Source: Candidatus Bathyarchaeia archaeon
Lineage (GTDB): Archaea > Thermoproteota > Bathyarchaeia > Bathyarchaeales > Bathycorpusculaceae
Reading direction: 5' to 3'
Assembly: GCA_050010515.1 (NCBI GenBank)
Contig: JBEKKX010000013.1
Span: forward strand, 47,330-111,329
Length of the DNA stretch: 64,000 nt
Part shown: positions 1-64,000 of the stretch, piece after piece
Layout of the letters: the number at the start of each line of letters is the position of its first letter
How positions within the stretch are numbered: position 1 is the first letter of the stretch
Translations under genes and position numbers: made by a program
Notes under the pieces: generated by a model
What the model saw: only the letters and a program-made list of their open reading frames with translations
Database searches by the model: none
Told to the model about the DNA's origin: nothing

Positions 1-64
1 AAGTTCTCTAAAGTGTTATTTAAAGAGGCGTTGGCAAGTTTTATTATGCTGATGTGGGATACTT

Positions 65-322
65 ATGTTGAAAAACATGTCAACATCAAGGGTTGACCAA
101 AGATACAGAATAGTTATTGATAAAAAAACTAGAGCAAAAACTCACATTAAAGCAGGAGACGTAGTTGTCATTGAGCCGATTGATGACCACAGCTTCAAAG
201 TAAATGTTTTAGACTTCACATCAGAAAAACTTGAGGACGATCCAGCATGGCAAGTTATTCATAAACCAGCCAAAATCAGAAAGTACATTCCTCCAGAAAA
301 ACTCGAAGAGACAATGGAGTAA
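65..322 (+). CDS. AbrB/MazE/SpoVT-family DNA-binding protein (putative antitoxin)
   Basis: N-terminal swapped-hairpin pattern SRVDQRYRIVIDKKTRAKTHIKAGDVVVIE. Confidence 0.75.
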   Translation: MLKNMSTSRVDQRYRIVIDKKTRAKTHIKAGDVVVIEPIDDHSFKVNVLDFTSEKLEDDPAWQVIHKPAKIRKYIPPEKLEETME

Positions 323-380
323 ACGATTTAGCCACAACAGAAAAGCGAGCGCCTCGAAAAGTTTTGATTCCGTGTAACTT

Positions 381-619
381 TCAGCTTATTTTAGAAAGCA
401 GAAGCTTTGCGGTTTCTTTCTTAGATTTTGCGAGCTCCATGAAAGCGTTTAGAAGCCCTTTCTTTGAGGCATCAAGAATTTCAAGTGAAACAAGCTTGCC
501 CGATTTGTCGCAGCCTACAATTACGTCATTGTCAAGCAATTCTTCATCAGCTAATGCACTTCTTTGACCTTAACAGTAAGAACATCAGCTTCAGAATCAT
601 ACTTTATTATCAAAGCCAT
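381..619 (-). pseudogene. DUF2283-family protein (putative antitoxin), frameshifted
   Basis: Manual translation gives MALIIKYDSEADVLTVKVKE, then one base missing near 560, then ALADEELLDNDVIVGCDKSGKLVSLEILDASKKG...KIS*. The YD.EADVL and GKLVSLEILDAS motifs fit DUF2283; the length of 239 nt is not a multiple of 3. Confidence 0.75.
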
Positions 620-892
620 CTTCCTGACCGCTTCCTTTTCAAAATGACACGCTCAAGATTACTGCTATAGATCGCCGTTATTATAAATATATCCTCAACC
701 TTTGGCTCGTAGATTACAGCTAAATTACGGTTTAATCTAATTGCAATGTTTCGACCATTCTCAGAATCAAATAAGACCTCATCGGGCTTGAAAACTATGT
801 CCTCCAATACTTCTTTTGTTATGCCCAACTGAGAGTTCTTTGTCAAACTTATCTTCAATATGCTTGCTCCATCTCACGTTCAACTTTGACAA
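610..892 (-). pseudogene. DUF4258-family (RelE-like) putative toxin, frameshifted near 830
   Basis: The track ORF 610-858 gives GITKEVLEDIVFKPDEV...LAVIYE...IFIITAI...RSGRWL. The family-like N-terminus LSKLNVRWSKHIEDKFDKELS lies in another frame from a TTG at 892. It overlaps the DUF2283 start. Confidence 0.65.
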
Positions 893-970
893 AACCAATT
901 AGCTCCATGTCTTTTATGTTGTACGTTTTATCTTCTATTTAAAATTTGTAATTTTACGCTGCTTTCGCAT

Positions 971-1570
971 TTATGTTTCTTGATAGTCCTTTAATGCGTC
1001 GCCGAAAATACGTTTTAACTCTTTCTTCATAATGCTCGCATCATGCGTTAACCCGAAGTAATCCGCAAAATAATCAGTAGTCTTTAAAGACATTGAACGC
1101 CCGCTTCTTTCAGCCGCAATCAACCCCATATCCTTCAGCAGTTTCACGTGACCGTAAGCGTGTTGTCCCCTGACATCAATCACGCGTTTCTGAGAAACAG
1201 GCTGTCGGTAAGCGATGTAAGAGAGCGTTTTTAAGGGTCCGGAAGACAGCAGAGGTCTGTTCACAAGTTTCTTAATCAACGGTGTGAAGTCTGCTTTTAC
1301 CTGCAGGACGTAACGTTCATCTTTTAACGCCAAAATTTCAAGCGCCGTGTTCCTTGCAGCATATTCTTGTATTAGCGTGTCAGCGTATTTTTGGGCTTTC
1401 TTTTTTGAGCGGCTGCCTATGACTTGGCATAACTCGTTGAGGTCTAATGGGCGACCAGCCACGTACAGTGCAGCCTCTAACAGTGCTAAGCAATGAGCTT
1501 TCCGTTCGGCATCCTGCGCTTGCTCTGCATCAGGGTTTGAATTATCTGTTTGTTCCTTCGGCTTTTCCAA
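971..1570 (-). CDS. scpB: SMC-Scp complex subunit ScpB
   Basis: LEAALYVAGRPL, LKTLSYIAYRQPV, TTDYFADYFGL motifs; operon with scpA and smc. Confidence 0.95.
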   Translation of the reverse strand: MEKPKEQTDNSNPDAEQAQDAERKAHCLALLEAALYVAGRPLDLNELCQVIGSRSKKKAQKYADTLIQEYAARNTALEILALKDERYVLQVKADFTPLIKKLVNRPLLSSGPLKTLSYIAYRQPVSQKRVIDVRGQHAYGHVKLLKDMGLIAAERSGRSMSLKTTDYFADYFGLTHDASIMKKELKRIFGDALKDYQET

Positions 1571-2246
1571 CGTTCAGTTCCCCCACGGCAATGTATAGTT
1601 CTTCTGTTTCTTCGTTCTGCCATAAACTTACTTTGTCATCCTGTGCTAAAAACAAGAGGTAAATAAACATTCTTAATGCTTCAATTCTAGTTGCATCTTT
1701 CGATAAGGTTGAGAAATCGATTATGCCTACACCCTTTACTTTCTCGCATAAAATTGCGTACAGCGTATCAACCTGCAACTCAAGATCAGCGATAAACTTG
1801 TCAAACTGCGGCATCAAATCTGAAACCGATGGAAGAACAGGATGCTGCTCAACAACATGGTCAAGATGAAGCATTTTTTCACCCTTCAACACGTCGTCTA
1901 GGACTTCAAGCAAATGCTGAATGGTTGTTGAGGTTAACTCATGCCTCAATGGCAAGAACAAGGGTGGTGGAACAAAATCCTGCGGACCTTTAGGCGGCAG
2001 GGGCGCCTCTTGCAAGGTAAGCAGCAGTTTAGACTTCATTAAGTAAATTAAAGCGGAAGAATCCAATGCGACGCCTGAGGCTCGGAAATCAACCTTGTCT
2101 GTCCTCTCCATTTCAGTGAGAAAAGACCGTAGAAGGTAAGCTATGTTAACGTTCCACGGAGTAAGCTTCTCAAGTTTGTTTAATTCAAACAGTATGTTCC
2201 ACGGCGGTCGAAGGTAAAAGGGCCTTCTGATTGGCGTTGTGGACAT
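1542..2246 (-). CDS. scpA: Kleisin subunit ScpA
   Basis: PWNVNIAYLL, DFRASGVAL..SALIYLMKS, C-terminal FIYLLFLAQDDKVSLWQ; lies between smc and scpB. Confidence 0.9.
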   Translation of the reverse strand: MSTTPIRRPFYLRPPWNILFELNKLEKLTPWNVNIAYLLRSFLTEMERTDKVDFRASGVALDSSALIYLMKSKLLLTLQEAPLPPKGPQDFVPPPLFLPLRHELTSTTIQHLLEVLDDVLKGEKMLHLDHVVEQHPVLPSVSDLMPQFDKFIADLELQVDTLYAILCEKVKGVGIIDFSTLSKDATRIEALRMFIYLLFLAQDDKVSLWQNEETEELYIAVGELNVGKAEGTNR

Positions 2247-5200
2247 TTAGCTCGGTGCCTCCGCTGGGAACTTGGCGGTCACAACATTGGAGACTCCATT
2301 GAGTTCATAGACTCCATAGACTTTCTGTGCTTTGTTAACTATTTCAGGCCGCAGGCTGATTACGATAAACTGGATTTTTCCAGCTTCCTCAAGCAGCACT
2401 TCTGCAAGCTTTGCAGCATGGAAGGCATCTAAGTGCGCATCAACCTCGTCAAGAATGTAGAATGATGCAGGCGTAAACTCTTTTAGTGAAAATATGAAGC
2501 TGACTGCTGAAACTGAACGTTCGCCACCGCTTGCCCCACTCACAATAATCGCGGGCTTATTTGGGAACTGCACAACCATGTCTATGCCGCCAGCGAAGGG
2601 TTCATCAGGATTTTCAAGTTTTAACGTGGCTTCTCCTCCGCCAGTTAGTTTGGAAAAGTAAACTTTCATGCTGCTGTTGATTTTTTCGAAAGCGGTCATG
2701 AAAACCTTGCGTTTTTTAGCTTCAATATCATCCATGAACTGTACAATGGCTTGTTTTTCTCTTTCCAACTCATTTAAGCGAACAGATAATTCTCTGTACC
2801 GTGAAATCTGGTCTGAGTAATGGGAAAGGGCAAGCTGGTTTATGGCGCCTATTCTCTCAAGTTCAAACTGCATCATGCGAATGGTTGTTTCTGCTTCCTC
2901 AACCTGCTTCTGGCTTGTTTCTAAAGATTGTTCATAGCCAAACTGGCGAAGTTGGCTTTGAAGTTGCTGAAGACGAAGTTGGCTAGTTTCCATGCCCAGT
3001 TGCAGCTGGTTCAGAAGCCTTTCGGCCTGTTCATATTCTGAATCAAGCAACCGTACCTCAGCATCAATAACATCTATTTGTGAAGTGAACTTTTTGGATT
3101 CTTCACGTGCAGAAAAAACAGCATTTGAAAGTTCCACACGGCTTTTTTCTTGCTCATCTAGTTCTTTCCTGATTGATTCGCGTTCCGCTTGCGCTTCAGC
3201 AACTTCTTTCTCTATTTTTCTTTGCTGTTGCTCAACCTTAGCTATCTGTATCTTGATATTTTTATAGCCGTTTCTAAGGACTCTGTCAAATTGTGATTGG
3301 TAGGTTGAAATTTCCGTTTGAGTAGAGCCTGAGTTTTGGCGAAGCGTATTTACTTCTTCCCCGAGTTTTTCCCGTTGAACCTCGAGCTCTTGAATGTGTG
3401 TCACATCAGTTTTCAATCTTAAATTGGCTATGTCTGTATGCAGTTTCTGGAGCGCTTTTTGGATAGAATTCCGCTCATTCATGTACATGCTCATGCGGCC
3501 TTTGTAAGCTGCAGCTTCGCGGTCAAGTTTGCCGCCGTATTTTTCCGTATGCCGAATGTTGAATTGTGTTCTTTTAACGCCTCGTTTAATTCTCACTATT
3601 TCCCTGTCTAAAGTGGAGATGAATTCTGAAAGCCGTGTAATTTCAATTTTACTTCGCTCAATTTCTTCTTCAAGACCAGTAATGTCAGTTCCTCTTTGAG
3701 TGAGGTGCGTCTGGAGAGCGTTTACTGCTTCGTCTAAACTTTTTAATGCATTTTCGCTTGGAATAATTGTTGAAAAATCTATTGGCGCACGGTAATAGCC
3801 GCTTTCAAAAGCACCCGGCTCATACAAGTCACCGTTAACTGTAACTGCGCGGTAGCCTTCATTTGAAAGGGCAAAGGCTGCTTTATCGTTTGAGACAACT
3901 ACTGTGTCTCCGAAAACATAGTTAACAGCCATCTCAAAGGTGCTTTCATATGTCATGAAGCTTGAAAGGGCGCCTACTACGCCGTCTCGGCTGGGCGTTT
4001 CCTTGTTTTTAAGGTTGATTGCGCCTTGCAGCGGAATAATTTTTATTCTGCCCAGTTTCATGCGCCTAAGCGTTTCGGTACATGTGAAAGCTGAATCTAT
4101 GTTTGCTACAACTAAAGCATCAAGCCAACCTGTTGCCGCTGCTTCTATGGCTTTCTTGTAGTTTTTATCGATTTTTATTAGGTTGCGTAGTCTGCCGTGG
4201 ATACCTGTTATTGCGCCGACAATGCCCATTTCCTCTATGCTTCTTAGAGCTCTTTCTTCAGCAGCTATGGTTGCGGCAAGGTCTCTTTGAGTAGCAAATT
4301 CAATTACGGCGTCTTTAGCTGAACTAGCTATTCTTTCTGCTTCCGTGATTTCTTTTTCAACGGTTTCTTTTTGAATTTTTTTGCGTTCGATGGTGTGTTC
4401 AAGATTTTTAAACTGGTTTTTCTGGTCCTTTTGAACCTGCTCCAGCTCAGATAGTGACTTTTCGATTTCGAGTAGGCTAGTGAGAAATCTTTCTTTTCGC
4501 ACGTTTAAGTTTTTGATTCTCCCAGTGCAGAGCCTCAGTGCCGATTTGTCTTTTGTGTATTCTGAGCGTAAATACGCAAGTCGTTTAACATTATTTGCGA
4601 TTTCGGCTTCCATCGCTCGTATTTGCTGGTTGTTATCGCCGAGTCCTTCCCAAAGCTGGGCGGTTTCTTTTGCCAGCGCATCGTGTTCCAACTCTTTTTG
4701 TGCCATTTGGTCATTGATTTTTTCATGTTGACTGCGGAAAACTCGGATTTTTAAACGGTTTTCCCGTATCTCGTTTCTTATACTTTCTTGCTGATCAAGA
4801 TTGTTTTCTCTTACGCGCTTTAAGCTTTCAAAGCTAGCTTGCCCAGAACTTATTTTTGTTGATAACTCAGTTAGTTTAGATTTTAGCTCGCCAATAGTTA
4901 TTTGAACCTTAAGAACTTCTGAACCGCCTTCTTCAAGGTTTTCGCCGCTGAGTTTTCGCCATTCGCTTTCAATACCATGCCGTTTTGATCTGCGCAAGTC
5001 ACGTTGCTCTTTTAATTTGTCAACTCTGGCTTTAACTTTTTCAGTTTGGCTAGTTGCTTCATTAATTTTACTGTTTAATTGCGTTATGTCGTTTGAGATT
5101 TTAACTGCTTGGAACTTTTTAGTTTCACTCTGGATGAAATTATAGCGTAAAAGTTGATTGCGTTCACGTTCCAAATCATCAAGGCGCTTCTGTACTTCAT

Positions 5201-5798
5201 CTATTCTGCCCATGGCTGTGCGGATTGAAATGTCAGCAGTTCGCAGTTTTTCTTCTGCATCGGCCTTCTCCGAGTCGTACTGGGCTATTCCAACTAGGTC
5301 TTCGATGATTTTTCTGCGTTCAAGCGGGGTAATTTCTGTTAACCTAGTTATTGTGCCTTGAGGAACAATGTTCTGGCTCATACTGCTTATTGAAGCCATA
5401 GACAGAGTTTCTATAATATGCCCTCGTGACATTCTTCTGCCGTTTAAGCGGTAAACACTTTGCCCATTTTGGTAAACTTCACGTGAAATCGTAACAGTGG
5501 TTGTGTCAACCGGCATTATGCCATCAGAATTATCAAATTGAATAACAACCTTAGCCATTTTGACTTTCTCTTGCCCAGGTTTTTCTGAACCGCGAAAAAT
5601 CAGTTTAGCTGCGCTTTCAGCACGGAGCCTTCTTGTGCTCAGTTCCCCAAGCGAAAAAAGCACTGCATCCATAATGTTGGTTTTTCCACTTCCGTTTGGG
5701 CCAGTTATGGCTGTGAAGCCCTTATCTAAAGTTACCTTGATGGTCTGTGGCCCAAAAGACTTAAAGCCTTTTAACTCGATTTTTTTTATGTAGGGCAT
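2247..5798 (-). CDS. smc: Chromosome segregation protein SMC
   Basis: 1183 aa; GPNGSGKTN Walker A, coiled coils, hinge with GDTVVV and VTVNGDLYEPG, SGGE signature, LDEVDAHLD Walker B. Confidence 0.98.
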   Translation of the reverse strand: MPYIKKIELKGFKSFGPQTIKVTLDKGFTAITGPNGSGKTNIMDAVLFSLGELSTRRLRAESAAKLIFRGSEKPGQEKVKMAKVVIQFDNSDGIMPVDTTTVTISREVYQNGQSVYRLNGRRMSRGHIIETLSMASISSMSQNIVPQGTITRLTEITPLERRKIIEDLVGIAQYDSEKADAEEKLRTADISIRTAMGRIDEVQKRLDDLERERNQLLRYNFIQSETKKFQAVKISNDITQLNSKINEATSQTEKVKARVDKLKEQRDLRRSKRHGIESEWRKLSGENLEEGGSEVLKVQITIGELKSKLTELSTKISSGQASFESLKRVRENNLDQQESIRNEIRENRLKIRVFRSQHEKINDQMAQKELEHDALAKETAQLWEGLGDNNQQIRAMEAEIANNVKRLAYLRSEYTKDKSALRLCTGRIKNLNVRKERFLTSLLEIEKSLSELEQVQKDQKNQFKNLEHTIERKKIQKETVEKEITEAERIASSAKDAVIEFATQRDLAATIAAEERALRSIEEMGIVGAITGIHGRLRNLIKIDKNYKKAIEAAATGWLDALVVANIDSAFTCTETLRRMKLGRIKIIPLQGAINLKNKETPSRDGVVGALSSFMTYESTFEMAVNYVFGDTVVVSNDKAAFALSNEGYRAVTVNGDLYEPGAFESGYYRAPIDFSTIIPSENALKSLDEAVNALQTHLTQRGTDITGLEEEIERSKIEITRLSEFISTLDREIVRIKRGVKRTQFNIRHTEKYGGKLDREAAAYKGRMSMYMNERNSIQKALQKLHTDIANLRLKTDVTHIQELEVQREKLGEEVNTLRQNSGSTQTEISTYQSQFDRVLRNGYKNIKIQIAKVEQQQRKIEKEVAEAQAERESIRKELDEQEKSRVELSNAVFSAREESKKFTSQIDVIDAEVRLLDSEYEQAERLLNQLQLGMETSQLRLQQLQSQLRQFGYEQSLETSQKQVEEAETTIRMMQFELERIGAINQLALSHYSDQISRYRELSVRLNELEREKQAIVQFMDDIEAKKRKVFMTAFEKINSSMKVYFSKLTGGGEATLKLENPDEPFAGGIDMVVQFPNKPAIIVSGASGGERSVSAVSFIFSLKEFTPASFYILDEVDAHLDAFHAAKLAEVLLEEAGKIQFIVISLRPEIVNKAQKVYGVYELNGVSNVVTAKFPAEAPS

Positions 5799-5969
5799 TT
5801 AGTCTTTATCCTCACGGTAAGCAATGTATATTATTTTATTTTAACATCTCATCAACATACGTATAAAAGCTTATAGCATTTGGTCAGAGTTTACACTTAT
5901 AGATTGTAAAATCATCCTGTTTTTATCTGGAAAAATGCCAGATTTTGTGGCGCTGACTTGTGTGAGAAT

Positions 5970-6704
5970 TTACTTCCATTTTGTCAGTATCTCCTCCCTG
6001 CGGAAAGTGGCTACGCTGAAGTAGAATAGAGCCAAATCAACAATCAGAATGGCACCGGAAATGATCAGCAGGTTACCTGTGTTGAGTGTTATCACGCCTA
6101 TCTCGCCCGCGAGGTAAATGACCATAAACGGTATGAACATCAGACCCCCGATTGAGTTGGCAGACCGTACATCACTCACTCTTGATGAGGCGATTACGCT
6201 TAATTCTATGCTCAATATTGCAGCGATGGGAATAAGGAGGAAGATAACCCCGATGCTCCAATCAGGATAGATTAGGTAACCCAGCGTGTTAGAGGTTAAT
6301 CTGTCCATGAGCACCATAAAGATTGAAAGCCCCGCCCAAGATGCCGCGATAGGCGGTATGAACGCCGCGATGCTCTTTCCCAGCAGTATCTCTCCGTCAG
6401 TAGTAGGAGTTGCCAGAAGTGGTTCCAGGCTCTTCTCAACCTTTTCGCCTACTATGGCATAAGAGGCAATCGCGCTAGGAAGGACAGCTGCTGCAATCAC
6501 GAAAAAGAACGAGAATGCGTTTAGCAGCCCTGGAAGATAAGATCCTGGGATTCCCCCATTTTTCCCTTCAGCGTAAATGATGACCAGCGGAAAAAGAACG
6601 TCGAGAAGCAGGGGGAAAAGTATAGTTCCGTAGATGATGCTTTTCTTTCTCCTGAATATCTTGAGTTCTTTTGATGCAATAATCCATGATGTACTCAGGT
6701 TCAT
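5970..6704 (-). CDS. ABC-2 type transporter permease
   Basis: Multi-pass membrane protein with IVGEKVEKSLEPLLATP motif; coupled to an ABC ATPase. Confidence 0.9.
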   Translation of the reverse strand: MNLSTSWIIASKELKIFRRKKSIIYGTILFPLLLDVLFPLVIIYAEGKNGGIPGSYLPGLLNAFSFFFVIAAAVLPSAIASYAIVGEKVEKSLEPLLATPTTDGEILLGKSIAAFIPPIAASWAGLSIFMVLMDRLTSNTLGYLIYPDWSIGVIFLLIPIAAILSIELSVIASSRVSDVRSANSIGGLMFIPFMVIYLAGEIGVITLNTGNLLIISGAILIVDLALFYFSVATFRREEILTKWK

Positions 6705-7630
6705 TCTTTTTCCCTCACAAGTTTTAGGTACGCTTCTTCCAAACTTGAACGTGACACCGAGACAGTTTGAACATTGCCCCCTGCCTCAACAATTGCTCGG
6801 ACAATGACAGGATTTTCCTTGTATGGATCAGCGAGCTCGAACGTTAGTTTGCTCTCATCACGAGATATTTTTCCAAGCGATAGTTTCTTCAACGAATTTA
6901 GAATAACATCGTTTACTTGTTCTAACTGAATCTCGGTTCTCCTAGCACCAATCGAGTGCTCAAGGTCTTCAGGAGTTCCGATTGCCATTAACTTAGTGTT
7001 CAATATCCCAATTCGATCACAGATTCTTTGTGCCTCGTCTAGGTTGTGCGTGTTTAGAAAAATAGTCTTCTTCTCGCGTTTCAGCTCAAGAATAAATTCT
7101 CTGACTGTTTTTGCTGATTCTGGGTCGAGGTTTACAGTCGGCTCATCCATAAATAGAATTTCTGGATCATGAATGAGGGCACGCGCTATCGCAAGCTTTT
7201 GTTTCATTCCCTTGGAAAATGTTCCGGCCATAACGTCCTTCTTTTCCCATAGCCCCAACATCATGAGAAAGCGCTTAATGTTTTCCTTCCTCTGACTTTC
7301 TGTACATCTGGATAGCTTCCCGTAAAAGTCCAGGTTCTCATAAGCCGTTAAATCATCATAGAGACCCACATTATCTGGGACTAATCCAATAATTTTTCTT
7401 ATTTTTAAGGCGTCCGCCTCGTTCCCGACTTCATAGTCTGCAATTCTTGCCGTGCCGCTGGTCTTTGATATTAAGCAACACAGCATCCTCACAGTCGTGG
7501 TTTTTCCGGCGCCGTTGGGTCCAAGAAAACCGAAAACCTCGCCCTCTTCAACATGCAAATTAAGATTTTCAACAGCAGTTAAATTGCCAAATTTCCTTGT
7601 CAGATTTTCAGTATCAATCACTGCGGTCAC
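6701..7630 (-). CDS. ABC transporter ATP-binding protein
   Basis: GPNGAGKTT, FSKGMKQK, ILFMDEPT. Confidence 0.95.
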   Translation of the reverse strand: MTAVIDTENLTRKFGNLTAVENLNLHVEEGEVFGFLGPNGAGKTTTVRMLCCLISKTSGTARIADYEVGNEADALKIRKIIGLVPDNVGLYDDLTAYENLDFYGKLSRCTESQRKENIKRFLMMLGLWEKKDVMAGTFSKGMKQKLAIARALIHDPEILFMDEPTVNLDPESAKTVREFILELKREKKTIFLNTHNLDEAQRICDRIGILNTKLMAIGTPEDLEHSIGARRTEIQLEQVNDVILNSLKKLSLGKISRDESKLTFELADPYKENPVIVRAIVEAGGNVQTVSVSRSSLEEAYLKLVREKE

Positions 7631-7880
7631 CGAAGGATTAGCGCTATTTCCACGCTGTCTTTAGTGACTCTGAATCATTTGTTATATAAGCTTTCAAGCG
7701 GATATGATAGCTTTTTTTCCAATAAAACTAAACGGCAACATTCCGATACTATATACCACAATTCCTAGTATACTCAAAATGAATTCAACCTACAAGTTTA
7801 ACAGGGATTACTGAAAGAATATAAACAGAAAATTAATATTAGGCGCATGTGCAAAGGTTTAGGAAACGTTGGTGGCGTAA

Positions 7881-8087
7881 ATGAGTTTTGGAACAAAAGT
7901 CTTTAGTGGTGTTCAAGAAGTGTTTATTTTAGCGTTAATGATTGTGGCTGTTTTTGGGCTTTTCTATGTTGACATGAGCATCATGTACAAGGTTGGCATT
8001 GCAGTAATAGTGTTCTCAGTAATCTTCCTAATGACATTGGCAACTCAAATTCTAAGGCAACAAAAAGAAACTAAGCCTGCTGCCTAA
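7881..8087 (+). CDS. Small two-helix membrane protein, unknown function
   Basis: Two hydrophobic segments, GGTGG RBS-like motif upstream, T-rich tract downstream. Confidence 0.7.
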   Translation: MSFGTKVFSGVQEVFILALMIVAVFGLFYVDMSIMYKVGIAVIVFSVIFLMTLATQILRQQKETKPAA

Positions 8088-8210
8088 AAATTAACGTTTT
8101 TTCACTTTCACTCTACCCTCCCCTGTTCCGCAATGTCGTTTCTACGATGCTTTAAAAAGGGTTAGAAGCGTACTTGCTGCTTCGTCTATGAACAGGGAGA
8201 GCAAAATAGA

Positions 8211-8930
8211 ATGTCTCAAAATTTAATTGTCAAACCTACAATGGCTCAACCACTATTTTCTTTAAACATGCCCGGTGTAGACGAGCTTTTTCCAGGATTT
8301 GCGCCAGGCGACTTCGCCGTGCTTTATGGGTCGCCATCAGTTATTTCGTTAACTTCTCTACTCTGCATAAGAGCGCAGTTGCCAGTGCAGCTTGGAGGCT
8401 TAGGAAGCAACGTTGTCTTTATTGACGGCGGAAACACGTTTAGACTCTACAAAATCGCCCGTTTAGCCCAACTTCACCAGCTTAACCCAAGGCAAGTGCT
8501 TGAACGCATCTTTATTTCAAGAGCATTCACAGCTTACCAGTTAACTTCTCTTATACTTGATAAACTAGAAGAAACCATAAAAAATTACAATGCCAAACTC
8601 GTGGTCATTTCAGACATAGCAGGATTCTTTTTAGACAATGACATTCCACATGAAGAAGCCCAAAGAGTCTACAGCCAAGTCGTCAGTTACCTTTCAAGCT
8701 TTGCGAGAAAACACCAAATCGTCCTAATCGCAACTTACCTTCCCTACTCTGACAACCGAAGAAACAGTTTACTTCAAGAAATAACCTGCTCAAAAGCAAA
8801 CACAGTATTATCCTTCAGCAAAACCACCTACACACGAGAAGTAACATTAGAGAAGCATCCATTTTTCGTTTTAGGCACCGCTGAACTTCCATCCGAAAAC
8901 CTGACACTAACCGACTTCATGGGCGCTTGA
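8211..8930 (+). CDS. RadA/Rad51-like protein with degenerate Walker A, PolB2-associated
   Basis: QLPVQLGGLGSNVVFIDGGNTF and LERIFISRAFTAYQL are RadA motifs; the P-loop reads LYGSPSVISLT with no GK[ST]. Confidence 0.85.
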   Translation: MSQNLIVKPTMAQPLFSLNMPGVDELFPGFAPGDFAVLYGSPSVISLTSLLCIRAQLPVQLGGLGSNVVFIDGGNTFRLYKIARLAQLHQLNPRQVLERIFISRAFTAYQLTSLILDKLEETIKNYNAKLVVISDIAGFFLDNDIPHEEAQRVYSQVVSYLSSFARKHQIVLIATYLPYSDNRRNSLLQEITCSKANTVLSFSKTTYTREVTLEKHPFFVLGTAELPSENLTLTDFMGA

Positions 8931-8931
8931 C

Positions 8932-9204
8932 GTGGGTAAAACAGTTGAATCATACCGCATGGCAATTGAAGACGAAATACGCCGCTGGAACGGTTTTGCA
9001 AAAGCACTCCGCAAAGAAGACAGAGAAGCCTTCGACATACTGATAGATGCATGCAGAAGCTACGCGTAAGCAGGAAGCAACGCCACTCAACCGTTACCTT
9101 TTGAACCAATGATAATGTCAATGCTGGTCTCACAGCAAATCCGCTTGCAACGGCTACAGAAGGAATTAGATGACATCAAGCAAAAGCAGCACGGCGGCTC
9201 CTAA
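8932..9204 (+). pseudogene. arCOG07300-like small helical protein of PolB2 operons, with in-frame TAA at 9067-9069
   Basis: Manual translation from GTG: MGKTVESYRMAIEDEIRRWNGFAKALRKEDREAFDILIDACRSYA*AGSNATQPLPFEPMIMSMLVSQQIRLQRLQKELDDIKQKQHGGS; lies between the RadA-like gene and polB2. Confidence 0.8.
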
Positions 9205-11470
9205 TTGCGTTAAAGGATGGCTACTTGATGTTTACCCTTCTGACCCCGGCAAAATCGCGGTTTGGGTGATAAGCGAAAAAGGCAAAAGAATCAAGTTCAC
9301 TGACACGTTTCAACCCTGCATTTACGTCTCGGGCAAACAAGACGACCTTGAACGCTTAATCAGCCGACTATTTAGCAATCAAAAAATCGCTTCATTAAAA
9401 TTCGTGCAAAAATACGCTCAAGCCACAGATACTGAAAAGTCAAGGGTACTGGAAATAACTGTTAAGGATTGCAGGCAAATTCCTTCTTTAACGCTTGAAA
9501 TTTTAAGAATCGGCGATTTCTTGCGTTATGAAATTCACAATTGCGACATGCAGAATGACCGTTCATACCTTTTTAGCCGTGACTTGTTTCCGCTTGCACT
9601 TGTGGAGTTAAAAGTGACAAAATCAGGCTTGGATTACACGCTTTTGGATTCGGTTGAAAGCACTGACTACGTTATTCCTAAATTGCAGGTAATAAAGCTT
9701 GAAGTGGAAGTTGCTCAGAGAGGAATTATTGCTAATTTTGATGATGTCATCGATAAAATATGTTTAAAGCAAGAGGGCAAAGAGGAGATTGCCATTGATT
9801 ACGGTGACGAAGCCACAAAGCTGCTACAGCTTGTTTACGCAATAAACGAGTTAGACCCTGACATAATCTTAACAACCGCTGGCGACTTGTACCTTTTTCC
9901 CTACTTAATCTACAGAGCAACCGTAAACAACCTTTTAGACAAGTTCCTCTTAAGCAGAGATAACAAGCCTTTTAACCGTAAATTTTCAGCGGGCAACACC
10001 TACTTTTCCTATGGTCGCACATTTTACAGGGCAGGCACCGTGCGGTTATATGGAAGAATACACATCGATGAAAACAATACTTTCATCATAAAAGAAGCAG
10101 GTTTCGAAGGCTTCATTGAGATAGCACGAACCTGCAGAGTACCCCTACACACGGCTGCACGATTCTCGATAGGCTCAAGCATGTCTTCTATGCAGCTCTA
10201 CCAAGCCATAAAAGATGACATCCTAGTGCCCCGAAACAAAAGGATTCCCGAAGCCTTCAAATCAGCCCTTGACTTGCTCGTTGGCGACCGTGGAGACTTA
10301 ATTTTTGAGCCCCGCCTAGGAGTACACAATTCGATAGGCGAATTAGACTTCTCTTCCATGTACCCAAGCCTAATGGCTAAAAACAATATTTCAGCTGAAA
10401 CAGTGCTTTGCAAATGCTGCCCTGATTCGTCACTGCGGATTCCAGATTTGAATTATCATATCTGTACAAAACGGGTTGGAATAGTGCCTAAAACTATCAA
10501 TTTAGCCTTAACCAAGCGACTGCATTACAAACGCCTAAGAGACGAAACAGGCGACAAACAGCTAAAACAAGCTTACGATAGACGTCAGACAGCGTTAAAA
10601 TGGATTTTAGTCACATGCTTCGGCTATTTAGGCTTTAAAAACTCAAAATTCGGCACTGTTGACGGCCACATTGGCGTTTGCGCTTTTGGCAGAGAAGCTT
10701 TTCTTAAGGCAGCGCACATTGCTGAAGATCAAGGTTTTGAGGTTGTTCACGGTATTGTCGATTCGTTGTGGCTCAAAAAGAAAGACGCAACCATAGAAGA
10801 ATACCATGACTTATGCCGACTAATTACTAAGGAAATAGGCGTTCCCATAAACTTTGAGGGCCGCTACAAATGGGTGGCTTTTCTGCCTTCCAAACTGCAC
10901 CCGCGTATTAGTGTTTTAAACCGTTATTTCGGAGTCATGGAGAACGGTAAGGTTAAAATTAGGGGCTTAGAAGTGCGGCGTAGGGATACTCCAGGGTTTA
11001 TTTTTGACGCCCAAACCGAAATGATCAACGTATTAGCCTCGGCGAATAATTCAGTGGAACTTCACCGGAAAATTCCTGAAGCATTAAAAGTTTTAAAAGC
11101 TTATAGGCAACGGTTACTTAATGGCGAAGTTCCCGTATGTGACTTAATAGTTACTAAGCATCTGTCTAAACAGCCGAAAAACTATAAACAGCATGTTAGC
11201 CAAGTCATCGCAGCTCAGCAATTAATTAAACAAGGCGTGGAAGTTCATGCTGGCAACAACGTGAAATTCCTTTTCACTAACTCTGAAGATAAGCGGTATG
11301 ACCGTAGAGTAAAAGCTTTGCAGCTTATCGAGAAAGGCGTAAACCCAGACGCGAAAAAATACTTGGTACTGCTTTATGCTTCAACCGCTAATCTGTTAAG
11401 TTTCTCAGGCTACACAACCAAAAAAGTATACGACGCAGTCAAGGGGCAGCACCAAAAAACCCTCCAATAA
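9170..11470 (+). CDS. polB2: Family B DNA polymerase, PolB2 group
   Basis: DFSSMYPS (motif A), RQTALKWILVTCFGY (motif B), HGIVDS in place of YGDTDS (motif C), IRGLEVRRRD; exonuclease motifs not recognisable. Confidence 0.9.
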   Translation: MTSSKSSTAAPNCVKGWLLDVYPSDPGKIAVWVISEKGKRIKFTDTFQPCIYVSGKQDDLERLISRLFSNQKIASLKFVQKYAQATDTEKSRVLEITVKDCRQIPSLTLEILRIGDFLRYEIHNCDMQNDRSYLFSRDLFPLALVELKVTKSGLDYTLLDSVESTDYVIPKLQVIKLEVEVAQRGIIANFDDVIDKICLKQEGKEEIAIDYGDEATKLLQLVYAINELDPDIILTTAGDLYLFPYLIYRATVNNLLDKFLLSRDNKPFNRKFSAGNTYFSYGRTFYRAGTVRLYGRIHIDENNTFIIKEAGFEGFIEIARTCRVPLHTAARFSIGSSMSSMQLYQAIKDDILVPRNKRIPEAFKSALDLLVGDRGDLIFEPRLGVHNSIGELDFSSMYPSLMAKNNISAETVLCKCCPDSSLRIPDLNYHICTKRVGIVPKTINLALTKRLHYKRLRDETGDKQLKQAYDRRQTALKWILVTCFGYLGFKNSKFGTVDGHIGVCAFGREAFLKAAHIAEDQGFEVVHGIVDSLWLKKKDATIEEYHDLCRLITKEIGVPINFEGRYKWVAFLPSKLHPRISVLNRYFGVMENGKVKIRGLEVRRRDTPGFIFDAQTEMINVLASANNSVELHRKIPEALKVLKAYRQRLLNGEVPVCDLIVTKHLSKQPKNYKQHVSQVIAAQQLIKQGVEVHAGNNVKFLFTNSEDKRYDRRVKALQLIEKGVNPDAKKYLVLLYASTANLLSFSGYTTKKVYDAVKGQHQKTLQ

Positions 11471-11625
11471 AAATTTTTTCTTTCTGCTCCATTTAGGCTA
11501 CTATCTCGGTTAGGACTATAAGCTTGGGCTCTAGACTCCAGTTCAACTTGGCAGCCATCAACAATTCATGCTCAGCGCTCACCCATTCATGAAACTGTGA
11601 AAATGAAGTAAGCGTTTTTTCTTTT

Positions 11626-11988
11626 TCAATGGGCCACGTAATTGGTATTATTAGTCGGTACTGCGTTGAAGTGATTGTTGTGTATAGTGCATTTTTTATT
11701 TTTGCTGAGGACAGGGACTTCTTGGGGATAAAGCATTGTTTTAAGCATTATCCATGCGTCAATAAATTTTTGTCCTTCCTTGGTTGTGATGTACTTTTTT
11801 GTTTTAGGTTGCAGTTCCAGAAAATCTGATGTTTGAAGTTGCAGCAGGTAGTTCTCAAGCAACTTGAAACTTGTGTTTGTGTTGCGTAAAATGTAGGTTT
11901 TTGCCTGAGGCATTTTACATAGTTCAAGAATGTCGTACAAGACTTGCAGATGGTTTCTTCTACTCTCAAAAATCAAAACTCTTTTCAT
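11626..11988 (-). CDS. Archaeal winged-helix transcriptional regulator
   Basis: RRNHLQVLYDILELCKMPQAKTYILRNTNTSF...KYITTKEGQKFI; start chosen from a GGTGGAG RBS. Confidence 0.8.
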   Translation of the reverse strand: MKRVLIFESRRNHLQVLYDILELCKMPQAKTYILRNTNTSFKLLENYLLQLQTSDFLELQPKTKKYITTKEGQKFIDAWIMLKTMLYPQEVPVLSKNKKCTIHNNHFNAVPTNNTNYVAH

Positions 11989-12137
11989 GCACTCCACCGC
12001 TTGGAGGATCATTTAGCTTCATTGGCTGTTACCTCGGGTTTTGCTTGGTAATATTGCGACCAACAGTCACCGTTTGTCTGCCAGTGAGATCCATACGGTA
12101 ATATGTTTGAAGTTGTTTTTAAACATTCTGCATTGGG

Positions 12138-12343
12138 TTATTTGCGTTTAAATAATTTCCAGACAAAGAATATAACTGCGGAGATGAGGAATGCTGAGTC
12201 AAGATGTTTGGGAATGATGGGAAACAAACTCATTGATTGAAAAATGTTATGAATTTTAGTGCTATACCGATTGTTCCGCATACAAACATTATCAGCATGC
12301 AATCCTGAAAGAGTTCGATCCAGTTGCTATGAATTGTCTTCAT
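12138..12343 (-). pseudogene. Possible small two-TM membrane protein, frameshifted at a T5 run
   Basis: MKTIHSNWIELFQDCMLIMFVCGTIGIALKFITF continues as QSMSLFPIIPKHLDSAFLISAVIFFVWKLFKRK* if one T is added near 12242. Confidence 0.35.
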
Positions 12344-12453
12344 TGTATTGCCATCCGCCGAGGGGGGATGTGCTGTTTTTCTTAATAAGAACATTATGAA
12401 TCTATGCTGATGATTGTAAGTATCTTGAATTTTGCGTTTGAAGGCCAGGTTTG

Positions 12454-13104
12454 TTATGTTATTCTAGTTGCTGTTTCGATAAGAAACCCTTTTTTGCCGA
12501 TTGTGTACGGCAGGCTTCTTGAAGGAACGAAGGTGCCTTTCATCTTCTTTACCATGATATCTCTATGTGTAGAATCTGATGTCCATGTTGTATTGAATAA
12601 TATTACGCCGTCAGCGAAGTGCTGCATTGCAGTTTCAGCTTTTTGGTCTTGCATCCCTTCAGTTAAGAGAAGCAAGTGGTATTCTTCACTGCCTTTGTTT
12701 TGACGTGACATTGCGGGGAGCAGGTTGATGGCTTCTTCGATTTTCCGGGTTAAGAGCACTTCGGAAAGTGAATCTATAATAATTGTTCGGTGTCCTTTCA
12801 TTTCTTCAATTACGGTTTCTACCAGATTGTCGGCTTTTGCTAAGGTTTTGAACTTCCAGTTTCCAGCAGCTTCTAGCGGTGCGATATCCCAGTTGTAGGC
12901 GGCCATATCTTCTTTCACGTTGTCGGCGGTTACATTTACAGTAAAATATGTTACCCCAATCTGCTTTGCTCGCGCATAGGCGATTTGTCTGGCAAAGACT
13001 TCATTTCCCGAGCCTGGTAAGCCTGTCAGAAGTAATATTTTAGGCGGTAGACCTCCAGTTAAGAATTCGTCGAGACCTGCGATTCCTGTTTTAACAAGTT
13101 TCAT
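12454..13104 (-). CDS. KaiC/RAD55-like single-domain RecA-superfamily protein with degenerate Walker A
   Basis: KTGIAGLDEFLTGGLP, TGLPGSGNEVF, IIIDSLS, HFADGVI, VKKMKGT. Confidence 0.85.
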   Translation of the reverse strand: MKLVKTGIAGLDEFLTGGLPPKILLLTGLPGSGNEVFARQIAYARAKQIGVTYFTVNVTADNVKEDMAAYNWDIAPLEAAGNWKFKTLAKADNLVETVIEEMKGHRTIIIDSLSEVLLTRKIEEAINLLPAMSRQNKGSEEYHLLLLTEGMQDQKAETAMQHFADGVILFNTTWTSDSTHRDIMVKKMKGTFVPSRSLPYTIGKKGFLIETATRIT

Positions 13105-13337
13105 GCTTGTCTTCCTTCTCTATATTTTAAACGATTTCAGTTATAACCTTTTTCAACCGCGTCAAAGGCACAATAATCTATGGTTTTCTCCAAACTTTTA
13201 TTACAGTTACTGTCAGTGCCGGCTCTTGTAAGCAATATTTCTTTGTTAGTCTTATAAGAATTCAGGTGGAAGATTGTTTCATACCGCTTTTTAAGCAAGC
13301 GCCCGAAAGTTTCCTTAAGAAAGGAGAGCTTTCTAAA

Positions 13338-13466
13338 ATGATTTTTCGTAAAATCCGTAAAAATGTGAAAGCGATTTCGCCAATAATTTCGGTGCTATTA
13401 ATGATTGCCATTGCAGTCGTAGCCTCACTTGTAGTCTACGCTTGGGTAATGGGCTATGTAGGCTAA
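13338..13466 (+). CDS. Archaeal type IV pilin/archaellin N-terminal peptide only (42 aa), either a truncated gene or a mini-pilin
   Basis: Class III signal RKIRKNVKA/ISPIISVLLMIAIAVVASLVVYAWVMGYVG then TAA; AAGGAG upstream. Confidence 0.75.
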   Translation: MIFRKIRKNVKAISPIISVLLMIAIAVVASLVVYAWVMGYVG

Positions 13467-13477
13467 TTTGAAAAAAG

Positions 13478-13588
13478 CGCCGGGAGGGGGATTTGAACCC
13501 CCGCGGCCCCGAGAGGCCACAAGCTGCTTGGTGCTTGCCTGCGCAAACATCTCCAGGCTTGCTCCCTGCCTGGCTAGGAGACCCCGGC
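13478..13588 (-). tRNA. tRNA-Ser(GGA) with a 25-nt intron at 37/38 (13526-13550)
   Basis: Acceptor GCCGGGG/TCCCGGC, anticodon stem CAAGC/GCTTG, long variable arm GGCCTCTCGGGGCC, T-arm GGGGGTTCAAATCCCCC, discriminator G, bulge-helix-bulge-like intron. Confidence 0.93.
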
Positions 13589-13860
13589 ACAAATGAAATC
13601 AACGGGAATTGAAGCTGGTTCGTAACCTTTCTCTGACTTAAGCATAATTTAAAGCTTTATCGGAATAGTGTTTGATTAAGATTATTTTTGGCTTTAGCGC
13701 TTCGTTCGAATTATGATGAATCTACATAGTTTAGTTTGCATCTACACTTGACTTGCTAGACTTTTCTAATTATTCTTTAAAGCAAAAACTCAATTTTCTT
13801 GTTTCTAACAGCAGTCCCTTTTTCCTATTAGGATTAGGCATAAGCTTATGATTTTTTTAG

Positions 13861-13938
13861 TTAGCCCGTATTTGGGCCAGCCCAAAATAGCGTTGCATCG
13901 CCGACAATTTTTTTGTAACCTTTCTTCTGGTTAGTCAT
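13861..13938 (-). CDS. Putative 25-aa small protein
   Basis: MTNQKKGYKKIVGDATLFWAGPNTG*; GGTGA RBS 7 nt upstream of the ATG. Confidence 0.4.
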   Translation of the reverse strand: MTNQKKGYKKIVGDATLFWAGPNTG

Positions 13939-14009
13939 ATTTAAATCACCATGAAAATTTTAGGTCTGAACTGCACAATAAAACCTAAAACACCTATTAT
14001 TGTGCATAT

Positions 14010-14195
14010 TATCATCTTAACGCCACTCGAGGCGGCGACAAAGAATCAAGCTCTGACCTTGAAGCGTTACTTGAGTTTTGGCTTTCAAGAGCTCAATCTG
14101 GGCGTTCCACGAGGTTTTTCAGAACCTTGATTGTTGTTCTTCCCTGTTAACGGTAGGGTGCTGAACGGTTTTACTGCTGTTAACTTTCGGGTGAT
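14010..14195. repeat. Decayed copies of the IS6-like transposon end motifs seen at 57855-62200
   Basis: CCTTGAAGCG at 14057-14066 (reverse complement CGCTTCAAGG); CCACGAGGTTTTTCAGAACCTTGA at 14107-14130; TGTTAACTTTCGGGTGAT at 14178-14195. Confidence 0.6.
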
Positions 14196-14318
14196 ACGAG
14201 CATGCCAATTTAACATTTTTCTATGTATTTTTCTGTTTCGAGATTTTGTCTAAAACTGCTATTTTGCAAGTAGACTCGTCCAAAATAAAATTCAATAAAT
14301 TTAATAATTAAGCAAACG

Positions 14319-14677
14319 TTAGGTCGCGTGAAGCCAACCGCGCCCGCCTTTCTTAGGCTGTTGAACTTCCCGCTTCTTAGGAACATACGCCAAAGTACGC
14401 TTGTTTCTCTGAGGCTCGCGACTGGTGATTTTGGTTTTTACGAATTTTTTAACGCCTTAAAATCCCTAGTCGCATGGATAATGGTGCCACGCTCCACGTA
14501 CAAAGATGCATAGTCACTAACCGAAATGCCCTCAGCTCTCTCCTTATCGTTGAAGCGCTCACTCCACAAAAGTTTCCATTCAACTTTAAGTTTCTCAACT
14601 AATTCCTTTTGCGCTTTAATTCTGCTCTCAAGAGACGCATCAACAGAAGCTTGAGGCGAATCGTTAGTAACCTGCAA
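14319..14677 (-). pseudogene. Hypothetical protein split by a frameshift at an A6 run (14445-14450)
   Basis: The track ORF ends DFKALKNS*; the -1 frame continues KFVKTKITSREPQRNKRTLAYVPKKREVQQPKKGGRGWLHAT*. Confidence 0.55.
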
Positions 14678-14853
14678 TTGCCTCTCTCATTCCCTACTCA
14701 CTTCTTTGTCCTCGAACTATTTAACAATTATTCTAGAACAAACATAAGCTTTTCCAAGTATTTTGGGAAAAGATAAACGGTTTTTTGTTAGACAAAGTTT
14801 TTATTCGCGTTTGAAACTTATTTTCGACCGTTAAGACAAAGGATGATTCAAAG

Positions 14854-15603
14854 ATGGCCCTACAAAAAGGAGATTTCATACTAATCAGTTATACAGCAAA
14901 AGTTAAGGAAACAAACGGAGTTTTCGACACAACATACGAAGATGTAGCCAAGAAAGAGCACCTCTATAAAGAAGGGAAAATGTATGAGCCTAAACTGGTA
15001 GTTGTAGGCGAAAGCTGGGTTCTCAAAGCCCTAGATGACAGTTTAACAACAATGGAGATAAACAAACCTGCAGCCGTTGAAATTCCACCTGACAAAGGCT
15101 TCGGGCAAAGAGACCCGGAAAAAATGAGGCGTGTGTCACTCAAACAATTGCTGGCAAAAGACATTAACCCAGTTGTTGGAGCACAGATAGAATTTCAAGG
15201 GAAAGGTGCGGTTGTGCGTTCAATGGGCGCGGGAAGAGTACTTTTAGACTTCAACCCTCCATTAGCTGGAAAAACCTTAATTTACGATGTCACAGTCAGC
15301 AGGAAACTTGAAAGCAACGAGGAAAAAATCGGCGCTCTTATCCACCGTAGAGTACCTGTGGTGGAAGAAAACAAGTTCACACTAACCATACAAGACAAAA
15401 GCTTAACTATTGACATGCCGGAGGTAGCCTTCTATATTGAAGGCATCCAAATTGCCAAACGCGGCATTGCCCTTGACATCCAGAAATTCATCCCTGACTT
15501 GGCTGAGACAAAATTCGTTGAAGCCTTCAAAGCTGAACCCAAACCAGCACCAGCAGCAGCGACACCTGCACCAGCACCAGAAGCACCAGCTAGCGCGCCC
15601 TAA
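14854..15603 (+). CDS. Long-type archaeal FKBP peptidyl-prolyl isomerase
   Basis: GDFILISYTAK, VFDTT, IPPDKGFGQRD, LDFNPPLAGKTLIY; Pro/Ala-rich tail. Confidence 0.93.
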   Translation: MALQKGDFILISYTAKVKETNGVFDTTYEDVAKKEHLYKEGKMYEPKLVVVGESWVLKALDDSLTTMEINKPAAVEIPPDKGFGQRDPEKMRRVSLKQLLAKDINPVVGAQIEFQGKGAVVRSMGAGRVLLDFNPPLAGKTLIYDVTVSRKLESNEEKIGALIHRRVPVVEENKFTLTIQDKSLTIDMPEVAFYIEGIQIAKRGIALDIQKFIPDLAETKFVEAFKAEPKPAPAAATPAPAPEAPASAP

Positions 15604-15766
15604 AAAAGCGTTAGCAACCATTCTATCTTTTATAAACAAATTTCTACTGTGTTCAGAGCTAAGAATAAAGATAAATCAGTCATGCTGCTATAATTATAAT
15701 GTACAAGCACTCACGTTCACTATTATTCTCGCATACATGCTTCGTAGGGAGGTGAAAAAAGCAGAG

Positions 15767-16150
15767 ATGGATCATACAATAGTTCACTTTGAAATCCCAG
15801 CCCAAGATGTAGAAAAACTGAAGCAGTTCTATGAAGAGGTTTTTGGCTGGAAAATAATCCAGTACCCTGCACCAGAAGACTACTGGATTATACAAACTGT
15901 TCCTGTCGACTCAAACGGTATGCTGCTGAGGCCAGGAGTAAACGGTGGCATGTTTAGAAAGCAACAGCCTGAAATTAAACCTATCAACTATTTTGCTGTT
16001 GAGTCTATTAACGATTACTTAGTTAAAATTCAAAAGCTTGGTGGCAAAGTGATCTCGCCCAAACAGGAAGTTCCTAATGTTGGTTGGATAGCTGCGGCAG
16101 AAGATCCTGAAGGAAACAAGTTTGCGCTTATTCAGCCGTTACGCGTTTAG
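15767..16150 (+). CDS. VOC/glyoxalase-family protein
   Basis: MDHTIVHFEIPAQD..FYEEVFGW, GVNGGM, EDPEGNKFALIQ; GGAGGTGA RBS upstream. Confidence 0.9.
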   Translation: MDHTIVHFEIPAQDVEKLKQFYEEVFGWKIIQYPAPEDYWIIQTVPVDSNGMLLRPGVNGGMFRKQQPEIKPINYFAVESINDYLVKIQKLGGKVISPKQEVPNVGWIAAAEDPEGNKFALIQPLRV

Positions 16151-16161
16151 AATTCAAGTGT

Positions 16162-17220
16162 TTAATTTATTATTCCTGTTGCCTTTGCTGTTTTCTCGCA
16201 TGCTTCGAAATTAAGATTTAACTTTTGAAGGATTGTGTAGCGTTCAGGCCTTATTTTCGCTGCTGCCTCCAACGCTTTAACCACATCAACATCTTTAACG
16301 CCTAATTCGCTAGCAGTTGTTGGTGCACCCATCTGCTTGAGCGTATTTCTTATTCTTTGCCAGTTTGCCCTGTAAAGATAAGCGGTCAATATTGAGCCTA
16401 CGCCGCATTGTTCGCCGTGCATGGCATGGTGCGAATTAAACATGTCTAGGGCGTGGCTAAACAAGTGTTCTGAACCGCTGCATGGGCGGCTGCTTCCAGC
16501 GATGCTCATGGCAACGCCGCAGCTTATCAAAGCCTCAAGAAGTACGTGTAGTCCTTCATCTTTGCGGGAGACGATTAAGTCGGCGTTTTCAATAACCAGT
16601 TTTGCACTCATTAAGGCTAAACTGGCTGCGTATTCGCCGTAATACTCGTTTTGTTCCAGATGTGCCAGTTTCCAGTCTTTAACGGCTGTAATTTTGGCGA
16701 TTACGTCTCCGCAGCCGCTTATTACAAAGCGCCAGGGTGCTTGGGCAATAACTTCTGTGTCAGCAATTATCGCCAGTGGCGCTTGTGCCAGTATTGAGTA
16801 AGGCTTGTCTGAACCTTTAATTGAAGCCAAGGGGCTTGCGATGCCGTCATGAGAAACGGTTGTGGGCACGCTGATGAAAGGAATGTTTTGGCTTCCTGAA
16901 CTTATTTTGGCAGCGTCAATTATTGTTCCGCCGCCAACGCCGAGAAGTACTTGCGGCTTTGAAGCTTCTATCTGCTCTTCAATAGTTATCATATCTTTGA
17001 TCGTCATTGCTTTTATCTGTAAAACATCAACCTGTAATCCTGCCTGTTCAAGCAGTCCGCAAATGGTTCTTCCAGCGATATCGTAGCTTTTTGATCCTGC
17101 GATTACCAGTGCTTTCCCTCTGAGGCCTAGCCGTTTTGCGACTTCAGGAACGCATTGCAAGGTTCCTTTTCCAACAATAACTTCACGAGGAAGCTGCATG
17201 TAATGGTAATTCAGTGTCAA
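16162..17220 (-). CDS. egsA: sn-glycerol-1-phosphate dehydrogenase
   Basis: MQLPREVIVG, GVGGGTIIDAAK, PTTVSHDGIASP, SRPCSGSEHLFSHALD, HGEQCG, IRPERYTIL; start uncertain (17199 or 17220). Confidence 0.95.
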   Translation of the reverse strand: MTLNYHYMQLPREVIVGKGTLQCVPEVAKRLGLRGKALVIAGSKSYDIAGRTICGLLEQAGLQVDVLQIKAMTIKDMITIEEQIEASKPQVLLGVGGGTIIDAAKISSGSQNIPFISVPTTVSHDGIASPLASIKGSDKPYSILAQAPLAIIADTEVIAQAPWRFVISGCGDVIAKITAVKDWKLAHLEQNEYYGEYAASLALMSAKLVIENADLIVSRKDEGLHVLLEALISCGVAMSIAGSSRPCSGSEHLFSHALDMFNSHHAMHGEQCGVGSILTAYLYRANWQRIRNTLKQMGAPTTASELGVKDVDVVKALEAAAKIRPERYTILQKLNLNFEACEKTAKATGIIN

Positions 17221-17443
17221 ACTAACCACTGTTGACTTGCAAACATTAATTTGGCTCCAATGGTTTAAAACTTTGGGAACTTGCCCAGAAAACAAGCCAG
17301 TTTAACCAGGTAAAGGCTACTTTTTAAAGAAATTTTGAGTAAAACTGGGGGTTTGTCAAGTAACTACTTTGATTTTTTCAAAGTAAACTGATACCCGATA
17401 AGCAGTAGGAAACAATAAGAATCCGCAAAACAAAATTCTATTT

Positions 17444-17824
17444 ATGATAAAACAACAAAGAACGATTGATGAAATTTTAGGCAGCCTTGAACCCGCTCAG
17501 AAGGAAACCATACAAAACCTCCGTGCATTAATCAAAAGTGCTGTTCCAGAAACTGTTGAAATAGTTAGACAGGGAAAAATCGCTTACAGGTTAAATGATA
17601 AAGACTTTGTTTGGATAAGCCACTACCAAGACCACGTGGACTTGGAGTTTTTTATGGGCGCAAGCCTTGACTCAGACCTGCTGAAAAGCAGAGGAGAAAC
17701 GGAAAAATCAGATAACGTCAGACATATAACAGTAAGCCATTTTGATAAGTTGAAACCTGAAATAGTGCGGCTTCTGAAGGATGCAGCAGCAGTGGGATTT
17801 GAGCATTGCCCAACTTCCGCATAA
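17444..17824 (+). CDS. DUF1801/YdhG-like protein
   Basis: IDEIL..L...QKETIQNLRALIKSAVPETVE, HVDLEFFMGASL, VRHITV. Confidence 0.75.
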   Translation: MIKQQRTIDEILGSLEPAQKETIQNLRALIKSAVPETVEIVRQGKIAYRLNDKDFVWISHYQDHVDLEFFMGASLDSDLLKSRGETEKSDNVRHITVSHFDKLKPEIVRLLKDAAAVGFEHCPTSA

Positions 17825-17838
17825 AACGAAAACTTGCA

Positions 17839-18075
17839 TTAATCTTCCTTAGGCTTAATTGCTATTTTCGTGTTGAAGCTTAGATTAAGTTCTCCGTTCA
17901 TTTTGCCGACTGAAAAATTAAAGCTATCTGCGCTAACATCCATGGATTTGCCAGGCATCTCTCTAATGTTATCTACAAAACCTCTTACCTTGTTTATTAT
18001 CTCGGTTGCGTCAATATTTTTGGTAGATGCTTTCTCTGTTTCTGGCTCAGACTGGCGTATTTGCGTTTCAACCAC
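17839..18075 (-). CDS. Hypothetical protein
   Basis: 78-aa ORF with GGAGG RBS upstream of GTG; fills the gap convergent to DUF1801. Confidence 0.6.
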   Translation of the reverse strand: MVETQIRQSEPETEKASTKNIDATEIINKVRGFVDNIREMPGKSMDVSADSFNFSVGKMNGELNLSFNTKIAIKPKED

Positions 18076-18293
18076 TCATTTCGCCTCCAAAAAACCCAAA
18101 GTATTCATGCCAACTTACTTTTTTAAACATATGTGGTTACTCTGCCACAAACACAATTTAGAGTAAAAAAACGAGCGCCTATAACCTAAGAAGTCAATCA
18201 ACAAAACTTATCAAGTGGTAAAGTTTCTTATCCACGACAAGAAGCACCGAAGCAACTAGTAAAGGCAAATCAAGCACATTTTAAATGAAGCTT

Positions 18294-18368
18294 GGGCGAG
18301 TAGCTCAGTACGGATAGAGCACCAGCCTCCTAAGTTGGGGGTCGAGGGTTCAAATCCCTCCCCGCCCG
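18294..18368 (+). tRNA. tRNA-Arg(CCT)
   Basis: GGGCGAG..GCTC/GAGC D-stem, CCAGC-CTCCTAA-GTTGG anticodon arm, GAGGGTTCAAATCCCTC T-arm, CCCGCCC-G; CCA not encoded; A6:C67 mismatch. Confidence 0.95.
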
Positions 18369-18523
18369 CATTTTGCTCAACTTTTGCCAAATTTAGCCTT
18401 ATTTTTTGCAATTCATCCCTTGTTGTTGACATATTTATTTCTTTGTTCAAACATTTAGGCAAACTCGGTTATTATCAAAAGAACCTAACCGTTGAAAAAA
18501 GTTCAAATTACGGAACCAAGCCA

Positions 18524-19270
18524 CTACTTCCATTTTGTCAATATTTCCTCCCTTTGGAAAGTAGCCTTGGCGACGTAAAGCAGAAGCAAATCAACCAACA
18601 AAAGAATGCCAGCAATGATGAGGAGGGTGATGGTGCTGCTGAGCTGTATTAAATTGAGTTCACCGGCGACATAGATCGCTCCGAAGGGGAGAATCAAGAG
18701 TATTCCGATCTGTTGCGCAATCCGTACATCGCTCACCCTCGCCGAGACAATGACGTTCCATTCGACACTCATTACGACCGCGAGAGGGACCATTAGAAAA
18801 AGGATAATGGCTGCATTCCAGTTAGGGAAAAAGTAGTAGCCCAATGTGCCATGTGTAACCAGATCCATGAGAACCATGAAGATTGTAGCTCCTCCCAAAA
18901 TAGCGCCTATGGGCGGTAGGAAAGCTGCGATTCCCTTTCCGAGCAAGATTTCACTATCGGTCGTGGGAGTGACCAAGAGCGGCTCGAGGCTCTTTTCGAC
19001 TTTCTCGCCGATCAGGCTGTAGGAGGCAATAGCTGTTGGAATCATACCTGCAAGGATGAGATAGAAGAAAGAAAATGCAGGCAGAAGTATCGGGAGTTCC
19101 GACGCTGGGATTCCGCTTCCACCATTACTATGCCCTTCAAGCACGATTACAACAGGAAAAAGAAATGAGACAATGAATGGAACGACAAGGATTGAATAGA
19201 TTATGTTCTTCTTCTTTAGGAATATCTTGAAGTCCTTCAACGCGATGATCCATGACCTTGAGAGTCTCAT
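18524..19270 (-). CDS. ABC-2 type transporter permease (paralogue of 5970-6704)
   Basis: LIGEKVEKSLEPLLVTP; same C-terminus REEILTKWK. Confidence 0.9.
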   Translation of the reverse strand: MRLSRSWIIALKDFKIFLKKKNIIYSILVVPFIVSFLFPVVIVLEGHSNGGSGIPASELPILLPAFSFFYLILAGMIPTAIASYSLIGEKVEKSLEPLLVTPTTDSEILLGKGIAAFLPPIGAILGGATIFMVLMDLVTHGTLGYYFFPNWNAAIILFLMVPLAVVMSVEWNVIVSARVSDVRIAQQIGILLILPFGAIYVAGELNLIQLSSTITLLIIAGILLLVDLLLLYVAKATFQREEILTKWK

Positions 19271-20187
19271 TTGGTTTGCCTCACGAGTTTAAGATAGGCA
19301 TCCTCCAAGGTTGAGCCTACGACGGTGACGGATTGAACGTGGCCGCCGGCTCGGAATATCGTGTCCAAGATAGTGACATTCTCTTTTTCGGGATTTGTTA
19401 CATCGATAGTCAGTTTGTTGCCATCGATAATCAAGTTTCGAAGTGGTAGCTTTCTTAAAGCAGCTATTATCGCATCGCCTGCCTGCTCTATCTGAATTAC
19501 TGTTTTCCTTCCTTGAACAGATTTCTCAAGTTCCTCGGGTGTGCCAATCGCCATCAGCTTGGTATTCAGTATCCCAATCCTGTCGCAGATCCTCTGTGCC
19601 TCGTCAAGGTTGTGCGTGTTCAGGAAGATGGTCTTCTTCTCTTTCTTGAGCTCGATGATGAAATCCCGAACAGTCTTTGAAGATTCTGGGTCGAGGTTCG
19701 CCGTCGGCTCGTCCATGAACAATATCTGAGGGTCGTGGATGAGGGCGCGTGCTATCGAGAGTTTTTGCTTCATCCCTTTGGAGAAAGTTCCCGCTGCGAC
19801 GTCCTTCTTCTCCCAGAGTTCGAGCATCTTGAGGAGGCGCTCGATATTCTCCTTCCTTTGCGCTGCTGTGCAATCGTATAACTTCCCATAAAAGTCCAGA
19901 TTGTCGTAGGCGCTCAGGTCATCGTAGAGCCCCACGTTGTCGGGAACCAATCCAATGAGCTCTCTTATCTTCAGAGAATCCGCCTCGATGCCGACATCGT
20001 AATCCCCTATCCTGGCGTTCCCGCTCGTCTTTGAGATCAGGCAGCATAGCATCCTCACAGTAGTAGTCTTGCCCGCCCCGTTGGGACCAAGAAAACCGAA
20101 AACCTCGCCGTCGTCAACATGTAATGTTAGGCTATCTACAGCTGTTAGGTTCCCGAATTTTCTGGTTAAGTTTTCGGTGTCGATCAT
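19267..20187 (-). CDS. ABC transporter ATP-binding protein (paralogue of 6701-7630)
   Basis: GPNGAGKTT, FSKGMKQK, ILFMDEPT. Confidence 0.95.
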   Translation of the reverse strand: MIDTENLTRKFGNLTAVDSLTLHVDDGEVFGFLGPNGAGKTTTVRMLCCLISKTSGNARIGDYDVGIEADSLKIRELIGLVPDNVGLYDDLSAYDNLDFYGKLYDCTAAQRKENIERLLKMLELWEKKDVAAGTFSKGMKQKLSIARALIHDPQILFMDEPTANLDPESSKTVRDFIIELKKEKKTIFLNTHNLDEAQRICDRIGILNTKLMAIGTPEELEKSVQGRKTVIQIEQAGDAIIAALRKLPLRNLIIDGNKLTIDVTNPEKENVTILDTIFRAGGHVQSVTVVGSTLEDAYLKLVRQTK

Positions 20188-20444
20188 TTTTAAATCTCTG
20201 ATTTAATGGTTATCTTGATGATTTCTTATTTTACCTTTGAATAAACGGGATATATAAGTCTAAATTTTTAAGAGATACTCTCATTTGAGGTAGATGTTGA
20301 ACCGCCTCATTTTATGAGACTGGTTCGGTTGACGCTTTGTTGGTAAAGACCCTATGTTCCTCAACTGGGTTAAAGAACTATTTCTCTACTACTGGGACAA
20401 AGGAAAGCGAGCTTAACACAAAACCTAATACCTCTTTAGACCAC

Positions 20445-20490
20445 ACCCGAGGGTTCAAACGAGGGCTCAAACCTATCCCCGCCCGCCACA
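20445..20490 (+). repeat. tRNA-3'-end-derived repeat, copy 1
   Basis: ACCCGAGGGTTCAAACGAGGGCTCAAACCTATCCCCGCCCGCCACA. Confidence 0.85.
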
Positions 20491-20627
20491 CATAATTCAT
20501 GTTTAAAGCAAAAATCTTGCTTATTTTCTGCAAATAAGCTGTTCAAACCTTGCTGTGTTTTTGCGCCTGCAGTGTTATTGGTCATACAGGTACAAAAAGG
20601 GAAAAAAGAGGTTTTGCGCGCGCTGAA

Positions 20628-21335
20628 TTATGCGATTTTGAAGTAGACGCGTTTGTTGTTTTTTCCTTTGCTTTCAGCTTTAATCAGTTCTATTCTACCC
20701 ACTTCCCGCAGACTGTGCACATGCGTACCTCCATCGGCTTGTCTATCTACGCCTTCTATTTCTACGATGCGAAGTACAGGTATGTCGGGCGGCAGGGCTC
20801 CCGCCATCTTAACTATACCTGGGATTTTCATCGTTTCCTCTTTCGGCAACTCATACCATTTTACAGGAATATCCTTACTGAAGAGCTCATTCGCCTTAGC
20901 GACGTATTGATCTAAAATTTCCTTGTCGAAGTTTTCGAAGTTGAAATCAAAACGGATATAGTCTTCCTCAAGCTGATTGCCAGTAACGAGAGCTCCAGTT
21001 CCCACACATAAAAGTGAAGCAAACAAGTGTGCTGCCGTATGGCTCCGCATAAGTTTGTACCTTCGCGCCCAGTCTAGGACGCAGTGAACTCTATCTCCTT
21101 CTTTAAGACCTGCTCGATCCACCTCATGAGAAATTTCTCCTGAAAATTTTCCCACATAAACCACATTGTAAGTTTCATTGTCTTTGACGATTTTTCCAGT
21201 ATCCCACGGTTGACCTCCTCCTTTAGGATAAAAAATGGTCTGATCAAGCACTACGTATTTTTGGTCCTTAACGGAAACTACAACAGCGTTGCACTCTTTG
21301 AGATAACTGTCGTCTAAGAACAACATTTTTGTCAA
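20628..21335 (-). CDS. alaX: AlaX alanyl-tRNA editing protein
   Basis: LDQTIFYPKGGGQPWDTG, MRSHTAAHL, QADGGTHV, KGKNNKRVYF. Confidence 0.93.
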   Translation of the reverse strand: MTKMLFLDDSYLKECNAVVVSVKDQKYVVLDQTIFYPKGGGQPWDTGKIVKDNETYNVVYVGKFSGEISHEVDRAGLKEGDRVHCVLDWARRYKLMRSHTAAHLFASLLCVGTGALVTGNQLEEDYIRFDFNFENFDKEILDQYVAKANELFSKDIPVKWYELPKEETMKIPGIVKMAGALPPDIPVLRIVEIEGVDRQADGGTHVHSLREVGRIELIKAESKGKNNKRVYFKIA

Positions 21336-21595
21336 CAAGATGGTTACCTCACTTCTACAGATATCTAATCTGTTTAGGTTTAGAAGGATATATTTGTTCA
21401 TTTTGCCTAAAAACTTATTGCGGAATAGACCTCTAAGCAGCAAAAAAGGAGGGAATCTCGGTCGAAATTACAGTCTGGGAACGGTAACTCCTAGGTTACT
21501 ATTTTTAGAGTATTATAGCGCACGCGGGTTTTTACTACGATCATTCTATCCTCTTGCATGGTCTTGGTCTTGATAAAATGGCATAATTTAACACA

Positions 21596-21736
21596 TTAAT
21601 GTCCTGCGTGGCTCACTATGATGCGATTACCACACTTAGGGCACTCATAATAAAGGAACTTTTTTTCACTGTTATATTTAGCTATCATTTCTTCGTAGCA
21701 TGAAGGGCAAAGAGGAGCCCTCTTCATAGTTTTCAT
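21596..21736 (-). CDS. 46-aa zinc-ribbon protein
   Basis: MKTMKRAPLCPSCYEEMIAKYNSEKKFLYYECPKCGNRIIVSHAGH*; two CxxC; below the ORF-track cutoff. Confidence 0.65.
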   Translation of the reverse strand: MKTMKRAPLCPSCYEEMIAKYNSEKKFLYYECPKCGNRIIVSHAGH

Positions 21737-21907
21737 GGTTGAGTTTATGGCTGTTTTTGTTTTAAAATTTTGCTACTGCCTACATTATAGGCCCTTAAAT
21801 GGTCTCGGTAAAAAAAAGAAAAGGGAATTGAAACTTCAAAGCAACAGTTATCATCACAACCCTTAAGAAAAAAAGCTCGCATAAAATCCTGAGAAGGAGA
21901 AAAATTC

Positions 21908-22798
21908 ATGCGGGCGTCAAGTTGGAGAGGAAAGCAGGCAAAAGCCGTTTTTCTCACTGTTTTAGCCGGTGTCTTGTGGGGGACCTCTTTTCCTGCCATA
22001 AAAATCGGTTTGAACTACGTTAACCCGTACTTATTTGTTTTCTTAAGATTTCTTTTAGCATCAGTGCTGATGTTCTTGATACTGCTTATCACTAAGAAGC
22101 TCACTTATCCAATAAAACAGAAGAAACTAATCCTCTTCCTAGGTGTTACCAATGGAGTTGCGTACCTATCGCAGTACATCGGAATGAACTCTACTACAGC
22201 AGCAAAAGCAGCGCTCTTCGTAAACTTAAGCGTCGTCTGGGTGGCATTACTAAGCCCAAAGCTTCAAGGGGAAACATTGGGAAGAAGAAAAATATTTGGT
22301 GTTTTAGCTGCTCTAACCGGTATTATATTTGTGACGACTAACCTAGATTTCTCGATGTTAAGCGGAGGGCAATTGATCGGGGATTTGTTACTAATTACTT
22401 CAGGAGTCATTTGGGCATTTTTCACAATATACAATAAAACCCTCGTAATGACAAGCAATGGTTTACTTCAATCTTTAACATGGATCTTGCCCTTAACTCT
22501 GCTCCCGATGCTGCCCTTCGTCTTCTCCTCAGCATATCAGATCCCTGCGCTTCCCGCTCAAGCTTGGCTTGCCATAATTTATACAGCCGTTGTTTGCTGG
22601 ATCGTTCCTTACTACTTATGGCTTGAAGGCTTAAAACACATCACAGCCTCAACATCCACAATCCTGCTTCTAACAGAAATATTAGTAGCCGCAGCAATTT
22701 CCTTCATTCTACTAAACGAGATATTCACTATTATCATGGTCTTCGGAGCTCTCCTCATAGTAATAGCCATAGTACTAGTATCCTATCGCGCCGACTAA
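21908..22798 (+). CDS. DMT/EamA-family transporter
   Basis: LWGTSFPAIKIGL, LRFLLAS; two EamA repeats. Confidence 0.92.
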   Translation: MRASSWRGKQAKAVFLTVLAGVLWGTSFPAIKIGLNYVNPYLFVFLRFLLASVLMFLILLITKKLTYPIKQKKLILFLGVTNGVAYLSQYIGMNSTTAAKAALFVNLSVVWVALLSPKLQGETLGRRKIFGVLAALTGIIFVTTNLDFSMLSGGQLIGDLLLITSGVIWAFFTIYNKTLVMTSNGLLQSLTWILPLTLLPMLPFVFSSAYQIPALPAQAWLAIIYTAVVCWIVPYYLWLEGLKHITASTSTILLLTEILVAAAISFILLNEIFTIIMVFGALLIVIAIVLVSYRAD

Positions 22799-22878
22799 AT
22801 CTTAGCACACATTACAACGATTAATAGTCTGAATGAGCCAATCAACTATTGGTCAATTTAAGAAAATAACAAAAAAGG

Positions 22879-23696
22879 GCGCTAGTTTGTCCCGAAAATG
22901 GGCAAAAAAAGAAGAAGGATATCTACTTAATGGTGATGCTTTTCGCGCGTCGCGCTAACCCAAACCCAAATCTCGATACCTAAAATTATAATTGTCAAGT
23001 TTTAAATAGTAATTAGGATAACGCAGTTCTATGCAAATTACCGATTTAATCCGTTACAACCACTTCGTTCGCGAGCTTTATTTTGACGCTATGTCTAAAT
23101 TGCCTTGGGCGCAGGTTGTCGAAGCTCGAGGTTTGAGTTTTGATTCTATGCGCAACGTGTTCTTGCATTTGACACGTGTTGAGGACAGGGTAGTTAACTA
23201 CGTAATTCCTGAACGGGACAAGGATTGGGTTGGCGTGGATTTTGATGCTTTCAAGAGCATGGATTCCTTGAAGGATTACATGTTACATGTGAAGGAAAAA
23301 ACTGAAAACTACTTAGCGAATCTTTCAGCTGAAGAGCTAAACAGACAACTCGTTATCCCGTGGAGCGCCACCTCAGAAACAAAAATAAGCATTGAAACAG
23401 TCTTAAACCACATTGTTTTGGAGGACATGATCCATTATGGCGAGTTATCGGCTGCTTTCTGGCAAATGGGTTTGCAAGCACCTTACATGAGCTTTTGGCA
23501 GTATAAACATCAGCACCCTTAAACTAATCCGAAGCTCACGCCCCCTCAAAGGTCTAAAAGCTGAAAAGCGAAGTTTCTAAGAGACCAGCTAGAATTAACC
23601 ATAAATTTATCATTTGATACAGTTTCCACATATCAACTACATTAAAGAAAGTATAATATCAGTTCCATATCACATAATTTCGGGACAAGACAGCGC
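22879..23696. repeat. 19-bp imperfect inverted repeats flanking the DinB gene
   Basis: GCGCTAGTTTGTCCCGAAA (22879-22897) versus TTTCGGGACAAGACAGCGC (23678-23696), 16/19 complementary. Confidence 0.6.
23031..23522 (+). CDS. DinB/YfiT-family protein
   Basis: LIRYNHFVRE, SMRNVFLHL, LNHIVLEDMIHYGEL (His triad). Confidence 0.88.
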   Translation: MQITDLIRYNHFVRELYFDAMSKLPWAQVVEARGLSFDSMRNVFLHLTRVEDRVVNYVIPERDKDWVGVDFDAFKSMDSLKDYMLHVKEKTENYLANLSAEELNRQLVIPWSATSETKISIETVLNHIVLEDMIHYGELSAAFWQMGLQAPYMSFWQYKHQHP

Positions 23697-23752
23697 GCCA
23701 AGAAATTAAAAAACCAATCGACGCAAAGCCGATAGGCATATGCAACAAATTC

Positions 23753-24958
23753 TCAATTAACTTTTTCTTCAGGCATTTTCGTGTGTCGGAAGTAGTACCA
23801 AAACAGGCTAATAGAAACTATGTAAAATAAGGCAGCCAAAAAGAATGGTGCACCCAAAAGTCCCATGCCAATCAGCCAGGCACCGACGAACGAACTCAAT
23901 GCGCTGGGCAATCTCCAAAGAGCAGAGCTTACGCCTGAAGCCGCACCGCGCTCATCTTCCGCGACCAGCCCCATTATCATCGACTGCGCCAGCGGACTTG
24001 ACATGTTCATAAGAAAGGCCCTTGACGTGTAAACAATGCTTGCCACTATGTAATTTGGAGACAGCGGCGTTGTAAACATGAATATGGTTGAAACAGCCTC
24101 CGTTACAACTATAGCGTTAACTACTCCAAATCTTTTCGCAAGCCAAGGAGCAGCAAGCGTAGCTACACCTATTACAATGCTTGAAAAGCCCAAAATTGGA
24201 CCACTTAACGAGTCGGGTATACCGTACTGCGCCTTCATCCAAGCAGTCATCAAAGGAACAACCATACCTGCGCCGAAAGCAATTATCGCGCCCGTGAGGG
24301 CATATTTCACCAAAACATTTTTAGACTTTCTTGGGAGCAGCTCACTCAAGGTTGCATTAGCTTTCGCGGACCTTTTTGATTCGTTAACTTTGAACATTAT
24401 AAGTGTAGAAGACAAACTCAGAACGGCAAGTATTACGTAGAGAAGAACGTGGCTTTCCTTATGCGTGAATCCACTCATCGTTGATGTCGCCAAGATTGCA
24501 ATAGCGCCGAGGCCGAAGGCTGTGCTTTGAGCAAAGCCAAACATGGAGAAGACGCTGTTCCTCTTTGCATCTTCAGCCTTTTCTGCAAGCAACGCACTGC
24601 TAGATGAATAAGAAGCGGCTTCTGAAATTCCTTCGAAAATAGCAGCAATTATTAACAGTACTGGGTTTGTGGTTAAAGCGAAAACCGCGATGATGACACT
24701 TGCTATTATGTTGCCTACTATGAGCACCCGCTTTCTGCCGTATTTATCTGCTGCAATCCCCATGGGAACGCAGGTTGCAAAAGTGGATACGCCCATGACC
24801 GTTACGATGAGTCCCATGAGGTTGAAGGATAACCCTTGAACTGTGGTGAGAAAATAGGCTATGTCAGTGTAGAACATGCCGTAAGCTACGGAAGGCAGCA
24901 CTGACGAGTAGATTAGGTATTTTGCCTCTTTCGTCATTCCTCTGTAGGTGTTGAACAC
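23753..24958 (-). CDS. MFS transporter
   Basis: GIAADKYGRKRV motif A; about 12 TM segments. Confidence 0.92.
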   Translation of the reverse strand: MFNTYRGMTKEAKYLIYSSVLPSVAYGMFYTDIAYFLTTVQGLSFNLMGLIVTVMGVSTFATCVPMGIAADKYGRKRVLIVGNIIASVIIAVFALTTNPVLLIIAAIFEGISEAASYSSSSALLAEKAEDAKRNSVFSMFGFAQSTAFGLGAIAILATSTMSGFTHKESHVLLYVILAVLSLSSTLIMFKVNESKRSAKANATLSELLPRKSKNVLVKYALTGAIIAFGAGMVVPLMTAWMKAQYGIPDSLSGPILGFSSIVIGVATLAAPWLAKRFGVVNAIVVTEAVSTIFMFTTPLSPNYIVASIVYTSRAFLMNMSSPLAQSMIMGLVAEDERGAASGVSSALWRLPSALSSFVGAWLIGMGLLGAPFFLAALFYIVSISLFWYYFRHTKMPEEKVN

Positions 24959-25411
24959 TTAAACCAGCCCGATTTTCGACTCAATTTGCTTCTTTATGCC
25001 AGAGCAAAGGTCAATTGGCTAGAAATGGTTTCGGCAACTGCAGCTTTAAGTTTTTCTCAGTCATTGTCACCAACACTCAAAAAGCATGTTTTTTGAATGG
25101 TAGATTCAATTATCTGGGGCTGTCGTTGCCAGTTCAAACAAAGAGCGACTCATTACCGAAGGTGCAAGATTTTCTCCAGAGTTAAGAGAATGCAAAGCAG
25201 TTTTCATTAGTTCATGACCTCCGATATATTACCATGGGTCTATAAGCTTCAATGCTGCAAGAGAAATCTTGCCAGTAACTACTGTTTGCTTCTTCAGCAG
25301 ATTTTGCTCTCTTAAGCTGTTCTCTGATATCTGCAACCGAAGTCACAAGCGCGGCGCGCTGTGACCTTTAGCCAAGTGAACGTTTTCGGCTTTTCTTTGA
25401 GCTTCTTTACG

Positions 25412-26482
25412 TCAGGCTTGTTTCTTGGATTGCAGTTCTTTTGCTACGCTGTCGATTGCATTGATTGCTTTTTCGATATGAACTTTTTCTATCCCGCGAT
25501 GCGTCACCATTCTTATGCTGTTCTTGGCCATGGTTGAGACTAAAACGTCCTTTTCCTTGAGCTTTAGAACGAACAGTTCATCTGAGGCTTCTAAATCGCT
25601 CATATCGAAACGAACCATGTTTGTCTGCACCGCATCTAAATCAACTTTGATCCCGTTTATCTTTGCTATTCCTTCTGCTAAGCGCCTGGCATTTTTGTGG
25701 TCTTCTTCCAATCTGTCAATCATCTTTTCAAGGGCAACAATGCCTGCCGCAGCTATTATGCCCGCTTGGCGCATTCCACCGCCCAAAACTTTCCGGGTTT
25801 TTCTGGCTTTCTCGATGAATTCTTGAGTGCCGACGACCACTGAGCCGACTGGGCAGCTTAGACTTTTAGATAGGCAGAACATCAGGCTGTCTACATGCTT
25901 TGTGAACTCTTTTACGTTAACCTTTGAGGCTACGGCAGCGTTGAATATTCTTGCTCCGTCCATGTAGAATTTCAAGTCATATCTTTTGGCCACTTCGCTT
26001 ATCGCTCGCATTTGATCAGGAGTGACTATTGTTCCCCCATATCTGTTGTGAGTATTTTCAATGCATATCAGAGAGGGCACTGGAAAATGGATGTTCTTCG
26101 GTCTTATCGCTGCTTCAATGTCTTCTGGATCGATCGCTCCCAAGTGACTCTTTATTATCCACGGTAGTAGTCCAGCAATTGCAGATACCCCTCCTCCTTC
26201 ATACCAGTAAATATGAGATTCCGCTTCCAAGAATACTAGTTCTCCGCGTTTTGCATTGTTCATCAAAGACAATAGGTTTGCTTGCGTGCCGCTTGTGACT
26301 AAAAGAGCCGCTTCTTTTCCCATCTTCTCGGCTGCCATTTCTTCAAGCTTTTTAACCGTTGGGTCTTCCCCGTAAACATCGTCTCCTAGTTCTGCATGTC
26401 GAATTGCCTCCAGCATCTCCTCTGTGGGCAATGTCACTGTGTCGCTTCGCAAATCAATTATTTCTTTGCTTGCCATTCCCAT
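25412..26482 (-). CDS. ltaE: Low-specificity L-threonine aldolase
   Basis: IDLRSDTVTLPT, GDDVYGEDPTV, IENTHN, MDGARIFNA, FCLSKSLSCPVGS, GGGMRQAG. Confidence 0.93.
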   Translation of the reverse strand: MGMASKEIIDLRSDTVTLPTEEMLEAIRHAELGDDVYGEDPTVKKLEEMAAEKMGKEAALLVTSGTQANLLSLMNNAKRGELVFLEAESHIYWYEGGGVSAIAGLLPWIIKSHLGAIDPEDIEAAIRPKNIHFPVPSLICIENTHNRYGGTIVTPDQMRAISEVAKRYDLKFYMDGARIFNAAVASKVNVKEFTKHVDSLMFCLSKSLSCPVGSVVVGTQEFIEKARKTRKVLGGGMRQAGIIAAAGIVALEKMIDRLEEDHKNARRLAEGIAKINGIKVDLDAVQTNMVRFDMSDLEASDELFVLKLKEKDVLVSTMAKNSIRMVTHRGIEKVHIEKAINAIDSVAKELQSKKQA

Positions 26483-26646
26483 CTTATCTTCTCCTAAAGT
26501 GAACAGTCTACCTTTTGAGAAAGCAATAGGTTCTTGCTTTAAAGTTTTCTCTCGAACCTTAAGAAAGCAAAAAAATATTAGAGGCATTTTGCGTTGACTT
26601 TAAAGTTGAATCGTGCAAGTCGCCTGTTTGATAGGCTGAATGCTTG

Positions 26647-27558
26647 TTATTTCCTTGTGATGAGAAGAACGCCCGTGAAGATTAAGAGCCCTCCGACCAA
26701 GATTAGCGGAGTGACGTTTTCTCCGATGAAAGTTGTTGCAAACAAAACTGTCACTAATGGTTCTGCGAAGAGAAAAGAGCTGGCGACTGCGGCTTTTACC
26801 CTGCTCATAACGTAGAACCAGATAAAATACCCCACGAACGAACACGTGACAGCTAGGTACAGAATTGCCCCCCATGCTTGGAGATTCAAGGTTAGTATTC
26901 CGTTGAGAGAGTTTTCGGCCAAAGAGAACGGAACTAAGAAAAGTCCGCCTATAATGCTTACATACGCTACAACGAGGAAAGGACTGTACTTCTCGATCAA
27001 TCTTTTTCCTCCAAGGGTGTATGAAGCCCAAAGAATAGGTGTAAGCAGAAGGATTAAGCTTCCCAAGAGAAATGTTGGATCGCTGCTTCTCAAATCCATT
27101 GTGCCGCCTGTGATGACGACCAAAGTGCCAATTCCCGCAACAGCAAGTCCCAAGAACTGCTTTCTCTTTAGGGCTTCATTAAAAATCCGCATAGAAAGTA
27201 AGGCGATGAGTATAGGTGAAAGGAAGCAAACTAAAATAGCAGCAACAGAGGCGCCTGCCAACTCGATGCCTACGTATTGGACAATAAAGAAGAAAGTAAC
27301 CCCTGCGAGAGATAAACCTACGAACACCAGAATGTCTTTACGTTCAAAAAGCACTACACTAAGTGGCCTCCTAACCTTCATTACCACAAGAGCGACTAGA
27401 AATAACGCTCCTGCTACCAGAAACCTGAATGTTGCAATAGCAATTGGAGTCAATCCTTGCAAAAGCAATGCTTTCACCACAACAAATGAGCTACCCCAAA
27501 AAATAATCAGGCATAACATCAAGAAAAAGTCAAATGAACCGATTTTCTTGCTTGCCAT
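26647..27558 (-). CDS. DMT/EamA-family transporter
   Basis: FWGSSFVVVK, FRFLVAG, FLFAEPLV. Confidence 0.92.
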   Translation of the reverse strand: MASKKIGSFDFFLMLCLIIFWGSSFVVVKALLLQGLTPIAIATFRFLVAGALFLVALVVMKVRRPLSVVLFERKDILVFVGLSLAGVTFFFIVQYVGIELAGASVAAILVCFLSPILIALLSMRIFNEALKRKQFLGLAVAGIGTLVVITGGTMDLRSSDPTFLLGSLILLLTPILWASYTLGGKRLIEKYSPFLVVAYVSIIGGLFLVPFSLAENSLNGILTLNLQAWGAILYLAVTCSFVGYFIWFYVMSRVKAAVASSFLFAEPLVTVLFATTFIGENVTPLILVGGLLIFTGVLLITRK

Positions 27559-27635
27559 TTTTCGACCTGCCGCGGGGGTGCATATTGGGCACTTTGCTTA
27601 TGAAACTTTCGGCGTTGTTTGCAATATAAATTTTT

Positions 27636-28910
27636 TTAATTGTCTGGTGCATAGAGGAAACAGGAGACTAGTCTATTAGCCCATTGGTACATTTTAGGCA
27701 CTTCGTAATGCTGGAGCTCGACCACGACGCCGTCTTCAGATTCGCTTAGCTTATCTATCGCAGCAAGACTCCTTTCCTTTTCCTTTTCCAAGCTAAGCAG
27801 GGCATCCATTTCACTCATTTTGACGTTTCTAATTGCTATGTTGCATGTTCCGTTAGTTGAAATAACGGGTTCTCCCTTGAACATGTCTGGATGCTTATCC
27901 TCAATTAAGTATTTCAGATCAGATGCTACTTCTTCAGCACTCCAGCCGCATATATTGAAGGCTTGTGGACACCTGGGGTGGAAAGAGCAACCTGGCGGCG
28001 GCGCCACTAAGTTTGGAGTGTCCCCCTTCAGTATTATCTTCTTTCCCTTTTTCGCCTTTCCCGGAACGGCCGATATAAGAGCCACGTTGTATGGATGGAT
28101 TGGGTTCAATATTACGTCTTTCTTTAGTCCGTTTTCCACTATCTTGCCGGCGTACATGACATTCACTTGATCAGCCATGTAGGAGATCACGGCGATGTTG
28201 TGGGTTATAAGAATCATGCCTATGTTATACTTCTCTCTTATCCTACGCAAAAGGGCTAACACTTGAGCTTGGACCGAAACGTCCAGAGCACTTGTCGGCT
28301 CATCCAACACCAAAAATTTAGGCAGTGTGGCTATTCCCCTAGCCAAGGCAACCCTCTGTTTTTGACCTCCGGAAAGTTCATGAGGATACCTGTAAGCGAA
28401 ATCTCTCGGAAGCCCGACTTCGTTCATGAGCTCCATGCATCTGTTGGTCGCTTCCTTCGACGGCAAGTAACCTGTCGCAATTATTGGCTCCGTAACGATG
28501 TCCAAGACGTTCAATCGGGGATCTAATGAAGAATATGGGTCCTGAAAGACAATATTCGTCTTCTTCCTGATCTCTTTTTGCCTGCCTCGCTTCTTGCTGA
28601 AGACAGAGTATACTCTTTCGATTTCAGCTGCCTTCTTCAAATCGTTACTTGCAACATAATCGTCGTATTCTTGTAAGACATCGTCTGGTATGTCAAAGAA
28701 GACTTGACCAGAGGTTGGCTTTAGGAGACCTAGGAGCATCCTCCCTAGTGTGCTCTTTCCTGAACCGCTTTCACCCACTACGCCCACAATCTCTGCTTCT
28801 TTCACTTGTATGTTAACGCCGTCAACGGCTTTGAGCGTGAGTGGTTTCCCTATTAAGCTACCGCCTTTGATAGGAAAGTGTTTAGTCAGTTGTCTTGTCG
28901 CAATTAACAC
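27636..28910 (-). CDS. Oligo/dipeptide ABC transporter ATPase (OppF/DppF-like) with insertions
   Basis: GESGSGKST, FQDPYSSL, PHELSGGQKQR, LDEPTSALD, GCSFHPRCP. Confidence 0.92.
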   Translation of the reverse strand: MLIATRQLTKHFPIKGGSLIGKPLTLKAVDGVNIQVKEAEIVGVVGESGSGKSTLGRMLLGLLKPTSGQVFFDIPDDVLQEYDDYVASNDLKKAAEIERVYSVFSKKRGRQKEIRKKTNIVFQDPYSSLDPRLNVLDIVTEPIIATGYLPSKEATNRCMELMNEVGLPRDFAYRYPHELSGGQKQRVALARGIATLPKFLVLDEPTSALDVSVQAQVLALLRRIREKYNIGMILITHNIAVISYMADQVNVMYAGKIVENGLKKDVILNPIHPYNVALISAVPGKAKKGKKIILKGDTPNLVAPPPGCSFHPRCPQAFNICGWSAEEVASDLKYLIEDKHPDMFKGEPVISTNGTCNIAIRNVKMSEMDALLSLEKEKERSLAAIDKLSESEDGVVVELQHYEVPKMYQWANRLVSCFLYAPDN

Positions 28911-28916
28911 TCATTA

Positions 28917-30266
28917 TCACCTTGCTTGGAAGCAGGAGACAAAATGTCCTTCTTCTATCTCCACCATTTCCGGCTTCATATCTTTACACTTGTCCCCATC
29001 TGGACACCGAGGGCGAAAAGAACAACCTGGCGGCACGTTCCTCATGTCTGGTACAGTGCCACCTATGCCCTGGATTTCACCCCCATCAATCGTGGGTATG
29101 GCTCTTGTTAGCATCCTCGTATACGGATGAAGAGGCTTTTTGAAAACAACTTCTGTTGGTGCCACCTCGACTATTCTGCCCGCGTACATTATACCGATTC
29201 TGTCGCAAACTTCGGCAAGGACAGAAAGGTCATGAGATATGAATATGAACGAGGTGTTGAACCTTGCCTTGAGGTGCCTTGTAAGCTCGAGTATCTGGGC
29301 CTGCACAGTCACGTCCAGGGCACTGGTCGGCTCGTCCAAAATGACCAGCTCAGGGTTGTTCGCAAGCGCGATAGCTATCACTATTCTCTGCCTCATACCG
29401 CCTGATAGTTCATGTGGATACATTCTCACCACCTTGTCTGGGTTGGGGACCTCAAGCATTGAAAGAAGTTCAGTCGCTTTTGCATACCCTTCCCTCAAAA
29501 GAACATTTTTGGCTGCCCTGCTTAGACCTGGGATCCGCATCCAGACGGGTATATTCCCTTTCTTTTCAACATTCTCCAGTACTATCTTATCAAAGGACCC
29601 CAACTTCTCCGAATGAAGCGAAATGATAATCTTTTCTTTTTTGGACTCGCCGAGATCGTTCCTCCTCCATACGTTAAGGACTTGGCTCTCAATCCCTATG
29701 AGCCCCTTTGATTCCGCGTATTTGCTGATTGTTTGTTCGTCTGCACCTGTTTTCAATAGCTTCAGTATCTGCTCTAAATCTTCCCGTGTTGCCCTTGTTC
29801 TGGCAAGCTTCCTTTGTGCGAGCGATTTTGGCTGATGAGTAATAACAGTCTCAGCTACTTGGAAACCGACCTGAAGAACAGGGTTAAGGCTCGTCATCGG
29901 GTCTTGGAAGACCATGGAAATCCTTCTGCCTCGGATGTCGGCTAATTGTTTGTTCAGCTTCTTCGTGACACTCTCGCTCTGTTTTAAGTTGAACTTGTCC
30001 TGTCCTTTTGAAAAACTCTCCCTTAAGGAGGCTGTCAAGTCTCCCTCACCCTGAAGGATGACTTGCCCCGAAGTTACTGACGCGTTATACGGCAGAAGGC
30101 CCATTATCGTAAGCCCTAGTGTTGTCTTGCCGCATCCGCTCTCCCCGGCTACGCCGAATATTTCACCCTGCTGGAGTTGGAGATCCACGCCGTTAAGGGC
30201 TTTATAGATACCCCGCCGAGTGTAGAACTGTACCTTCAAATCTGAAACCTTTAACGTGTTCTCCAA
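28917..30266 (-). CDS. Oligo/dipeptide ABC transporter ATPase (OppD/DppD-like) with a large insertion
   Basis: GESGCGKTT, FQDPMTSLNP, PHELSGGMRQR, GCSFRPRCP. Confidence 0.92.
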   Translation of the reverse strand: MENTLKVSDLKVQFYTRRGIYKALNGVDLQLQQGEIFGVAGESGCGKTTLGLTIMGLLPYNASVTSGQVILQGEGDLTASLRESFSKGQDKFNLKQSESVTKKLNKQLADIRGRRISMVFQDPMTSLNPVLQVGFQVAETVITHQPKSLAQRKLARTRATREDLEQILKLLKTGADEQTISKYAESKGLIGIESQVLNVWRRNDLGESKKEKIIISLHSEKLGSFDKIVLENVEKKGNIPVWMRIPGLSRAAKNVLLREGYAKATELLSMLEVPNPDKVVRMYPHELSGGMRQRIVIAIALANNPELVILDEPTSALDVTVQAQILELTRHLKARFNTSFIFISHDLSVLAEVCDRIGIMYAGRIVEVAPTEVVFKKPLHPYTRMLTRAIPTIDGGEIQGIGGTVPDMRNVPPGCSFRPRCPDGDKCKDMKPEMVEIEEGHFVSCFQAR

Positions 30267-30267
30267 A

Positions 30268-31158
30268 TCAGCTTCTCCTCCTTGGGTCAATAACATCCCT
30301 TAGCCCATCGCCGACAAGGTTTACCGCCAGAGCAAACAAGGTGATAGCCACACCTGGAACGATGACCGCCCAAGGAGCAGTCTGAACATAGCCGAGCCCC
30401 AAGCTTGTGAGATAACCAAGCTCCGGAACGCTTGCGTTCGCTATGAAACCTATGAAAGCAAGAGTGGAGAAGATAACCATTATTGAGCCTAAGTCCAAGG
30501 ATATCTGAATAAACACTGGTGGCAGCGAATTTGGAAGAATATGTTTAAACATTATCTTTACCTTGCTGACCCCGGAGGCTTTGGCCGCTTCAACAAACGT
30601 AAACTCCTTAGTGCTTAGCGTCTGACTCCTCGTGTACCTCGCATACAGAGGCCACCACACTATTGCAAGGGCGAGGGACATGTTTAGCAGACTTCTGCCG
30701 AGGATAAAGCCGACGGCCAATGCAAGTATAAGATACGGTATGCTAAAGAATACGTCGGTTATCCTCATCACGATTTCATCCATTAGGCCACCGACATAGG
30801 CCGAGATAACACCTATTAGGGAACCGAATGTCGCGCCTATTGCCACAACAAGCACTGAATAGAATAGGTCTATTCTTATTGCCTTAATCATACTGGTGAA
30901 TAGATCTATCCCTGGATACGTCGTGCCAAACAGGTGTGTCATTGAAGGCGGCGAGGGCGCTGGGTTGGTAAAGTTTGGAACAAGCGTACCTACGTTAGTG
31001 ATGCCGAGGAGCTGTGGGAAGAACTGCACAATCAACGCGTCTACTACAAATATCATTGTTATGACAAGACCGACGACTGCAGTCTTATTTGAAAAAAAAA
31101 CTGAAAGTGAAAGCTTAGTATTGTCCCATTTTCTCTTTTTTAACTCTGTTTCAGACAC
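30268..31158 (-). CDS. Oligo/dipeptide ABC permease (OppC/DppC-like)
   Basis: HLFGT, MRITDVFFSIP, FVEAAKASG, HILPN, NLVGDGLRDVIDPR. Confidence 0.93.
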   Translation of the reverse strand: MSETELKKRKWDNTKLSLSVFFSNKTAVVGLVITMIFVVDALIVQFFPQLLGITNVGTLVPNFTNPAPSPPSMTHLFGTTYPGIDLFTSMIKAIRIDLFYSVLVVAIGATFGSLIGVISAYVGGLMDEIVMRITDVFFSIPYLILALAVGFILGRSLLNMSLALAIVWWPLYARYTRSQTLSTKEFTFVEAAKASGVSKVKIMFKHILPNSLPPVFIQISLDLGSIMVIFSTLAFIGFIANASVPELGYLTSLGLGYVQTAPWAVIVPGVAITLFALAVNLVGDGLRDVIDPRRRS

Positions 31159-31169
31159 CTTTTTGCTTC

Positions 31170-32225
31170 CTAATATTTTATCCTCGGATCTATAAACGCA
31201 TATACTAGGTCTACTATCAGGTTAGCAAACACAAGAATTAAACCGAAAAGCAATGTAGAGGCCATGATACCTCCGACATCGCTGACTAGAAGGGCCTGAG
31301 TAGTCCAGTATCCTATTCCTGGGTAATTAAATATGGTCTCCACCACTACAGCTCCGCCTAGAAGACCGGCCACGGTATAGCCGAAAAGCGTAATCACAGG
31401 GAGCAATGCGTTCTTGCGCGCATGAAGATTAATCACTGTTCGTTCAGCTGTACCTTTTGACCTTGCCAACCTGATGTAATCCTGATCCAACACTTCAAGC
31501 ATCGAAGACCTCAGTATCCTGATCATGCTGGCAACTATTGCAAGTGCAAGCGTAACCGAGGGCAAGATAAGGTGTAGGAATGCACTACCAGCTATGCCCC
31601 ATGCGCCATGGATTATCGCGTCTATAAGAATTATGTGCGTGGGGTATGAGATTCCGTTAATGTACCACGAGACTGCTGAAACTGAGACTGGGTTCACGAC
31701 ACCCGAGAATGGAAGAACTTTTAGGTAGACCCCAAGCAGGATGATCAGAACTACGCCTATAAGGTAAATGGGCATGGAGTACAGAGTGAAGGATCCGATG
31801 CGCAGTGTGTGGTCAGCGGCAGAGTCCCTGTTAACAGCTGAGTAAACGCCAAGGGGGACGCCTATCACCCATATCAGGATTGACGCTACAACTGATATCA
31901 TGATTGTGTTAGGAAGGAAGAGGGCTATGGCCGTGTTTACCTGACCGTTGAATATGGGCGTACTGGTGAAGCCCCAGTTGCCTTGCAGTATTTGGTATAA
32001 CCAGTAAAAGTATTGAATATAAATTGGTTGGTTAAGGTGGAATTCGCTTGTCAGCTTTTGAATTACGATTTGCCTTGCAATCCCAGTCAGTTTGGGGCTG
32101 ATATATTCAGATAATATTATGTTTGTTCCGCTTATATGGGAAAGGATGAACACTATGAAAGTAAGCCCGATCAGTGTCGGAATTATTAATAATAACCGCC
32201 TAACGATGTATACCCAGAGGCGCAT
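31170..32225 (-). CDS. Oligo/dipeptide ABC permease (OppB/DppB-like)
   Basis: YIVRRLL, RSSMLEVLDQDYIRLARSKG, VETIFNYPGIG, DPRIKY. Confidence 0.93.
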   Translation of the reverse strand: MRLWVYIVRRLLLIIPTLIGLTFIVFILSHISGTNIILSEYISPKLTGIARQIVIQKLTSEFHLNQPIYIQYFYWLYQILQGNWGFTSTPIFNGQVNTAIALFLPNTIMISVVASILIWVIGVPLGVYSAVNRDSAADHTLRIGSFTLYSMPIYLIGVVLIILLGVYLKVLPFSGVVNPVSVSAVSWYINGISYPTHIILIDAIIHGAWGIAGSAFLHLILPSVTLALAIVASMIRILRSSMLEVLDQDYIRLARSKGTAERTVINLHARKNALLPVITLFGYTVAGLLGGAVVVETIFNYPGIGYWTTQALLVSDVGGIMASTLLFGLILVFANLIVDLVYAFIDPRIKY

Positions 32226-32286
32226 AGTTACATCAACTCAGAATAACGATGTATACCCAGAGGCGCATAGTTACATCAACTCAGAA
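32201..32286. repeat. Perfect 43-bp tandem duplication spanning the oppB-like start codon
   Basis: TAACGATGTATACCCAGAGGCGCATAGTTACATCAACTCAGAA at 32201-32243 and 32244-32286. Confidence 0.95.
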
Positions 32287-32310
32287 AAAAGGGGGGAGCG
32301 CACAAGCCGC

Positions 32311-34905
32311 TTATCCTTTGATCCACCAATAGTAGATTGAGTCGGCTGCTCCACCGATCATCGGGTTCTCCTGAGACGATATTCCGTTATAACTTGTAAT
32401 GTATGGCTTTACTATCCAGAAGGAATTGGCTTGTTGCGTATAGACGAACATGTACAGGTTTATAGCGTCCTGTTCTGATTGCTTGTAGAGTTGAGCTGCA
32501 GTTGTCGGGTTGGTTGCGGCGTTTGCCTGCTGAATCACCGTGCAAAGCTGCTGATATTGAGCCGCCTCTGCCGAATATCCAGCCGCTTTCAAGCCAGCGC
32601 TTGAGAAGCCCATTGCTGAGGGATAGATGGAGCTTTGAAGGTAAAAGGCGTTAACAAAGTCGCTGGGATACGGATAGTCAGCTATCCAGCCTAGGAAGTA
32701 AACTGGCAGAGGATTCCCGCCAGGAACTTGATCAGCTATAATTGTTGGCCACTCTTGATATTCAACTGTCGCGCTTATGTTTGAGTCCATCTGGTGCAGA
32801 GCTGCTGCCCACATTTCCATGCCTGCGTAGTTGGTTATGTCGCCTGACACGACTACCATAGGTATGTTGACTGATATGCCAGCTTCTCCTGACTGCTCCA
32901 TAAGCTGCGTAGCGGTAGCTAGGTTATATGTAGGAACGTTCTGGAGCTGGTCCTCTGGCACATAGTATGGCAAGCCATTGATTATGGCGCCTGCATAGGG
33001 ACTTCCGAAGGTTTCACCGTAAATATTGTTGCCTAATATTTCATCTAGGTAATTGGTGTAGTTGAAAGCGTAGGCGAACGCCTCTCTCACTTGAGTGTTA
33101 GCGAAGTAGTTAGCAGGTACGTTAAAGTTGCTACCGAACGTTGACTTCATTAATGATGTGTCAATGTTTATATTGAACGCATAGAAGAAAGCGGACAGGG
33201 ATGCCACCTTATAGAGGCTGCTCTGCCCGGCTGCTACCTGATCTTTAATCTGCGGATAATCGCTTGTTGGCAATCCAGTGACGATATCAGCTGATCCGCT
33301 TGTGTACAATAGATAGGCTGTTTCAGGATCCTTGATCCACTGTATCGATATTTTATTGGTCACGGCTGGTATGCTTGGTAATCCTGGAAAACCGGTGTTG
33401 GGAGCTAAGACTACTGATTGACCTGGGACGTAGCTCTGTATTTCGTATGGACCGGATGCGACCGGGTCGAACTGTACCTTTGTGTTGAAATCGTTCTCGT
33501 TGGCCTGGCTCTGGTAGCTGTAGAATCCTGCTGGCGAAAAGGTTATCCCAGCACCAGCACTTTGAAGCCAAGATGCATCTAATATTCCACACCCAAGGTC
33601 AAAGGCTACTGCGGTGAAGAACAGCGTGGGACTCGTAGGCGAGACGAGGTTAAATGTAACTGTGTTGGCGCTGTTGGAATATGTGACTGCGTTCAGTATT
33701 GCGTTGTAATCAGTGGTATCGGTGGCATTCGCGACTATGGGTATTCCTGCACTTGCCCCAGGAACCACGTATTGGGCTAGTATCCAGTCAGGTGTGCCTT
33801 GTACTCCACCAACGAATAAAAGATTCCTTATCATTGAATAATATACATCGTATGCGGTAATCGGATCGCCGTTGGAGAACTTCAAGTTATTTCTTATTGT
33901 AAATGTGTACTGCGTGTCGGCCGTGTTTATTCCGTTCCCAACCGTAGGAACCGATGCGGCTATCATTGGTAGGAACGTGGTTGTCGATGATCCGTCGTAT
34001 ATAAGAAGTGTCCCAATAGTGTTTAAGATTACCTCGTAGCCAACAGTTTCGTAATCTATCTGCGGATCAAATCCGGCGGGACCTCCACCGACTACTTCAG
34101 CGACATTTATAACTCCAGGGCTTGCTATCTTGCCAGCATAAACGTAGAGCGTATATGGCTGAGAAGAAGAACTTACTGCCACGGTACGCTCAATGGTAGT
34201 GCTGTAAGTCTGCGCGGTAGCGGTATTCTCCGTTACTAGGGTTAGGCTCACAGGATACAGCCCTGTCTGTGTGTAAGTTGCGTTAACAGGGTTTATGTTT
34301 GGATCCATCGTATTGCTGTTCGCAGTTACCGTATCATTAACTCCGTTGGCAAAGTTCCATATGTACTCGGATATGACGATGTTTTGACCGGTTGGCGCTT
34401 CAAGGAAACCTCCACTGAAATAAACGGCTGTATTAGAAGAAACCACTGGCTCGTTTGGATTAAGGGTTGAATTTAGCGAGATAACCGGGACTGATATCAA
34501 CGGAGCATTAGCAGCGCTCACCGACGGCGCTATCTGAATAGTCTTCATGGCGTTGTTCGTTGACGAGACAACACTACCGCCTACCGTTTCCTGCGCTGTC
34601 ACTATGTACGTACCTGCGTTTTCGTATGTATACGACACTGAAGACGAGCTAGAAGTAATATCTGTGGCTGACTGTCCATCTCCGAAGTAAATAGTGGCTT
34701 TTCCGTCTGATGCCAAATGAAGAATGGAGAAGGTAATAGCTGTTCCCTGCGTTGCCGCCAGCGTAGTGGCGGTGAGAGAAATCTGTGTGGTTGGTCTTGT
34801 TGCTATATAAGAAATCACTCCCACTCCCATTGCTACTACTAAGATAACTATTATAATAATTGCCCATATTACTCTACTCAATGCTCTATTTGGCATATGT
34901 CTCAA
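32311..34905 (-). CDS. Family 5 solute-binding protein with N-terminal anchor and PKD-like domains
   Basis: N-terminal TM; YFGDG..SYTYENAGTY and WNFANG PKD-like motifs; FDPQIDYE, FSNGDPITAYDV, VASGPY, GWIADYPYP. Confidence 0.9.
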   Translation of the reverse strand: MRHMPNRALSRVIWAIIIIVILVVAMGVGVISYIATRPTTQISLTATTLAATQGTAITFSILHLASDGKATIYFGDGQSATDITSSSSSVSYTYENAGTYIVTAQETVGGSVVSSTNNAMKTIQIAPSVSAANAPLISVPVISLNSTLNPNEPVVSSNTAVYFSGGFLEAPTGQNIVISEYIWNFANGVNDTVTANSNTMDPNINPVNATYTQTGLYPVSLTLVTENTATAQTYSTTIERTVAVSSSSQPYTLYVYAGKIASPGVINVAEVVGGGPAGFDPQIDYETVGYEVILNTIGTLLIYDGSSTTTFLPMIAASVPTVGNGINTADTQYTFTIRNNLKFSNGDPITAYDVYYSMIRNLLFVGGVQGTPDWILAQYVVPGASAGIPIVANATDTTDYNAILNAVTYSNSANTVTFNLVSPTSPTLFFTAVAFDLGCGILDASWLQSAGAGITFSPAGFYSYQSQANENDFNTKVQFDPVASGPYEIQSYVPGQSVVLAPNTGFPGLPSIPAVTNKISIQWIKDPETAYLLYTSGSADIVTGLPTSDYPQIKDQVAAGQSSLYKVASLSAFFYAFNINIDTSLMKSTFGSNFNVPANYFANTQVREAFAYAFNYTNYLDEILGNNIYGETFGSPYAGAIINGLPYYVPEDQLQNVPTYNLATATQLMEQSGEAGISVNIPMVVVSGDITNYAGMEMWAAALHQMDSNISATVEYQEWPTIIADQVPGGNPLPVYFLGWIADYPYPSDFVNAFYLQSSIYPSAMGFSSAGLKAAGYSAEAAQYQQLCTVIQQANAATNPTTAAQLYKQSEQDAINLYMFVYTQQANSFWIVKPYITSYNGISSQENPMIGGAADSIYYWWIKG

Positions 34906-35116
34906 TATCTCCCCACCCCATTTCCTATTGAAAGTAATTTTAATTTAGCTCTCCATATTTGAGCTTTCAATATTTAACGTTTGCGATAAAATAGGCTGTC
35001 TACCTAATTTTTAACCCGTTTTTATACGATATGTCGTTCCTGTTTTACCGTTATTTTCAATGCAGTGCGTTTCTTCAGCCGAAAGTTTCGCAGGTATAGT
35101 GTAAATATTATGCACC

Positions 35117-35571
35117 ATGCCCTTCGTCAGGAAAATAAAGAAACGTTCAGGCACTATCTGGCACTGTCGAATCAAAATGGGAAAACGGAAAACCCAGACA
35201 ACGCGTAATAAAATACCTCAGAAAAGAAGGAAGGCAAAGCAGTAAGAAAAGTATCCACATCAGACCTTACGGTAACACAAGTGAGGAGACACCTCGACGT
35301 TGAAATCATAGACCCTAGCAAACGAACTCAACCTAATACAACTCCTCCCGCATCAGCCCTCATATCTTCCCAACTCCTCGAAAGACCCTCCATAAACAAA
35401 ATGGAAGAATGGCTCAACCAAACCGGCATACTTCAAACCCTCGGCATAGAAGGAATAACCAACCGCCCAACTCTACGCCGCCGTAGATCAACTGCAAGAG
35501 AGCGACTTCTCAGCCACAGAAAAAAGCATCGCGCAATTTTTCGCAGAATAGAAGCCCGACAGGGTTTTTGA
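35117..35571 (+). pseudogene. Degraded transposase N-terminus, IS1634-like
   Basis: Across frameshifts reads MPFVRKIKKRSGT/YLA/VESKWENGKPRQRVIKYL/EGKAVRKVSTSDLTVTQVRRHLDVEII; no DDE core. Confidence 0.6.
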
Positions 35572-35669
35572 ATTATTATCCTGCTCTCTTAACGTGCTCT
35601 CATCAAAAGGGTTGCAAGCAAAGCATTCACGAGCGAGAATCGTAGGGTAAACAAAATAAGCACCGGCTA

Positions 35670-36557
35670 TCAAAAAAGTTTATGCATGAACTTCCAGCTA
35701 TGTCCAATTTCAAAACCGATCTTTCGCATCAATTTTACAGATGGAACGTTTGTTTCAAGAGTGAATAAACACACAGAATCCATTCCTTTCTCAAATAGTG
35801 AATTCATTGCATGCACTGTGAGTGCGGACGCCAGATTCCTCCCCCGATACTCATGGAGCGTCGCTGCTGGACCCAAATAACCTCTCTTTGCATTGAAGAA
35901 TCTGTTATAGCCTACATCAGGTTTTGCGACAACAACTGAAACAAGTTTTCCATTACTCTCAGCAATATGAATCCATTCTTCATCGAAAGGCGGGTTCTCT
36001 GTCTTCCACTTTTGAATGTCACCCGGCCTGATTCTTTCGTACTCAAATCCAGTGTTAACAAGTTGAACAAACTCGTTCTCTTCCTCTGGCTTTAGGCTTC
36101 GCAGAAGTACGCCCTCAGGGATTTTAGGGATGGTTTTCAACCCTGCAAGTCTCATGTGCATATAATATAGTCCTCCATTCGGACAATACCCTCGTTGCAT
36201 CCATTCTTCGATCTTTGGGCTTCCAGCGTTTACCGAGGTAAAAACCGCGCCTTTCTTTACATACTTCTCAGCTTCTTTGACAAGCATGTCCTCAACAAGT
36301 TTTGCATCTGCATTTTTGCAAACAACGAGCCATTCGATTTCTTCCCCCCAATGCCCATCATTGTACGCCGCTGACCCGATAATTCTGCCGTTGTCCTCAG
36401 CTATCAGAACCTCAAGCCTACGTTCTTGAATCCAAGAAAGAAGGTTGCCGTCACCATAGTGCATGTAGAGAAGTCTTTGTTCGTCATTTGGCTCTTTAAG
36501 CAGTTCAAAAAGGAATGGAAGATCGGATTCTTTAAAACTTCGAATCTTAGCGATCAT
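35670..36557 (-). CDS. Tandem GNAT-family acetyltransferase
   Basis: LIAEDNGRIIG; ATLHEYRGRNLASAL and NVPSVKLMRKIGF acetyl-CoA motifs. Confidence 0.85.
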   Translation of the reverse strand: MIAKIRSFKESDLPFLFELLKEPNDEQRLLYMHYGDGNLLSWIQERRLEVLIAEDNGRIIGSAAYNDGHWGEEIEWLVVCKNADAKLVEDMLVKEAEKYVKKGAVFTSVNAGSPKIEEWMQRGYCPNGGLYYMHMRLAGLKTIPKIPEGVLLRSLKPEEENEFVQLVNTGFEYERIRPGDIQKWKTENPPFDEEWIHIAESNGKLVSVVVAKPDVGYNRFFNAKRGYLGPAATLHEYRGRNLASALTVHAMNSLFEKGMDSVCLFTLETNVPSVKLMRKIGFEIGHSWKFMHKLF

Positions 36558-36675
36558 GTTCTCTGATTAAACAGCTTGAAACTAATTATTAGCTTTTATG
36601 ACAGCGACACTCCGTTTATCAAAATTCAAAACTAATTTGGGTTTAAATCTCGGCGCACCAAGCTACCTATTTTTA

Positions 36676-36743
36676 TCAATCTATAACTTCAATTCATACC
36701 CGAGGGTTCAAACGCGGGCTCAAACCTATCCCCGCCCGACACA
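36676..36743 (+). repeat. tRNA-3'-end-derived repeat, copy 2, with upstream arm
   Basis: ATCAATCTATAACTTCAATTCATACCCGAGGGTTCAAACGCGGGCTCAAACCTATCCCCGCCCGACACA. Confidence 0.85.
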
Positions 36744-36770
36744 ACGTACTAACTTATGAGGAAATCGACC

Positions 36771-37754
36771 CTAAGGCGACGTGTCCCCTTTCACAATCGG
36801 ACGACCATCCCTGTATGAACACTGAAGCCCATACTTCTTCACGCACTCTAAACAGAGAATGGGATCGCATAGGGTCGTGCTCAAGTATTTTTCGCCACCA
36901 TCAGGAGCAATGGCAACTATCACGCCTTTTTCGATTTCCCTTGCTTTGGCTGCCGCAATGTGGAAAATGGCTCCTGAACTGGGGCCTACAAAAATTCCTT
37001 CCTGCAAGGTGAGAAGCCGAGAAGCTTCCTCAGCGTCCTTAGGGTTCACGTAACAGATTTCGTCGACCAACGTTGGGTTCCAGATCGCTGGCACGTACTG
37101 GGTCTTCAGGTCCTTCAAGCCTTGAATCGCTGTGCCAGGCTCAGGCTGAATCCCAATAACCTTCACGGCGGGGTTGTGTTCCTTGAGCCGTTTCGAGACA
37201 CCCATTAACGTGCCTGTGGTTCCGATGCCAGCCACGAAGTGAGTGACCTGCCCGTCGGTGTCTCGCCATATCTCCTCACCCGTCGTTTGGTAATGTGCCA
37301 TGATATTTGCTTTGTTTGCAAACTGGTTGGGCATGAAGTACTTGTCTGGGTTACGTTTGACTATTTCATGCGCTAAGTCTTCAGCTCCATCCATTCCCTT
37401 GGACCCTTCGCTGAGCAGAATCTTAGCCCCCAACGAAATTAGGATCTGGCGCCTCTCTAACGTCATGGTCTCAGGCATAACCAGCACCAAATCGTACCCC
37501 TTGGCACGGCAGACCAAAGCCAACCCGATGCCCGTGTTTCCACTTGTGGGTTCAATCACCGTTTTGCCGCCTGTCAACTGCCCCGATTTTTCAGCTTCCT
37601 CAATCATGTATTTGGCGATTCGATCCTTAACCGACCCGCCTGGGTTGCATTTCTCCAACTTGATGTACATCTGAACGTTAGGGTTAGGATTCAAGCGTCT
37701 TATCTCAACCATAGGAGTGTTGCCGATAAGTTCGAGCACATTTTTCGCATTCAT
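36771..37754 (-). CDS. Cysteine synthase family PLP enzyme (CysK/CysM-like)
   Basis: IGNTPMV, KLEKCNPGGSVKDR, EPTSGNTG, PNQFAN, GIGTTGT, GPSSGA, PDGGEKYLST. Confidence 0.93.
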   Translation of the reverse strand: MNAKNVLELIGNTPMVEIRRLNPNPNVQMYIKLEKCNPGGSVKDRIAKYMIEEAEKSGQLTGGKTVIEPTSGNTGIGLALVCRAKGYDLVLVMPETMTLERRQILISLGAKILLSEGSKGMDGAEDLAHEIVKRNPDKYFMPNQFANKANIMAHYQTTGEEIWRDTDGQVTHFVAGIGTTGTLMGVSKRLKEHNPAVKVIGIQPEPGTAIQGLKDLKTQYVPAIWNPTLVDEICYVNPKDAEEASRLLTLQEGIFVGPSSGAIFHIAAAKAREIEKGVIVAIAPDGGEKYLSTTLCDPILCLECVKKYGLQCSYRDGRPIVKGDTSP

Positions 37755-37834
37755 CTTTAAGCACCTAAAAGACTGATAATAATAGTTTGCTACAGTACTA
37801 TAAATTATGTGCGGACAAACTCTTCTTTCAACGG

Positions 37835-37911
37835 AGTACGTGAGCATCGACCTTGCTAAACTAAGGGCAAGGGTTCAAATCCCTCCCCGCCCGCTTTGCC
37901 CCTTTTGCCAA
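37835..37911 (+). repeat. Degenerate tRNA-Arg copy / att-like repeat, copy 3
   Basis: 37870-37894 AGGGTTCAAATCCCTCCCCGCCCGC is identical to 18345-18369; upstream AGTACG..GAGCA resembles the D-arm; downstream CTTTTGCCAA also matches the tRNA trailer. Confidence 0.85.
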
Positions 37912-38022
37912 TTGGAACTTGATTTTTGAATATTTAGGAAAATAAGGCTTAGAAATCGCGCGCGCTGCGCACACAATCAAAACCAACGTTAGACTCTACA
38001 TAGTCAATACACGCGTTAAAAA

Positions 38023-38370
38023 TCAGAAGAGTATTAGCAAGCCTTCTCTGCTTCCGTTGGGTTGAATCATGGCTTTCCGTTTGTTCAGAGGCTCGTCTGT
38101 TTCTATTTTTGTTCCCATTAGGGCTGGGATTGAGAATTCACGTGACACAATAGCCAGATGCGAGCCTACCCCACCAGTTTTGCAGACAATCCCTGCAAGC
38201 TTGGAAAGAATCGGTCCAAGAGTGGTCGTTCCTGCGTCTTCGACTATAACGATTTTCCCGTCAGCTCCTTCCTTCCAGAGATTAATCACATCCTGAATCG
38301 ACGTGACCACCCGAAGCTCACCCTCGGCCGAAACATTCAGCGTAATCATTCCACTACCTATAACCTTCAT
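38023..38370 (-). CDS. Stand-alone PEP-utilising enzyme mobile (phospho-His swivel) domain
   Basis: AGIVCKTGGVGSHLAIVSREFSIPALMG. Confidence 0.88.
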   Translation of the reverse strand: MKVIGSGMITLNVSAEGELRVVTSIQDVINLWKEGADGKIVIVEDAGTTTLGPILSKLAGIVCKTGGVGSHLAIVSREFSIPALMGTKIETDEPLNKRKAMIQPNGSREGLLILF

Positions 38371-38503
38371 GACCTAGCCTTCAATTCAACATGGGTAGGC
38401 TACTTATAGCCAAAGTTGGATATTAGATTTACTTGAACAGCGCTGATGCCAAATCTTATTTACATCAAACCCGAATATCAGGTTCAGCGCAGAGGCAAAA
38501 GAT

Positions 38504-39682
38504 ATGAAGATTGCAGAAATCAACGAACTTATCACTCACCTGAGCAAGGTCTTCTCCAACATCGTTCTCGAAAGGAGCCTACTCGAGTCCAAATTGTTTC
38601 CCGTTAACGCTTACATAAGTCTCGGATTCTACCAGACCTACCACGAACTTTACGCTGTCATGAAACAAGTATGGGACACGATCACCCCCGAAGAATTGGC
38701 TAAAAAAAGCAGAAGCCTACTCTCGCCCATACAAGCTCTCTCAATTTCCTACCTTTGGCTTTACTATTCGCTCGCTAGAATGGGCACAATCTACAACAAA
38801 TGCGGAGGCGACCCCAGCAAAGAACATCTGGAAAAAAGAGAACAATGGAAATGGATGCTTGAAAAATGGTACAGCCTGGCGACACACTACTTTGCCTCTG
38901 GCAAACCTACCGTGGCAGCTTCTAACAGGAAAATCATCGGTCTAAACGACGACTCAATCGCTTGGGTCAAAGACCACATACAACCAGTGACTCCTGAACA
39001 AACGAAGAAGGTAAGACGAATCATAGGCTCGGTTGACCTTTACTCTTTCATAGACGAATGCGAAGCAAGAGCCAAAATCGTGAACCACGGTCCCTATCCG
39101 CTTGGAAACGGAGAAAACCTCGTGCTCACGGAATACACAAACCTCTATGATGGACACGACAGATTGTGGCTTCCGTGGTCAGCAACCGAAGCTAAATTCC
39201 CTTCTTCAACCTTAGGTGTCGCCATGACACTCAAAGATGCAAAAACCACCTTCAACGACATCGGCACCATGACGGTGGACCCCGGCGACTACTCCAAACT
39301 TGTAAAGGGCATCGCAGCATACAAAAAAGGCGGAGACCAAATAGTCTCAGTCGGACTGGATGAGCTATCCTCATACGCCGAAGCTGCAGACAACGCCCAA
39401 GCCGAACTCTACATGAAATTCGCCCAAATGGGCAGGTCGCAACTGCTCATCTCGGGCGCCACCGCTTACTGGAAGGGCTTCGCAAGGTACACAGACTCTA
39501 TAGGAATCACAGAAAAAGTCTCATGGAACCTCTCTAAAACAGTTCTTGACGAATACCTGCCCATATTCATGAAAGCCAACGAGGACCCAGCCTTCTCAAG
39601 AATCAAAAGAAAAATCATAAAAATGAAAACCCTTCCATTTCTAAAAGAAAAAGACCCAATAATGTACCTCATGCCCGAGTAA
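38504..39682 (+). CDS. Hypothetical protein, possibly the substrate-binding partner of the swivel domain
   Basis: 392-aa clean ORF divergent from the swivel-domain gene; no motif that I can assign. Confidence 0.8.
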   Translation: MKIAEINELITHLSKVFSNIVLERSLLESKLFPVNAYISLGFYQTYHELYAVMKQVWDTITPEELAKKSRSLLSPIQALSISYLWLYYSLARMGTIYNKCGGDPSKEHLEKREQWKWMLEKWYSLATHYFASGKPTVAASNRKIIGLNDDSIAWVKDHIQPVTPEQTKKVRRIIGSVDLYSFIDECEARAKIVNHGPYPLGNGENLVLTEYTNLYDGHDRLWLPWSATEAKFPSSTLGVAMTLKDAKTTFNDIGTMTVDPGDYSKLVKGIAAYKKGGDQIVSVGLDELSSYAEAADNAQAELYMKFAQMGRSQLLISGATAYWKGFARYTDSIGITEKVSWNLSKTVLDEYLPIFMKANEDPAFSRIKRKIIKMKTLPFLKEKDPIMYLMPE

Positions 39683-39699
39683 CAAAAGCATCAGATAGG

Positions 39700-40605
39700 A
39701 TGATGAAAATGTCTAATTCGATCAAAGAAACCGACGACTACTTTCACACCGCAGAAAAGGAACTAGACTGGCGAGAAAGCTACTACTTCAACTTTGCAGA
39801 TCCCGAAAACAAAACAGCTGGATTCACCACCATAGGGATTCTGCCCAACCAGAAGAAAGGAGAATTCATCCTAGCTCTATTTCACGAAGACAAACAAATG
39901 GTCTACTACAAGGAACAAACACCCATAAATGATCAATCATTGGGCCTTCTCTCAGATAGAACCCTGACCTACAAGCTTGTCGAACCCATGAAGAAATGGG
40001 AAATCAATCTCGCCAGCGAAAACCTCAACGTGCACTTCCAGTGGAAAGCCCGATTTCCGCCGTTTGATTTTGGAAAGGGAAGCGGAACCTCTTGGAAAGC
40101 GCACTTTGAACAGTCAGGCACGGTCGAGGGAGAAGCAACACTCCCCGACGGAAGAAAAATCCGAATCAGAGGCTACGGTCAGCGCGACAAGAGCTGGGGG
40201 ACTCGAGACTGGCACATAGAAAATTGGTTCGCATTCCACGCGCAGTTTCAAACATATGCCATCGGCTTACGAAAAGACACCGTAAACGGCTCTCCTCACA
40301 TCTCAGGAGGGTTGTCCTCCGCGAAAAAACAGACGGCAGCCTCTCAAATAGACCTGCAAATAAACTACGAGAAAGACGACACGAAAACCCCAACCGGAGC
40401 CTCGACGACAATACACTACGCAGACGGAAAAGTCGACACGCTCGTTTCCAAACTGATTTCACCCAAGAGCTTCGTCAAGTTCTCAAGAAGCTTCCCAAAA
40501 GGAACCACAGAACTCTTCGAAGGAATGGCAATACACGAGTGTACCACTACGGGAGAAAAAGGAACCGGACTCATCGAATTCCTCTTCACGCACCCAAAGC
40601 CTTAG
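39700..40605 (+). CDS. AttH/tocopherol-cyclase-like beta-barrel protein
   Basis: WRESYYFNF, HFEQSGTVEG, GYGQRDKSWGTRDW. Confidence 0.7.
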   Translation: MMKMSNSIKETDDYFHTAEKELDWRESYYFNFADPENKTAGFTTIGILPNQKKGEFILALFHEDKQMVYYKEQTPINDQSLGLLSDRTLTYKLVEPMKKWEINLASENLNVHFQWKARFPPFDFGKGSGTSWKAHFEQSGTVEGEATLPDGRKIRIRGYGQRDKSWGTRDWHIENWFAFHAQFQTYAIGLRKDTVNGSPHISGGLSSAKKQTAASQIDLQINYEKDDTKTPTGASTTIHYADGKVDTLVSKLISPKSFVKFSRSFPKGTTELFEGMAIHECTTTGEKGTGLIEFLFTHPKP

Positions 40606-40698
40606 TCCAGCAAGTAAACGTTGAACTTGTGCAAAGACATCGGCAAAACTAAAGCAATTTCAAATCGAAGAAGCCGAAATGTTCTGTTATATGTGCCC

Positions 40699-40962
40699 TC
40701 ATGATACGGTTATGGCTTTCTGGGGACATGCTGTCACGCATTTTCCGCAGTGGGTGCACAGATCCAGCCAGACCGCCGTTATTTGCCAGAATTGCGGATC
40801 ATTGCGGTTTGCCTCTTTGGCTCCGAGGGTTTCGTGGCGAAGGAAAATCGCCGGATCACAAACCTTGAGGCAAACACTGCATTCTCGAGGGTCAATGCCA
40901 CCAGTCGCATTTCCACATTTCGAATAATCAATTCGAATTCTCGTTTTCTTCATCATCAACAA
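40699..40962 (-). CDS. Ferredoxin-like Fe-S protein
   Basis: IDYSKC..ECSVCLKVCDP and CTHCGKCVTACP. Confidence 0.85.
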   Translation of the reverse strand: MLMMKKTRIRIDYSKCGNATGGIDPRECSVCLKVCDPAIFLRHETLGAKEANRNDPQFWQITAVWLDLCTHCGKCVTACPQKAITVS

Positions 40963-40971
40963 CTTGTCTCG

Positions 40972-41841
40972 CTAGTACATGTTGGCAATTCCCGGAACGC
41001 TTTCCCTGGGAATCAGCGTAATCGCGCCGAACTTACAACGATCTCTGCAAAGTCCGCAGCCGAAACATTTGTTTTGGTCAATTACTGTTCTACTCAACGT
41101 AGGCGAATACCTTAGTGCCCCAAATTGGCAATAGGAAACGCACGCCCTGCAACCTTGACAAAGGTCGGGGTTGACGTCGGCAACGTACTCTGCCTTATAG
41201 ACGGCACCCAAGCCAAAGTCGGTTCGAAGCCTAAGACCTCCACACTGAGGGACCTCGCAAGAACAAATCGCGTTAACATAAGGGACAGGCTGGAACCAGA
41301 CCGTTGCGATTCTTCCTTTCTTGTTCTGCTCCTCCAAAGCCGCAACAGCCTCTTCCCTACCCAACCTGAACTTGGTTTTTTCAGGAATAAACCGGGGCAA
41401 CTTCTCGATCACACCCGACAGGCAACCGAAGTTGATGCAGCACACATCCTTAACTCCCCTCTGCATCATCCTGCACATACAGTAGTTCTGAATTATAGGT
41501 TCAGCCGCCAAGTTCATCATGATAAGCTTGGCTTCTTCAATAGGAATTACCTGCCCAAAATGCCCGTCCGCTCTAACCGGATTCCGATTCTTGCTCTCAG
41601 AATGAATCATGCTTTCAGCCTTCCAACGCACTACGCGTCCGATAATTGGCATTTTAAGCTTGTAGCCCATCCCTATAGAAGAGAGACCCATGATCTTACG
41701 GATGTAGACTGTCTCAAAGTTTCTCCACTGCTCCTCAAGATAAGCTTCAAGATTCTGACTATCCGCAAGTTCATTGGAGTAGTTCTTAGCGTTAAGATAC
41801 CACTTTCCACCTGCACCGTGTTTCATGCACCACTTACACAT
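40972..41841 (-). CDS. Cys-rich 4Fe-4S binding protein
   Basis: MCKWCMKHG, CMCR, ICSCEVPQC; C-terminal CQGCRACVSYC and CFGCGLCRDRC. Confidence 0.88.
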   Translation of the reverse strand: MCKWCMKHGAGGKWYLNAKNYSNELADSQNLEAYLEEQWRNFETVYIRKIMGLSSIGMGYKLKMPIIGRVVRWKAESMIHSESKNRNPVRADGHFGQVIPIEEAKLIMMNLAAEPIIQNYCMCRMMQRGVKDVCCINFGCLSGVIEKLPRFIPEKTKFRLGREEAVAALEEQNKKGRIATVWFQPVPYVNAICSCEVPQCGGLRLRTDFGLGAVYKAEYVADVNPDLCQGCRACVSYCQFGALRYSPTLSRTVIDQNKCFGCGLCRDRCKFGAITLIPRESVPGIANMY

Positions 41842-41971
41842 TGGAAAATCACTTAAGCCGCAAAGTCAATAGCTTAAGTTACACTCGTCTAGGTATTTAA
41901 AAATTAGGTAACGCCAAGACAGAGCGAAAACGAACGGAGGAAAAAGAACGAGAACAAAACTTAAGCCCAAC

Positions 41972-42946
41972 TTGAATTCTGAACCACTAAGTCACCAGCC
42001 CGGAGCCGACCGAGAATGGAACGAATCATACTACTTCGTTTTCTACTCAAAAGAACAAGAATTCGGCGGCATTACAAGACTGGGTTTCAAACCGAACAAA
42101 CAAGAGGGTATGACCTTTTTTCTTCTCTTCCTGCCCGACGGAACAGTTGCCATGCACCAGACCACAGAAAAAATAGGAAACTCCAGCTACCCCAAAGTAC
42201 CAAGCGTTAACGGCATGCTACACCAAAGGAACGACAACGGCACATGGAACTACAATTTCAGCGGCAACATGATGCTCCTTAAAAACCCACAAGACCTCCT
42301 TAAGATACGAGAAAAACCATCCTTGATATCTGGAATTCAGAAGGCCACAATGGACCTCACTTTCACACCCATAAACAAAGTCTACGAATACAGCAGCCAC
42401 ATGACAACGGAGAGTCGCGAACTCGGAAAAAAAGCTGGCGACGCTCACTGGGAACAGATCGCCAAAGTGAAAGGTAAAGTTGTCCTGGGCAACCGATCAT
42501 TCAACGTAATTAACGTTCTTGGACAGAGGGACCACACTCACGGCGTACGCGACTGGACTGGAATCGGAAGCTGGCTCTACTACGTTATCTGGTTTTCCGA
42601 ACGACTGGCCGTAAACCCTGCAGCCCTAATTTCTGACGAAGGAAAAGTATCCACAGGAGGGTTCATTTTCAAAAACGGAAGGAACATTCCAATTACGAAA
42701 ATTCGTGTCCTGGACCAGCAGTTCAGCGACGACATCTTCCCCGTCAACTCAAAACTGGAGCTTGTCGATGAAGACGGCCACACTCATGTACTGAAAGGAA
42801 AAGCAGGACCAGCAGTTCCGATCCCCTTCAGCGACGAAAAAGGACGAACTTCCATTCTTACACAGTCTTTCGGAACTTTCGAAATGGACGGTCTGTCTGG
42901 TGGTTACGGAACATTTGAAACATTACGGGCAAACCGCGCATCCTAG
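41972..42946 (+). CDS. AttH/tocopherol-cyclase-like beta-barrel protein (paralogue of 39700-40605)
   Basis: WNESYYFVF, HWEQIAKVKG, GQRDHTHGVRDW. Confidence 0.7.
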   Translation: MNSEPLSHQPGADREWNESYYFVFYSKEQEFGGITRLGFKPNKQEGMTFFLLFLPDGTVAMHQTTEKIGNSSYPKVPSVNGMLHQRNDNGTWNYNFSGNMMLLKNPQDLLKIREKPSLISGIQKATMDLTFTPINKVYEYSSHMTTESRELGKKAGDAHWEQIAKVKGKVVLGNRSFNVINVLGQRDHTHGVRDWTGIGSWLYYVIWFSERLAVNPAALISDEGKVSTGGFIFKNGRNIPITKIRVLDQQFSDDIFPVNSKLELVDEDGHTHVLKGKAGPAVPIPFSDEKGRTSILTQSFGTFEMDGLSGGYGTFETLRANRAS

Positions 42947-43041
42947 ACCGTGTATTTGCGCGATTTTCACTTAGGCTTAAATACGAAGCGCCTCAAACGT
43001 AATACCCTACCCGTGTTGCCAAGCAAAGAGGAGAAACAACA

Positions 43042-44772
43042 ATGGACAGCTCTAACAGCTCTGAGAAAGAAGTTATATGGACAAGAGGCTATTCAGACGA
43101 CTACTGGAATGACCCTGTTTCCCCCCTGTTTTTCGAGCTGCTCGGGGACCAACTAACCCAAATTGTTAACACTGAACTCAATGGAATTATGGGATATTCC
43201 CGCCTGGGCTCGGGAGAAACTGATAAGCTCCTGAGGCTGTATCATGGTCACGCATACTTCAACCTTGAAGTTCTCAAACGGAAGGTTGAGTACGAGATCC
43301 CTCCATTCGTTCGCAACGACGACATCCTAAACTACTTCATGGAAGGCAGTGGACCATACGGCAAAAAAACCATGAAAAATCAGCCTTTCAAACTGAACAA
43401 GAGAGTTTTGGCGGAAATCCGAGTGATGCTCTATGACGGTCAAGGCTCGATAACAAAAACAAACTCGGCATATGAAAAATGGACCAAAGAGAAATTTGAC
43501 CCATTCTGGCAAAATTTCGATTCACGAATAGCAAAAATCAACTTGGAAGGCGACCAATCGGACCTCTTAGAACTGGCTGGAGAGCTGGATCGGTTAATGA
43601 TCGGGCACTTCCGTCTCGTACGGTACGGGATCCCGGTCCACAACATCGGGATGAATCTGATAGCGCAATACCTTCTGGGACGCTTCATAGGCCAAGAAGC
43701 AACTGAGATCTACCCGCTTTTAATATCTGGTCTCGAGCACAAAACAAGCGAAATGAACGAGCGTCTCGTCAAGCTCGCCGGTATGATACGAACTTCAACC
43801 CCTACAAAATCGCTAATCCTAGAAACACCTTCAAATCGCCTTTTCACAGTTCTAATGGCAGATAATACTCCGCAGTCAGAAGAATTTAAGCAAGAATTGA
43901 AGTCGTTCTTACGCGATTTCGGAGTCAGAGGCTTCACCAGAGAACCATATTACCCGCGCTGGCACGAAGCTCCCGAATACGTTTTCGACATCTTGAAATC
44001 ATTAATCCAGGATCAAATTCCAGTAAAAAAAGAACAGAAAATTGCACGAAAGCTACAAACAAGCAGGATTGAACACAGAATAAAGAAGCGGCCGCTAGGC
44101 TGGTTCAAATGGCAACTACTCTCAGTAATTCTTGGGTTCGCAAGAAAATACATAGTATTTCGCGAGAACCAGCGATACAACCTGGACCGATGGATCACCA
44201 TGAACCGCAGAATCTACATGGATATCGGAAGGAACCTGCAAAAACACGGATTCTTGGAGGACCCTTCAGACATATTCTTTCTCCGAAAAAACGAAATACG
44301 AACCCTGATCTCCAGAAAAGGAATCGATGAAGACCAAACCAGAATCCGCCAGGCAGTTTCAAGCAGGAAAGCCGAGTTTCTTAAGTATGAACACGTGACT
44401 CCAGCCAAGTTCCTACAGGGATCTACGGAATTCAATGATCCAGAGAGAAACACCGGCTTCATCCTGCATGGGCTTCCCGCCAGCCAAGGCAGACTAACCG
44501 GAACCGTCCGAGTCCTAAACCGCGTTGAAGAAATTGGAGACGTGCATGCTGGCGAAATACTCGTCGTTCCTCGAACTGACCCCGGATGGACTCCTGTGTT
44601 CAGCAAAATAGGAGGCTTGATCACCGAAACCGGCGGAATCTTATCGCATGGCGCCGTAGTATCCAGAGAATACGGAATTCCCGCCGTTACAAACATCCAA
44701 AACGCTTGCCAACTGCTCCACAACGGCCAAACCGTAACGATTGACGGTTCAAAAGGTATCATCTCCATATAG
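43042..44772 (+). CDS. Rifampin-phosphotransferase/phenylphosphate-synthase-like protein with substrate and phospho-His domains but no ATP-grasp domain
   Basis: DPVSPL, FLRDFGVRG..PRWHEAP, DIFFLRKNEI, GLPASQG, ILVVPRTDPGWTPVF, ETGGILSHGAVVSREYGIPAV, TIDGSKG. Confidence 0.88.
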   Translation: MDSSNSSEKEVIWTRGYSDDYWNDPVSPLFFELLGDQLTQIVNTELNGIMGYSRLGSGETDKLLRLYHGHAYFNLEVLKRKVEYEIPPFVRNDDILNYFMEGSGPYGKKTMKNQPFKLNKRVLAEIRVMLYDGQGSITKTNSAYEKWTKEKFDPFWQNFDSRIAKINLEGDQSDLLELAGELDRLMIGHFRLVRYGIPVHNIGMNLIAQYLLGRFIGQEATEIYPLLISGLEHKTSEMNERLVKLAGMIRTSTPTKSLILETPSNRLFTVLMADNTPQSEEFKQELKSFLRDFGVRGFTREPYYPRWHEAPEYVFDILKSLIQDQIPVKKEQKIARKLQTSRIEHRIKKRPLGWFKWQLLSVILGFARKYIVFRENQRYNLDRWITMNRRIYMDIGRNLQKHGFLEDPSDIFFLRKNEIRTLISRKGIDEDQTRIRQAVSSRKAEFLKYEHVTPAKFLQGSTEFNDPERNTGFILHGLPASQGRLTGTVRVLNRVEEIGDVHAGEILVVPRTDPGWTPVFSKIGGLITETGGILSHGAVVSREYGIPAVTNIQNACQLLHNGQTVTIDGSKGIISI

Positions 44773-44950
44773 CAACATCCGCAAATTCTGCAACGACCGA
44801 TGATTTTTTCTTTCCAATCAAATACAGCACGTTGCGCGCGCTCTACAATGTTGACTGTAAATATGGATATTTAGTCTGTTTTTGTTCTCAAGCATTTGCT
44901 AAATATACAAAAAGTCCTTCACCTTGGCTATAAGCTAGCGCATTAGGTAA

Positions 44951-45514
44951 TCAACTAATTATTTTCTTTATAGCCGCTGCTACTTCTATTGCAGGTTTGT
45001 TTGAATTTACGATAATCCATTTGCCCAAAAAAGCTAGCGAAAGCGCTTTGGTTCTAACCTCACTCAACGCGTCAAAGTCCTCAAACATTTCCCTCTCGCC
45101 ACGAGACTTTGCAATCCGAGAAAGTGCCTCCTCTGGATTAACGTCTAAAAAAATCATTATTTCCGACTGGGGTACAACAAAGGCAAAAAAATGGTAAGCG
45201 ATTTTATGTAGAGGCGCAGGCAAATAAGCCGTACCCATCAGGTACCTCACGAAAATTATATAATCGACCTTTCGCCACGAATAAAGCAGAATTGAACGTA
45301 TTACATCAATCATGTAGAATAACGCAGCGGCGAAATGTGCACTCTTGCCGCTTGAATACAGAAACTGGCGCGCTTTAACTCCGAAGAAATTGTCCTTTTC
45401 AGGGTGAACACGCAAACACACGGTTTTTCCTCCTTTTTCCAGAAACTTCAAGATAAACTGTGCTTGGGTGCTTTTCCCAGAACCGTCTAATCCATCAATT
45501 ATGATTAAAGTCAA
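44951..45514 (-). CDS. Thymidylate-kinase-like P-loop kinase
   Basis: IIDGLDGSGKSTQ, FLDVNPEEALSRI; the DRY motif appears as VRY. Confidence 0.8.
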   Translation of the reverse strand: MTLIIIDGLDGSGKSTQAQFILKFLEKGGKTVCLRVHPEKDNFFGVKARQFLYSSGKSAHFAAALFYMIDVIRSILLYSWRKVDYIIFVRYLMGTAYLPAPLHKIAYHFFAFVVPQSEIMIFLDVNPEEALSRIAKSRGEREMFEDFDALSEVRTKALSLAFLGKWIIVNSNKPAIEVAAAIKKIIS

Positions 45515-45515
45515 A

Positions 45516-46232
45516 TTAAGCCCATCCCTTCAGAAGAAGAAGCAGCAAAGCGCCGAGGAAAGGAACAGTTATGTTATCAAAGCCTCGCGGTGTAAGTGCT
45601 TCAGCAACCGTAGCCACAGCAGCCACCGCCAAAGCAATTAAAACTGAACTGAAAAGGGGAAGAGAATAAAAAGCGGAAAAAAATAATAGACTAACCTCAA
45701 AACTTACAAAACTAAACGCAAACATTGCAACTGAACCCTCAAGGCTTTTTTTGGCAAGAATCCGGAAATGCCGCTTCCCAAACTTTTCACCAACCAAAGA
45801 AGCCGCAGCATCACCATAAGCCATAGGCAAAATCCCCGCAGCAATAACGTAAGGCTTCGCCGAAAAAAACCAAGCCAAAACGGTGTAAGAGATAGCGTAA
45901 AACACCAAACCCAACTGATGACCACCTTTAGTCACCTCAGTCAACTCCGACATTTTCCTGCTAAGACTCTTTACCGGAGAGTAAGGCGAAACCAGAAAAG
46001 TTACAAAAACAAACGGCACTGCAACGAAGAAAGGAAAGTTCAGCGGAAATGTGTTGTATGAGAAAAACGGAATAAGAAAAGGCAAATTCCCGATCATTAT
46101 GTGCAGGAACTTGCGAGAAGAATTCCGAGATAAACCACGCCCGATTTTTCCCGTGACCAAAATCACAATTAGAATATACCCGTAGCAGGAGCCAAGCAGT
46201 GCCAAATTTGCCCAAGCTTCAGTGTCAAGCAT
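45516..46232 (-). CDS. Polyprenol/phytol/dolichol kinase-family membrane protein
   Basis: SRKFLHIMIG, AYGDAAASLVG, KKSLEGS, EALTPRGFDNITVP. Confidence 0.88.
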   Translation of the reverse strand: MLDTEAWANLALLGSCYGYILIVILVTGKIGRGLSRNSSRKFLHIMIGNLPFLIPFFSYNTFPLNFPFFVAVPFVFVTFLVSPYSPVKSLSRKMSELTEVTKGGHQLGLVFYAISYTVLAWFFSAKPYVIAAGILPMAYGDAAASLVGEKFGKRHFRILAKKSLEGSVAMFAFSFVSFEVSLLFFSAFYSLPLFSSVLIALAVAAVATVAEALTPRGFDNITVPFLGALLLLLLKGWA

Positions 46233-46238
46233 GGATGC

Positions 46239-47099
46239 TCACCTAAACATGCCGAAAATGAACGCGAGCAAACCCACGATGAAAAGAATTAGAACAAGTT
46301 TCTTGATTCGGCGAGCGTTCTCACGTGAAGGATTCTTGACCAATAACACTGAACACTCGACCAAACCAAAATCAGTAACTAACACAAAAGGAACAAACCA
46401 AAAAGAAACCAAACCCAAAACCACCGGAAGCGGAGAAAGACAAATTGCAAAACCGTAAAACGACGCTGCCGCCGCCGCAGCCTTCAACTCGCCGAAACGC
46501 ACGGCAAGAGTCTTAACATTCTTGGCGCTATCCCCTTTAACGTCCACGATGCCCTTCGTGATTTCTCTACCCGTGTTCGAAAGGAACGCCATAGAAGCAA
46601 AAAGCAGGACGTTAAGCCGAACCGCATTAACTGCCACCAAATTTCCATACAGAAAAGGCGTAGCCACACATGCACTAACTAAGAAGTTGCCTGGCAGTCC
46701 ACTTCGCTTTCCCACAGTCGTATAAGTTAGCATAAGCGCCCAGGCAACCACAGCGACCACAAGACAAACAATACTTGTGAGGAAAGCGAAAACAAAACCC
46801 ACCACAGAAAGGACACCAGCGAAAATCAACGCACCTTTAACAGTTACTACGCCGCTGGGAATCGGACGCGTAGGCTCATTTATCGCGTCAATGTGGCGAT
46901 CGTAGTAGTCATTCACAGCCATGGCAGCCGCTGTTAAAGTGAAACCAGTCAACGCCCCAAACAAAATGTTTAGCCCAAAAAAGTTTGAGAAACTCGGATT
47001 CCCCAAAACCGCACCCACTAGAACAGCGAAACTCATCATCACACAATTTATCGGCCTCATCAACTTAACAAAACCGCTAACTTCGTGTGCACCCCTCAA
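46239..47099 (-). CDS. Digeranylgeranylglyceryl phosphate synthase (UbiA family)
   Basis: LMRPINCVM, NDYYDRHIDAINEPTRPIPSG, GNFLVS, GREITKGIVDVKGD. Confidence 0.88.
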   Translation of the reverse strand: MRGAHEVSGFVKLMRPINCVMMSFAVLVGAVLGNPSFSNFFGLNILFGALTGFTLTAAAMAVNDYYDRHIDAINEPTRPIPSGVVTVKGALIFAGVLSVVGFVFAFLTSIVCLVVAVVAWALMLTYTTVGKRSGLPGNFLVSACVATPFLYGNLVAVNAVRLNVLLFASMAFLSNTGREITKGIVDVKGDSAKNVKTLAVRFGELKAAAAAASFYGFAICLSPLPVVLGLVSFWFVPFVLVTDFGLVECSVLLVKNPSRENARRIKKLVLILFIVGLLAFIFGMFR

Positions 47100-47310
47100 C
47101 CTCTCCCCTCCGATGCTCTAAAATGCGACGCTTACATTTATAAATTCAACCTTAACGCCGCGTTCAAGTCTTTCCTAATTACGTCACAGCCGTTATTGAT
47201 AGTAGCATTTTTCTCGGTGAGAGCGCGCTTAATTCCGGTCCGTTTCAGCTACAATTGATTTGCCATCTTCAGATATGATTTAGTGCAAAATTGCTTACTG
47301 AACCTCCTGA

Positions 47311-47381
47311 ATCAAATCTATCACTTCAATCCATAACCCGAGGGTTCAAACGCGGGCTCAAACCTATCCCCACCCGCCACA
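47311..47381 (+). repeat. tRNA-3'-end-derived repeat, copy 4, with upstream arm
   Basis: ATCAAATCTATCACTTCAATCCATAACCCGAGGGTTCAAACGCGGGCTCAAACCTATCCCCACCCGCCACA. Confidence 0.85.
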
Positions 47382-47408
47382 GATGTCCCCGCACATTTCG
47401 AGTGGGTG

Positions 47409-47580
47409 TTACTTGTGTTTTCTGAAAACCTTGTTGCTTCCGAAATCGCAGACAAACTCAAAACCGACTTCTAAAAGTTGACAGGGTTTCCTCTTCTGGC
47501 TGTTCCGCACTGGCAACGAGTCATCCTGGTACTCATCGTTTTCTCTGCTTATTGTCATCCCTGCTTTTGAACATAGTAAC
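47409..47580 (-). pseudogene. C-terminal remnant of an archaeal tyrosine integrase
   Basis: Fragments YYVQKQG, ENDEY and CQLLEVGFEFVCDFGSNKVFRKHK* resemble, from recall, the L[IL]E.GFE[YF]VC.......FRK.K tail of Bathyarchaeia integrases; the stop is 27 nt from repeat copy 4. Confidence 0.6.
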
Positions 47581-47718
47581 TTTAATAATCAAAGCTGTAC
47601 TAAAAAAAATAATTGGAGAGTAGACCCCCTTCGTCTCTATCTCTGTGTATCTCTAGGGCATAAGTTAAAAAACAAAAAAAGGAACCAAAGAGGTTAAGAG
47701 CTTGGTTTCTTAGGTTTC

Positions 47719-48870
47719 TTAAAAGAAACTTTTTATGGGTGAATCATCGTCAACGGCTGCAGATTTTATCTCTTGAATTTTCGTTTTTGTTAAAGCTTTA
47801 ATATTGTTGAAGTCTGACATTTCACCGTAGCTTACCAGCGTTATGGCTGTCCCGTCTTCTCCTTTGCGGGCGGTTCTTCCTATGCGATGGAAATATATCA
47901 GCGAATCCATGGGCACATCATAGTTGATAATATGCGTTATGCCCTCGATGTCTAAGCCTCTTGCCGCAACATCCGTTGCCACGAGTAAGCTGAGTCTGTC
48001 TGAGCGAAAGTCGTTGATTGCGCGGTCTCTTTGAGCTTGGGTAAAACCAGCGTGCAATGCCTGCACTCGGAACCCTTTCCTGTATAGTTGCTCTGAGAGT
48101 CTGCTTGTTTCCCTGCGTGTTCTACAGAAAATTATAGCTTTATCCACCCGTTCGTTGCGGATTATATCGCAGAGAGCATCAAATTTGCCATGCTGATTAA
48201 CGATTGTGTAGAACTGCTTCATCTGAGTTAATGCAATCTCGTCTTTGCTGACAAGGATTTTCTGCGGGTTCTTCATGTACTTGTTGCAGACTTTCATTAC
48301 TGACGGGTCAATTGTCGCTGAAAAAAGGCTTGTTTGCCTATCATGCGGTGTTTTTGAGAGAATAAATTCGATGTCTTCTATAAAGCCCATGTCAAGCATT
48401 CTGTCGGCTTCATCAAGAACCACAATTTTAACAGACCCAAGGTTTAACACTCGCCTTTCCATAAGGTCGATCAATCTGCCAGGCGTGCCGACAACAATGT
48501 GGACACCGCTTGCTAAAGCATGTATTTGCTTGTTGATTGATTCTCCACCATAAACAGCTAAAACTTTCAGCCTATCATATTTCGCAAAACAAGCCATGTG
48601 TTCGGCTACTTGCACAGCTAACTCGCGTGTTGGCACTAAAATCAAGCCTTGAACACCGCGAATTTCACGGTTTAACCGTTGAACCATGGGAATGCCAAAA
48701 GCAGCTGTTTTTCCTGTTCCAGTTTGTGCCTGCCCGATAACATCTTTGCCTTCGAGCAAGGGTATTATTGCTTGGGCTTGAATTGGAAAAAGACTCTCAA
48801 ACCCGAGTTCTTCTATACTTCTAAGGACTTCACTAGTTAAAGGTAAGTCCTTAAACGATTGAATTTGCAT
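47719..48870 (-). CDS. DEAD-box RNA helicase
   Basis: AQTGTGKT, PTRELA, TPGRL, DEAD, SAT, ARGLD, HRIGRTAR. Confidence 0.97.
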   Translation of the reverse strand: MQIQSFKDLPLTSEVLRSIEELGFESLFPIQAQAIIPLLEGKDVIGQAQTGTGKTAAFGIPMVQRLNREIRGVQGLILVPTRELAVQVAEHMACFAKYDRLKVLAVYGGESINKQIHALASGVHIVVGTPGRLIDLMERRVLNLGSVKIVVLDEADRMLDMGFIEDIEFILSKTPHDRQTSLFSATIDPSVMKVCNKYMKNPQKILVSKDEIALTQMKQFYTIVNQHGKFDALCDIIRNERVDKAIIFCRTRRETSRLSEQLYRKGFRVQALHAGFTQAQRDRAINDFRSDRLSLLVATDVAARGLDIEGITHIINYDVPMDSLIYFHRIGRTARKGEDGTAITLVSYGEMSDFNNIKALTKTKIQEIKSAAVDDDSPIKSFF

Positions 48871-49182
48871 ATATTATTTTTTCTCCTGCCACAGAACTTT
48901 TTCATGGTTTCTCTAAAAGCTTCAGGAGCTTTGGGGTGATACATGAGTTAATGTGACAACCCAACAGTCGGGTTTGGCATATAAAAACGTTTAGCATGAT
49001 TTCAGGCAATTGGATACATATAAAAAATAGGTTTTCGTAAAAAACAGTACTCAACTCTTCTAAAATGACAATTTTTAATTGTGATTGTCAGGGCTCAGTC
49101 ACATAATCATAAAAGTAATTGAATTATAATCTGTTTCAAGACACAAAGTGCTTGAACGTTTAAAATTTGGGAGATTAAAAAA

Positions 49183-49459
49183 ATGAGTAAAGCAAAAGCC
49201 AGAAAAAAACCGCCATCATACTTTTACGAAGGTCCTCCTTTAAGTAAACAAGAAAAGGAAGAGGAAACAGACGACCCCTATGATACCGACGAAAGAGAAG
49301 CAAATGCTGGATGACGATGAAATCACCGCTGCTGAAGAAGGCTTCATGAAGGGACAAGAACAGGAACCGCCAAGCAAAAAAGAAACACGCAAAACCGCCA
49401 TCAGCCACGATGACTCAATTTCGGTTGAATTAGCCAAAGAAGACAGCGAAGAAAATTAA
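49183..49459 (+). pseudogene. Small acidic protein, frameshifted by one extra base near 49298
   Basis: MSKAKARKKPPSYFYEGPPLSKQEKEEETDDPYDTDERE continues in another frame as QMLDDDEITAAEEGFMKGQEQEPP...EDSEEN*; length 277 nt. Confidence 0.6.
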
Positions 49460-49640
49460 CCAACCAGCTAAACCATGCTTCACAGTCTTTAGCGATTTTC
49501 AAGAACCTTACGGTTTATCCTCTTTAGTGGCAAACTTATAACTATTGAGCGTTACAAAATTATGTTTTGATACAATTTTGATCCTATCATTAGAATAACG
49601 GCTGTTTTAGGTTTATCCTACCATTAACCATAAAAGGCAG

Positions 49641-49666
49641 AAAGCCTCATGATTGCATGAGGCTTT
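49641..49666. promoter_or_regulatory. Perfect inverted repeat upstream of the YHS gene
   Basis: AAAGCCTCATG-ATTG-CATGAGGCTTT, 10 nt before the ATG. Confidence 0.5.
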
Positions 49667-49676
49667 AAAAAAAATA

Positions 49677-49823
49677 ATGACGTTTAGAGATCCAGTTTGC
49701 GGCATGGTTCTTAACGAGGATACTGCTAAATTCAAAATTACTTATGAGGGCGAAACCTACCATTTCTGCAGTCTCGTTTGCAAGAAACGATTCAAGAGGC
49801 ATGCCACAAAATTCGTCAAATAA
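49677..49823 (+). CDS. YHS/TRASH-domain protein (48 aa)
   Basis: MTFRDPVCGMVLNEDTAKFKITYEGETYHFCSLVCKKRFKRHATKFVK*. Confidence 0.88.
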   Translation: MTFRDPVCGMVLNEDTAKFKITYEGETYHFCSLVCKKRFKRHATKFVK

Positions 49824-49871
49824 TATTTTGCTTTAACCAAAAAAAAGAAAGGGATTGGTTGTTTTTTTAGT

Positions 49872-50621
49872 TTACTTGAAGATTTTCCAGACAAGAGCAG
49901 CTATTACTCCACCAATTATCGGAGCGACCCAAAAGACCCAAAGCTGACTCAACGCTGTACCACCAACAATAAGTGCTGGTCCTAAGCTTCTTGCAGGGTT
50001 TACTGAAGTGCCATCTATGGGTATTGCCACAATGTGAATAAGCGTTAATGTTAAGCCAATAGCTATTCCAGCGAATCCTTTAGGTGCTCTTTCATGGGTT
50101 GAACCGTGAACGACGAGCAAGAATAAGAATGTTAAAACTACTTCCGCAATGAACACAGAAGCCAAAGAATAAGTGGAATACTGGTTTGCGCCTAAACCGT
50201 TAACGGCTAAACTATACGATGAATTTCCTATGACTATCGCATAAAGTATGCCTGCACCAATTATTGCGCCCACGCACTGAAAAACAACGTAGAACACCGT
50301 ATCTTTTGCGCTTAGTTTTCCAGCAACAAACATCGATATTGAAATTGCTGGATTTATATGACAACCGGAAATGCTGCCTATCGTGTAAACCATAACTAAC
50401 ACAGCAAGACCGAAGGCAAAAGCTACCCCTAGGTTTCCAACGCCAACAACCGTTCCCGATTTTCCAATGTAATAACTCGCAATAACTGCACTGCCGCAGC
50501 CCATCAGCACTAGCACCATAGTTCCAATCAGTTCAGCGATGTATTTTTTTGTAGGATTAATTTGAGGTGTTGCCCCTGGCGGGTTTGGTATTTCTGTCAA
50601 TTTTTTTTCTACTTCGCCCAT
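49872..50621 (-). CDS. aqpZ: Aquaporin (MIP family)
   Basis: SGCHINPAIS and GTSVNPARS NPA motifs, WVFWVAPIIG. Confidence 0.93.
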   Translation of the reverse strand: MGEVEKKLTEIPNPPGATPQINPTKKYIAELIGTMVLVLMGCGSAVIASYYIGKSGTVVGVGNLGVAFAFGLAVLVMVYTIGSISGCHINPAISISMFVAGKLSAKDTVFYVVFQCVGAIIGAGILYAIVIGNSSYSLAVNGLGANQYSTYSLASVFIAEVVLTFLFLLVVHGSTHERAPKGFAGIAIGLTLTLIHIVAIPIDGTSVNPARSLGPALIVGGTALSQLWVFWVAPIIGGVIAALVWKIFK

Positions 50622-50695
50622 TTTTTTCCCCTTTTTTCTGATTTAGCTCTCTGTTTTCTAAGTTAGCGCTTATAACGGTTTCCATGAAGAAAGGC

Positions 50696-51973
50696 CTAAA
50701 GTTTCTCGCTTGCTGAAATATCCATCATCATTAAACCCGAAACCATCTTGGGGTAAAAATCTGTGCTTTTTTCAGGCAAAAGTTCATGTTGCTGCGCTAT
50801 CTCCGCAACGGTTCGGGCGCTAATCGGGTTAACCAGAAATGCGATGCTGGCTTCTCCACAGTTAACTTTATCCACCGCTGCCTTTGTCCATCGCGTGTAG
50901 ATGATGTTTTCATCCATGTTTAATTCGCCTGTTTTGAGGATATGCTTGAAAACGATGTCTCGAAGTATGACTACATCGAAAATTTTTGTTTCTTTAGAAA
51001 CTTTAGCCTTCACAAAATCATAAACGTCTTTGTCATGCTTCAAGGATAAACCGTAAGCTTTCAAACCGTTATAAACGCAGAAAGCATGCTCATTAACATG
51101 GCTTTTCAAAAAATCCTCTAGGGCTTCTACGGTCGCCTCAATTTCTGAAATGTCAAAGAAGCGTTTGAACTCTTGCAAAACTTCATTAGTTAACTTAAAT
51201 TCCTTAAGGAGCCTGTGAGTGGGCAAAACAACAAGCCCTTCTTCTTGAACTGGCACCATGTAGCTCATGTGGAAATTAAACGCTGAATTCGCTGTCCAAT
51301 TTCCTTTGCTGCGCATTTCGTCTCGGTAAGCTAATGCGCTCTCGTACCTGTGGTGTCCATCAGTTATCACCATGGTTTTGCCGTTTAGGTCTGCTTGCAG
51401 CTGCTTTATTTTTTGTGGGTCAGTAACTCTCCAAACGGTATGCTTAACTTGCAATGAGTCAGTAACTTGGATTATCGGTTTAGTTTTCGCCACTTCCTGC
51501 AGGAAGGTGATTGTTTTTCGTTCTGGGTCAGAATAAATTAGAAACACTGGTTCAAGGTCTTTTTGGACGGTGCGCAGCATATTTAATCGGTCAGCTTTTG
51601 GAGCTTTGTACGTTCTTTCGTGGGGGAACACCATGTTTTCGCTGTACTCGTAAAGGCGCAGGGCAGCGATTAACCCTGTGCGCTCGTATTTTTTGCTGTC
51701 TAAGGTGAATTCTTGGCGTGAAACGAAAACTGCAGGTTCGTTTTCCCTAGCTAATATGTCTTCTTTTAGCCACTGCTCAATCCGCTGCTGTGCCATTTGG
51801 TACTTGTTTTCTTCCATTGGCAGAATCAGTCGGCAATAATTGTAGGGTGATTTCTGGTAGTATTCTTTTTGCTGTTCCGAGTCTATTTTATCGTATGGTT
51901 GAGTTATGAGGTTCTCTGGGGTACCTGCTTTTTGCGTGTACCGTATGGCTTTAAAGGGTCTAATGTCAACCAA
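50696..51973 (-). CDS. DUF1015-family protein
   Basis: IRPFKAIRY, QPYDKI, FPHERT, ITDGHHRYE, PEKSTDFYPK. Confidence 0.9.
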   Translation of the reverse strand: MVDIRPFKAIRYTQKAGTPENLITQPYDKIDSEQQKEYYQKSPYNYCRLILPMEENKYQMAQQRIEQWLKEDILARENEPAVFVSRQEFTLDSKKYERTGLIAALRLYEYSENMVFPHERTYKAPKADRLNMLRTVQKDLEPVFLIYSDPERKTITFLQEVAKTKPIIQVTDSLQVKHTVWRVTDPQKIKQLQADLNGKTMVITDGHHRYESALAYRDEMRSKGNWTANSAFNFHMSYMVPVQEEGLVVLPTHRLLKEFKLTNEVLQEFKRFFDISEIEATVEALEDFLKSHVNEHAFCVYNGLKAYGLSLKHDKDVYDFVKAKVSKETKIFDVVILRDIVFKHILKTGELNMDENIIYTRWTKAAVDKVNCGEASIAFLVNPISARTVAEIAQQHELLPEKSTDFYPKMVSGLMMMDISASEKL

Positions 51974-52883
51974 ACGTTTCAGCCCGCGGTGTTTTTTCCA
52001 GCGCTTCTATAACTGCTTTAGCTATTTGTACACTTGCCTTTAACTGCGCTTCATATGTTTGAGCACCGACGTGTGGTGTGGCAATCACGTTGTTTAATGT
52101 TAAGAGTTTGCTGTTTTTTGGCGGTTCTTCCTCAAAAACGTCCAATGCTGCGCCTTTAACCTTTCCTGATACTAATGCTTCGTAGAGTGCATCTTGATCT
52201 ACGACTCCGCCGCGGGAACAGTCAATTAGCATTACGCCGTCTTTCATCATGTTAAACTCTTTTGTGGAAATCATGTGTTTGGTATGGAGCGTTAATGGTG
52301 TGTGGATTGTGATGAAGTCTGCTTGGGGCAGCATTTCAGCTAGGGGCACAAATCGGTCGTAGACGCATTCTTCAACGGGGAGCACTTTCATGCCCAGGGA
52401 TATGGCTAAGCGTTCAACTGTTTTTCCAATGTAGCCGCAGCCGATTACGCCCAGCGTTTTGCCGTTGACTTCTGTGCCAATTAATTTTTCTTTTTCCCAT
52501 TTACCCTCACGCAAGCTTATGGTTCCTTGTACGATTCCTCTTGCGAGCGCCAGCAAGTGACCTATTGTTAATTCTGCAACGCTCATGTATGAAACATGCG
52601 GAGTGTTCACCAAGGCGATGCCGAGGTTTTTGGCTTTTTCAAAGTCAATGTTGTCTAAGCCTTCGCCTGCGCGTCCGATTACTTTGAGCTTTTTCGCATT
52701 ATCTAAAAGTTCTCCTTTAACTTTGGTTGCTGACCTTACGATTAATACGTCATAGTCAGCTATTATTTTGGGAAGTTCAGTTTTCGGCGTGTCCCATGCT
52801 CGGGTTACTTGATAGCCTTTTTCTTCGAGAAGTTTTATGCCTTCTTCGAATATTTTGTCGCTTATGAGGATTTTGAATGTCAT
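51966..52883 (-). CDS. serA: D-3-phosphoglycerate dehydrogenase-like 2-hydroxyacid dehydrogenase
   Basis: IVRSATKV, GRAGEGLDNID, GVIGCGYIG, ALDVFEEEP, TPHVGAQT. Confidence 0.85.
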   Translation of the reverse strand: MTFKILISDKIFEEGIKLLEEKGYQVTRAWDTPKTELPKIIADYDVLIVRSATKVKGELLDNAKKLKVIGRAGEGLDNIDFEKAKNLGIALVNTPHVSYMSVAELTIGHLLALARGIVQGTISLREGKWEKEKLIGTEVNGKTLGVIGCGYIGKTVERLAISLGMKVLPVEECVYDRFVPLAEMLPQADFITIHTPLTLHTKHMISTKEFNMMKDGVMLIDCSRGGVVDQDALYEALVSGKVKGAALDVFEEEPPKNSKLLTLNNVIATPHVGAQTYEAQLKASVQIAKAVIEALEKTPRAETFG

Positions 52884-53956
52884 GTTAATTCCCAAATAGA
52901 ATCAATTATGCTTATGACTTCTTTGATTCCTGGCAGGTTCCATTCGCCCAGGTGTCCGATGCGGAAGGTCTTCTCAGATAGTTTGCCGTAACCGTTAGAT
53001 ATCATGTAGCCTTTCTCGCTGAGCTTCTGGTTGAGTTCCTTAACGCTTTTGCCAAGAGTGTTTTTTATGCAGCTAACAGTTATCGATTCATAGCCTGGTT
53101 CAGAGAACATCTCAAAATGTTTTTTTGCCCACTGTTGTGTATATTGAGCCATTTCCATATGGCGCTGGTAAACTCTGTCGTATGTTTCTTCTAGTAAAAG
53201 GTCCATGCGCTTATTCAAAGCATAAATTAAGGGTATGCATGGGGTGAAGGGTGTTTGGTGTTTTTTCTCAAACTCGAAGATTTCAACAATATCCGTGTAT
53301 GTGCCTCTGTTTGGCACTTGCCGTGCTCTTTCGATTGCGCGGTCGTTGACTAATGCAACCGTTAATCCTGGTGGTAGAGCGAAGCATTTTTGGGTTGAAG
53401 CAAAAATGATGTCGCAGCCGATTTCTTCGGGTAAGGTTTTGTCCCCTGCCATCGAGGAAACCGCGTCAATTGCGTAGATTACGTTTGGGTATTTTTTGCG
53501 TACGAGTTTGCCTATTTCGCTTATTGGGTTTCTTACCCCTGTAGAGGATTCATTGTGGCAAACCGTTAAGGTGTCATATTCACCGCTGTCAAGTTTTTCA
53601 GCTATCATTTCTGGTTTGACAGCTTTGCCCCATTCAACCTCTAGAAAATCAGTGTTTTTGCCGCATGCACGTAGGGTTTCAGCATATCGTTTGGAGAAAG
53701 CGCCGTTTACGCATGCGAGTGCTTTTTGTTTAACTATGCTTCTGCCGATTATGTCAAACCAAAGTGTGCCTGATGAAGTTGTAACTGTAGGCTTGACATC
53801 TGCAGGTAACTCGAAGTATTTGCTTAGTTTAGCGGTTATTCCGCCGTATAGGTCTGAGAATTCTTTCTCTCTGTGACCAATAAGGGGGTGAGTTTGCTCG
53901 TTGAGTATTTCTTGGCTGACTTCTGTCGGGCCAGGAATCAAGAGTTTCTTGTGCAT
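52880..53956 (-). CDS. Class V PLP aminotransferase (probable phosphoserine aminotransferase role)
   Basis: LLIPGPTEV, HNESSTGV, DAVSS, STQKCFALPPG, FRIGHLG. Confidence 0.88.
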   Translation of the reverse strand: MHKKLLIPGPTEVSQEILNEQTHPLIGHREKEFSDLYGGITAKLSKYFELPADVKPTVTTSSGTLWFDIIGRSIVKQKALACVNGAFSKRYAETLRACGKNTDFLEVEWGKAVKPEMIAEKLDSGEYDTLTVCHNESSTGVRNPISEIGKLVRKKYPNVIYAIDAVSSMAGDKTLPEEIGCDIIFASTQKCFALPPGLTVALVNDRAIERARQVPNRGTYTDIVEIFEFEKKHQTPFTPCIPLIYALNKRMDLLLEETYDRVYQRHMEMAQYTQQWAKKHFEMFSEPGYESITVSCIKNTLGKSVKELNQKLSEKGYMISNGYGKLSEKTFRIGHLGEWNLPGIKEVISIIDSIWELT

Positions 53957-54187
53957 GCCTGAATCCTTCCAGCAAGAAGGTTTAACATTTAAAATATAAG
54001 GGTTATGTGCGGTAAACAGTGTCTTTTTGCCTTCAATGGCTCTCAAACTCTAGCGTGTTCACTAGTCAAACCAGCAATTAACGGTGCAAAACTTGTTTGT
54101 CAATTTGGAATATATCGAGATTGATAAGCTTATTCATAAATACTTGCACTAAATCAGTATTTTGGAGAGAAAGGAGAAGGCGGCCCC

Positions 54188-54532
54188 ATGCTAAAAACAG
54201 AGGTAATCCCATGTTTTCTTCTTATCTTCATGGGCTCCATAGACTGCTTAACCACCGTTATAGGTGTTCTATACTCTGGAGCTACCGAGTTAAACCCCTT
54301 CATGGCGGGCATAGTTAACACAAACATTGGAGCCTTTTTAGTCGTCAAAATTGTAGCTACTATATTCATAGCTTTTACATACCTTTTAGCAAACAGAACT
54401 TTAACGAAAACCCAGAACAAAAGCAGCAAATCCTTCAAATATTCTTACCAATTCTTAAAAATTGCTTATGTCGGCATCATGGTATTTATGGTTATGGTAG
54501 TTGCAAATAACCTTTTAATCCTCTTGGCGTAA
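54188..54532 (+). CDS. DUF5658-like small membrane protein
   Basis: DCLTTVIG...GATELNPFM, FLVVKI, VVANNL. Confidence 0.7.
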   Translation: MLKTEVIPCFLLIFMGSIDCLTTVIGVLYSGATELNPFMAGIVNTNIGAFLVVKIVATIFIAFTYLLANRTLTKTQNKSSKSFKYSYQFLKIAYVGIMVFMVMVVANNLLILLA

Positions 54533-54710
54533 GCAGAAAGATAGGGCAAAAATTTGATCTTTTACTTCCCAGTTAACCCGATGATTTACAATATAGATTA
54601 GTAAAACATAAATTAAATATTAACGCGTATTATAGTTAGAATTTAGAGTTAAAAAATTAAGAAATGCTTAACTGTTGCAACCTTTAATACTATGTGGTTG
54701 AGAGAGGAAA

Positions 54711-55199
54711 ATGAAATTTAGCCTATTCCGTAAACCCAAACAACAAGCAGAACCCGAAAATGCAGCCGTGCCTCCAGAAGAACCCAAAGAAGAATCAGCC
54801 GCTGTCTCCGAAGAACCGAAGCAAGAAGCAACCGCGCCTCAGCAACCTGCGCCAGCACAAGAAACCGTGGTGCCCTCACAAGAGCTAAAACAAGAAGCCG
54901 CTGAAACCATAAATAAAACTTACCTCAAAGCTATGCCTCTCAAAGAATTAACCGATATTGATAACGTAAAAAATGAAGTTAAAAACGGAAACATTATCAT
55001 TTTACGGGTTACGCCTCTTGCAAACAAAAGCATTGACGACGTAAAGAACGCTGTAAACCAGCTCTACGAATTCGCCGAATCCGTAGGCGGCGACATTGCA
55101 CGCTTGGGAGAAGAGCGAGTGGTTATTTGTCCAAAAAATATCCGGATTTGGCGCGAAAAAACGCCGGTTTCTAATGAGTCTTTGCCTACAGCAGCCTAA
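54711..55199 (+). CDS. sepF: Cell division protein SepF
   Basis: VKNEVKNGNIIILRVTPL, VGGDIARLGEERVVICP; low-complexity linker. Confidence 0.85.
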   Translation: MKFSLFRKPKQQAEPENAAVPPEEPKEESAAVSEEPKQEATAPQQPAPAQETVVPSQELKQEAAETINKTYLKAMPLKELTDIDNVKNEVKNGNIIILRVTPLANKSIDDVKNAVNQLYEFAESVGGDIARLGEERVVICPKNIRIWREKTPVSNESLPTAA

Positions 55200-57111
55200 A
55201 AGTTTCTAATATTGCTGGAACAACGGTGTTAATGCCTATTTTGTTATCTAAGTAGTTAGCGAAGCTTATGGTCTTCTGTTTTTCTCCATGGCAAACAAAT
55301 ATTCGCTCAGGCTTAGGCGTAAGATGGGTCAAATAATTAACTAGTTGCCGCCTATCCGAGTGACCTGAAAATCCTTCAATTGATTCTACCTGCATTTTAA
55401 CCTGTAGCGCTACCATTTTGCCTTCGTTGTCCATCATGGTTACTTCCCCTACGCCTTTTTGGACTCTTCTGCCCATGGTGCCTTCAATTTGGTAACTGAC
55501 AAAAATTATCGTGTCCCTCTCGTCGCCTGCCCAGTTCTTGAAGTACTCTATTACTGGTCCGCCTTCAAGCATGCCTGAAGTCGCCAAAACAATGCATGGT
55601 TCTCCTTCAATGATGCTTTGTCTAACGCTTGGATGCTCCACGATTGTGAAGTAGTCGCTTTGGAATGGGTTGATTCCTTCATGTAGGATGCTGTGGCGGA
55701 CTTCTCTGCCTAAGTATTCTGGGTAGGCTGTGTGGATGGCTGTTGCTTCGCTGATCATGCCTTCAATGAAAACTGGTGATTCTTTCATGAGACCGCGTTT
55801 CATGTAGCCGTCGATTATGAGCATGATTTCTTGGGCTCTGCCGACTGCTGGTACTGGGATTAGGACTTTGCCTTTGCGTTCTAAAGTTTGATTTATGATG
55901 CGTGTCATAGCTTCTTCAGCTTCAACCCTGGAAGGCATAATATCATCTGCCCCACCGTAAGTGCTCTCAGTAATCACAGTCTCAATGCGCGGAAACTCCG
56001 TGGCCGCAGCTTCCAACAGCATCGTTCGGGCAAACTTGTAGTCGCTTGTGTAAACAATGTTATGTAAGCCTTCGCCAATGTGCAAGTGAACCATAGCACC
56101 GCCCAAAATGTGACCTGAATTATGAAGTGTCAAACGGATATCGGGCGCAATGTCGGTGACAACACCATACCTAAGTGGAATCGTGTGCAAAACGCATTCG
56201 CGAACATCTTTTTGGTCATAATGCGGTGTAACACCCTGCTTGCCGGCTACGTCCAAATAATCCAACTGAAGCATAGTCATCAAATTCGAAGTTGGTCCAG
56301 TACAGTAAATTGGTCCATCATAACCATACTTGTATAGGAACGGCGCTAAACCGCAATGGTCAAGGTGAGCATGGCTAATAACCACAGCATCCAAAGAATC
56401 TATCTGGAATTCTGGGCAATCAAACCTTGGAAACGCTTCAAAAGGCCGATTTGAACCGGGATTAATGCCGCAGTCTAACAGTACACTGCTTTCTCGAGTT
56501 TTAATTAGGAAGGCTGAACGTCCAACTTCTTGTGCTCCACCGAGAACCGTCATGCGTACGTCGCCTACATCGTAACTTTTTGGTCTAAAAATTCTCTCGC
56601 CCACAGTTCGGAGGATTCTTTCCCTCTCTTTGCTTTCAGAATGCATGTAATGGCGCATGTGAGTAACAATCTTGGACTTAATCGGTGGGCTTCGCAGAAC
56701 ATGTGGGCGCCACTTTGTTTTCTTTATAATTTCTTGCAAAACCGTCCCGTTTCTTCCAATCACCAAGCCAGGCTTTTTTGTTTCAATTATTATTTCGCCA
56801 AGGCTTGGGTCAAAGTTTATATCGGTAATTTCAGCTTCAGGATCGATAAGTTCTCGAGCGATTTTTTCTGCCTCAATCTCCGGCATTCTAACTGACGGGT
56901 CAGGGCGTATAACTATTCTTTTGCGGATTACTCCTACGATTTCAGCCACTATGCTGCTTTGATCAACCAAAATCTCAGGTTTCTTAGTGTAAACCGCAAG
57001 CATGGGCCCTTCATATTCGATTCTGGTTACTTCTGCCTCTCTTGGAACTTTCTCCAAAATGTATTGGCTAATTTCTATTTTTTCTCTATCTTTTTCTTGG
57101 GTTCGCGCCAC
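55186..57111 (-). CDS. fttA: beta-CASP ribonuclease aCPSF1 / termination factor FttA
   Basis: N-terminal KH domains, GGAQEVGRS, SHAHLDH, ESTYG, GRAQE, GFSGHSD, CHGE. Confidence 0.96.
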   Translation of the reverse strand: MARTQEKDREKIEISQYILEKVPREAEVTRIEYEGPMLAVYTKKPEILVDQSSIVAEIVGVIRKRIVIRPDPSVRMPEIEAEKIARELIDPEAEITDINFDPSLGEIIIETKKPGLVIGRNGTVLQEIIKKTKWRPHVLRSPPIKSKIVTHMRHYMHSESKERERILRTVGERIFRPKSYDVGDVRMTVLGGAQEVGRSAFLIKTRESSVLLDCGINPGSNRPFEAFPRFDCPEFQIDSLDAVVISHAHLDHCGLAPFLYKYGYDGPIYCTGPTSNLMTMLQLDYLDVAGKQGVTPHYDQKDVRECVLHTIPLRYGVVTDIAPDIRLTLHNSGHILGGAMVHLHIGEGLHNIVYTSDYKFARTMLLEAAATEFPRIETVITESTYGGADDIMPSRVEAEEAMTRIINQTLERKGKVLIPVPAVGRAQEIMLIIDGYMKRGLMKESPVFIEGMISEATAIHTAYPEYLGREVRHSILHEGINPFQSDYFTIVEHPSVRQSIIEGEPCIVLATSGMLEGGPVIEYFKNWAGDERDTIIFVSYQIEGTMGRRVQKGVGEVTMMDNEGKMVALQVKMQVESIEGFSGHSDRRQLVNYLTHLTPKPERIFVCHGEKQKTISFANYLDNKIGINTVVPAILETFRLL

Positions 57112-57116
57112 AGATT

Positions 57117-57761
57117 TTAGCTTCCTGCTTTAAGAAGTACGCTTTTTTCGTCTTCTGATAATTCACGGTAACCATTTTTGTCGATTACAGTAATATTGTA
57201 ACTGTCGCCGCTTGCAACATCCCGCTTCATAGCTGCATTCACAGCCCTAACAATTATGGGTAACAACTCAGCAATGCTCATGCCTTCACGGTAATTATCC
57301 TCAAGTATACCATAAGCTATTGGTGACCCAGAACCCGTTGAAACTGACTTTTCCTCAGTTAAGCTTCCATACGGGTCCAAATTGTAAACGTGCGGTCCAG
57401 TGTCATCTACGCCGCCTACCAGAACCTGCGTCGCTAAAGGCAAGTAACGTGCAGAAAACAGCAAGTTAGCAACAAGCCTTGCTGCCGCACTAACCGGCAT
57501 TGGCCTGTTCATGTTTATCTTGTATAGCTGCGCGTTAGCCGTAAGTATATCCACGACTCTTTGAGCGTCCGCCACAGTTCCAGCAATAGTCATGCCTAAA
57601 TGATCATCGATTTTGTAAACCTTTTTCCCGAATTTATGGGCAACATAGAAACCCATGGTTACCCTTGTGTCTGAAGCTAATATTACGCCATCTTTGCAGA
57701 CGACGCCTATTGTAGTTGTTCCTTTAAGGACTAATTGACTAGCTATATTATTTTGTGACAT
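57117..57761 (-). CDS. psmB: Proteasome beta subunit
   Basis: LKG/TTTIG processing site, ASDTRVT, AGTVADAQ, TGSGS, RDVASG. Confidence 0.96.
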   Translation of the reverse strand: MSQNNIASQLVLKGTTTIGVVCKDGVILASDTRVTMGFYVAHKFGKKVYKIDDHLGMTIAGTVADAQRVVDILTANAQLYKINMNRPMPVSAAARLVANLLFSARYLPLATQVLVGGVDDTGPHVYNLDPYGSLTEEKSVSTGSGSPIAYGILEDNYREGMSIAELLPIIVRAVNAAMKRDVASGDSYNITVIDKNGYRELSEDEKSVLLKAGS

Positions 57762-58051
57762 AGTTTTGTGCTCCCCTAAAACCCCGTTTCGCGGATTGAC
57801 ATCAACACTAGGAAGTAGCATCATGTAATCTTTCCGTGGGATTTATTAATATTGCGCTTCAAGGTTCTGTTAAGTTGGCGTTAGATGGAGTTTTCTGTTA
57901 AGTTTCGTGGGATATTTCTCTTGGTTTTTTCTCCATGTTAAATGTCGTGGGATAAATGCTTTTTTGCAGAATGAATTATCGCTGTAAGAAAACAAGAAAA
58001 CTGAAATCTTAAATCTTGGCAAGATTGTAAGCATAAACAGGTTGTTGCAAA

Positions 58052-58297
58052 ATGTCTGAAGAACCAAAAGGCTTCTGTAATGATTCACAGGAACTTATAG
58101 AGCGCCAAAACTCAGTATGCACCAAACGTGGCGTTATAATATACAAGGGCAGAGGCGACCAATGGTACATAGATTTTCCCGATGATACAGAACGGATAGG
58201 TGGTGTCACAACAATAAAATTGATGACTTTGATTTATTATTTGAAGGAATTTAACGGAAATATTGATAGAAGCAGAAAAGAACTTGGTTGGGAGTAA
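58052..58297 (+). CDS. Hypothetical protein (transposon cargo)
   Basis: 81-aa ORF inside the element. Confidence 0.5.
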   Translation: MSEEPKGFCNDSQELIERQNSVCTKRGVIIYKGRGDQWYIDFPDDTERIGGVTTIKLMTLIYYLKEFNGNIDRSRKELGWE

Positions 58298-58431
58298 CTG
58301 ATTGTAAGTTTACTACGACCATTACAAAGTACATTCTAAGAGTTACTACGTGCATTACTGAGACCATCATAAGGCTTAAGCCAAGTTCCTAAGAATTAGC
58401 GGTTATGATGATTAAGAGGTGAATTAGGTAT

Positions 58432-58542
58432 ATGAATCCTGAAGAAAAAATACTCCAACAAATTCTTGAAGAAATAACAGCTTTAAATGACCAAGTTAAA
58501 GAACTTTCAAAAACTGTAAAAGAAATAAGAAATTCATTATAA
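58432..58542 (+). CDS. 36-aa coiled-coil peptide (transposon cargo)
   Basis: MNPEEKILQQILEEITALNDQVKELSKTVKEIRNSL*; GAGGTGA RBS upstream. Confidence 0.55.
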   Translation: MNPEEKILQQILEEITALNDQVKELSKTVKEIRNSL

Positions 58543-58551
58543 ACAACTTTC

Positions 58552-58739
58552 TTATCTATTTCTTTCCTTGTTTTTGGTTGCGTTTTCTATTAGGGTTTTC
58601 CACTTATCCTGTCCTTCGATAATGATTCCGCATGCCTCTGCTGGAGTCTTTCCGTCTAAAGCCTCATGGGGTCGAACATAGTTATGGTAAAGCTGATAGC
58701 CCTTAAGAGTAGCCGTCACATCGGTTTTTAGCGCGCGCG
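58552..58739 (-). pseudogene. C-terminal remnant of an archaeal IS6-like DDE transposase
   Basis: RALKTDVTATLKGYQLYHNYVRPHEALDGKTPAEACGIIIEGQDKWKTLIENA; the rest of the gene is absent, breaking off at GCGCGCGC. Confidence 0.8.
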
Positions 58740-58787
58740 AACTTATATTCCACAATCACGTCTTTTACCATAAAGAAGGTAATATAA

Positions 58788-58997
58788 ATGGGCGAAATAA
58801 CTACCTTATCAAAAGCTACAACTGGAAAAGAATCCCTCAGAACAATCGTGCCAATGAGCATCCTAAAACAATTCAAACTTTTCGTTGGAGACAAATTAGA
58901 ATGGGAGTTGGAAGCGAGAAATAATGAGCTAATCATTGTAGTTCGACCAGTAAGAAGTTCTGACTCAAAATCGCTTTCTGATTTGAAAAGTTCCTAA
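58788..58997 (+). CDS. AbrB/MazE/SpoVT-family DNA-binding protein
   Basis: SLRTIVPMSILKQFKLFVGDKLEWEL. Confidence 0.8.
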   Translation: MGEITTLSKATTGKESLRTIVPMSILKQFKLFVGDKLEWELEARNNELIIVVRPVRSSDSKSLSDLKSS

Positions 58998-59040
58998 AAG
59001 CTCTTAAGTAAAACAGGTACAGATTGAGGATTGAAAAGCA

Positions 59041-61773
59041 ATGAGCGAAGAGTTAACTCAAAAAAGACTGACTGAACATGGGTTAATAATCGGTAACTAT
59101 GAGTTTTATAACATAGGCGCTACTACAGTCAACCAGCTCAAGAAATGCCAAATTATCCCAAACGAGGATTACAAGGAATATGGAATAAGAAAACCAGATG
59201 CGCTAATTGTTGACAGACGAAATATGAAACAAATTAAGGTTGTCTGCGTCATAGAAGGCAAACCTAATGAAAAATTCGATTCTGCACAAAAGAGAATAGA
59301 TACGATACAACAATGTAATGACCTATGCCAAGTGCTTAATGCAGAGTTAGGTATTGCAACAGATTACACCTCTTTTTCATGGTTTAATCCTAATCAAAAT
59401 AATTCCAAAACAGAGTATTTAGACAGAACAACTAGTGCCAAAAGGAGCTACACCATAATAACGGATGAAAAAGGGAAAGATTTCATAAAAGATTTCACTA
59501 TCGACCAAAAGCAAGATGAAATAGAAATAACAAAGTTAAGCGTAAAAACCAGAAAAAGCATGCAAAACTTAGAGTTAGTAAGAAAAAGCCTTTCTTCAAC
59601 TAACTCCCAGCTTATCGAGGAAAGCGTAAAAGACCCCACTGTTTTAGCAACAAAAATCTGGCAAGATGTTTGGTTTGCCACCGGAGCAACACCACCAAGT
59701 TGTCTATATACCTTTGTTGAATTATTTATTTTCAAGTATTTGAGCGATTTGAATATTTTAACAAAAGATAAGGCAGGAAACAAAGTAAACTTCAAAGACA
59801 TCTATTCTCTTAATCCGAATGAAGCGTTCATAAATTACACGCAAAATGTCCGACCTTTTCTTAAGATAATGTTTCCAAAAAATGAAAAAGATAATACGAC
59901 CATAATAAATGGAACAGTTTTAAATCCTGATGTTGCTCAACATAGCTTAGTCTTCTACAGAATTTTGAAGCGTTTTGATGAATTTGGAGAGTTACGAAAT
60001 ATCGACCCCAGTTTCAAGTCAAAAGTTTTTGAAGAGTTTATGAAAGAAACTATTAGCAGAAAGAATTGGGGACAATTTTTCACTCCTAGAAACATCATTG
60101 ATGCAATGGTTGAAATGTCGGACATTGACAAATTAGATGAGGGGTCAAAAGTTTGTGACCCCGCATGCGGAGTGGGCGGTTTCATACTGGAGCCGATTAG
60201 GGTAAAGGAAAACGGTGTAAACTTCTATTATCAAATTGTAGGAAATGAAGTAAAGTCCAGATTGAATTTCTTTGGCTTTGACAAAGGTTTTGAGAAAGAA
60301 GAACAGTTGGTAATAATCTTAGCAAAAGCGAATATGTTGATTTTTCTGTCTGAACTGCTAAAAAATAATCCCACTATTGCCGAAAAATTTTCTGACTTAT
60401 TTAATTCAACCTTTGAACTGTTATGTAAAACTACTCTGGGTACCTTATCGATAACCGAGTATGACAAATATGATTTGATACTTTCCAATCCACCATACGT
60501 TACAAGTGGAAGTAGCGGATATAAAGAAGCAATTAATGAAGAAACTGTCTTCAAAAAGTATTACAAAACGCAAGGTTTTGGGGTTGAAAGCCTTTTCATA
60601 GAATGGATTATAAACAGTTTGAAACCCTCAAAAAGTGCATTTGTTATTATTCCTGATGGTATATTGAATAGACTTAACGGCATTAAACTTAGGGCTTTCA
60701 TAAGAGATGAATGTATAATAAACTGCATAGTTTCATTGCCGATAAACGCTTTCTATAGGAACCCGAAAAAGACATACATAATATCGATAACTAAAAAACC
60801 TGAAAAAAACGTAGATGATAGAAAGGCACATTTACAAACTGAACCAGTATTCACCTATTTAGTAAGTAATGTGGGAGAAACATTGGATGTGAAAAGGTTC
60901 CCCATCGAAGAAAATGATTTGAAAGAGATGGTTTCTCTCTACAACCAATTCAAAGGAGCAAAAGCAAGTTTCCACTCTGAAAGCAAACGATGTAAAATTC
61001 AACCGATTGATAAATTTGATGCTGTCAATCCAACAAGTCATTGGTCAGTGGATAGATGGTGGTCAAAAGAAGAAAAAGTAAGTTTAGGAATAGAAGAACA
61101 AGAAACCGTTCTGTCCATTGACGAATTTAAGGGGAAAATGAGTGATTTAGAAGAAAAAATACGAGAACTAAACGTACAGTTGCAAGACTTACAGAAACAA
61201 GCAACCTCTCAAGGAAAAATAGACAAAATAGACAAAAACTTAGCTGACGAACAATATTTTGAATTATCTATAGGAGAAAGGATACTTAAAAAGGAAGTTT
61301 TTCAATCAAAGGGAAACATTCCAGTATATAGCGCTAATGTTAATGAACCGTTTGGTTATCTTGATGAAACAAACGTAAGCATTGTTGATTTTGAACATAG
61401 TTACGTACTCTGGGGTATAGACGGTAACTTTGAACTTACAGTAAAACACATGGGGGAAAAATTTGCGATAACTGACCATTGTGGTGCAGTGAAAGTTTTG
61501 GATTCTGGAATAATTCCTGAATACTTAGCTTATCAATTGGAAATTAAGAAATACGAAATGGGTTTTGACAGAAGTTTACGGGCATCTTTAGCAAATATGG
61601 AAACGGTAACTGTGAGTATTCCTATTTTGCCAAATGGCTCTTTCGATGTTGAAAGACAGCGAGAGGTAGTTAAGAAGTATGCGTTTCTTAAGGAAATGCG
61701 TGAAGACATTCAATCACAAATTGAAGATTTGACAAAAGCAACAATAGACTTAGGAGAAAACTCTGCCTCATAA
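59041..61773 (+). CDS. Single-chain restriction-modification enzyme: nuclease + N6-adenine MTase + one target-recognition domain (Type IIG-like)
   Basis: KPDALIVD..IEGK (PD-D/ExK-like), GQFFTPR, CDPACGVGGF (motif I), SNPPY (motif IV), C-terminal HsdS-like IPVYSAN..WGIDG. Confidence 0.82.
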   Translation: MSEELTQKRLTEHGLIIGNYEFYNIGATTVNQLKKCQIIPNEDYKEYGIRKPDALIVDRRNMKQIKVVCVIEGKPNEKFDSAQKRIDTIQQCNDLCQVLNAELGIATDYTSFSWFNPNQNNSKTEYLDRTTSAKRSYTIITDEKGKDFIKDFTIDQKQDEIEITKLSVKTRKSMQNLELVRKSLSSTNSQLIEESVKDPTVLATKIWQDVWFATGATPPSCLYTFVELFIFKYLSDLNILTKDKAGNKVNFKDIYSLNPNEAFINYTQNVRPFLKIMFPKNEKDNTTIINGTVLNPDVAQHSLVFYRILKRFDEFGELRNIDPSFKSKVFEEFMKETISRKNWGQFFTPRNIIDAMVEMSDIDKLDEGSKVCDPACGVGGFILEPIRVKENGVNFYYQIVGNEVKSRLNFFGFDKGFEKEEQLVIILAKANMLIFLSELLKNNPTIAEKFSDLFNSTFELLCKTTLGTLSITEYDKYDLILSNPPYVTSGSSGYKEAINEETVFKKYYKTQGFGVESLFIEWIINSLKPSKSAFVIIPDGILNRLNGIKLRAFIRDECIINCIVSLPINAFYRNPKKTYIISITKKPEKNVDDRKAHLQTEPVFTYLVSNVGETLDVKRFPIEENDLKEMVSLYNQFKGAKASFHSESKRCKIQPIDKFDAVNPTSHWSVDRWWSKEEKVSLGIEEQETVLSIDEFKGKMSDLEEKIRELNVQLQDLQKQATSQGKIDKIDKNLADEQYFELSIGERILKKEVFQSKGNIPVYSANVNEPFGYLDETNVSIVDFEHSYVLWGIDGNFELTVKHMGEKFAITDHCGAVKVLDSGIIPEYLAYQLEIKKYEMGFDRSLRASLANMETVTVSIPILPNGSFDVERQREVVKKYAFLKEMREDIQSQIEDLTKATIDLGENSAS

Positions 61774-61822
61774 TAAGCAAAGCTTATCTTTTATAAACGC
61801 AACTTCAAAGAAGGGATAAGTT

Positions 61823-62014
61823 ATGGTTAAATGCCCAAAGTGTGGTTCAGAAAACGCAAAGCCTACAAAAGAGTGGAAGTATGCGCTTTTTCAAGTTAAA
61901 AAATTTGATTGCCAAAAATGTAAAGCTAAATTCAGAGATTACTCAAAACAAGGGAAACATAATTTTACTCTAATATACGTTGATGGCGTAGGGTATCGAA
62001 AACCAAAGGCTTGA
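61823..62014 (+). CDS. Small basic zinc-ribbon protein, possibly Cren7-like
   Basis: MVKCPKCG..KPTKEWKY..VKKFDCQKCKAKFRDY. Confidence 0.65.
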   Translation: MVKCPKCGSENAKPTKEWKYALFQVKKFDCQKCKAKFRDYSKQGKHNFTLIYVDGVGYRKPKA

Positions 62015-62124
62015 ACAGTACGTTATCACCCGACTGTTAACATGGACATTTCAAAGGCTCGTTGTGTCACCCGAAAATTAACGGTCTTTTCCATCGCCTA
62101 TGAAGTTACCAGAACCCGCTTCAA

Positions 62125-62203
62125 GGTTCTGTTAACTTCTCGTGGGATGGTTTTTTGGTGTTAATAGTCGTGGGATGTTTAACACTGTTAAGTTATTTGT
62201 GGT
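62125..62203 (+). repeat. Orphan second transposon end immediately after the target duplication
   Basis: GGTTCTGTTAACTTCTCGTGGGAT, TGTTAATAGTCGTGGGAT (62159) and degenerate TGTTAAGTTATTTGTGGT (62186). Confidence 0.8.
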
Positions 62204-62391
62204 AGGTTCTCAACATGAAAACTGTGTTTTTGATATGTTACGTTTTTGGAAATATGGCTTATATGCTTTTTTTACGGTTTGCCTCGTTTAAGGAGAGAAG
62301 GAGTACGGGAGAAGAGAAGGCTTCAATACTTACTACTTTTGAGGGGAAGAGGGAAGGGTATAAATCAAAATAGACAGAGAGCTAAACTAAA

Positions 62392-62586
62392 ATGACCCAA
62401 AAAACTACAGATGAAATTCGAACACTTCTCAGCAATGCTAAGCTAAATTTTGAGTCAGTAGAGAATAAGGCATTGAACGATTATCTTCCAAAAATATTTC
62501 ATAGTTGCCCATTTACAGAGGAACTATGCACAACAAAGCAATGCGTAGAATGTGCAGTTTTCACAAACAAAAATAAACAAACTTGA
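62392..62586 (+). CDS. Small hypothetical protein with a four-Cys C-terminal motif
   Basis: SCPFTEELCTTKQCVECAVF; TATAAA box upstream near 62358. Confidence 0.6.
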   Translation: MTQKTTDEIRTLLSNAKLNFESVENKALNDYLPKIFHSCPFTEELCTTKQCVECAVFTNKNKQT

Positions 62587-63059
62587 AGGTTTGCGCCTTA
62601 GGGAAATCGGGATTGTGATTTGCCCTTTGCGGGTTACTAAAACTTCTTTCATACTTTTTAGTTAGTGAAACTTATCTAAAAAGCTAGCAGGACAAATTTG
62701 TTGATTGTCAAAAATTAGGAAGGCGGGGTAGGGTATCAATTTAGCAACTGAATTTCTCTAGCAAAATTGAAAGCAGAGGAGAGAGGGTCTACTATTTACA
62801 ACTGATTGCGCTAGCATAAAAGCTAACAAGCCGTCCTAATATTTGGCGCTGCAGTGACGCATAACTATGAATATGCGTGACTAGTAACAATGAACGTGTG
62901 TGACAAGTAAAAAGAGCCAAAACCAAGCCCCGTTCACTAAAATAAACCCAAACCAAACGCTGTTTTACACTAAAAAATTTTGAAGTACAGCAGACCCTAA
63001 AGATAAGCTCTCTAACCACAAACAAGTCTCAATTAAGACACAATACAACAATTATGTTC

Positions 63060-63455
63060 TAAATTTGCCGCCAACCTTATATGCCATAAACCTGCCTAAA
63101 CTGTACTTCCCGATGCAACTCGGCAACTAACCCATGCCGCGTGAAGACGTGAACTTGAGCCTAAACAGCTCAAAAATGCCACAGGACGCAAAAACCGCTG
63201 TTCAACAAACCTTATTATGTATCAACGTAATCCTTATATTAGCGAAATCCGCTTCTAATGCAGTTCAGCAATATGGGTTATACCATCAAAATAGATGCAA
63301 CTCCCCACCTCATCGATGAGGAGTGAAGGGTGAACTGACTTCGCCAAGACACGCGCGAAGATCAAAATGACACCATGCACAGGACAAACAATCAACGACG
63401 CCACACAACATATCGAAATGTGTTTCACCAAACGCCAAACAAACACCACCAATGG
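63060..63455 (+). promoter_or_regulatory. Putative promoter and leader region of the 23S rRNA gene
   Basis: TATA-like CTTATAT at 63077 and 63233; GATGCAACTC repeated at 63112 and 63294; CGATGA...CTGA box C/D-like pair near 63314-63338. Confidence 0.45.
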
Positions 63456-64000
63456 CCCGAAACATGCCACGCCGTCTGGAGGATGGCTCGGCTTGAGAGC
63501 CGAAGAAGGGCGCGGCAAGCCGCGATACCGCCCCGGGTAGGCGCATGCAGCCTTAGATCCGGGGGTACCTGAATGGGACTTCCTAGAATATGCTCCCTTC
63601 ATGGGAGCGGGAACCCCCCGAACGGAAGCATCTTAGTAGGGGGAGGAAAAGAAACCAAACACGGGATTCCCTTAGTAGCAGCGAGCGAAATGGGAAAAGT
63701 CCAAACCGAATCCCACATGGAAACATACGGGAGATGTAGGGTTAAGGGCCTGGCTTCCTCTTCACTGGTTAAGCTGAAGTGGCCTGAAATGACCCGCCAC
63801 AGAGGGTGACAGCCCCGTAAACGTAAGCCAGAAAGAGCTGAGCTAGAGTCCCAGACTACCGCACCATGGTTTTGGTGCGGAAAGTTGGGAGGCACCAACT
63901 TCCAAGACTAAATACGCCTCAAGACCGATAGCGCACTAGTACGGTGACGGAAAACTGAAAAGTACCCCGGAATGGGGGTGAAAAGTGCCTGAAACCAGAC
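63456..64000 (+). rRNA. rrl: 23S rRNA, 5' portion (runs off the window; 5' end approximate)
   Basis: GGATGGCTCGGCTTG, CCTGAATGGGA, GAAGCATCTTAGTA, GGAAAAGAAACCAA, TAGTAGCAGCGAGCGAAA, GGGTGACAGCCCCGTA, CTAAATAC, ACCGATAGCG, AGTACGGTGACGGAAA. Confidence 0.97.

Follow-up and report, generated by a model that had tools for sequence, protein, structure and literature searches.

Seven clustered genes of this Bathyarchaeia contig encode two phospho-histidine swivels, and the window (the whole stretch of 64,000 nt that was analysed) holds no PPDK-type ATP-binding domain, as an earlier note on this DNA had stated and as we could confirm. The locus raises the question which reaction these proteins carry out and how their histidines are charged. 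Our preferred answer, which we hold tentatively and rate somewhat under even, is that two modules, each made up of a phospho-histidine kinase and a phosphate lyase, would dehydrate alcohols and would be loaded by PEP synthase.

Gene content of the cluster

The seven open reading frames and their motifs were all found where they had been described. The genes are real and conserved, and they fall into two modules of a kinase and a lyase each, with an Fe-S pair only loosely attached to them. Module A comprises g1 (38023-38370, minus strand), g2 (38504-39682, plus strand) and g3 (39700-40605, plus strand), module B comprises g6 (41972-42946) and g7 (43042-44772), both on the plus strand, and the Fe-S proteins g4 (40699-40962) and g5 (40972-41841) are encoded on the minus strand. 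The genes co-occur widely across related loci, as had been anticipated; the single pathway proposed for them gives way to two separable modules and an Fe-S pair, which is found on its own as well. The cluster is rare, with the g2 family found in 7 of 301 genomes of the class. A literature search lacking most subscription journals and supplements yielded no paper describing the cluster or the g2 family, and nothing relevant turned up for the Methylibium genes or for alkenes made via phosphorylation. The 3-hydroxypyridine (hpd) system was considered as a relative and rejected, as by the text of its paper it is an HpeHI-like pair and not of this cluster's family. Scans for promoters and terminators, tRNAs and Rfam families gave nothing above chance in or near the cluster.

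A free swivel and its probable acceptor protein

The carrier of module A, g1 (115 aa), is a stand-alone phospho-histidine swivel (PF00391, E 5e-12) with His71 in the sequence SHLAIVSRE, and this catalytic His is invariant in 32/32 aligned orthologs. We found g2 (392 aa) and g3 adjacent in 34/34 loci and g1 present in 32 of them, the remaining two loci starting inside g2. In two proteins (P0043 and P0105) a swivel is fused to the g2 family. Co-folding of g1 with g2 scored 0.89 against 0.09 for the best control, with a score mark that is reached by 116 of 157 solved pairs and by 2 of 215 mismatched pairs; the runs share at least 98% of contacts and the partner pLDDT is at least 91. In the modelled interface His71 lies with Arg24, Glu187, Arg189 and Thr255 of g2, and an acidic residue at 187 together with Arg189 is present in 104/104 alignment rows. 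The suggestion that the 392-aa protein is the partner of the 115-aa swivel is thereby supported by fusions elsewhere and by docking, and the two very probably form a phospho-histidine acceptor pair in which g2 would provide the acceptor-binding domain (Arg24, Glu/Asp187, Arg189).

The g2 family is unnamed, with 160 representatives at E<=0.001 and no Pfam or NCBIfam match of g2 above cut-off. The g2 model (pLDDT 95.7) gave no Foldseek match in the PDB at E<=0.001, the best sequence-profile match to the PDB had E 0.08, and an atlas look-up reached at best 0.88, with no function attached. The best VIA-align match has Z 4.8 and rmsd 4.4 over 75 aligned residues, and RPH is not among the matches listed; the fold searches bear on residues 148-309, the rest being barely covered, and do not prove a new fold. 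In RPH the pair Arg666/Glu667 is needed for the second transfer (PMC4844700), and the position of Glu187 and Arg189 at the swivel interface recalls this pair. In contrast to RPH, module A combines a free swivel with an acceptor that has no detected similarity to the RPH domain, and the g2 family may well represent a novel type of acceptor domain, apparently with a new fold, that works with swivel histidines. Members occur in Asgard archaea, Bathyarchaeia, Rhodococcus, Novosphingobium and Methylibium.

A two-domain kinase without an ATP-grasp domain

The 576-aa protein g7 consists of an RPH-type substrate domain and a swivel (PF00391, E 1e-24, His536), without an N-terminal ATP-grasp. It matches RPH (5fbs) with E 4e-40 in an alignment that spans residues 229-576 and leaves residues 1-228 unmatched, and its Arg374/Glu375/Arg378 align with Arg666/Glu667/Lys670 of RPH, so that both the catalytic His and the Arg/Glu/basic triad are kept. 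The closest known systems are RPH and the two-component small-molecule dikinases HpeHI, CreHI and PpsAB (PMC4844700, PMC12167813), and g7 shares the architecture of HpeH and PpsA, substrate domain plus swivel. Unlike RPH and the two-component dikinases, g7 has no cognate ATP-grasp gene here and is paired with a lyase-type barrel.

Full-length orthologs of g7 measure 907-911 aa, share 62-63% identity with it and carry the N-terminal ATP-grasp. The two-domain proteins form a deep clade (support 100/98) and begin cleanly at the junction of the domains. Among 76 metagenome loci 51 encode a three-domain g7, while 23 encode a two-domain form without any PPDK_N in the locus. The dN/dS of g7 is about 0.09, like that of PEP synthase, and all seven genes fall between 0.02 and 0.2 in comparison with two relatives (dS about 0.35-2). 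The earlier note had held that a truncated copy of a full three-domain enzyme would speak against its reading; the 576-aa gene does descend from such an enzyme by truncation, but the truncation is old and selected and the gene is not a broken copy. To judge from the sequences, the ATP-grasp was evidently lost long ago in this Bathyarchaeia lineage, with the genes under purifying selection. That the cluster is a decaying relic of this loss is an extremely improbable reading: it would fit the truncation of g7, the split ORFs in two related loci (L009 and L038) and the patchy distribution, but the dN/dS values of all seven genes largely refute decay, and the depth and clean start of the two-domain clade and the intact catalytic residues argue in the same direction.

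The barrel proteins resemble a phosphosteroid lyase

Both barrels are putative lyases: g3 (301 aa), a DUF7065/DUF7064 double barrel, in module A, and g6 (324 aa), a second 25-PSL-like barrel that adjoins g7 orthologs across lineages, in module B. They are paralogs as proposed (25% over 200 aa, E 7e-13), the double-barrel fold being seen in the model of g3 and assigned to g6 by homology alone. The top Foldseek match of the g3 model is 25-phosphosteroid lyase (25-PSL; E 3e-13, TM 0.75) at an identity of only 16%, and a sequence profile of g3/g6 likewise retrieves nothing but 25-PSL at E<=1. The Arg-Asp...Arg motif of the barrels (Arg162-Asp163 and Arg169 in g3, Arg186-Asp187 and Arg193 in g6) matches 25-PSL. 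The product-bound entry 9g4c, a mutant structure, carries Asn in place of an Asp whose role we read from it; this Asp is invariant in 30/30 alignment rows. Our literature search found no paper on 25-PSL. The g3 fold is also close to AttH-type double barrels (2ich TM 0.71, 7a0q TM 0.65, overall TM 0.61-0.71), among them matches that we presume to be a pericyclase and kievitone hydratase, but the g3/g6 profile matched none of AttH, pericyclases and kievitone hydratase at E<=1. Of the AttH/CrtC/tocopherol-cyclase fold assigned earlier, the AttH-type fold holds, whereas the cyclase role is displaced by that of a phosphate-eliminating lyase as the closest relative. The barrels probably act on alkyl phosphates.

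Proposed reaction and substrate

From these relationships we infer the following chemistry. In each module the swivel His would be phosphorylated and would then dock on an acceptor domain, namely g2 for the free swivel g1 and the RPH-type domain for g7, where the phosphoryl group would pass to an unreactive hydroxyl, most likely on an alcohol of terpenoid type, tertiary or allylic. The barrel of the module (g3 or g6) would then expel the phosphate to give an alkene, for a net dehydration. We see an even chance that the substrate is indeed terpenoid or tertiary. The lignin-derived phenol suggested earlier finds no backing, as nothing favours a phenol over an alcohol. An aryl phosphate cannot undergo the elimination catalysed by the lyase.

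This logic of kinase followed by lyase would be that of 25-HSK and 25-PSL from Sterolibacterium denitrificans (PMC8449060; PDB 9fzn, 9g2i, 9g4c), run with a different kinase. While g3 and g6 are homologous to 25-PSL, 25-HSK is monomeric (43 kDa), works through a ternary complex and forms no phosphoenzyme (PMC8449060); no such direct ATP kinase family is present among the seven genes, and both kinases here carry a swivel His. In contrast to the Sterolibacterium system the cluster has no Mo-hydroxylase, and any steroid substrate would be hypothetical. Tertiary phosphoesters match ATP in energy content (PMC8449060), which would make a phospho-histidine donor sensible. So far, dehydration by kinase plus lyase has been known from anaerobic sterol breakdown. 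Finding 25-PSL relatives in such pairs points to a renewed origin of the strategy with unrelated kinases, and to its presence in archaea about whose carbon sources little is known.

Loading of the swivels

The sole PPDK_N of the 98.5%-complete genome G000, the one genome searched for it at maximal sensitivity, belongs to an 822-aa PEP synthase on contig C42 (11836-14301), and so does the single genome match of the PEP-binding C-terminal barrel (PF02896), with none in the cluster. PEP synthase is the only ATP-grasp of the PPDK_N kind in 6/6 Bathyarchaeia genomes with the cluster (G000-G005). A dedicated ATP-grasp accompanies the modules in Thorarchaeota, where a lone PPDK_N lies beside g1 in 11 of 12 loci, in Brockarchaeota, in other Bathyarchaeia and in Rhodococcus, where the operon of Rhodococcus sp. 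008 reads g2-swivel-wHTH-lyase-PPDK with a truncated PPDK. As the relatives possess ATP-grasp donors, the ancestral system would have been ATP-driven, and with the dedicated ATP-grasp lost, the loading step was probably borrowed from the ordinary PEP synthase. Since both kinases are selected without a loader of their own, their phosphate would come either from PEP synthase acting in trans on foreign swivels or by a route that does not use ATP; in both cases the enzymology would be new. We rate loading in trans by PEP synthase slightly better than even; of the two donors considered before, one acting in trans is upheld and a non-ATP donor becomes a minority reading.

For HpeHI it is established that a separate ATP-grasp does the loading in trans (PMC12167813). 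Our literature search found no paper on PEP synthase charging a foreign swivel. The swivel domain is common to PEP synthase, PPDK and PTS enzyme I, but the regulatory Thr, two positions ahead of the His, is absent from g1 and g7. The orphaned swivels show no sign of having converged on PEP synthase: the two-domain swivels (35-43% identity to it) are no closer than the three-domain ones (33-41%). PEP synthase could draw on ATP via its ATP-grasp or on PEP via its C-terminal barrel. That it serves as a hub in the manner of PTS enzyme I, charging the detached swivels from PEP so that two accessory kinases, one of them with a new acceptor fold, phosphorylate tertiary terpenoid alcohols for dehydration, is rather unlikely; the PEP route would cost one high-energy bond and not two, a saving that would account for how the lineage could dispense with the ATP-grasp. 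PTS enzyme I itself has the PEP-binding barrel that the cluster lacks.

A loader that is non-homologous and was not recognised, or whose gene is missing from the assemblies, would leave the chemistry unchanged. The genomes are metagenome assemblies and the most sensitive search covered only one of them, but the agreement of all six, including G000 and one 98% complete in 7 contigs (G197), and the 23 metagenome loci mentioned above make such a loader quite improbable. A distinctly unlikely further reading, which corresponds to the non-ATP donor of the earlier note, is an ATP-independent exchange without any loader. The swivels would carry phosphate from one organic phosphoester to another and the barrels would isomerise instead of eliminating, the phosphate being recycled or taken from an imported phosphoester. 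It would be consistent with the continued selection after the loss of the ATP-grasp, with the presence of two kinases and two barrels side by side in the window, and with the ability of HpeH alone to move phosphate from 4-phosphoacetophenone to acetovanillone (PMC12167813). A two-domain g7 in locus L172, which may derive from a separate loss of the ATP-grasp, would also fit it, but one and two losses are not told apart (p-AU 0.44). Against this reading, the two-domain g7 of L155 has no g1-g3 within 8 kb, so that g2 is not its obligatory donor. Moreover, the ATP-grasp is kept with the same modules in every other lineage sampled, and phosphate elimination is considered irreversible and in need of a net input (PMC8449060).

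The Fe-S pair and gene neighbourhoods

The Fe-S pair is loosely attached to the cluster. We found g5 (289 aa), which has a Cys-rich N-terminal part and a C-terminal 2x[4Fe-4S], together with the ferredoxin-like g4 (87 aa, 8 Cys, Fer4 E 4e-8) in 24 of 34 loci, and g5 also in 5 genomes with neither kinase module. The atlas look-up placed the N-terminus of g5 in unnamed clusters with no function.

In 4 genomes from two families, swivel and g2 are flanked by a class II diterpene cyclase on one side and an Rv3378c-like gene on the other, a clue to a terpenoid substrate in the preferred reading. These terpene operons also hold an RPH-like kinase and no barrel gene detectable by the g3 profile, so that a lyase step need not follow g2 in every case. 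In the window and in three related loci (L005, L009, L032) the cluster is flanked by dTMP-kinase-like, DGGGP-synthase-like and, as we take it to be, polyprenol-kinase-like genes. Together with the fold that g3 shares with AttH and kievitone hydratase, both neighbourhoods could speak for the reverse order, in which the barrels would hydrate or cyclise a prenyl double bond to a tertiary alcohol and the kinases would trap this alcohol or build prenyl mono- or diphosphates, as in alcohol salvage for terpenoid or lipid synthesis. We regard this as unlikely, since the sequence profile finds 25-PSL only and the Arg-Asp...Arg motif is that of 25-PSL; the polyprenol-kinase label is not backed by any Pfam or NCBIfam match. 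The lipid operon was rejected as a part of the system: its adjacency is confined to one sub-lineage, and its middle gene, present in 19 of 61 family genomes, is far commoner than the cluster.

Bacterial neighbourhoods are catabolic and mixed, with CoA ligases, biotin carboxylase, P450 and 2-hydroxyisobutyryl-CoA-mutase-type genes, and not clearly terpenoid. In Rhodococcus, VadK-like truncated PPDKs (NF004531, 785 bits) adjoin the swivel and g2 genes, and PMC13400623 presents VadK as a histidine kinase with a regulatory role. A regulatory phosphorelay of the kind proposed for VadK, with the free swivel as an HPt-like carrier and g2 as receiver or effector, might also accommodate the His kinases and receivers that flank the terpene operons. 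It is very improbable for this cluster, given that a lyase-type barrel is always paired with the kinase, that the archaeal core cluster contains no regulators and that g7 retains residues for small-molecule phosphotransfer. Under the preferred kinase-plus-lyase reading, proteins of the g1/g2 type could be the partner for the truncated PPDKs of actinobacteria.

The flanking motif

The cluster had been described as lying between two copies of a motif; the motif is present at the flanks but does not delimit the cluster. We counted 23 occurrences of GCGCGCGCT against 20.7 expected under a maximal-order Markov model, and 44 of GCGCGCGC against 40.8 expected, the expectation for the latter being only 9-24 at orders 2-5. 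The copies of GCGCGCGC lie in unrelated contexts, 36 of the 44 outside long ORFs. Of 32 related loci, only 2 have one in the 400 nt downstream of the swivel gene. The counts and scattered contexts rule out GCGCGCGCT as a cluster boundary or insertion mark; the flanking copies belong to an intergenic motif spread genome-wide. In one related locus (L006) GCGCGCGC is present on both sides of the cluster.

Overall reading and loader of the swivel domains

The cluster is a real, conserved system. In our best mechanism, which we give slightly less than an even chance, it acts like the small-molecule dikinases coupled to a lyase of the 25-phosphosteroid lyase (25-PSL) type. It is a member of neither known system, because it lacks the cognate ATP-grasp of the dikinases and its kinase is of a different type from that of the 25-PSL-type dehydration system. 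No description of the cluster or its families was found in the published literature searched.

The genome (98.5% complete) encodes one ATP-grasp (PPDK_N) and one PEP-binding domain, both within an 822-aa PEP synthase, and three swivels, in the PEP synthase, in the 115-aa g1 and in the 576-aa g7. The earlier note had proposed a genome search for a lone PPDK_N gene; none exists in this genome, and a six-frame search at maximal sensitivity, in which 14 related ATP-grasp domains served as the profile, revealed no other ATP-grasp (next best E 0.3). In Thorarchaeota a lone PPDK_N lies directly behind g1 in 11 of 12 loci carrying g1 to g3. Second, non-PEP-synthase ATP-grasps, some of them partial, were found in all four genomes of one further family, in the genome G715 and on all five bacterial plasmids. 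Among five Methanomethylicales the second ATP-grasp is intact in two, broken in one and absent from two, while across another set of five related genomes, which has one member in common with the former, it is intact in three and in pieces in two. At L072:7753-9214, a Methanomethylicales locus, a 177-aa PPDK_N fragment, which is a broken loader, ends at a stop and is followed by a barrel of a different subfamily.

The six Bathyarchaeia genomes with the cluster hold only a PEP-synthase-length protein (one genome judged only by protein length). For the two-component small-molecule dikinase HpeHI, whose ATP-grasp motif resembles that of PEP synthase, it is established that loading occurs in trans (PMC12167813). 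This makes PEP synthase the most economical candidate donor for the swivels of g1 and g7. Comparison of the swivels gave no sign of convergence on PEP synthase, and no precedent for PEP synthase as donor to other swivels was found in the literature searched.

Residues 229-576 of g7 match rifampin phosphotransferase (RPH), Arg374/Glu375/Arg378 are retained, and the protein starts directly past the domain boundary. Elsewhere its orthologs have three domains and a length of ~900 aa; they show 62-63% identity in Brockarchaeota-type loci and are present in 12 of 13 other Bathyarchaeia genomes, with one not evaluable. Among 76 metagenome loci g7 has three domains in 51 and two domains, with no PPDK_N in the locus, in 23, a group with near-duplicates, short contigs and one copy that is the same as in the window; the remaining two are unclear. 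Five two-domain forms make up one clade (support 100/98, tree of 20 rows), and the two-domain form in locus L172 may represent a second loss of the ATP-grasp. The dN/dS of g7 is ~0.09 against two relatives and that of PEP synthase 0.08-0.11, values that are approximate because dS is near 1.

Gene content, modules and distribution

All seven ORFs and the motifs that had been claimed for the cluster were located as described. The family scan assigned PF00391 to g1 and to the C-terminal part of g7, DUF7065/DUF7064 (Rv3169-like, with a score under the NCBIfam cut-off) to the barrel proteins g3 and g6, and Fer4 to the Fe-S proteins g4 and g5; the 392-aa g2 matched no family over cut-off in the Pfam and NCBIfam scans. 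The idea that GCGCGCGCT marks the cluster ends did not hold, as it is a scattered intergenic motif. GCGCGCGC shows a strong bias to intergenic DNA (of its 44 genomic copies, 36 lie outside ORFs of at least 150 aa, such ORFs covering 75% of the genome). It occurs in the window at 20616, 37958, 44834 and 58731 with unrelated flanking sequences, and may be a binding site for a regulator or the target of an element.

Co-occurrence of the cluster genes elsewhere was confirmed: in 34 loci found with g2 as query, g2 is always followed by g3; 32 loci carry the divergent g1 (the remaining two start within g2), 24 carry g4 and g5, and 11 carry g6 and g7. Hosts are Bathyarchaeia, Methanomethylicales, Brockarchaeota and Thorarchaeota. 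Since g7 orthologs also occur without g1 to g3, nearly always adjoined by g6, there are two modules, A (g1, g2, g3) and B (g7, g6). The Fe-S pair g4/g5 accompanies module A in Thorarchaeota and module B in other Bathyarchaeia, and stands alone in all five further genomes examined. The g5 protein (window 40972-41841) is 77-81% identical in five kinase-free genomes (L109-L113), and its N-terminus with 18 Cys matches unnamed clusters only. The seven-gene cluster is accessory; g2 is present in 7 of 301 genomes of the class and 22 of 401 of the phylum, g7 in 16 of 301 of the class. Order and orientation of g6 and g7 are opposite between two sub-lineages (g6-g7 on the plus strand at window 41972-44772, g7-g6 on the minus strand in L006 and L038), and identity between window and L006 is only 57-64% for g6 and g7 and 80-92% for g1, g2, g4 and g5.

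Predicted functions of g2 and the barrels

The g2 family comprises 160 representatives at 50% clustering; among 39 members scanned, 36 match no Pfam family, two carry an N-terminal swivel and one match is a low-complexity artefact. Swivel-g2 fusions are also encoded on two Rhodococcus plasmids. The g2 model is confident (pLDDT 95.7), and fold searches of the PDB with model and sequence profile returned no match. Co-folding of g1 and g2, as had been proposed, scored 0.89 against 0.09 for the best control (the score mark is reached by 116 of 157 solved pairs and 2 of 215 mismatched pairs), with contacts agreeing to at least 98% and partner pLDDT of at least 91, and thus supports binding of g1 to g2 at the level of the models. 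The predicted interface contains His71 of g1 and Arg24, Glu187, Arg189 and Thr255 of g2; all 104 rows of the family alignment have Arg at position 189 and an acidic residue at 187. Transfer from phospho-His to substrate in RPH requires an Arg-Glu pair (PMC4844700), and from this and the interface residues we infer an acceptor-domain role for g2.

The g3/g6 profile, built from 30 sequences, matched 25-PSL alone in the PDB (E 5e-9). The same lyase, at 16% identity, was also the top fold match of the g3 model (E 3e-13, TM 0.75); AttH, pericyclases and kievitone hydratase ranked below it (E about 4e-10 to 9e-9). An Arg-Asp motif and a downstream Arg are invariant in all 30 rows, and in the 25-PSL entry with phosphate and product Asn replaces the Asp of this motif. 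PMC8449060 and PMC11061730 describe how S. denitrificans dehydrates a tertiary sterol alcohol by a kinase and 25-PSL, the former placing the energy content of the tertiary phosphoester at the level of ATP; no paper on the 25-PSL enzyme itself was found in the literature searched.

Terpene, plasmid and flanking neighbourhoods

Three Bathyarchaeia genomes and G715 hold a distant swivel-g2 pair (L056:2162-10973, L057, L058 and L140/L141) that is flanked on one side by a class II diterpene cyclase (Rv3377c-like; match to 6vpt, E 3e-70) and on the other by a diterpene transferase resembling Rv3378c (E 7e-30), the G715 operon being spread across two contigs. These operons also encode an RPH-like kinase with three domains but lack a barrel. 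Their gene content suggests a phosphorylated archaeal diterpenoid, possibly a terpene-nucleoside, as product. ABC transporter and two-component genes are also found in L056-L058.

On bacterial plasmids the swivel-g2 pair is accompanied by a barrel gene and by a truncated PPDK, amid catabolic genes. This PPDK belongs to the family of VadK (PMC13400623). Up to three swivel-g2 pairs with a winged-helix gene and the VadK-like PPDK are found on Rhodococcus plasmids (L039:10428-25392, L040, L146:9971-14759, L145:2887-17355), which suggests that such truncated PPDKs have small-molecule acceptors as partners. The Methylibium petroleiphilum PM1 plasmid carries barrel, g2, a 153-aa unknown, swivel and winged-helix genes (L041:8315-12779) just upstream of B12-mutase genes, with the nearest PPDKs ~25 kb away; the mutase genes serve tert-butanol breakdown. 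Terpene and catabolic contexts fit, short of proof, a tertiary or allylic terpenoid-type alcohol as substrate.

Beside the cluster a lipid-type operon (window 44951-47099) encodes a dTMP-kinase-like protein, a DGGGP-synthase-like protein and a 238-aa membrane protein with no family match in Pfam or NCBIfam, which we take to be polyprenol-kinase-like. Its adjacency is common to four close relatives only, on the g7 side in the window and on the g1 side in L005, L009 and L032, a local rearrangement. Toward the window end, a 910-aa N6-adenine methylase/Eco57I-type restriction-modification protein is encoded at 59041-61773.

Follow-up and report, generated by a model that had tools for sequence, protein, structure and literature searches.

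The element E1, which occupies positions 57863–62116 (4254 bp) of the window, i.e. of the whole stretch of 64,000 nucleotides that was analysed, belongs to a peat archaeon and is very probably a non-autonomous copy of an archaeal cargo transposon related to IS6, most of its transposase gene having been deleted. The unit length and an exact 8-bp flanking duplication had been proposed in an earlier note on this DNA, and direct reading of the window bears both out: the octamer CGCTTCAA at 57855–57862 returns, matching at 8 of 8 positions, at 62117–62124. The inverted tips are of the GGTTCTG type, with GGTTCTGTTAA on the left (57863–57873) and TTACCAGAACC on the right (62106–62116), both reading GGTTCTGT(T/G)AA. 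If at most one mismatch is allowed, GGTTCTGTTAA is matched five times in the window, where 1.56 matches would be expected, and three of the five are located at the E1 locus. The direct repeat found by repeat comparison comprises 19 identical bases (33 of 40 overall) and is longer than 8 bp because the right duplication is abutted by another end of the same family, L2, for which it doubles as an 8-bp spacer. Both junctions of E1 are covered, with 0 differences, by a 4381-nt contig of a public peat run that was not flagged as a possible source.

The ends of E1 are complex. Instead of the short single inverted repeat of 15–20 bp of IS6 elements, each is about 90 nt long and contains TGTTAA-N3/4-TCG(T/G)G(G/T)GAT three times, at the offsets reported previously (5, 33 and 73 on the left; 5, 33 and 74 on the right). 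The left end L1 (57863–57953, plus strand; transposase-distal, IRR by IS convention) consists of the GGTTCTG tip and sites which a script placed at 57868–57886 (offset 5, degenerate with three mismatches), 57896–57913 (offset 33) and 57936–57953 (offset 73). The right end R1 (62025–62116, minus strand; transposase-proximal, IRL) has its sites at 62025–62042 (offset 74, perfect), 62066–62083 (offset 33, CGTTAA...TCGGGTGAC) and 62093–62111 (offset 5), the last one being degenerate and read by eye as TGGTAACTTCATAGGCGAT; L1 and R1 thus both have a degenerate outermost site. The site variants differ between the ends (TCGTGGGAT in L1, TCGGGTGA in R1), and E1 could for that reason be a hybrid between two sub-lineages and not a clean copy. 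When both strands of the genome (2.38 Mb) are counted, there are only 10 occurrences of the strict motif TGTTAA-N3/4-TCG(T/G)G(G/T)GA(T/C), against a chance expectation of about 0.07 estimated from information content, and 8 of the 10 occurrences lie in recognisable family ends.

The transposase remnant is a 67-codon ORF on the minus strand (58552–58755) of which residues 5–67 correspond to about residues 310–375 of a family transposase of about 375 amino acids. Its identity to 42 of the 43 family transposases is 47–75%, in alignments longer than 50 residues, the 43rd (331 aa) giving a 20-residue match, and none of the catalytic D, D and E is retained in it. The suggestion that only the last 60 or so transposase codons are left was correct, with about 63 codons aligning to the family C-terminus. 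Judged from this alignment, E1 has lost roughly 1 kb from its interior, namely the divergent promoter region and codons 1 to about 310. The loss may have preceded the insertion, the unit then being mobilised in trans, or may have followed it. No full-length family transposase was found in the assembly of this genome (66 contigs); the best copy, on contig C4, is without its first 127 residues or so and the others are C-terminal fragments, although the assembly may have lost repeats. Because a full-length transposase is absent from the assembly, E1 is probably immobile at present; the window copy is a decayed cassette.

Besides the remnant, E1 holds five non-transposase ORFs, and the cargo listed in the earlier note (a restriction-modification enzyme, an AbrB protein, a zinc ribbon and two small ORFs) is recovered from the ORFs and Pfam matches. 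All five are on the plus strand. The largest (59041–61773) still has an intact reading frame and encodes a 910-aa single-chain R-M-S enzyme that is type IIG-like, with Pfam matches to N6_Mtase (1e-29), Eco57I (2.3e-9) and Methylase_S (4.6e-5) and a match to HsdM structures (E 1e-11). The translation contains NPPY, and an N6-adenine methyltransferase is combined with one HsdS-like target recognition domain in the same chain. Residues 1–300 are without a Pfam or NCBIfam match; the N-terminal 320 residues have HSDR_N clusters among their look-alikes (feature score 0.94–0.95), and a PD...E-x-K pattern can be seen by eye, which suggests a putative PD-(D/E)xK nuclease domain. With homologues in 5 of the 43 family elements, type IIG-like enzymes are a recurrent cargo. 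The 69-aa AbrB/SpoVT-MazE-like protein (58788–58997; Pfam PF04014, E 1.3e-4, below cut-off) has counterparts of 47–64% identity in 7 of the 43 elements. In all seven, the small gene directly adjoins the transposase gene, 41–118 bp upstream and on the opposite strand, and AbrB is, by this arrangement, better seen as a recurrent partner gene divergent from the transposase than as free cargo. A 63-aa zinc-ribbon protein (61823–62014; weak Pfam matches below cut-off) is 33% identical to a 71-aa ORF adjoining the restriction-modification gene of another family element, L093. The remaining ORFs encode 36 aa (58432–58542) and 81 aa (58052–58297), the latter without a family match and without a homologue among the ORFs of the 43 related elements.

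These comparisons rest on a wider archaeal family. Transposase relatives are encoded by 117 stretches, from which 80 loci with a full-length transposase were kept, and at 43 of the 80 the transposase gene is bracketed by GGTTCTGT-like inverted ends and an exact 8-bp duplication. The elements so delimited are 2153–8093 bp long (n=43), and every one of them combines a transposase of 331–433 aa with other ORFs. According to the record titles, the hosts belong to Bathyarchaeia, Nitrososphaeria, several methanogen lineages and Thermoplasmata. The transposase of about 375 aa has a SWIM-like zinc finger, a zinc ribbon, an HTH and an IS6-type DDE core, which matches PF13610 (E 5.2e-19 and 4.6e-15) over the curated cut-off of 27 bits; at least 42 of the 43 proteins share C-x-C-x9-C-x-H, two CxxC pairs, D209/D268/E307 and R314. 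In a census of 91 cargo ORFs, domains of the restriction-modification type turned up repeatedly, with N6_Mtase (6), MmeI_Mtase (4), HSDR_N_2 (3, in three related proteins) and GmrSD_N (1). The restriction-modification gene, AbrB and the opposite-strand transposase have the same positions in intact relatives as in E1. An autonomous member of the same subfamily is the 3959-bp element of a relative, G007, which has three-site ends, an exact 8-bp duplication and a 370-aa transposase that is 72% identical to the remnant; a 4940-bp element in another relative, G003, has three-site ends and an exact 8-bp duplication with no transposase. Of the expectation that full-length homologues would be flanked by triple-motif ends and variable cargo, the complex ends and the variable cargo hold at the 43 loci of 80, and the triple motif does not, two sites being usual.

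In each of 86 family ends, the tip site is repeated once further in, as judged by the best match. The best internal copy has at most 3 mismatches of 14 in 77 of the 86 ends, compared to 22 of 1720 shuffles, and its offset falls into one of three bands, namely 32–34 (54 ends), 42–44 (25) and 52–54 nt (7), so centred at 33, 43 and 53 nt, with a step of about one helical turn between bands. In its variable half the site differs at a mean of 1.56 of 8 positions from its own end as compared to 2.55 from the ends of other elements. Three sites per end were found in none of the 86 ends (0/86) outside the subfamily of the window; by this count they are a trait of that subfamily only, with two as the norm in the family. 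Another family end is adjoined at exactly 8 bp by 7 of 86 flanks, against 0–1 at any of the other spacings between 0 and 30, and all four matches with an 8-bp spacer in 120 genomes of the genus are real end pairs. Landing exactly 8 bp from the tip of another member is common in the family, and E1 is a case of it.

The mechanism that we envisage starts from a family transposase that would bind the bipartite site TGTNAA-N3/4-(T/C)CGNNNG, which lies at the tip and is repeated once or twice further inward, all copies facing the same side of the helix. Pairing of the bound ends would follow, and then insertion by an 8-bp staggered cut. On this model E1 would have entered as a whole, with its cargo, into the 8 bp between the proteasome promoter and the tip of L2 (62125–62210, plus strand), an older solo end of the same subfamily that begins with GGTTCTGTTAACTTCTCGTGGGAT; the 8 bp beside a resident family tip would be a habitual landing place. 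The promoter in question is presumably the TATA-like box TTTATTAATATT (57842–57853, minus strand), 9 nt from the E1 tip, which would serve the proteasome beta-subunit gene of the ORF list (57117–57824, minus strand). Many other family insertions also have a TATA-like box 2–10 nt from the duplicated 8 bp.

It might be argued that the repeats are not transposon ends at all, and represent chance matches, or else regulatory sequences or recombinase targets close to the proteasome and rRNA genes, with the octamer being part of a 19–40-nt duplication. The direct repeat indeed runs beyond 8 bp into the third end, and the same offset from the proteasome promoter is found for family ends in G003, G016 and G013 (3 of 11 junctions read) as well as in G130. 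Nevertheless, in many archaeal lineages a DDE transposase is bracketed by the same ends with exact 8-bp duplications, at 43 unrelated sites in all, elsewhere in the genome the strict motif hardly occurs, and the longer repeat is accounted for by the abutting L2, which makes this reading hardly credible. Alternatively, E1 could be a patchwork that was built in place: old ends and their duplication, left by an earlier insertion at this hot spot, would have stayed while the interior (restriction-modification gene, AbrB and transposase stub) was swapped later by recombination or nesting between successive family members, and the unit would never have moved whole. What points in this direction is that G130, with a flank that is 92% identical, has at the site of E1 a 4997-bp element with the same duplication (CGCTTCGA) and wholly different genes. 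Furthermore, the two E1 ends carry different site variants with best matches in different genomes, and metagenome contigs reveal at least two other sequences that run on from 57857 and 57878. On the other hand, the same-site ends of G130 are only 63% (L1) and 64% (R1) identical to those of E1 despite the 92% flank. This speaks for two independent insertions that hit the same 8 bp, as tip-targeting with its 8-bp spacing predicts. The order of restriction-modification gene, AbrB and transposase is also the ordinary one of the family, and a single internal deletion is enough to explain the present state. We therefore consider the patchwork improbable.

An insertion of E1 in its own right, apart from the element at the same site in G130, fits these data since the E1 ends match other loci better, L1 being 84% identical (100 nt compared) to one end of a G003 element at another locus and R1 77–78% identical to two G004 ends. 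An empty site for the exact E1 insertion was not found in close relatives, which bear other family ends there, and no metagenome contig joins across E1; the E1 cargo was found in none of the 40 relatives searched, and no second copy that would prove movement of this particular unit was detected.

Because of the PF13610 core, 31% identity to ISCpe7, the 8-bp duplications and the GGTTCTGT tips, the family is best placed, on protein and end comparison, as a branch or variant of the IS6-related transposases and not as a new class. The earlier description of an undescribed archaeal transposon class is accordingly retained only in part: a literature search revealed no published description of such a complex-ended archaeal IS6 cargo transposon, and the rank of class is lost as the transposases are IS6-related. 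That cargo is carried within a single pair of complex ends does hold, multi-site ends bracketing the cargo in E1 and in its relatives. The 340-aa ISCpe7 transposase, of the clostridial long zinc-finger clade h, aligns over 241 residues (E 1e-34) with a homologous HTH and DDE core and also has a cysteine-rich N-terminal extension; no part of ISCpe7 aligns with the first 128 residues of the family transposase. The family shares GG...CTGT tips and 8-bp duplications with this clostridial clade (excerpts of PMC7986276). However, clade h elements are 1.2–1.5 kb long with one 15–20-bp inverted repeat, compared to 2.1–8.1 kb and 2–3 phased repeats here, and passengers are the rule in the archaeal family. 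IS26, IS257, IS1216 and IS6100 resemble the family in GGTTCTGT tips, 8-bp duplication and transposase Pfam, with about 24% transposase identity for the IS1216/IS26 type. The IS6 combination of HTH, DDE and a K/R seven residues after the E is found in the family transposase, and the IS6 tip motif of GG with internal cTGTt (same excerpts, PMC7986276) is found in E1. In size E1 (4254 bp) lies outside the IS6 range of about 700–890 bp, or to 1.76 kb in long clades, without passengers. That overview describes canonical IS6 elements of 700–890 bp with a single short inverted repeat and no passengers, which mobilise cargo only when two copies in direct repeat act as a pair (PMC7986276), unlike the E1 family, where cargo is enclosed by one inverted end pair. 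It defines tIS as elements with passengers inside IS ends, and ISDsp3 is the only IS6 member listed as having a passenger gene (PMC7986276). ISDsp3 occurs as one copy and carries just one hypothetical gene, whereas all 43 family elements have cargo, which is multi-gene and often defence-related. In E1, family-type inverted ends and a duplication enclose passengers with no functional transposase inside, as in a tIS or a mobile insertion cassette. The latter (MIC) is the category for a cassette with IS ends, and E1, without a working transposase, fits that idea.

Several transposase-site repeats per end, with ordered spacing, are also typical of Tn7, Mu and Tn5053/Tn402, which use an rve-type transposase, an AAA+ target-selecting partner (TnsC/MuB/TniB) and a 5-bp duplication. 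The family resembles them in its repeated, orderly spaced end sites, which covary and are helically phased as putative binding sites, and differs in the 8-bp duplication of E1 and the IS6-type transposase. A TnsC/MuB/TniB-type ATPase was not present among 25 of the 52 Pfam families matched by the 91 cargo ORFs. Tn7-like elements are likewise reported to have defence genes among their cargo (PMC8649781).

Taken further, these elements may form a distinct, undescribed family with an IS6 core and Mu/Tn7-like phased ends that are read by the SWIM finger and zinc ribbon, which always carries cargo, often for defence, and aims at the 8 bp beside another tip on the upstream edge of promoters. We offer this proposal tentatively and give it slightly less than even weight. 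If correct, such sites would be landing pads where one cargo cassette takes the place of another among close relatives, and would offer archaeal defence genes a natural platform for cassette exchange. Tip-to-tip, promoter-edge targeting would account for stacks of relic ends and for quick cargo turnover at fixed sites. The IS6 overview pictures a uniform family of about 800 bp with short single repeats and no passengers (PMC7986276), and a 2019 survey states that passenger-carrying DNA transposons were not detected in archaea (PMC6563490); the present family, in a wide range of mesophilic archaea, contradicts both statements. It supplies a vehicle for restriction-modification and toxin-antitoxin genes in these organisms, and its phased, covarying end sites provide natural specificity variants for studying IS6-type end recognition.

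Two smaller observations concern the right flank. The 23S region (LSU rRNA, 63455–64000, Rfam match) is inverted in G130 relative to the shared flank, which fits an IS-mediated inversion but proves nothing; IS6 members such as IS26 transpose by way of replicative cointegrates. No partner end for L2 was found between L2 and the 23S rRNA gene or the contig end. L2 itself, starting at 62125 directly after the right duplication, had been overlooked as a third, solo family end in the earlier note; its sites are at 62130–62148 (offset 5) and 62159–62176 (offset 34), followed at about 62187 by a TGTTAA after which the second half of the site has decayed.

The 4254-bp unit at 57863–62116 (E1) belongs to an archaeal transposon family related to IS6, of which it is a defective, cargo-carrying cassette. 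The first reading of it was mostly good, and the feature is real: its extent, tips, 8-bp flanking duplication and repeated end sites were confirmed by direct reading of 57600–62400. The tips are GGTTCTGTTAA from 57863 and TTACCAGAACC up to 62116, and the duplication CGCTTCAA lies immediately outside them (57855–57862 and 62117–62124). Copies of the end site, TGTTAA-N3/4-TCG[TG]G[GT]GA[TC], start 5, 33 and 73 nt inward from the left tip and 33 and 74 nt inward from the right tip, where the outermost site (offset 5) is visible in degenerate form. The window is C13:47330–111329 in a genome of 2.38 Mb and 66 contigs, where this strict motif has only 10 matches on both strands, against an estimated 0.07 or so by chance. 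Eight of them lie in recognisable ends, five at the E1 locus and the other three on contig C15, in an element resembling E1. One of the remaining two is accounted for by an intergenic relic of a family end at 14118–14200, in which TGTTAACGGTAGGGTGCT and a perfect site of the right-end type, TGTTAACTTTCGGGTGAT, stand 34 nt apart, downstream of a decayed tip. The sites at the left end of E1 are of the form TCGTGGGAT and those at the right end of the form TCGGGTGA(T/C) (57863–57953 versus 62025–62116). The second variant also occurs in two ends of genome G004 (locus L141) and in the relic, at 14178; in an autonomous element of genome G007 the two ends share the first variant. Either a hybrid nature of E1 or a transposase that tolerates both forms might account for the mixture.

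A third end, overlooked at first reading, begins at 62125, directly after the right-hand duplication, with GGTTCTGTTAACTTCTCGTGGGAT followed by TGTTAATAGTCGTGGGAT. Because this older solo end (L2) starts there, the flanking direct repeat amounts to 19 nt, with 33/40 matching overall. The contig breaks off within a 23S rRNA gene (63455–64000) that begins 1.3 kb downstream of L2; the intervening DNA has no 16S gene, and a search up to the contig end gave no right end to pair with L2. A compound transposon made of two insertion sequences was ruled out for E1, which has a single transposase stub and a single pair of inverted ends.

The product of the largest E1 cargo gene has 910 aa; Pfam assigns to it N6_Mtase, Eco57I and Methylase_S domains, and its PDB matches are HsdM subunits. 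Its first 320 residues have no Pfam or NCBIfam match, and in a protein atlas they resemble HSDR_N nuclease-domain clusters (0.94–0.95), a lead only. We take the protein for a type IIG-like (R-M-S) enzyme in a single chain, its nuclease part being putative. Assignment to MADS2 was discarded, the NCBIfam score being 86.6 bits and the cut-off 720. The cargo further includes a 69-aa AbrB/MazE-like protein and a 63-aa zinc ribbon, both with Pfam scores below cut-off, and the 67-codon minus-strand stub is rve_3-like. Relatives of the methyltransferase fusion occur in 5 of 43 family elements, with 24–29% identity across the methyltransferase part, and one of these five has a similar zinc-ribbon ORF alongside. 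A search of 40 relatives with the element DNA gave no second copy of the E1 cargo; matches, none above 148 nt, were confined to the ends, the stub of the transposase and a portion of the AbrB region.

The loss of the transposase can be explained in a simple way. The stub (58552–58755) aligns with about residues 310–375 of the family transposase, and all catalytic residues are therefore absent. Homologues of the AbrB-like gene (47–64% identity) are present in 7 of the 43 family elements, in every case on the opposite strand and 41–118 bp upstream of the transposase start; in E1 the AbrB-like start codon (58788) is 33 bp from the stub (58755). A single deletion of about 1 kb that removed the first 310 or so codons together with the intergenic DNA would turn the usual family layout into that of E1. 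In other elements the slot directly upstream of the transposase is taken by small genes of three other clusters.

Several further units in the same genome have GGTTCTGT tips followed by the repeated site. The unit at C4:31607–33771 (2165 bp, exact duplication CTTTCACG) encodes a 242-aa transposase and three ORFs (94, 187 and 97 aa), the one at C5:67888–69939 has a 512-aa membrane protein, no transposase and 7 of 8 flank bases duplicated, and more units follow, among them C3:25878–26867 and one running from C15:56805 to the contig end. The assembly holds no full-length transposase, the C4 copy starting at about residue 128 of the family protein and the others being C-terminal fragments. Both zinc modules are missing from the C4 ORF, which may have been truncated or be short by nature. 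Its protein matches PF13610 and was used as query against one genome per species, which gave 117 relatives, with 80 loci kept. By their record labels the hosts are mostly Bathyarchaeia, next to Nitrososphaeria, Methanoperedens, Methanocellaceae, Methanoregulaceae and Thermoplasmata, and a few are labelled bacterial. A scripted rule, requiring GGTTCTGT-like tips (at most 1 mismatch) on either side of the gene and identical 8-bp flanks, delimited elements of 2153–8093 bp at 43 of the 80 loci; among the remaining 37 are loci truncated at contig ends and loci in which this simple rule gave no pair. Each of the 43 elements has one transposase of 331–433 aa, mostly about 375 aa, its N-terminus reaching some 130 residues beyond that of the C4 copy. 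At least 42 of the 43 share a C-x-C-x9-C-x-H motif, which is SWIM-like (Pfam SWIM only at E 0.007), two CxxC pairs, and D209, D268, E307 and R314. In a plasmid collection, the annotated bacterial proteins closest to the family are 340-aa IS6 transposases of the clostridial ISCpe7 type. They are 31% identical over the HTH-DDE core, and the N-terminal extension of the family does not align with them. The earlier note had proposed a search for full-length transposase homologues with such ends and variable cargo, and these indeed exist.

The cargo is diverse. A Pfam census covered 91 non-transposase ORFs of at least 110 aa, out of 194 of at least 60 aa, and among the matches listed (25 of 52 matched Pfam families) were N6_Mtase (6), Eco57I (6), MmeI_Mtase (4), HSDR_N_2 (3), N6_N4_Mtase (2), GmrSD_N (1), RE_BsaWI (1), PemK toxin (1), NYN (1) and GNAT (2). 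Proteasome-like (PF00227) ORFs number 6 among the 91 cargo ORFs of the 43 delimited elements (loci L033–L112).

In the 86 ends of these elements, the tip site (positions 5–23) recurs once more, the best internal copy having at most 3 mismatches of 14 in 77 ends as compared to 22 of 1720 shuffled controls. The second site falls in three narrow bands of offsets, 32–34 (54 ends), 42–44 (25) and 52–54 (7), spaced by approximately one helical turn. A third site in the 86 ends was no more frequent than in the shuffled control; three-site ends are confined to the sub-lineage of the window, namely both E1 ends, the C15 end (5/33/74) and elements of G003 (4940 bp, transposase absent, duplication TTAATTCA) and G007 (3959 bp, duplication CTTTTTTC, with a full 370-aa transposase that is 72% identical to the stub). 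The variable half of the site differs by sub-lineage (CGTTTGGT, CGTCTGTT, CGTCGGAT, CGTCACCT, CGGTTGAT and others) and agrees better with its own end than with the ends of other elements. Such covariation of tip site, inner site and opposite end is the pattern expected for binding sites of a co-evolving protein, and suggests that the transposase may bind there.

The left tip of E1 is 9 nt from the TATA-like box of a putative promoter of the proteasome beta gene, and between its right tip and that of L2 there are exactly 8 bp. Of the 86 flanks of the 43 elements, 7 abut another family end at exactly 8 bp, and the other spacings from 0 to 30 have 0 or 1 case. When 120 genomes of the genus were scanned for tips that face inward at a distance of 0–30 nt, four matches had an 8-nt spacer (in G000, which is the window's own genome, and in G003, G069 and G130). 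Each of the four is a real pair of ends whose arms have two sites; the inspected matches with 6- and 7-nt spacers are not real pairs. At reconstructed target sites a TATA-like box is often 2–10 nt from the duplicated 8 bp, and A+T peaks at 79–88%. The orthologous junction carries other family ends at the same nucleotide offset in 3 of 11 same-genus relatives (G003, G016 and G013), in G003 as a solo three-site end followed by unrelated genes. The other 8 have no family end at this junction and offer no clean pre-insertion sequence, because their downstream DNA is unrelated.

The comparison with G130, whose flank is 92% identical, bears on how this site was occupied. The same place there holds a 4997-bp element with duplication CGCTTCGA and genes different from those of E1, encoding a 488-aa protein, a 576-aa protein and two further ORFs that are PIN-like by eye, followed by a third end of another sub-lineage. 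Two histories can be envisaged: an element inherited at this site with its content swapped, or repeated independent landings in the same 8 bp. The first of these, a patchwork, is in our view improbable. Since the ends of E1 are 63–64% identical to those at the same site in G130 and closer to ends at other loci (84% in G003, 78% in G004), we read the sequences as favouring independent landings. The 576-aa multi-zinc-ribbon protein of G130 (locus L138, G130:C11, reverse-complement 9726–11456) lies inside a transposase-less element; its residues 434–517 are 46% identical to the N-terminal SWIM region of family transposases, and the protein may represent the end-binding domain on its own. At the same locus, the counterpart of the window's 23S region has the opposite orientation with respect to the proteasome flank that both genomes share.

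The E1 stretch was found in about 20 public peat/wetland runs, and contigs were examined in four public runs not marked as possible sources. Window-identical contigs in these four cover E1, and a 4381-nt metagenome contig spans 57831–62211 with zero differences. Over the proteasome flank there are many differences, and summed depth is 10- to 50-fold higher. From loose ends at 57857 and 57878 the sequence runs on into other family-type ends, and the site is thus differently occupied in co-occurring relatives. The 57862–62125 joint was present in no contig of the four runs, which is uninformative either way as contigs drop rare variants. A joint of opposite strands, 57884/62096, in a 432-nt contig with 9 differences, is ascribed to the inverted ends of another element.

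The new transposon class proposed initially was not borne out, and the family of E1 is better described as an IS6-related variant. The account of IS6 by Varani et al. 2021 (PMC7986276) gives lengths of 700–890 bp, inverted repeats of 15–20 bp, two MITEs and ISDsp3 as the one member with a passenger, and it restricts zinc-finger-extended transposases to clostridial clades; the term 'subterminal' is absent from its text. Archaeal IS6 members with longer terminal inverted repeats (at least 18 bp) are noted and their family placement doubted (Harmer and Hall 2019, PMC6807381), thaumarchaeal insertion sequences are described as 1–2-gene elements with no passenger-carrying DNA transposons detected in archaea so far (Krupovic et al. 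2019, PMC6563490), and passengers go unmentioned in the sections seen of a 2026 survey of archaeal insertion sequences (PMC13343696). The family, IS6-related and with phased multi-site ends and tip-directed insertion, is one for which no printed description of such architecture was found, and supplementary IS tables of these papers might list such elements. Four points are new here: the second site is in helical phase, the third is specific to the subfamily of the window, E1 can be derived by one deletion, and G130 offers a comparison of different cargo at the same site.

In the genome of the window, the unit at G000:C50:3184–5029 has ends of different sub-lineages (CGTCACC versus CGGTTGA sites) and no flanking duplication, and is a chimeric or rearranged element. 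The C-terminus of a different transposase, YYNY(V/T)RPHEGI(D/G)YLTPAE, is found at nine contig ends (C3, C18, C21, C26, C34, C37, C42, C50 and C66), and probably belongs to a multi-copy insertion sequence of another family that breaks the assembly.
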